This document shows positions 1-20,416 of a stretch of 20,416 bases of DNA, piece after piece (position 1 is the stretch's first letter; each line of letters opens with the position of its first letter). Made by a program: the position numbers and the translations under genes. Location: positions 1 to 20,416 of the forward strand of contig JBBCAX010000198.1 in assembly GCA_051382335.1 (NCBI GenBank), written 5' to 3'. The notes below the pieces were generated by a model. It searched no databases, was not told the DNA's origin, and saw only the letters and a list, made by a program, of their open reading frames with translations. The stretch is from Deltaproteobacteria bacterium TL4. Lineage in GTDB: Bacteria > SAR324 > NAC60-12.

Positions 1-456
1 GGGAGGCCTTACAACCCGATTCCAATTGTTGATCCAAAACTGAAGTATGCACAGGTCATCAAACGTAAAGAAAAGGGGCGTCTGGTGGAGATAGAGACTC
101 GTGTCCTCTTGGGGAAAGAACGAGAGATTCTGGACATTATTCAAGCTCAGGGAAGAGCCAAGACGATTAACACCAGTTATGTGGAAAGCCGCAATGGCAA
201 CTACCGAAAAGATAACAAACGACTCCCTCGACGCACTCAATGCCATTCAAAAAAAATCCATCTTCACGATGCTCAAATTAATTGGATTACCGCCGTTTAT
301 AATTTAGCGACTGAAAATATGGCTCACAGGGAGTGTATCAATCCAGAGGCCGAACTATTTGAAATCAAATACAAGAAGTCTTCTCCTGCTATGATTGAAG
401 GACTTGTTAATCGCATTTATACCATTGAGGAATTGCTTATGTGGAGAATTCCCTAG
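1..456 (+). CDS. IS1-family (InsB-like DDE) transposase, C-terminal part, 5' end outside the window
   Basis: Frame 1 is open from base 1: GRPYNPIPIVDPKLKYAQVIKRKEKGRLVEIETRVLLG...INTSYVESRNGNYRKDNKRLPRRTQCHSKK...YN. This matches the YAQVIK..GRVV / INT..VER.N...R...RL.R.T..FSK pattern of long IS1-family transposases. Confidence 0.8.
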   Translation, partial: GRPYNPIPIVDPKLKYAQVIKRKEKGRLVEIETRVLLGKEREILDIIQAQGRAKTINTSYVESRNGNYRKDNKRLPRRTQCHSKKIHLHDAQINWITAVYNLATENMAHRECINPEAELFEIKYKKSSPAMIEGLVNRIYTIEELLMWRIP

Positions 457-473
457 CTTTTTCGTACAGTACC
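1..473 (+). mobile_element. Right part of an IS1-family insertion sequence; probable right end at about 473
   Basis: The transposase stop at 456 is followed by CTTTTTCGTACAGTACC, whose reverse complement begins GGTACTG, like the GGT-starting termini of IS1-family elements. The left end is not in the window, so the inverted repeat cannot be confirmed. Confidence 0.6.
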
Positions 474-656
474 GAACATTTTGGTTAATTTTAAAAAATA
501 GGAAGAGAATTAAACAAACTTCTTGTATAGAATCCTTTGCTGATTCACCAGGCCTGTTCAAAAAATTCTTAACGCAAGTTAATTTTTTATGAGAAAGCCG
601 TGGGGTATCTCAAGTTACAGCCATTGTTCCGGAGCGGAGAAGGAAGCCCTTTGGGC

Positions 657-1115
657 TTATGAACCATTAGAACGGTCCGGTAGGGTTTTATCGTCTTCTT
701 CTGAAAAGACCAAACCCACCTGTTTAAATCCTGAATTTTTAAAAATCAACATCAATTTGATTAAAAAACCATGGGGAACACGCTTATCCATTTGCAAGTA
801 CACCGGCCTTTTTTTATCGCTTAAACTCATCTGCGGCAAATGGGCTTCGAGTTCAGCAAAGCTCATCTGTTGTTCTGCCAAAGAAATGTTTAAGTCCACA
901 TCAACAGCGACAGGGAGGGGATCGTTTTCAGGTTTCGTTTCTGATTCTTTAAGTTCCCCTTGAGGTAATTCAATCAAGAGCGAGTGAGTCACAAGAGGGG
1001 CTGAAACCATGAAGGCAATCAATAACACCAAAAGGATATCCACAAACGGGGTAATATTGATTTCAGAGACCAAATCTTCTTTAAGTCGATGGGTACTTCT
1101 AAGTCTCTTTTTCAT
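657..1115 (-). CDS. tolR: TolR/ExbD family biopolymer transport protein
   Basis: EINITPFVDILLVLLIAFMVSAPL transmembrane segment with the conserved Asp; C-terminal VYLQMDKRVPHG...GFKQVGLV; overlaps the 3' end of tolQ. Confidence 0.9.
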   Translation of the reverse strand: MKKRLRSTHRLKEDLVSEINITPFVDILLVLLIAFMVSAPLVTHSLLIELPQGELKESETKPENDPLPVAVDVDLNISLAEQQMSFAELEAHLPQMSLSDKKRPVYLQMDKRVPHGFLIKLMLIFKNSGFKQVGLVFSEEDDKTLPDRSNGS

Positions 1116-1791
1116 CGAGAATCATCAATTGGAGTTGTAAGCGTTTCAGTAAGTGTAAAGAACAATACTCCATGGTTTCCAGCATCTCTCGAATCATTGC
1201 CCTGAAGAGGTTGAACCCCACTGACGAAGGAATCGCTGTCAATAGTCCGGCCGCTGTCGCAACAAGGGCTTCTGAGATTCCAGGCGCAATAACCGTTAAT
1301 TCTACTGACTTTAAAGCGGCAATGCTGTGAAAGGTATTGATGATTCCGACAACAGTTCCAAACAACCCTATAAAGGGTGCCACGACAGAAACTGTTGCCA
1401 TTAAGTTCTGTCCATGTCCCATGGTTTTTTCCTCGTGCACGATGATCGACTCAAAGAGACGTTCCAGCATCTCTAACAGTTCGAGTCGAACACGATATCC
1501 GGTTGCAGGATGTTGCTGAAAAAATTCGTGGATTTCTTTTTCTCCAGCAATATACATGTGTTTCAACGCACTGTCAGGAATAGAACCCAGCTTATCTCGA
1601 AAATGACTTAAATCAGGTTCGGATTCCAGGAGTTCGAGAAAGTACCGATTTTCTTTGCGCTTGCGTAACAATTCACGGTATTTGGAAATCCCCACTCCCC
1701 AAATCCAGACAGAAACCATGAATAACACGATTAAAACCGTCAACCCCAAGGGGCCTGCGGTAAAAAACGCCTGAACAAAAGCTGATTCCAT
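1099..1791 (-). CDS. tolQ: TolQ/ExbB/MotA family proton-channel protein
   Basis: APFIGLFGTVVGIINTF and IAPGISEALVATAAGLLTAIP signature helices plus an N-terminal TM helix. Confidence 0.92.
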   Translation of the reverse strand: MESAFVQAFFTAGPLGLTVLIVLFMVSVWIWGVGISKYRELLRKRKENRYFLELLESEPDLSHFRDKLGSIPDSALKHMYIAGEKEIHEFFQQHPATGYRVRLELLEMLERLFESIIVHEEKTMGHGQNLMATVSVVAPFIGLFGTVVGIINTFHSIAALKSVELTVIAPGISEALVATAAGLLTAIPSSVGFNLFRAMIREMLETMEYCSLHLLKRLQLQLMILDEKET

Positions 1792-1796
1792 ATGTG

Positions 1797-2537
1797 CTAT
1801 TCACTTTCTCTGAGCAGGATAGTAAACATCACCCGTCGATTGAGACTCCAGGCGTCTTCTCCCGAGCCAAAAACCGCAGGTTTTTCTTCACCAAAACTTA
1901 GAACTTCCATTAAGCGCTCGGGCTCATTGGCATAAACGCTTAAAAAGTTCAATATCGTCGTTGCCCGACGGTGTCCCAAGACGATATTGTATTCGGGGGT
2001 CCCACGTTCATCAGCATGCCCCTCAATTTGAAGGATCAAATCGCCTCGTTGTTCCAGTGCCGGTATAAGAAAACGCACAGCGTCTATCAGCGTGTCACGA
2101 AATGCTGGTTTCAAGAGGTTTTTATCAAAATCAAAATAGATTTGGGGAATCAGCTTGTCCGTTCGATCATCCCGTACAGAAGGAATATTCAGCGACTGAT
2201 AGTGTTTTAATTGCTGATAGATCTCATCCAACAAGGCTTGACGTTCCTCAATAGGAGGCAATTCGGGCGGTGTGTCGGTAGAAACTTTCGTCTTTCCACT
2301 CAACGAATTCTTCTTCAGTGAGGCCTCATACTGTTCCTCCATTTCTTGAATCATGCGTTCCTGTTCTTCAATAGCCCGAGCATAAGCTTGATCTTGCTCC
2401 TCAGCCGTTTGCGGTTGAGGGACCAGCTTTTTGGATTGCTCCACAGAAGAAGGCTGAGGCTTCAACGCCTTTTCAGCGCTACTACACCCCACACAAAGGA
2501 CAACACAACAAATAACTGCAAATAATTTAGATTTCAT
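1797..2537 (-). CDS. pal: Pal-like OmpA-domain peptidoglycan-associated lipoprotein with a long N-terminal coiled-coil extension
   Basis: Lipobox CVG-C; C-terminal IYFDFDK...IEGHADERGTPEYNIVLGHRRA...SFGEEKPA...AWSLNRRV typical of Pal; about 110 extra Q/E-rich residues before the OmpA domain. Confidence 0.8.
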   Translation of the reverse strand: MKSKLFAVICCVVLCVGCSSAEKALKPQPSSVEQSKKLVPQPQTAEEQDQAYARAIEEQERMIQEMEEQYEASLKKNSLSGKTKVSTDTPPELPPIEERQALLDEIYQQLKHYQSLNIPSVRDDRTDKLIPQIYFDFDKNLLKPAFRDTLIDAVRFLIPALEQRGDLILQIEGHADERGTPEYNIVLGHRRATTILNFLSVYANEPERLMEVLSFGEEKPAVFGSGEDAWSLNRRVMFTILLRESE

Positions 2538-2903
2538 GACTTTGATTCATTATAAAAGGATCGCTAGTATCAAAAAAACAAAAGACAGATTATCACAAGA
2601 GTTTCAAAATATCACATAGTTGCAAGATGAATCTTAATACAATTCTTTTGTTTCCATTGGAGTTTTAATTTATTTTTATGGCCGTGAAAAGAAAAATGGC
2701 TTGTTATTTTTGCCTAATTTACAAAAAATGCCCTCACCTCGGCCGGTCGCTCTCGCTTCATCAGCTATGAGTCCTTAGCTCTAGGATGTCAGATGTCTGC
2801 TTGACAAGCATATAATATCACAGTTTTTTTAAAGCTGATACCTATTTTGCGACAGTGACTGATTGGAGGCGAGATTGAATTCTTTACTCTTTTCACAACA
2901 AAC

Positions 2904-3368
2904 ATGAGTGGTAGCTTTATGTTAAAAAATCAAAACCCGTCTGTTAACAAAAACAAACCGTCCCGCATCAACAAGCGCTTCCTGCAAAGTGGTCTCACCT
3001 TGGGATTACTGGGGGCCTTGGTGTATGGCCTCTTTTTTTGGAACCAAGGGGACGCCGAATATGACTTATCGCTGATAGGAAAGGGAAAAAACGTCGTAGT
3101 CCAAGTCCATGATCCCAATTGCCCCTATTGCCGTAAGCTCAAGCGAGTGGTCAACTCGCTCCAACCTGAATATGAAAACCAAATCCTGTTTTTAACCGCG
3201 GACGTTACAACGGAAGAAGGGCGTTGGTTTGCGGAGTATCATAATGTTGAAATTGTGACGCTCGTTTTTTTCAAACCCGATGGCCGCAAAATCACAACGC
3301 TCCAAGGAGTCCAGGAAGCGGATTATCTGAGAAGGGCCTTCAACCGGGCATTTCAATTACAACGTTAA
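2904..3368 (+). CDS. Membrane-anchored thioredoxin-family protein (CPYC)
   Basis: N-terminal TM (GLTLGLLGALVYGLFFW), DPNCPYC motif, thioredoxin-like C-terminus TLVFFKPDGRKITTLQG. Alternative ATG start at 2919. Confidence 0.85.
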   Translation: MSGSFMLKNQNPSVNKNKPSRINKRFLQSGLTLGLLGALVYGLFFWNQGDAEYDLSLIGKGKNVVVQVHDPNCPYCRKLKRVVNSLQPEYENQILFLTADVTTEEGRWFAEYHNVEIVTLVFFKPDGRKITTLQGVQEADYLRRAFNRAFQLQR

Positions 3369-3396
3369 CTGTTTTCTTGGTAAGGGCAGCGCACGG

Positions 3397-5502
3397 TCAA
3401 AACCCGAATTGTGCCAAGAGGTCATCGACTTCATCCTGTCCTGCGACGCCTTTACCGGATTTGTGCTGGGGACCATACATCTGGACGTTGCTCTCGTCAA
3501 GATGCGTCGCCCTTTCAACGAGGTCTCCGTTTCCGCTAACCGGTTTTCCGATTTGTTCCTTCTCTTCATCACCCAGTCCCAGAGTGGTTCCAAAGGTTTT
3601 AACCAACGAAACCAATCTATTTTCCAGATCATCCACCAGCACTATGATTTTCTTGATCACCTGCCCCGTACGGTCCTGATAATCCTGGGCGGTCATAATG
3701 TCGTAAATTTTTGCGCTGACCTGTTTTTCGCGAGCCTTAACCATCTCAATAATCTGCAGGCTTTCTTCCAACTCCGTGCCTCCGGGTGAAGCTTTTGCGG
3801 CTTCAAGCAACTCTTTGAAACTCTCCATATCCGCAACGGTACTGTCTGACTCAATAACTAATTCTTCTGCCAAATCTAACGTGGTATTTGCCGATTTTTC
3901 TGTCATTTCAATGATATGCTCTAATCGGTGAGTCGCGTCAGGAATCTCTTCAAGAGCCATTTGCTGAAATTGTGAATCCAGTAAATTGGAAAAATCCTTC
4001 AAGCTTTCATGCATTTCACGAGCCATTGTTCCTACTTCTTTGAACAAGTCAACGTTGGCTATTTCAGAAAGCGTTAAGCTATTGTCCGGCCTATTTGGAT
4101 CTTGCCCTTCGATAAGAATTTTAACCGCGGCAAACACATTATTGAGGTGGTGTTTCAGTTCTGCGGTCTCTCTGGGGGTAATCGCGTCTCCCCCCATAAT
4201 ACTCTGAATCACTTCAGCCGAATAATGGATGGAATCCAAATCACCTCGAAGTTGTATTGGAACATCATGCGTTGTGATTTTTGAAACCGTGTTCACAAAG
4301 TTCGATTCAACCTGTTCTGGAAAAACGAGAATGAAAGAAGTCATTTCTCCAGGTGTTGACTCAATTCCAATATCTCCGCCAACGGATTCAATGTCCGCTT
4401 TCAGTTCTGGAAAATGAGCGCCCACTTCTCCATCTTCAACGGAATGCATAGACTCATGAAATAACAAATTCCACACTTCCTGTTCTGACATCGCATTCAG
4501 CGTATTCTCAGGAACAATCGCTTGTTCCAATGCCCTGTTTTTGATGACATCGGATCTTAAGCCTTTGCCATCATCCGCAATGGTGATTAGAAAATTTTCA
4601 CTTTCATTGGTGATATCAACATAGATGCGCCCTACCGATGATTTCTTTCGACGATTAATTGCGGACTCCAAACTGACATCTATCAAAAACTCTGTACATT
4701 GGAATAAAGCTTTTCTCAAGATGGGAAAGAGTGAATAATCACTTACCACACAACCCTCGTTAATCACTAATTCCACCTCTTTTCCATGAACAATCGCCCA
4801 TTGTCCTATCATCACCTTCAATTCCTCCAAAATCGAGGCCATCGACTCCGTATGTTGGGAGATTTCTTTAGTTTTCGCGGTGGAATAGACGTTTTCGCAG
4901 AGCGTAATACATCCATGAAGGTGATCCCGTATCGCCTCCAGGTCTCCAGAATACGTGATTTCCTCAAGTTCTTTCATTTCCCCCAAAAGTCGCTCCGAGT
5001 CCGCGGCAAACTTGTCCAATAAGGCAGGAGGGACAGAAACTTCAGAAGTTGCGGGTGCGGAGGAGGGCATGGCTGCTTGGCGAGGCAATGTGGCGGAGGT
5101 TTCGAACACGGGAAGTTCCTGCGCCGAGGCAAGCATTTGCATTTGCGCAACCAGCGGAGCCCATAAACTTCCCTGAACTTCACTCTCATGCTGTGATGAC
5201 CACTCTAACTGTTCCTGAATCAAAACCACGGCATTAAACAGTTTTTCGAACGCTGGAGAAGAAAGTGTCAGTTTCCCCTCATGTACCCCCTGCAGAAAAC
5301 TGGACATCGTTCTTGTGAGGACGGGGGTCTGTCGCAGAGAGGTCTGTGCCATCTCTGTAAATTGATCCAAATGCGTTGCCAGTTGAGTTACCAAGCCAAC
5401 ATTGTGACGATCCTGTTCAAGAACCACCAATTGCTCATCAATGGTTTTTAATAAAGGTGGCAACTGCCGCATTGCCTCTGTGGATAATGTCCCTCCACTC
5501 AT
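3397..5502 (-). CDS. Fusion of degenerate CheA (HPt-like, dimerisation and HATPase_c domains) with a C-terminal CheZ phosphatase
   Basis: aa ~485-701: LFKEVGTMAREMHESL, IPDATHRLEHIIEMTEKSANTTLD, IMTAQDYQDRTGQVIKKI and C-terminal QDEVDDLLAQFGF, all CheZ hallmarks. aa ~240-395: GKEVELVI...GRIYV...ITIADDGKGL..DVIKNRA...EVWNLLF...IESVGGDIGIESTPGEMTSFILVFP, a CheA P4 pattern. aa ~1-105 is HPt-like. SD-like AAGGGG precedes the ATG. Confidence 0.88.
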   Translation of the reverse strand: MSGGTLSTEAMRQLPPLLKTIDEQLVVLEQDRHNVGLVTQLATHLDQFTEMAQTSLRQTPVLTRTMSSFLQGVHEGKLTLSSPAFEKLFNAVVLIQEQLEWSSQHESEVQGSLWAPLVAQMQMLASAQELPVFETSATLPRQAAMPSSAPATSEVSVPPALLDKFAADSERLLGEMKELEEITYSGDLEAIRDHLHGCITLCENVYSTAKTKEISQHTESMASILEELKVMIGQWAIVHGKEVELVINEGCVVSDYSLFPILRKALFQCTEFLIDVSLESAINRRKKSSVGRIYVDITNESENFLITIADDGKGLRSDVIKNRALEQAIVPENTLNAMSEQEVWNLLFHESMHSVEDGEVGAHFPELKADIESVGGDIGIESTPGEMTSFILVFPEQVESNFVNTVSKITTHDVPIQLRGDLDSIHYSAEVIQSIMGGDAITPRETAELKHHLNNVFAAVKILIEGQDPNRPDNSLTLSEIANVDLFKEVGTMAREMHESLKDFSNLLDSQFQQMALEEIPDATHRLEHIIEMTEKSANTTLDLAEELVIESDSTVADMESFKELLEAAKASPGGTELEESLQIIEMVKAREKQVSAKIYDIMTAQDYQDRTGQVIKKIIVLVDDLENRLVSLVKTFGTTLGLGDEEKEQIGKPVSGNGDLVERATHLDESNVQMYGPQHKSGKGVAGQDEVDDLLAQFGF

Positions 5503-5608
5503 AGAATCCCCTTTTCGTTTTAAAACAGGTTATAATCCGTTGGCCCCCAAGGCGTTTTTACCCTCCTGGAATCTCATAACACCCTTACGCCGAAATTGTA
5601 AAGAGTTA

Positions 5609-5902
5609 TCATTTGCGAATTTCTTCGACAAGGGTTCCCACAATAGGTATTTGAACATAGCCCACATCTTCGGCCCAGAAATAATAGTACCCCAGGATTG
5701 CTCCATTTTCGTCTTTTCCCGTTGTGATTTTACCATCCAGAACTTTCCATGTTTTCACAACTTTCCCTTCTGAAATATAGGAAATCAGAAAATCTTTACC
5801 CAAAAGATTATCAGCGGAGCGGAAAAATCTATTTCTCGATTCCTCAGTACACCCCATCAGTAATAGAGAAAACAATGTGGTTATCAATAAAAAACGTCGC
5901 AT
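5609..5902 (-). CDS. Small hypothetical lipoprotein
   Basis: MRRFLLITTLFSLLLMG-C signal peptide and lipobox; AAGAGG SD upstream; same strand as the CheA-CheZ gene and about 107 bp upstream of it. Confidence 0.8.
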   Translation of the reverse strand: MRRFLLITTLFSLLLMGCTEESRNRFFRSADNLLGKDFLISYISEGKVVKTWKVLDGKITTGKDENGAILGYYYFWAEDVGYVQIPIVGTLVEEIRK

Positions 5903-5925
5903 AGTACCTCTTATATTGTGACACC

Positions 5926-5968
5926 TGCGCCTCTGGGGGGCCCCACAAAGGGAATCCCCAGAGGCGCA
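5926..5968. repeat. Perfect 13-bp GC-rich inverted repeat (stem-loop)
   Basis: TGCGCCTCTGGGG (5926-5938) pairs with CCCCAGAGGCGCA (5956-5968) around a 17-nt loop. Confidence 0.85.
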
Positions 5969-6146
5969 AGCGTTAAATGTGATCTTATCCTCTAAAATAT
6001 AGATTGCTAATTAAAGGATGTTTTGATCTATTCAAAACAGAGTTTCCGTCCTTGTCATTGATTTGCAATGGAGACAGCATCCATGACGAAGGCGGGATTA
6101 TATTTTATATTCTTACAAGTTCAAAGATTTATCGTCAATAAATCAA

Positions 6147-6977
6147 ATGTCATTTATTATCGTTCATATTTCCGATCTGCATTTCAACAGTTATCCCAAA
6201 ACGTGGAAGGAGTGGTCTTCCAAGCGGGCCTTAGGCGCGTTCGGTCTCTTCGTTCGCCGTGCCAGAGAGTATCCGATTCAACGTGCCCAATGTTTGGTGA
6301 GGACACTGCAAGAGCGGCCCTGGGATCACTTGGTCATTACGGGTGATCTCACCTCCTTGGGCTTGGAACGTGAATTTGCTCTGGCTCGGGAAACATTGGC
6401 GCCTTTGCTGACGAATCCTGAAAAAGTCACCATAATCCCGGGAAATCACGATCGCTATGTCCAAGAGGCTTGTAATCCTGACTTATTTCAGCAATATTTT
6501 GGTCTTTTTTTTGATCCTTCCGGTTTTCAAGGAAAGCGGCTCAACGAAAACTGGCATCTCATCGGCTGGGATAGTACTCATCCCAATGATTGGTTGACTG
6601 CGGCAGGTACGGTTAAACGAACAACTTTGCTCCAAACTGAAAAATACATTCAAAGGCATTCTCCGGAATCCAGGTTTATTATCGCCAATCACTATCCTGT
6701 TTGGTTTCCTGAACATCACAAAATTCACCGACGTCATGAGTTACATAATCTTTTTCAAGTCCAGCAATGGCTCATGAAACAGTCTCAAATTCACCTATAC
6801 CTCCACGGACATGTTCATCGTAATTGGAATCGATGTATCCAAGGTTCTAACCAGTCTCTCTTCGTCGTCAACTCAGCCTCTTCAACCTCAACCTGCTTAC
6901 GAAATCAAGTGTCAACGTTTCATCAAATTAAGCTCCAAAAAAAGCATTTGTCTATTGAGCCTTTGTCTTACTCCTGA
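6147..6977 (+). CDS. Calcineurin-like metallophosphoesterase (Icc/CpdA-like)
   Basis: All five motifs are present: HISDLH, TGDL, PGNHD, NHYP, LHGHVH. Confidence 0.92.
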   Translation: MSFIIVHISDLHFNSYPKTWKEWSSKRALGAFGLFVRRAREYPIQRAQCLVRTLQERPWDHLVITGDLTSLGLEREFALARETLAPLLTNPEKVTIIPGNHDRYVQEACNPDLFQQYFGLFFDPSGFQGKRLNENWHLIGWDSTHPNDWLTAAGTVKRTTLLQTEKYIQRHSPESRFIIANHYPVWFPEHHKIHRRHELHNLFQVQQWLMKQSQIHLYLHGHVHRNWNRCIQGSNQSLFVVNSASSTSTCLRNQVSTFHQIKLQKKHLSIEPLSYS

Positions 6978-7076
6978 TCGAGCGAAAGACGGTCGGTCTC
7001 AGTCAAAACACGGGAGAAGAACCTCTTGCGTCAACGCCAAACGGACTCACGAAAAAAAGAAAGAGTCCCCAACCGC

Positions 7077-7655
7077 TTACATTTCCGCGTAAAGGTCAAA
7101 TTTCACAATAAACCTGTCTTGTAATTTGATACTCCCTAACAGAACACTGACAGGCTTGATTTTAAAGTCTGTTTGTTTCAAATCCAGCTCGCCTTTTATG
7201 TGCATCTCACTCCCCTCAACTTCAACATGAGCGGGAATTTTCAATTCTTTCACCGCTCCTCGAACGCACGTTTGAGTGGTCACCTGAACCGCGGGTAAGG
7301 TTCCTGAAATCTGAGAGGATTCCAGGGTAATCTGAGGAAAATTTTTGGCGAAAAGAACATTTTTATCGAGCATGATTTCACAGGTTTTCTTAATATCCCG
7401 ATCAGAAATTTTACTACTAAAATCGTCACCCTCTTCATAGCGCTGCTTCGTCGGATCCACAATTAAGGAAGCGACAGGAATACTCAGACTAAAGGAGGAG
7501 TCACATACATTTTCCGGATTGAACAGGATCTCTCCGTAAATTTCAGAAGTGATGATGACATGATTATGTGCCAGAGGAGACAGCAGGGTTGAATCTTTAT
7601 AAAGTAACAACCGAATTTCGCTTTTTGTTCTATTGATATTGTAACGTTGTTCCAT
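7077..7655 (-). CDS. YceI-family (polyisoprenoid/lipid-binding beta-barrel) protein
   Basis: AHNHVI...IPVASL...VLFAKNFPQITLES...VRGAVKEL...GELDLKQTDFKIKPVS.LLGSIKLQD...KFDL YceI pattern. Start moved to the ATG at 7655 (MEQRY); the ORF-track extension to 7811 runs into a REP-like palindrome. Confidence 0.85.
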   Translation of the reverse strand: MEQRYNINRTKSEIRLLLYKDSTLLSPLAHNHVIITSEIYGEILFNPENVCDSSFSLSIPVASLIVDPTKQRYEEGDDFSSKISDRDIKKTCEIMLDKNVLFAKNFPQITLESSQISGTLPAVQVTTQTCVRGAVKELKIPAHVEVEGSEMHIKGELDLKQTDFKIKPVSVLLGSIKLQDRFIVKFDLYAEM

Positions 7656-7767
7656 GGATTTTCGCTCTCTATTAAAAGGGTTAGGGCCAATCTTTTCTAT
7701 CGTTTCACCGCGAGTCAGTGCCTTCACAATGAACAGGCATTGTATACAATTGGCCTCCATATACTTA

Positions 7768-7854
7768 TCCAGAAAAGTTTTGTCCCGGGAACGCGAGCAT
7801 CTTGCCAGCAAAAGCAGGCGGGACGACTGCGCTCCCAGCAGAAATTTATCTGGA
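7768..7854. repeat. Degenerate REP-like extragenic palindrome
   Basis: CCGGGAACGCGAGCATCTTGCCAGC-AAAA-GCAGGCGGGACGACTGCGCTCCCAG (16 of 25 Watson-Crick pairs) flanked by TCCAGAAAAGTTT / AAATTTATCTGGA. It resembles the widespread CTGGGAGCGCGGGCGTCCCGCCCGC-type REP. Confidence 0.65.
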
Positions 7855-7919
7855 CATCTATAATCAAACCATACCCTGCTTCAAATCAGGGGAACACGGT
7901 AGAAAAGAGGTTAGCCTGT

Positions 7920-9404
7920 TTACATCAGTTGTTGCAGGATCTCCAGGATTTGTTGGTGATATCGTCCATCACTGACAATAATTCCCTTAATCCCTTCCAG
8001 CGTTTGCCCGTTAAACACCAAGGGTTGCCCTCGCGTATCTGTTACCAGGCCTCCCGCTTCAGTTACAAGCAAGAGTCCTGCCGCGTGATCCCAGGCGTTC
8101 TCAACCCATCCAGGTTGAATTCTCAGGTAGAGGGACGCGATCCCTGAGGCGAGGCAGGCGTATTTAACCTGACTGTCTAATTTCAAAGGGGGTATTTCAA
8201 TCCCCAGCCGTTTCAGGAGTTGGGGCAAAACAGAATTTTTTGAATGATTTTTTGATTCACAACTCATTAATTGATTCAAACTTCCTGTCCGGTTGACAGA
8301 GAGGAGTGTCTCTTTGGCGTTGGTCTCAATTCGGTAGGCACCAAAATTTTTTATAGCGTAAAAAATTTCTGCGGATAGCGGAGACAATTGGTTGAAGTTC
8401 GGACATCCCAAGACACTCATTTGCACCTCCCCTTTTTTGACCAGTGCCAAGGCAATGGCATATTGTTCGCCACTGATGAACCCTTTCGTGCCATCAATGG
8501 GATCCAGATACCATTGTCGTAACGCCTGCGGATTCCCTTTGTCTTCAAGCAACGTCATCATTTCCTCTTCAGAAATTTCCATCACAGTTTGCAACGAAGT
8601 CAGCACCACTTTTCTTAATTTTAAATTTTCCCGCAAGAGGGAGGAATCTTCTTCCGCAAAGACACGATCTTCAGGAAATTCCTTTTTTAGTGACTTTCGA
8701 ATGATGACCTGTCCACAGAGATCCGCGGCGGTCACGGGGGATTCATCTTGTTTGGTTTGGATATTTGTTGAGTTGAGGGTCTTCTGCATTTTCTGCAGTA
8801 ATTGTGAGGCGGTTTGAACAGCGCTGAGCGCTATTTCCAAGTCTTTCTGCCGATACACTCCAAAATAGGTTGTTTTGTTTTCTTGTCTTTCCTCATAACC
8901 GTCTTTTCTGAATTCATCATGATGCAGATCATATCTGAAGAGATGCGTTTCATAGATTGTTTTAAGTCCAGGATAAGATTGAGAATATTTTTCTTCGATT
9001 CGGGAGGTGCCTCTTTGAATTTCGCCAATAACGTCAAGTTGCAGTTCTTCCTGAAGGGCTCGTTTTGCACCCATTTCAGGAGTCTCCTGAAGCAGTAATT
9101 TTTCTGAGACCGAGGCTTCTAAAAATGATCGAACCCGTACCCGACCATCATTAAACTCCTGACGATCTTCACGGATGACATATCGTTGCCCCTCTTCAGT
9201 TTTGTAATGGACCCGAATGGAGACAACCCGAATCTTGCGGATCAGGGTCTTGTTCCGAATTTCCAAAAAAGTTTCACCATCTTGAAGCTCTTTCCACAGA
9301 TTTTCCAAAGTTTTTGCTTCGCCCACTCCAAAAAGTTGAGAGTTGATCCCATGGGATTCCATCACAGCTTCCAGTTCATTAATATTTGAAATATTCATAG
9401 GCAC
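7920..9404 (-). CDS. Two-domain protein: N-terminal Nudix-like domain fused to a HAL2/SAL1-type 3'(2'),5'-bisphosphate nucleotidase (inositol monophosphatase superfamily)
   Basis: C-terminal ~310 aa: KQDESPVTAAD, AEEDS, LDPIDGTKGF, EQYAIALAL, VLGCPN, LDSQVKY...YLR, WDHAAG..LVTEAGGLVTD. N-terminal ~182 aa contains the variant Nudix box EKLLLQETPEMGAKRALQEELQL. Start is GTG 9404 or ATG 9398. Confidence 0.88.
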   Translation of the reverse strand: MPMNISNINELEAVMESHGINSQLFGVGEAKTLENLWKELQDGETFLEIRNKTLIRKIRVVSIRVHYKTEEGQRYVIREDRQEFNDGRVRVRSFLEASVSEKLLLQETPEMGAKRALQEELQLDVIGEIQRGTSRIEEKYSQSYPGLKTIYETHLFRYDLHHDEFRKDGYEERQENKTTYFGVYRQKDLEIALSAVQTASQLLQKMQKTLNSTNIQTKQDESPVTAADLCGQVIIRKSLKKEFPEDRVFAEEDSSLLRENLKLRKVVLTSLQTVMEISEEEMMTLLEDKGNPQALRQWYLDPIDGTKGFISGEQYAIALALVKKGEVQMSVLGCPNFNQLSPLSAEIFYAIKNFGAYRIETNAKETLLSVNRTGSLNQLMSCESKNHSKNSVLPQLLKRLGIEIPPLKLDSQVKYACLASGIASLYLRIQPGWVENAWDHAAGLLLVTEAGGLVTDTRGQPLVFNGQTLEGIKGIIVSDGRYHQQILEILQQLM

Positions 9405-9765
9405 TTTCTTGGAATTGAAATTAAATTTTTGAAATAAAGTAACGACTCAGTCTTTAAATGAAGTTCGCTATACGTTCATCGGGTTAAGTCTTCACTTTTG
9501 AAACTTAAGGTAGGGGACCGCTTAAGTGAAGCGAGCGCACCACTTGTGGATTTCATTGACTGTCGACGAAATACAGACGAAATCTCCTTGAGGTTACCAA
9601 AACAGATCAAGGGTATCAATGTTATTTTGGAATGAATGATTTTAAGAGGAGGTGACTTCATAAAACGTTGATGCTGGACACTTTGTCAAATTACTGATAC
9701 ACATGTTTTATATTCTTTCATCCAGGGCGTGGGGTCGATGGATAAAGACATAGGAGGGGAATTTT

Positions 9766-12024
9766 ATGTTTGAAACGATGGGGGGAATAATGACGAAGAG
9801 AAGAGGCACATTCTTTATGATTGTCGTTCTGGCAATCATGGTTACCACAGATCTATGCACCATGCTTTGGCTTCATTCGCTTCCCGTAGTGGTTGGTAGC
9901 CTCATGGAGAGCGTTGTTCTCACCGCAGTGATGGGACCAGCGCTGTATTTCGCGTTTTTAGTGCCATTACATTCTCAAATCAAAAAACTGCACCAAACTG
10001 AAGAGCAATTAAAGTCTGCCAATGCACAACTGAAACAATCGGTGTGGGAGCGAAACGATTCCTTAATCCAGGTCGACAAAAAACTGGCGCAAAGAGCGAA
10101 AGAGTTGAACCTCGTTGAACTAGAGAAACGGGTCAGTCAAGATCAATTTTACAACCTGACCTTAACCGCAAAGGATGCCATTCTTGGCATGGATGATAAA
10201 GGCTTGATTTATCTCTGGAATGACGCGGCAACCCGTATGTTTGGCTATAATCGAGAAGAAGCCTTGGGGAAGTCGCTGCATCAGCTCATTGCGCCGAAAA
10301 GATACCAGGAAAAAGCCGAGCAGGGATTGACGACGTTTTATAAAACAGGTTCCGGAATCTTGACTGAAAATACGTGCGAATACTGGGCACTGCGAAAAGA
10401 TGGCACCGAGTTTCCTGTAGAGTTATCGGTTTCAGGATTCAAAAATGGGGATCATTGGTTTGCGACAGGAATCATCAGGGATATCACGGATCGTAAGGAA
10501 GCGGAAAAAGAACGTAATATGCTGGCCATGGCCGTTCATCAAACGACAGAAGCGGTCCTTGTTACGGATGAACGGGGCCGACCCCAATACACCAACCCCG
10601 CTTTTGCGAAAATCACAGGTTTTAGTCCTGAGGAGATTTTCGAGGGTACGGACTCTCCCCTGAAACGGGCAGTGGAACATCACCCAATGTACCAGAAAGT
10701 CCTGGATACACTGAGTCAGGGTGAGCTTTGGAGTGGACAAGTAAAATTTTTTAAGAAAGCGGGTACGCCTTTTGTCGCAGACCTCACGATTTCTCCCATT
10801 CGTGATGAGAATCAGGTCATTGTTAACTATGTTGCTGTTATTTATGATGTGAGTCAAGAAATCGCATGGCAGCAGAGACAAGGGCAGACACAGCGGATCG
10901 AAGCCTTGGGAACCCTTGCGGGGGGGATTGCGCATGATTTTAATAATGTGTTAATGATCATCCTTGGATTCACAGAGCTACTTCTGCAAGAACGCAAATC
11001 GGAGCTAGACCATTTGTTTTTGAATAAAATCAAAAGCTCCGCCAGACGAGGCGCCGATTTGGTACGGCAAATTCTTACCTTTGCCCGCACAGAAAATGAA
11101 GAACTCGTCCCCAGTAATATTGTTCCTGTTGTCAAAGAATCGCTGAAGTTGATGAGAACGCTCATTCCAAAACAAGTCGAGCTGATTGAGGATATTTCTT
11201 CTTCATGTCCCTCCGTTGTGTGTGATACCACTCAGATTCATCAAATCATCATCAACTTATGCACCAATGCCTATCACTCAATTTCGGAAGATACCGGTCA
11301 AATACGTATTTCATTAAGGTCTGTGGAATTAGACGCGGAACACCCTGAACATCTGGGGTTAAAGTCAGGCTCCTACCTTCATTTACAAGTTCAGGATACG
11401 GGCTGCGGAATACCTCCTGAAAATATCGAGCGGATTTTTGACCCGTTTTTTACCACAAAACCCGTGAGTAAGGGAACCGGTTTGGGTTTAGCGGTTGTCT
11501 ATCGGATTTTGAACCGTCATCAGGGCATGATAACGGTTGATAGTATTGTAGGAAAAGGAACAACCTTTCATGTTTATCTGCCTACTGTCATGGAGAAACC
11601 TGCGAATCAAAATCTTGAAATGACGCTTCGAAAAGGAAATGAACGGATACTGATTGTTGATGATGAGGAAGAATTGTTGCTCCTGTACAATGAAAGTTTA
11701 GGCTGGTTGGGGTATCACATTACCGTCGCACGAAACGGTGAGGAAGCGTTTCAAATATTTTCTGAAAATCCAGATCAATTTGATCTGCTCTTTACAGACC
11801 ATAATATGCCTAAAATGACAGGCTTGGAACTCAGTCAGCGGATCTTGCGACTTAGAAAAAATCTTCCCGTCATCCTGGTTTCTGGTTTCAGCGAGCAGAT
11901 TTCCAAGGCTAAAATTGAGGCTTTAGGGATTAAACATTGGTATGATAAGCCTCTGAGAGCGACCTATCTAACACAAATCATCGGTGAAATTTTTGACAGA
12001 AAATCCGGTGGTGTCCCAGATTGA
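9766..12024 (+). CDS. Membrane-bound hybrid sensor histidine kinase (TM-PAS-PAS-HisKA-HATPase_c-REC)
   Basis: Two N-terminal TMs; PAS motifs [11 protein letters not shown]...[14 protein letters not shown]...RDITDRK and [12 protein letters not shown]-box [12 protein letters not shown]-box [26 protein letters not shown]; receiver ILIVDDE...[14 protein letters not shown]...KP. SD AGGAGG upstream. Confidence 0.95.
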
Positions 12025-12330
12025 CTTCCAAAAAACAGAAGAAAAGGAAGAAAAAAAGATGCCGTCGGATTTAGTCTATGCGACGGTCAAAAAAGAAAGA
12101 GAACAGGGCAGGGTGGTCTATGCTGTTCAGACCCTGGTCTTCGGAACTATGAGGATGCTGGGACTTTGGCTTGGCCATTCCAAAGTCAGCAAAACGCTCA
12201 ATACCTCTTTGTGGAGAGGCACAATGGTACCGATAGACACCAGAATTCACGGAAGGTTCGAAAGACCTACGACTTTTCTAAAAATTGGGAGGTCCACAAT
12301 GCGTGCTCTTATTTTGGGGCCTGGAACTAC
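12025..12330 (+). pseudogene. Degraded internal fragment of an IS1-family transposase with a frameshift
   Basis: MPSDLVYATVKKEREQGRVVYAVQTLVFGT...SKTLNTS in one frame continues as FVERHNGTDRHQNSRKVRKTYDFSKNWEVH in another frame. The shift is a one-base loss in the T-run at about 12208-12210 (ACC TCT TT GTG GAG). N- and C-termini are missing. Confidence 0.8.
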
Positions 12331-12368
12331 CCAAAAACCTCGAACACCTGGGCGGTGCGCTGGTCTGG

Positions 12369-13217
12369 CTATTCAGGAACCAGCCATTCCACACGGTAGC
12401 CGGCTTCCGTTTCCTGCGCAAGCAAGGGCGTCAGGTGGTTACAGAGATTTTGCATTTGTTCGTTTAAATGCCATGGCGGATTGACCACCAGAATTCCGCT
12501 TCCGTGCATTCCCCAGTCCGGTGCCGCTTTAGCTACCCAGAGCTCACTTCTCAGTATTTTGCGTAATCCGGACTGTTGAAAGGAATCCATCAGTATGGAG
12601 GAACGATCAATCGCATTGGCAAGCAGGGGATACCAGATGATAAAAATCCCCGCACTCCATTTTTTGTGAACTTCGGTAACCGTTCTGGCGATCAGAGCGT
12701 ACTCCTTTTTGTCTTCATAGGCGGGATCAATCAGCACGATTCCGCGTTTGACCTTGGGAGGGGTGAGTCCGATCAGACTTTGGAATCCATCCCGATGATA
12801 AAGCGAAACTCCCCGCTTTCCCCCCAGATTTGCCTTTAGAATTTCAAATTCGGTCGAGTGCAATTCCATCAATTGCAAAACGTCCTGCGGCCGTGACATA
12901 AAGGCCGCTACCATGGGAGAACCGGGATACCAGACCAGCGATTCCTCATGGTTGAGCGATTCAAGCAGGGAAAAATATTCGGACAGTTCCGCAAAGTGCT
13001 CACGGTGTTGCCAAAGACGAATAATCCCACTTTGAAATTCTTCCTTTTTTTTTGCCATGACGCTTCGGAGATCATAGCAACCCGCACCGGCATGGGTATC
13101 ATAGTAACAAAAAGGAGTCTCCTTTTTTTTCAAATGAGACAGGATGAGTGTCAGTGCTGTGTGTTTCAAAATATCTGCATGATTTCCAGCGTGAAACGCG
13201 TGTCGATAGCTTAACAT
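12369..13217 (-). CDS. rlmJ: 23S rRNA (adenine2030-N6)-methyltransferase RlmJ
   Basis: MLSYRHAFHAGNHADILKH, YYDTHAGAG, YPGSP, RGIVLIDPAYE, IWYP, GMHGSG..VVNPPW signature. Confidence 0.96.
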   Translation of the reverse strand: MLSYRHAFHAGNHADILKHTALTLILSHLKKKETPFCYYDTHAGAGCYDLRSVMAKKKEEFQSGIIRLWQHREHFAELSEYFSLLESLNHEESLVWYPGSPMVAAFMSRPQDVLQLMELHSTEFEILKANLGGKRGVSLYHRDGFQSLIGLTPPKVKRGIVLIDPAYEDKKEYALIARTVTEVHKKWSAGIFIIWYPLLANAIDRSSILMDSFQQSGLRKILRSELWVAKAAPDWGMHGSGILVVNPPWHLNEQMQNLCNHLTPLLAQETEAGYRVEWLVPE

Positions 13218-13288
13218 ATACGGTAGAGGTTGATAAACGTGTTTTGATCAAAGTGGAAACCCATAACACCCTTGAGTTCCTGGAAGAA

Positions 13289-13486
13289 TTAATCAAGGAG
13301 ACTTACTTTGCGGCCCTGATCCCCCATCAAACTGAAATCACCTCCCTTGTCTTTGTAAAGTGGAAGTTCCGTACTTGGCTCTGACGCCAGTAAGTTCGTA
13401 GAACCGCAGCCTAAAACATAACTCAGCCCCCAAATAGCGGTGATTATCGCACAGAAGGATTTTAGTGAGTTTTTTGAGTGTTTCAT
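13289..13486 (-). pseudogene. Truncated SCO1/SenC-like (thioredoxin-fold) exported protein, N-terminus only
   Basis: Signal peptide with VLG-C, then LPLYKDKGGDFSLMGDQGRKVSLLD*, matching the GGDFxL.D..G..V.L.D start of SCO domains. It stops before the CxxxC motif. The ATG overlaps the upstream stop (ATGA). Confidence 0.6.
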
Positions 13487-14037
13487 AAACAATGCCTTTG
13501 ATAATTTTGGATTTTATCCAATAATCGTTCAGACAATAAAGGACTTCCCTCCTTCAAAAGGTCATAGATGACTTGCGCTTCATCACCATATTTTTTGATT
13601 TTATCCGTATTCCAGTGAGAGGGAGGCGGTTGTAAGTTAGCGATCCGGTCTGCTAATTTTACCATCCAAATTTCGCGAGGTTGTTGTCGAATCCGGTTTA
13701 AACTGTCCTGCAGTTGCAACTCTTTTTCTATACCGGGATCTTTGCTTAAAGCCAGAACACCATTTGCGACGTTCACTCCAAAATTTTGACGAAGATGATC
13801 ATACGTGGTTGCCGTGTCTTCAATTACGTCATGAAGCAGCGCGCATTGTATCGCCAGGTTTGGATCATGGACGTGTTCCACACTGAGAATCGCGGTGACT
13901 TCCATGGTCACCCAGCCAATATGTGTGAGATACGGTAAGTCTGACCCTGGCAATTGCTGATGATTGTGTACCTCTGCCGCAAATCGCCAGGCTTCGCTGT
14001 ACCGTTCTTGAGACCACAGTGCCTTTTTGAAGAACAT
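13483..14037 (-). CDS. HD-domain small alarmone hydrolase (Mesh1/RelA-SpoT hydrolase-like)
   Basis: FAAEVHNHQ...DLPYLTH...ALLHDVIEDT...VKLADRIANL. Single domain with no synthetase. ATG at 14037 preceded by GGAGA. Confidence 0.88.
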   Translation of the reverse strand: MFFKKALWSQERYSEAWRFAAEVHNHQQLPGSDLPYLTHIGWVTMEVTAILSVEHVHDPNLAIQCALLHDVIEDTATTYDHLRQNFGVNVANGVLALSKDPGIEKELQLQDSLNRIRQQPREIWMVKLADRIANLQPPPSHWNTDKIKKYGDEAQVIYDLLKEGSPLLSERLLDKIQNYQRHCL

Positions 14038-14266
14038 AAGATCTCCAAGTTTAGGTTTTGGGTAACAATTCGTTGAACGGGCGTCTTTTTTCTGTTTTGG
14101 CACGTTCCCGCAGGAGATCCTCAAGCCTGTGTTCCACCATCATAACCACCGCGTCTCCGAGTCTTTGTGGCAATACCTGAGTCGCCACAAAAATTCAAAC
14201 CTTTTAGAATTAAAATTATAAACGGACCTCTGGGAGGCTTAACTTTGGACACATTTTTGGGGATAA

Positions 14267-14353
14267 ATACTCCGAAGGCGTTCCCTAATTTAGCCCAGGG
14301 TTGCGAAGCTACCCTGGGTATTTGTCCCGAGTTTTTATATCCTGAAAGGGTTT
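14267..14353. repeat. REP-like multi-hairpin element
   Basis: ACTCCGAAGGCGTT...TAGCCCAGGGTTGCGAAGCTACCCTGGG...ATCCTGAAAGGGTT: central CCCAGGGT/ACCCTGGG stem (14294-14318) flanked by two short hairpins. It resembles the AACCCTGAAAGGGTT / AGCCCAGGGTTG..CTACCCTGGG repeat class. Confidence 0.65.
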
Positions 14354-14366
14354 ATTAAAAAAGCCT

Positions 14367-16238
14367 TTAAAAGTAATAGCCTAATTGAAGTTCGTGAAAG
14401 GTGGTGTTTATTGAAGCGCTTTGGTATCTGGAGATGAAATGATTTTGTAAACGCAACTCCCAATTTTTCCCCCAGGAGAGGGCTTGGCCCAGAAATGAGC
14501 TTATATAATAATCTTTGGGAAAGTTTTTCTGTGTGTCATACCTCAGCACTTGTTTTAATTGTATTTTGTAATAGCGCCAGGGATTGTCTAAAAGGCCCCA
14601 TTCTACAAAAGGCCCCAGGCGACAGGAGGTTTCGAAATCTTTGGAAAATTCTCCAAAACCCCCAATAATCAAAGAGAGAAGCGCTTTCGAAATGCCCAAA
14701 TAGAAACTCCCGCCCATTCCCGCATCCACATCAAACTTATAGCAGTCGCTACATTTCAAATCATAAATCTTTTGGTAATTGACGCCTAATTTCCAGGAAA
14801 CGCGAGGATCAAATGAAGTGTAAGGTTGAAGTGAAACGATGTTGACAAAACGGATCTGCAAAATATCCATTAAATTTTTTTCATAATGGTATTCAAGCCC
14901 CAAGCCCAATAAATCGATCTGCGAAAACTTTTCAAAACCTAAATCATCAGAGAGAAGATCCTGCAGAACCGAACTGAAATGGATACCAAGTATTTGTGAG
15001 CCATTCAGGTTTCCCATCCCGACGGAAATTCTTGAAGCCTCATGCCCGAATTCAGGACCCTCTTTTGGGTAAGGTACCACAGGTTCTACAGGCGATTTTT
15101 CGGTTATTTGCGCTCTGCTTAACAGGATTCTCCGAAAAAGGAGGGTATCCTCTTCTGAAAGTTTGCCCTTGGCTTCCCTTTTCCTAAAATTCCAATAGGC
15201 AATCAACGCATCTAAAAGGTTCACATCCTTTAGGGTTTGGGGGTCGATGTCCCCCTTATTGACCGCAAAGAAAATCCCTTGTTCCCTAGCGTCCAAGGTT
15301 TCCAGTTTTTCGCTTAATTGTTTTTTGAAGGAAGGGCGGAAATGAACTTTTCTAATGGCGCCAGGAATTTTTGCGGCAAGTTTTATGGCATCACTTGGTA
15401 AATAATACCACCTTTTTACATTTGATAAATTCCAGTCAGGATTTCCCAACTCCAGGACCTCGCTCATCATGAAAGAACAGTTTTCAGTTAAGAAATAATA
15501 GTCAAAATAAGTCGTGGAGTAGAGCTCCCAAAGATGATTGAGGATCTGTTCTATTCCTTCCTGCGAGAGATTCAGTTCATATTCATAGAGGTCCCGGCTT
15601 TCCGAATTAGTATATTCATTGACTTTCATATAATAAGGGGAAATGACAAACGAGCCCTTATAGCCTCCGGTCAAGCCCTTAAAAGCATAAACAAGACCTT
15701 TGGTCTCACCCTCGGTATAGGCCGCATAACTTGCTGAATAATCCAACAGTTCGTTCTTTTGCTCCCGGTTAAAGCGAATGAAGGTATGTCCGAAAATTGA
15801 GGCTGGATTGTTTGGGAATGAGGAGGAAAAAATCAAAACGATCGCTTTTGCACCGAGGCCCTCCTTCCACTCCTTGAAATCGGAGCAGGGCAAAGCTTCG
15901 GTTTTGACGAAGCCCGCTTTCTTTAGGAAGCGATATCGTTCGGTGAAAACACACTGAGGCGGTTGCTTAAAATATCCAACGCGCGCCGAAGCATCCTGAA
16001 AACTCGCGAGGGTGGCCTCCAATTCCAGCGCGGGATTCCATTTTCCGTCAGGATGCAGAAAAAACAAGGGACCGTCTACCCTGCTGATTTCATGCCCAAG
16101 CCAATTTTTCTCATAGTGCAGGAGCTTCAACCAATAGCGTTCCAGACCCTTGTTTTCCAATTGCTGATAAAAGGAAGCCGCATACGAAGACGTGGTGATA
16201 ACCAAACAAAAACCGATAAAAAGGATCTTCATGGCCAT
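14367..16238 (-). CDS. DUF4105 (Lnb N-terminal, papain-like) domain protein with a C-terminal outer-membrane beta-barrel
   Basis: Signal peptide (SSYA-A); WLKLLHY...SRVDGPLFFLHPDGKWNPALELEAT; SIFGHTFIRF; KGLTGGYKG; ESRDLYEYELNL; FDYYFLTENCS; C-terminal amphipathic strands ending LGYYF. Start placed at ATG 16238, overlapping the upstream stop (TAATG). Confidence 0.85.
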   Translation of the reverse strand: MAMKILFIGFCLVITTSSYAASFYQQLENKGLERYWLKLLHYEKNWLGHEISRVDGPLFFLHPDGKWNPALELEATLASFQDASARVGYFKQPPQCVFTERYRFLKKAGFVKTEALPCSDFKEWKEGLGAKAIVLIFSSSFPNNPASIFGHTFIRFNREQKNELLDYSASYAAYTEGETKGLVYAFKGLTGGYKGSFVISPYYMKVNEYTNSESRDLYEYELNLSQEGIEQILNHLWELYSTTYFDYYFLTENCSFMMSEVLELGNPDWNLSNVKRWYYLPSDAIKLAAKIPGAIRKVHFRPSFKKQLSEKLETLDAREQGIFFAVNKGDIDPQTLKDVNLLDALIAYWNFRKREAKGKLSEEDTLLFRRILLSRAQITEKSPVEPVVPYPKEGPEFGHEASRISVGMGNLNGSQILGIHFSSVLQDLLSDDLGFEKFSQIDLLGLGLEYHYEKNLMDILQIRFVNIVSLQPYTSFDPRVSWKLGVNYQKIYDLKCSDCYKFDVDAGMGGSFYLGISKALLSLIIGGFGEFSKDFETSCRLGPFVEWGLLDNPWRYYKIQLKQVLRYDTQKNFPKDYYISSFLGQALSWGKNWELRLQNHFISRYQSASINTTFHELQLGYYF

Positions 16239-16723
16239 TAAGTCAAACGACAACTCCTGGAAAGATCCGCATTATCCTGTATTTGCTGAATAACGTTTTG
16301 GTACACTTCCGCCGGTGTGATCTTGTCAAAAGCATAGATTGTCTCATAATTCTTTTGCATCACGTCCCCAAACGTCTCCATAACCTCACCGCAGCCAAGA
16401 ACCTCGGCAAAACCGGTAAGGAATTCCCCATTTCCCATGGGCATTTCCATCATCAAATTTGAGAAATTGGCTTCCGTATAATGAATGCCTTTCGCTTCAT
16501 TTCTGACGAGGCTATGTTTACTACAACCTGAAGTTCCAGAAGTCATTGAAAAAGAGGGACTAAACGTTGCGTTAGTTGTACCTCGGGTGGATGTAGCCAA
16601 AAACGTCGAATCACCATTAACCTCCCATCCAAGGCCACAACCGTCACTTGAGTCTCGAGCAAACAAATCGAAGGGGATCAATGTCAGCATAATAATCAGG
16701 AATACATAACTTGTTTTTTTCAT
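16238..16723 (-). CDS. DUF3015 family secreted protein
   Basis: Signal peptide; DGCGLG...ATSTRGTTNAT...FSMTSGTSGC...GNGEFLTGFAEVLGC...terminal C pattern; AAGGAG SD upstream. Confidence 0.85.
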   Translation of the reverse strand: MKKTSYVFLIIMLTLIPFDLFARDSSDGCGLGWEVNGDSTFLATSTRGTTNATFSPSFSMTSGTSGCSKHSLVRNEAKGIHYTEANFSNLMMEMPMGNGEFLTGFAEVLGCGEVMETFGDVMQKNYETIYAFDKITPAEVYQNVIQQIQDNADLSRSCRLT

Positions 16724-16903
16724 GGGAAGACTCCTTTGCCAAAATCAAATATTGTTAAAAATGATTTATTTAAAGCTGAAATAGCAATTTTTCGCTAACA
16801 AAATCAATAGCCCAATTGTCTACTTCACCTTGGTTACATAGGGCACATAACCTCAGCATGTCAATGCAAAAATCATGGGATTTCAGGCCGGTCTCCGCTC
16901 GTG

Positions 16904-16934
16904 TGAGGCAAAGTTGAGGCAAAGTTGAGGCAAA
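16904..16934. repeat. 11-bp tandem direct repeat (TGAGGCAAAGT x ~2.8)
   Basis: TGAGGCAAAGT TGAGGCAAAGT TGAGGCAAA, followed by a degenerate AAGGCAACAAGT. Confidence 0.9.
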
Positions 16935-16951
16935 AAGGCAACAAGTAAGGA

Positions 16952-16979
16952 TTGACATCTTTAGCTCAAAAACTATAAT
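16952..16979 (+). promoter_or_regulatory. Consensus sigma70 promoter upstream of the radical SAM gene
   Basis: TTGACA (16952-16957), 16-nt spacer, TATAAT (16974-16979), about 45 nt before the ATG at 17024. Confidence 0.75.
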
Positions 16980-17023
16980 ATCCCTTGCTAATAACAGGCC
17001 CCCTTTCTTCACAGGTCCCTTGA

Positions 17024-18484
17024 ATGATCTTACTGACAACAGCCAACGCCAGGTATTCTCACACGTCTCTGGGACTGAGATACCTTTACGCCAATATGCA
17101 GGAGTTGCAAAAGTCCACTTTTCTGCTGGAATACACGATTAAAAACAGTGCTCAAACCTTGGTCGATCACTGGCTTTCCTATCACCCCAAGATCATTGGG
17201 ATCGGGATTTACATTTGGAATGTGGAACTTCTTTCCCAAGCGATTTCACTGCTCAAAAAAACGCACCCCCACATCTATATTGTGGTTGGAGGTCCCGAGG
17301 TGAGTTATGGTGTTTCTGAGGAACTTTTTGAATTGGTGGATTACATCATTCCGTTAGCAGGGGATCAATCTTTTAGAACGCTTTGTCAGGATCTGCTCAA
17401 CAACAAGGCCCCCCAAACGAAAGTCCTTCCCAAAGATAACCTTGAGGTCAAAGAACTGGTTTTGCCTTATGAATTCTATACGGACCAAGACATTCTCCAT
17501 CGAAAGATCTATGTCGAAGCGTCAAGAGGTTGCGCTTTCAAATGCCAATTTTGCCTGTCCTCCCTGGATGAACGCGTCAAGCCCTTTGATACTCAGCAAT
17601 TTTTGTCTGAGATTAAAAAACTATATCAGCGGGGAGCGAGACATTTCAAATTTGTAGATCGAACTTTTAATCTCCATATCCAACAAGCCATCGCCATTTT
17701 ATCTTTTTTCCTGGAAGAAATGCCTGACCAGGATTACTCCCTCCATTTTGAAGTGATTCCTGATCGTCTCCCCCTGGAGTTAAAAGCCTATCTTTTGAAG
17801 TTTAAGGAAGGGGTTTTACAGTTTGAAGTTGGAATTCAGACTTTTGATGAAAAGATTTCAGCCTTAATTGGGCGGCGGCAAAATAAAACCAAAGCTCTTG
17901 AGAATTTAACGTTTCTCCGACAGCACACCAGGATTCGTCTGCATGTTGATTTAATCATAGGTTTGCCTGGTGCTACTCTGGACCTTTTCAAAGAGGATCT
18001 GAATCACCTGGTAGCCATCGGAGCTCAGGAGATTCAAATCGGCATTTTAAAAAATCTCAAAGGCACGGCCCTCAGCCAACACACACCCACTCACAAGATG
18101 AGCTACAGTCCCAATCCTCCTTATGAAATCGAAAGTAATGTTGATTTGAATTTTGAATTGATGACCCGGTTAAAGCGCTTTGCCAAATATTGGGATCATT
18201 ACTACAATTCTGGAAATTTCACTCAATCGATGGCCTTGCTCTTTAGGGCTTCGGATCCTTTTGGTGAGTTTTTTAAATTTTCTGAATACACGCATGCCCT
18301 GCTCAAAAAAACCTATGAAATTTCCCTGGATCAGTACGCCGAAGTATTATATCACTATCTGGTCTCAGAGCAACACAGGGATCCTTTACAGATCCAGGAC
18401 ATCCTTTTGAAAGATACCTTGATCAAACCAGGCCGTAAAGTTCCAGGCTTTCTGAAAACTCCCTATGGACCGTATCCCCGCTAA
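17024..18484 (+). CDS. B12-binding radical SAM protein (probable C-terminal DUF4080)
   Basis: NARYSHTSLGLRYL, GIYIWN, VVGGPEVSY (cobalamin-binding domain); YVEASRGCAFKCQFCLSS (CxxxCxxC); FKFVDRTFN; FEVGIQT; HVDLIIGLPG; YYNSGNF. Confidence 0.93.
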   Translation: MILLTTANARYSHTSLGLRYLYANMQELQKSTFLLEYTIKNSAQTLVDHWLSYHPKIIGIGIYIWNVELLSQAISLLKKTHPHIYIVVGGPEVSYGVSEELFELVDYIIPLAGDQSFRTLCQDLLNNKAPQTKVLPKDNLEVKELVLPYEFYTDQDILHRKIYVEASRGCAFKCQFCLSSLDERVKPFDTQQFLSEIKKLYQRGARHFKFVDRTFNLHIQQAIAILSFFLEEMPDQDYSLHFEVIPDRLPLELKAYLLKFKEGVLQFEVGIQTFDEKISALIGRRQNKTKALENLTFLRQHTRIRLHVDLIIGLPGATLDLFKEDLNHLVAIGAQEIQIGILKNLKGTALSQHTPTHKMSYSPNPPYEIESNVDLNFELMTRLKRFAKYWDHYYNSGNFTQSMALLFRASDPFGEFFKFSEYTHALLKKTYEISLDQYAEVLYHYLVSEQHRDPLQIQDILLKDTLIKPGRKVPGFLKTPYGPYPR

Positions 18485-18666
18485 ACCTCCGAACCATCAA
18501 CATAATCATCGTAACTCAAGCGACCCAAGAACAACCCTATCAGAGCAAACAGGGTTGTCAAAAAAGTGCCTCCTGAAAAAACATAAGAAAGCAGCACAAA
18601 AAGAATGAGTACCGTGTACCTGACCAGTTTGTTGCTTTTAAATTGGAATAATAGTTCTTCCATCAT
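18481..18666 (-). CDS. Small two-TM membrane protein
   Basis: Two hydrophobic helices, GGAG SD upstream, stop overlaps the convergent radical SAM stop. Confidence 0.65.
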   Translation of the reverse strand: MMEELLFQFKSNKLVRYTVLILFVLLSYVFSGGTFLTTLFALIGLFLGRLSYDDYVDGSEV

Positions 18667-18751
18667 TGAAGGGCTCCCATAAGATCTGATTCGTATTTTC
18701 TTAACAATTCACACTCAGCAAAAAAATTACTATTTTTAATCCTTCTACCAT

Positions 18752-18775
18752 ATTGATATTCCATAAAATATCAAT
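18752..18775. promoter_or_regulatory. Palindromic candidate operator ATTGATATT-N6-AATATCAAT
   Basis: Perfect 9-bp arms in the divergent intergenic region; AT-rich context lowers significance. Confidence 0.35.
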
Positions 18776-18927
18776 CTTTTTAGCAATTCTTGTCATTGAG
18801 TTTTAAAAAGATAGTGGTATGCTGGAAAAGTATTTATTAAAATTAAACCGAACCCATTGACAAAAACCAGAATCTCTCCCTATATATGAGAGACTTATTT
18901 TTTTACTGGAGGATTTTTTCTGTGTAA

Positions 18928-18957
18928 ACGATAAGCGTCTCTGCCAACTGTTGTCAA
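18928..18957 (-). promoter_or_regulatory. Possible sigma70 promoter towards the small membrane protein; a second TTGACA at 18857 points the other way
   Basis: Minus strand TTGACA-N18-TATCGT; plus strand TTGACA(18857)-N18-TATATA. Confidence 0.35.
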
Positions 18958-18985
18958 TCTCAATTCCTTTTTGAAAGGGGTGCCA

Positions 18986-20359
18986 ATGTTTCGTAATCAA
19001 AATTTGTTTATACGCTTTTTGCAGTTAGCCGGAATCTTATTTCTCTGTTGGAGCCTGTATACGTGTAATGCAGGCAGTTCTTCGGATGACAGTGCCAAAA
19101 CTAACAATGATCTTGTTGACAATGGCCCGGGACTTGTTGGAGGAACGACAACAGCAACAACACCGGAGGCAGAGGAACTGTTGCCGCCTCCGGTGGAAGG
19201 GACGAATACTGATGCCAATAATACAATTCCGGTCGCAAAGGCTGGAACGGACCAAACCATTTTGGTTGGAAAGACCGTTTCTTTGGATGGAAGTGCCAGT
19301 AGTGATGCTGATGGGGATAAACTGACTTATACCTGGTCGCTCCTGCTAAAACCTCAGGGAAGTCAGGCCACACTGAGCAGCACCAACACGGCCACCACCT
19401 CTTTTGTTACGGATGTCAAAGGTTCTTATGGTGTTGAATTGGTAGTCGCTGATGGCAAAGCCACAAGCCCAGGAGGGCAAATTCTCATTATTGCGGTCAC
19501 CCCAGAGCTGGCCTTGGATGCTGTTTCTTCCATGGTTTCAGGGTCCATTGTGGACGCAAAAACAGGAAATATGATTAACAATGTGACGGTAACCGTACAG
19601 GGGACGGGAAGACAGTATGTGCTCGATTCCCAAGGTAACGCGCTGGAATCCTTCACCACCAACGGCGTTGTGGATGTCGCATTATCAGAAACGGCGAAAC
19701 CGTCCTCGACAGATAGAGTTGGATTGACCCTGGTCGCCAGTGCGCCTGGCTTCGTTTCCAGTAGTGTCCCGTTAAAGATAGATCAGGAAGGTGTGACCAG
19801 TTTTTCCTTGAGTATGGTTAATCAGTCTGATCCACCCGAGGGAGTCACTATGGCCGAGAATAGCGTCACGAGTGATACGACCACGGGGGCAGTCACACAA
19901 GAGCTCAGTGTTGTGACCACAGATGCTTCAGCGACACAGGTTACGATTCCTCAGGGAACCATCATGAAGGATAAAGAGGGGCATCCTTTAACAGGAACCC
20001 TGACCACTCAAGTAGGATATCACAGTCACCAATCAAGTACGGCACTTGAGTCTTTTCCCGGTGGCTTGAGCGTCACCCGAAGTGATGCCACTGGAAGCAA
20101 TCCCTCTGAAGGCGAATTTGTTTCAGCAGGTTTTGTCTCCGTAGAAGTCAAAGACGCCAATGGACAATCTGCGGCAACCATGGACAAAAGTATCGCCATC
20201 ACCATGAAAGTTCCTGCCGGAACCTATAATGCCGAGGAAAACCGTGATGTTCAAGATGATGATCTCATTCCACTTTGGAGTTATGATACGGGCTTGGTCG
20301 TAAGTTCGGCCACCCCCTTAGAATCTAGCTTGCCCATGCCACAGCATAATTTTCTCTGA
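18986..20359 (+). CDS. PKD/Ig-like domain surface lipoprotein, probably C-terminally truncated
   Basis: ATG at 18986 after AAAGGGG; signal peptide with LYT-C; PVAKAGTDQT...VSLDGSASSDADGDKLTYTWSL...GSYGVELVVADG PKD repeat; further beta-rich domain to IPLWSYD, then an abrupt change in sequence character. Confidence 0.8.
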   Translation: MFRNQNLFIRFLQLAGILFLCWSLYTCNAGSSSDDSAKTNNDLVDNGPGLVGGTTTATTPEAEELLPPPVEGTNTDANNTIPVAKAGTDQTILVGKTVSLDGSASSDADGDKLTYTWSLLLKPQGSQATLSSTNTATTSFVTDVKGSYGVELVVADGKATSPGGQILIIAVTPELALDAVSSMVSGSIVDAKTGNMINNVTVTVQGTGRQYVLDSQGNALESFTTNGVVDVALSETAKPSSTDRVGLTLVASAPGFVSSSVPLKIDQEGVTSFSLSMVNQSDPPEGVTMAENSVTSDTTTGAVTQELSVVTTDASATQVTIPQGTIMKDKEGHPLTGTLTTQVGYHSHQSSTALESFPGGLSVTRSDATGSNPSEGEFVSAGFVSVEVKDANGQSAATMDKSIAITMKVPAGTYNAEENRDVQDDDLIPLWSYDTGLVVSSATPLESSLPMPQHNFL

Positions 20360-20416
20360 CTCTGGGTCTCAGAGGTAAATCCATGCGATTTAAAAGTTCG
20401 TTAAACAGATTTCTGT
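20290..20416 (+). mobile_element. Possible left end of an insertion sequence interrupting the lipoprotein gene
   Basis: Sequence changes to GGCTTGGTCGTAAGTTC right after the IPLWSYD motif; GAGGT SD and ATG at 20383 run off the window end. No second IR or transposase motif is visible. Confidence 0.35.

Follow-up and report, generated by a model that had tools for sequence, protein, structure and literature searches.

The 701-residue protein described here joins the remains of the chemotaxis kinase CheA (P1, P3 and P4, with no P5) to the CheY-P phosphatase CheZ in a single open frame on the minus strand (3397..5502) of a window of 20,416 bases, which is an entire contig from a 6.6-Mb genome judged 100% complete by markers and assigned to the SAR324 cluster through its named relatives. 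Very probably, to judge from its sequence and that of its relatives, this fusion is real, dead as a kinase and active as a phosphatase. The original prediction of a CheA-CheZ fusion was right: the one frame aligns with a CheA profile over residues 14-398 and continues into CheZ, and seven full-length family members share this arrangement. Why keep a dead kinase in front of a phosphatase? Our tentative reading is that the protein is a CheY-P phosphatase whose CheA module quite possibly, though by no means assuredly, docks it at one of the many chemosensory complexes of its host.

The phosphatase and the kinase remnant

By every sequence test the protein is a member of the CheZ family. Pfam PF04344 (CheZ) matches residues 485-701 over model positions 2-203 (E 3.8e-41; 141.6 bits against a cut-off of 30.7), and D610 and Q614, invariant in 7/7 members, align with D143 and Q147 of E. 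coli CheZ (PDB 1KMI). These two residues (3673-3675 and 3661-3663) lie in a helical core, residues 483-640 (3583..4056, minus strand), delimited by Pfam, the 1KMI alignment and the family alignment. The C-terminal tail, residues 673-701 (3400..3486, minus strand), is invariant at 20 of 29 positions and carries a YGPQH motif and the CheY-binding helix QDEVDDLLAQFGF, which aligns with the 1KMI tail and does not vary within the family. BLASTP aligns residues 436-482 (4057..4197, minus strand) with the stand-alone CheZ P0293 from its residue 1; because this N-terminal extension, typical of stand-alone CheZs, is retained, the CheZ part starts near residue 436 rather than 485, so that the complete C-terminal CheZ proposed earlier keeps its catalytic pair and tail and gains an earlier start. 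The NCBIfam equivalog for enteric CheZ gives a partial match (94.6 bits against a cut-off of 257), and the hairpin tip is devoid of aromatics, the E. coli segment WDDWFADP aligning with ELLEAAKASP in the 1KMI alignment. All known catalytic and substrate-binding motifs are retained in the CheZ half, and CheY-P phosphatase activity is predicted.

The remainder is CheA-derived. When the family profile is compared with a profile of 18 true CheAs by hhalign, residues 14-398 align (P=99.96, E 9.6e-39), and the alignment stops at residue 398, where P5 would begin. In Pfam, HATPase_c is matched at residues 279-397 slightly below its cut-off (E 4.2e-5; 24.4 bits against 26.4), H-kinase_dim (PF02895) and Hpt give no match even at E 10, and neither Pfam nor the CheA profile alignment finds a CheW/P5 domain. 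The NCBIfam CheA match is partial and far below cut-off, phmmer against the PDB matches T. maritima-type CheA structures over residues 234-442, and the ESM Atlas neighbours of residues 1-400 have HATPase_c, most of them Hpt as well. Helix names, box names and registers were mapped through the 1KMI and CheA profile alignments; the labels His48, Lys51, His67 and Glu70 and the N, G1, G2 and G3 box names are what we take to be the usual conventions, applied to the alignment, and the register of the F box is uncertain by one residue.

The pseudo-P1 domain, residues 12-126 (5125..5469, minus strand), has an HPt fold, its profile aligning with CheA over residues 14-125. At the position of His48 stands D46 (5365-5367), and this column reads D, D, H, H, Q, E, D across the seven members, with His in two; the Lys51, His67 and Glu70 positions are lost in all seven, and the His/Lys/Glu network of the protein at hand contains D46, T49 and S67. 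The eroded catalysis claimed earlier is thus borne out and extends to P1, whose death had been overlooked. Conservation is concentrated in helices D (0.65) and A (0.50) and not in helix B (0.28), the B-C loop (0.22) or helix C (0.18), a pattern reversed in the P1 domains of the 18 true CheAs, where helix B scores 0.44 and helix D 0.24; as the two sequence sets are unequal in depth, only the pattern is meaningful. A variable Pro/Ala/Ser linker follows (residues 127-157; 5032..5124, minus strand; 13% mean pairwise identity), which at 31 residues is too short to hold a P2 domain; the absence of both P2 and P5 foreseen in the original prediction holds.

Residues 158-205 (4888..5031, minus strand) form a P3-like segment, assigned by position and by low-confidence columns of the CheA profile alignment; of the P1-P3-P4 layout first suggested, P1 and P4 are supported by profile alignment and P3 on these slighter grounds. 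Its hairpin is shorter than that of CheA P3 and bears a family motif foreign to CheA, E-x5-Y-[AS]-G-[DE]-x4-R-x5-C-x3-C-E. The two cysteines, C198 (4909-4911) and C202 (4897-4899), are present in 7/7 and 6/7 members of proteins that hold only 2-5 Cys per ~700 residues, and C-x3-C occurs in 0/136 P3 segments of true CheAs found by pattern. The pseudo-P4 domain (HATPase_c fold; residues 219-395; 4318..4848, minus strand) ends where P5 would start. Here the N-box Asn is F272 (4687-4689), and F or Y in all seven members, G2 is down to one Gly, M or F replaces the Gly of G3, and the ATP lid is shorter by about four residues; G1 DDGxG is invariant in 7/7 (DDGKG at residues 310-314). This agrees with the earlier description of eroded N and G2 boxes beside a surviving G1. 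With the fold present and G1 kept, and with the N-box Asn gone and G2 and G3 eroded, Mg-ATP binding is predicted to be lost. The kinase half therefore looks dead by its sequence, having lost the phosphoacceptor His, the N-box Asn, most of G2 and G3, and P5, and since His, N box and P5 all fail we regard the protein as derived from CheA yet not a member of it.

A small family of orphan genes

The gene has a Shine-Dalgarno-like AGGGG (5508..5512, minus strand) 5 nt before its start ATG, at the same start position as in its homologues. Upstream lie a small lipoprotein-like gene (5609..5902, minus strand) and a divergent metallophosphoesterase gene (6147..6977, plus strand), which serve as context only; when the three SAR324 genomes carrying the fusion (this one, G008 and G009) are compared, both neighbours are shared with G009 alone, the lipoprotein-like gene again standing upstream of the orthologue and the metallophosphoesterase gene being syntenic there and not in G008. 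None of the three genomes has a chemotaxis operon around the fusion gene, making it an orphan. A promoter scan of the 106-nt gap upstream gave no sigma-70-like site and a terminator scan no terminator at the 3' end, the counts in both being near chance.

Is the fusion an artefact, or a gene in decay? Full-length orthologues without internal stops occur in G008 and G009, so that the family is found in 3/88 SAR324 genomes searched (many of them incomplete), from three genera of one family, and protein searches add P0002, P0004, P0102 and P0249/P0005 to give seven full-length members, 43-53% identical to our protein, and one N-terminal fragment. An assembly or read-through artefact is ruled out by the open full-length frame in the three genomes and the four further proteins; the fusion was thus recovered in related genomes, and the possibility of two genes misread as one is refuted. 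Mean identity is 63% in the CheZ core, 47% in pseudo-P4, 41% in the P3-like segment and 37% in pseudo-P1, against 13-22% in the linkers, and among the three genes with DNA the codon positions 1/2/3 of pseudo-P4 are identical at 0.59/0.76/0.40, with four-fold sites (34/90) near saturation. Domain identity in excess of the linkers and this codon-position pattern indicate that the dead CheA domains are old and constrained, which by these sequence comparisons means purifying selection, and hence neither assembly artefact nor debris; the codon-position pattern and saturated silent sites also rule out a recent decaying pseudogene.

No split form or kinase-intact intermediate was found when an N-terminal profile was searched against 1.84 billion representatives (E up to 1e-30), the seven matches being five members of the family, one true CheA and a fragment of 169 aa from a contig of 1.6 kb. 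A search for longer forms returned just the seven family proteins, and this is weak evidence because a CheZ-CheA fusion in G008 escaped it. A metagenome scan with the SAR324 family alignment confirmed 0/445 pattern matches.

The host genome is rich in chemosensory genes. It has 12 H-kinase_dim matches and 34 ORFs matching a CheA core, in 30 of which the N-box Asn was recognised, by pattern in 26 and by eye in 4; the other four are one ordinary hybrid kinase, two degenerate and one unscored. Flagellin and FliM/N genes make up a flagellar set, and there are three CheZs, the fusion and two more, so ordinary CheZ supply is independent of the fusion gene. With so many chemosensory systems in one genome, pathway specificity is a real need; among 26 proteins of the genome, no clear winner emerged as donor or partner CheA. 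Separately, the CheZ-CheA fusion of G008 joins CheZ to an array part.

A more eroded group and the origin of the fusion

The closest CheZ sequences found are proteins of 400-482 aa from Syntrophobacteria and other deltaproteobacteria, annotated 'CheZ' only; those of the Syntrophobacteria measure 430-480 aa. At the N-terminus hhalign detects CheA P1 (P=92, E 5.6e-7), and a loose threshold brings out Pfam Hpt in 4/21 members; a 45-residue segment before CheZ corresponds to the closing part of P4, a helix followed by two strands (P=88, score 38.7, against at most 18.6 in 40 control shuffles of the columns). The junction between this P4 remnant and CheZ coincides with that of the SAR324 proteins, and neither P3 nor the ATP pocket is present. 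In none of 67 rows (0/67) does a His stand at the canonical column, and one stands three residues later in 40/67, which may reflect a change of Lys51 to His or a displaced original His. The DxxxQ pattern is present in 56/67 rows, and conservation in the P1-like domain is best at the end of helix B and the B-C loop (0.31), with helix D at 0.25.

A metagenome scan for proteins of this type confirmed 316/598 pattern matches and kept 80 loci, from which 16 other CheZs and 13 partial ones were set aside, leaving 51 loci with 46 distinct proteins. The gene lies directly behind cheA in 47 of the 51 (45 by script, 2 by inspection), and the remaining four comprise two with too little upstream DNA and two without an adjacent cheA. 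In Desulfacinum the order is cheR, cheD, cheY, cheX, cheB, cheY, cheA and then the CheZ-fusion gene, and a Desulfacinum hydrothermale CheA of equal length (744 aa) is classed as F7 in the accessible supplement of PMC10782961. The 'CheZ' of this species and the SAR324 proteins are alike in their P1-like domain without the canonical His, their P4 end and their junction; they differ in that the former has P3 and the ATP pocket deleted and is encoded in an operon, behind an intact F7 cheA.

Each group forms a strong clade in CheZ trees (100/100 and 100/99). Support for their sisterhood is SH-aLRT 97 with 73 rows, and 83/42, with 76% of 200 bootstrap trees, with 90 rows, so that these sequences lend moderate support to a shared origin. 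We think it fairly probable that both groups go back to a single event in which a cheA-cheZ pair lost P5. In such a history a spare copy of cheA would have lost P5 in frame and run on into the cheZ that followed it; the SAR324 line would have kept P1, P3 and P4 while its gene moved out of the operon, and in the Syntrophobacteria line nothing of CheA would remain but the P1-like domain and a terminal alpha-beta-beta piece of P4. Counting against a single origin are the weak P1-to-P1 similarity between the groups (P=17.7, E 0.0014) and the fall in sisterhood support with more rows, and two parallel fusions may be the alternative.

Possible roles of the CheA remnant

In the docking reading that we tentatively prefer, the protein would dimerise through CheZ, and probably also through its own P3-like hairpins, and the conserved back face of pseudo-P1 (helices A and D), the new P3 motif, or both would bind a cognate CheA or its array. 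Phosphatase activity would thereby be placed at one chemosensory system, much as CheA-short places CheZ in E. coli, and by this analogy the fusion would probably work like a covalent CheA-short/CheZ pair. According to the available part of 10.1101/2020.03.27.011866, it is through helix D that P1 touches P4 in the T. maritima kinase when inhibited, so the bias of conservation toward helices D and A over B suggests a preserved contact of the P1-P4 type, either with a true CheA or intramolecular, in a locked kinase-off state. This pattern also fits the docking through P1 suggested in the original prediction. E. coli CheZ binds CheA-short by aromatic residues at the hairpin tip (as described in the accessible text of PMC7750401), and a tip that does not have them makes another tether plausible. 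We also count in favour that other lineages fuse CheZ to array parts (CheW-CheZ, and the CheZ-CheA of G008) and that a P1-like domain persists in the Syntrophobacteria group. Several points tell against docking. P5 is the normal array anchor of CheA, and it is exactly the part that has been lost; no single host CheA stands out, and the gene is an orphan in 3/3 genomes. The conserved A/D face can also be explained by contact with the protein's own pseudo-P4, an option that arises because helix D is not specially conserved in the group that has lost most of P4.

The same features admit other readings. The main rival, which we consider unlikely, is that the dead P1-P3-P4 dimer is an allosteric switch, sensing a signal and tuning the attached CheZ; its input could be thiol redox or a metal at H194, C198 and C202, or else an adenine nucleotide bound by the Asp left in G1. 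The near-invariant cysteines in Cys-poor proteins, the absence of C-x3-C from CheA P3 segments, the invariant DDGxG and the orphan gene would all suit such a sensor, and DivL offers a precedent for a kinase core reused in sensing (PMC4211667, in the part available). However, the cysteines sit at helix-core spacing and are maybe plain packing residues, DDGxG is maybe structural in a pocket that the aromatic at the Asn site and the Met or Phe at the G3 Gly would be expected to crowd, and the entire region is absent from the Syntrophobacteria group. A bolder version, which we hold to be rather improbable, has the CheA core turned into a regulator that senses a signal and acts on its own antagonist, a dimer locked kinase-off in which the new His/Cys-x3-Cys site (redox or metal) gates CheZ, and the SAR324 protein as the least eroded member of an unrecognised CheA-derived phosphatase family of SAR324 and Desulfobacterota; if true, this would be a receptor-independent input into chemotaxis via the phosphatase. 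We similarly doubt that the CheA part is a structural relic kept for folding or solubility alone and being lost stepwise. The family is small (3/88 genomes) and the Syntrophobacteria proteins, without P3 and most of P4, still resemble intact CheZ in their DxxxQ, as a relic would allow; but the identity of pseudo-P4 is about that of other best-match protein pairs between these genomes (mostly 40-57%), polar positions of surface type are invariant (Q96, E97, Q98, E100, R192, R263 and R284), and CheZ is set apart by a linker and folds alone in other bacteria.

Two further readings give P1 or P3 a binding role of a different kind. A His-less P1 might capture a chosen CheY or CheY-P and pass it to CheZ, conferring substrate specificity. 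P1 alone is able to bind its CheY via helices A and B and the B-C loop (PMC2817712, available part), helix A is conserved in the SAR324 family, and the Syntrophobacteria group is best kept at just the end of helix B and the B-C loop, with its shifted His; yet in the SAR324 family helix B and the B-C loop are among the least conserved regions, and CheZ already has its own CheY-binding tail, which leaves this reading quite improbable in our estimate. Least credible to us is an exchange of P3 subunits with a true CheA, yielding an inhibited heterodimer that bears a phosphatase. CheA subunits do swap through P3 in vitro (10.1101/2020.03.27.011866, available part), and the P3-like segment is rightly placed and conserved within the family. 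Against this, it gives no H-kinase_dim match at E 10 where 12 true copies in the genome score, its hairpin is shortened and its motif foreign to CheA, the Syntrophobacteria group has no P3 at all, and a CheZ dimer should favour self-pairing of its own two hairpins. Heterodimerisation through P3, the other route named in the original prediction, is accordingly less well supported than docking through P1.

No natural CheA-CheZ fusion or HPt-bearing CheZ was found in the literature searched, from which subscription papers, including the Wuichet and Zhulin classifications, were mostly absent; the claim that no such fusion had been described agrees with this, although its novelty is somewhat lower than implied, because CheA3 combines a degenerate core with a phosphatase and CheA-CheC/CheX fusions have been reported. 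A survey of 13,673 CheAs regards P1, P3, P4 and P5 as universal, with P5/CheW in 100%, and 'CheZ' does not appear in its architecture table (PMC10782961, accessible portions); in the accessible portions of 10.1101/2022.05.07.491037 a CheZ fusion is not mentioned. As the survey counts P5 as core to every CheA, proteins without P5 are easily missed, and the named members of the present groups are labelled plain CheZ. In what is available of the literature, the nearest systems each share part of the design. E. coli CheZ with CheA-short (PDB 1KMI; PMC7750401) has the CheZ core, DxxxQ, the C-terminal helix and a His-less CheA partner, whereas the fusion is covalent, has an eroded ATP site and no P5, and its tip has none of the aromatic residues that would contact CheA-short. 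Rhodobacter (Cereibacter) sphaeroides CheA3 pairs a degenerate P3-P4 core, stated to be non-functional as a kinase core (PMC10782961), with phosphatase activity toward CheY-P (PMC6829392), but its P1 can still be phosphorylated, P5 is retained, CheA4 is its working partner and its phosphatase is not CheZ. The CheA-CheC/CheX proteins of Leptospirae (PMC10782961) likewise put kinase and CheY phosphatase domains in one chain; they rank as full CheAs, the four core domains all being present, their phosphatase is of another family and they are known as an architecture only. Caulobacter DivL (PMC4211667) is a histidine kinase without His and catalysis that is kept for binding, but it is a class I kinase (DHp-CA), has no attached phosphatase and binds DivK-P. 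CheW-CheZ fusions (P0312 and relatives) also place CheZ behind a component of the chemosensory array; there the tether is a CheW domain, a module absent here, and they occupy a separate branch of the CheZ tree.

To our knowledge, only for enteric bacteria and Helicobacter is it understood how CheZ is localised and regulated. Delta-type CheZs reportedly do not have the CheA-short site (PMC7750401, available part), and the family described here would be a concrete answer to how such CheZs are targeted in cells with many parallel chemosensory systems. Because a cultured species, Desulfacinum hydrothermale DSM 13146, has the eroded form, the idea can be tested. Intact cheA-cheZ neighbours, the dead three-domain fusion and the fusion with two remnants would mark stages in the passage from kinase to phosphatase accessory, and together they suggest an enzyme put to new use in docking or controlling its own antagonist.

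Fusions and extensions of CheZ outside the window

A CheZ-CheA fusion with the order opposite to that of the window fusion is found in G008, one of the two other SAR324 genomes with a full-length orthologue of the latter, as a frame of 1149 aa whose N-terminal part is CheZ (L034:9502-12948, contig C55, minus strand), followed by cheW. Its CheA part is intact, with an Hpt domain that has its His, P3, P4 with all boxes, and P5, and judged from these sequence features the protein is kinase-competent. The frame may have been produced by loss of a stop codon; this order was seen in G008 only, and its CheZ is placed in a different branch of the CheZ tree than that of the window fusion.

CheW-CheZ fusions of ~400 aa also occur (proteins P0312, P0316, P0318, P0323, P0324 and P0326; locus L144). 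A widespread SAR324 CheZ clade of 350-480 aa (L063-L074 and, in the window's own genome, G000, L003:1501-2718 on contig C112, minus strand) carries an unrecognised N-terminal domain of ~170 aa, and at the inspected loci its genes lie mostly outside chemotaxis operons.

CheA-like kinases and HPt-like proteins

The F7-class CheA adjoining the eroded fusion of Syntrophobacteria, a 430-480 aa CheZ with a P1-like domain and the end of P4, has an extra HPt-like domain at its N-terminus (L038:4810-7041 in Desulfacinum hydrothermale; L039-L042), and its table entry in a survey of CheAs reads Hpt,Hpt (PMC10782961). A 203-aa protein with a weakly HPt-like C-terminal half is encoded close to the fusion gene in G009, the other SAR324 genome with an orthologue (L035:5821-6429, minus strand), and elsewhere in G000 (C160:11821-12459).

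G000 encodes a second degenerate CheA-like kinase (C345:1911-3503, minus strand), with Tyr in place of the N-box Asn, DDG kept and G2 lost, and without P5 or CheZ. In ~17 CheA-like kinases of this genome, an unusually large set, the CheA-core match ends before P5 (contigs C84, C150, C250, C281, C322, C238, C135, C388, C435, C30, C267, C401, C77 and C336); several have receiver or sensor-like N-termini.

Other window genes and the flagellar complement

Within the window, an inositol-monophosphatase-family protein (7920-9404, minus strand) has an unrecognised N-terminal domain of ~185 aa, and OmpA/Pal-like, MotA/TolQ/ExbB and ExbD/TolR genes form a single run (657-2537, minus strand). Fragments at 1-456 and 11984-12484, both on the plus strand, resemble insertion-sequence transposase remnants. 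Across the whole G000 genome (6.6 Mb), the flagellin N-domain is matched 11 times and the FliM/N domain 12 times, which suggests that this bacterium has multiple flagellins and at least two flagellar or secretion sets.
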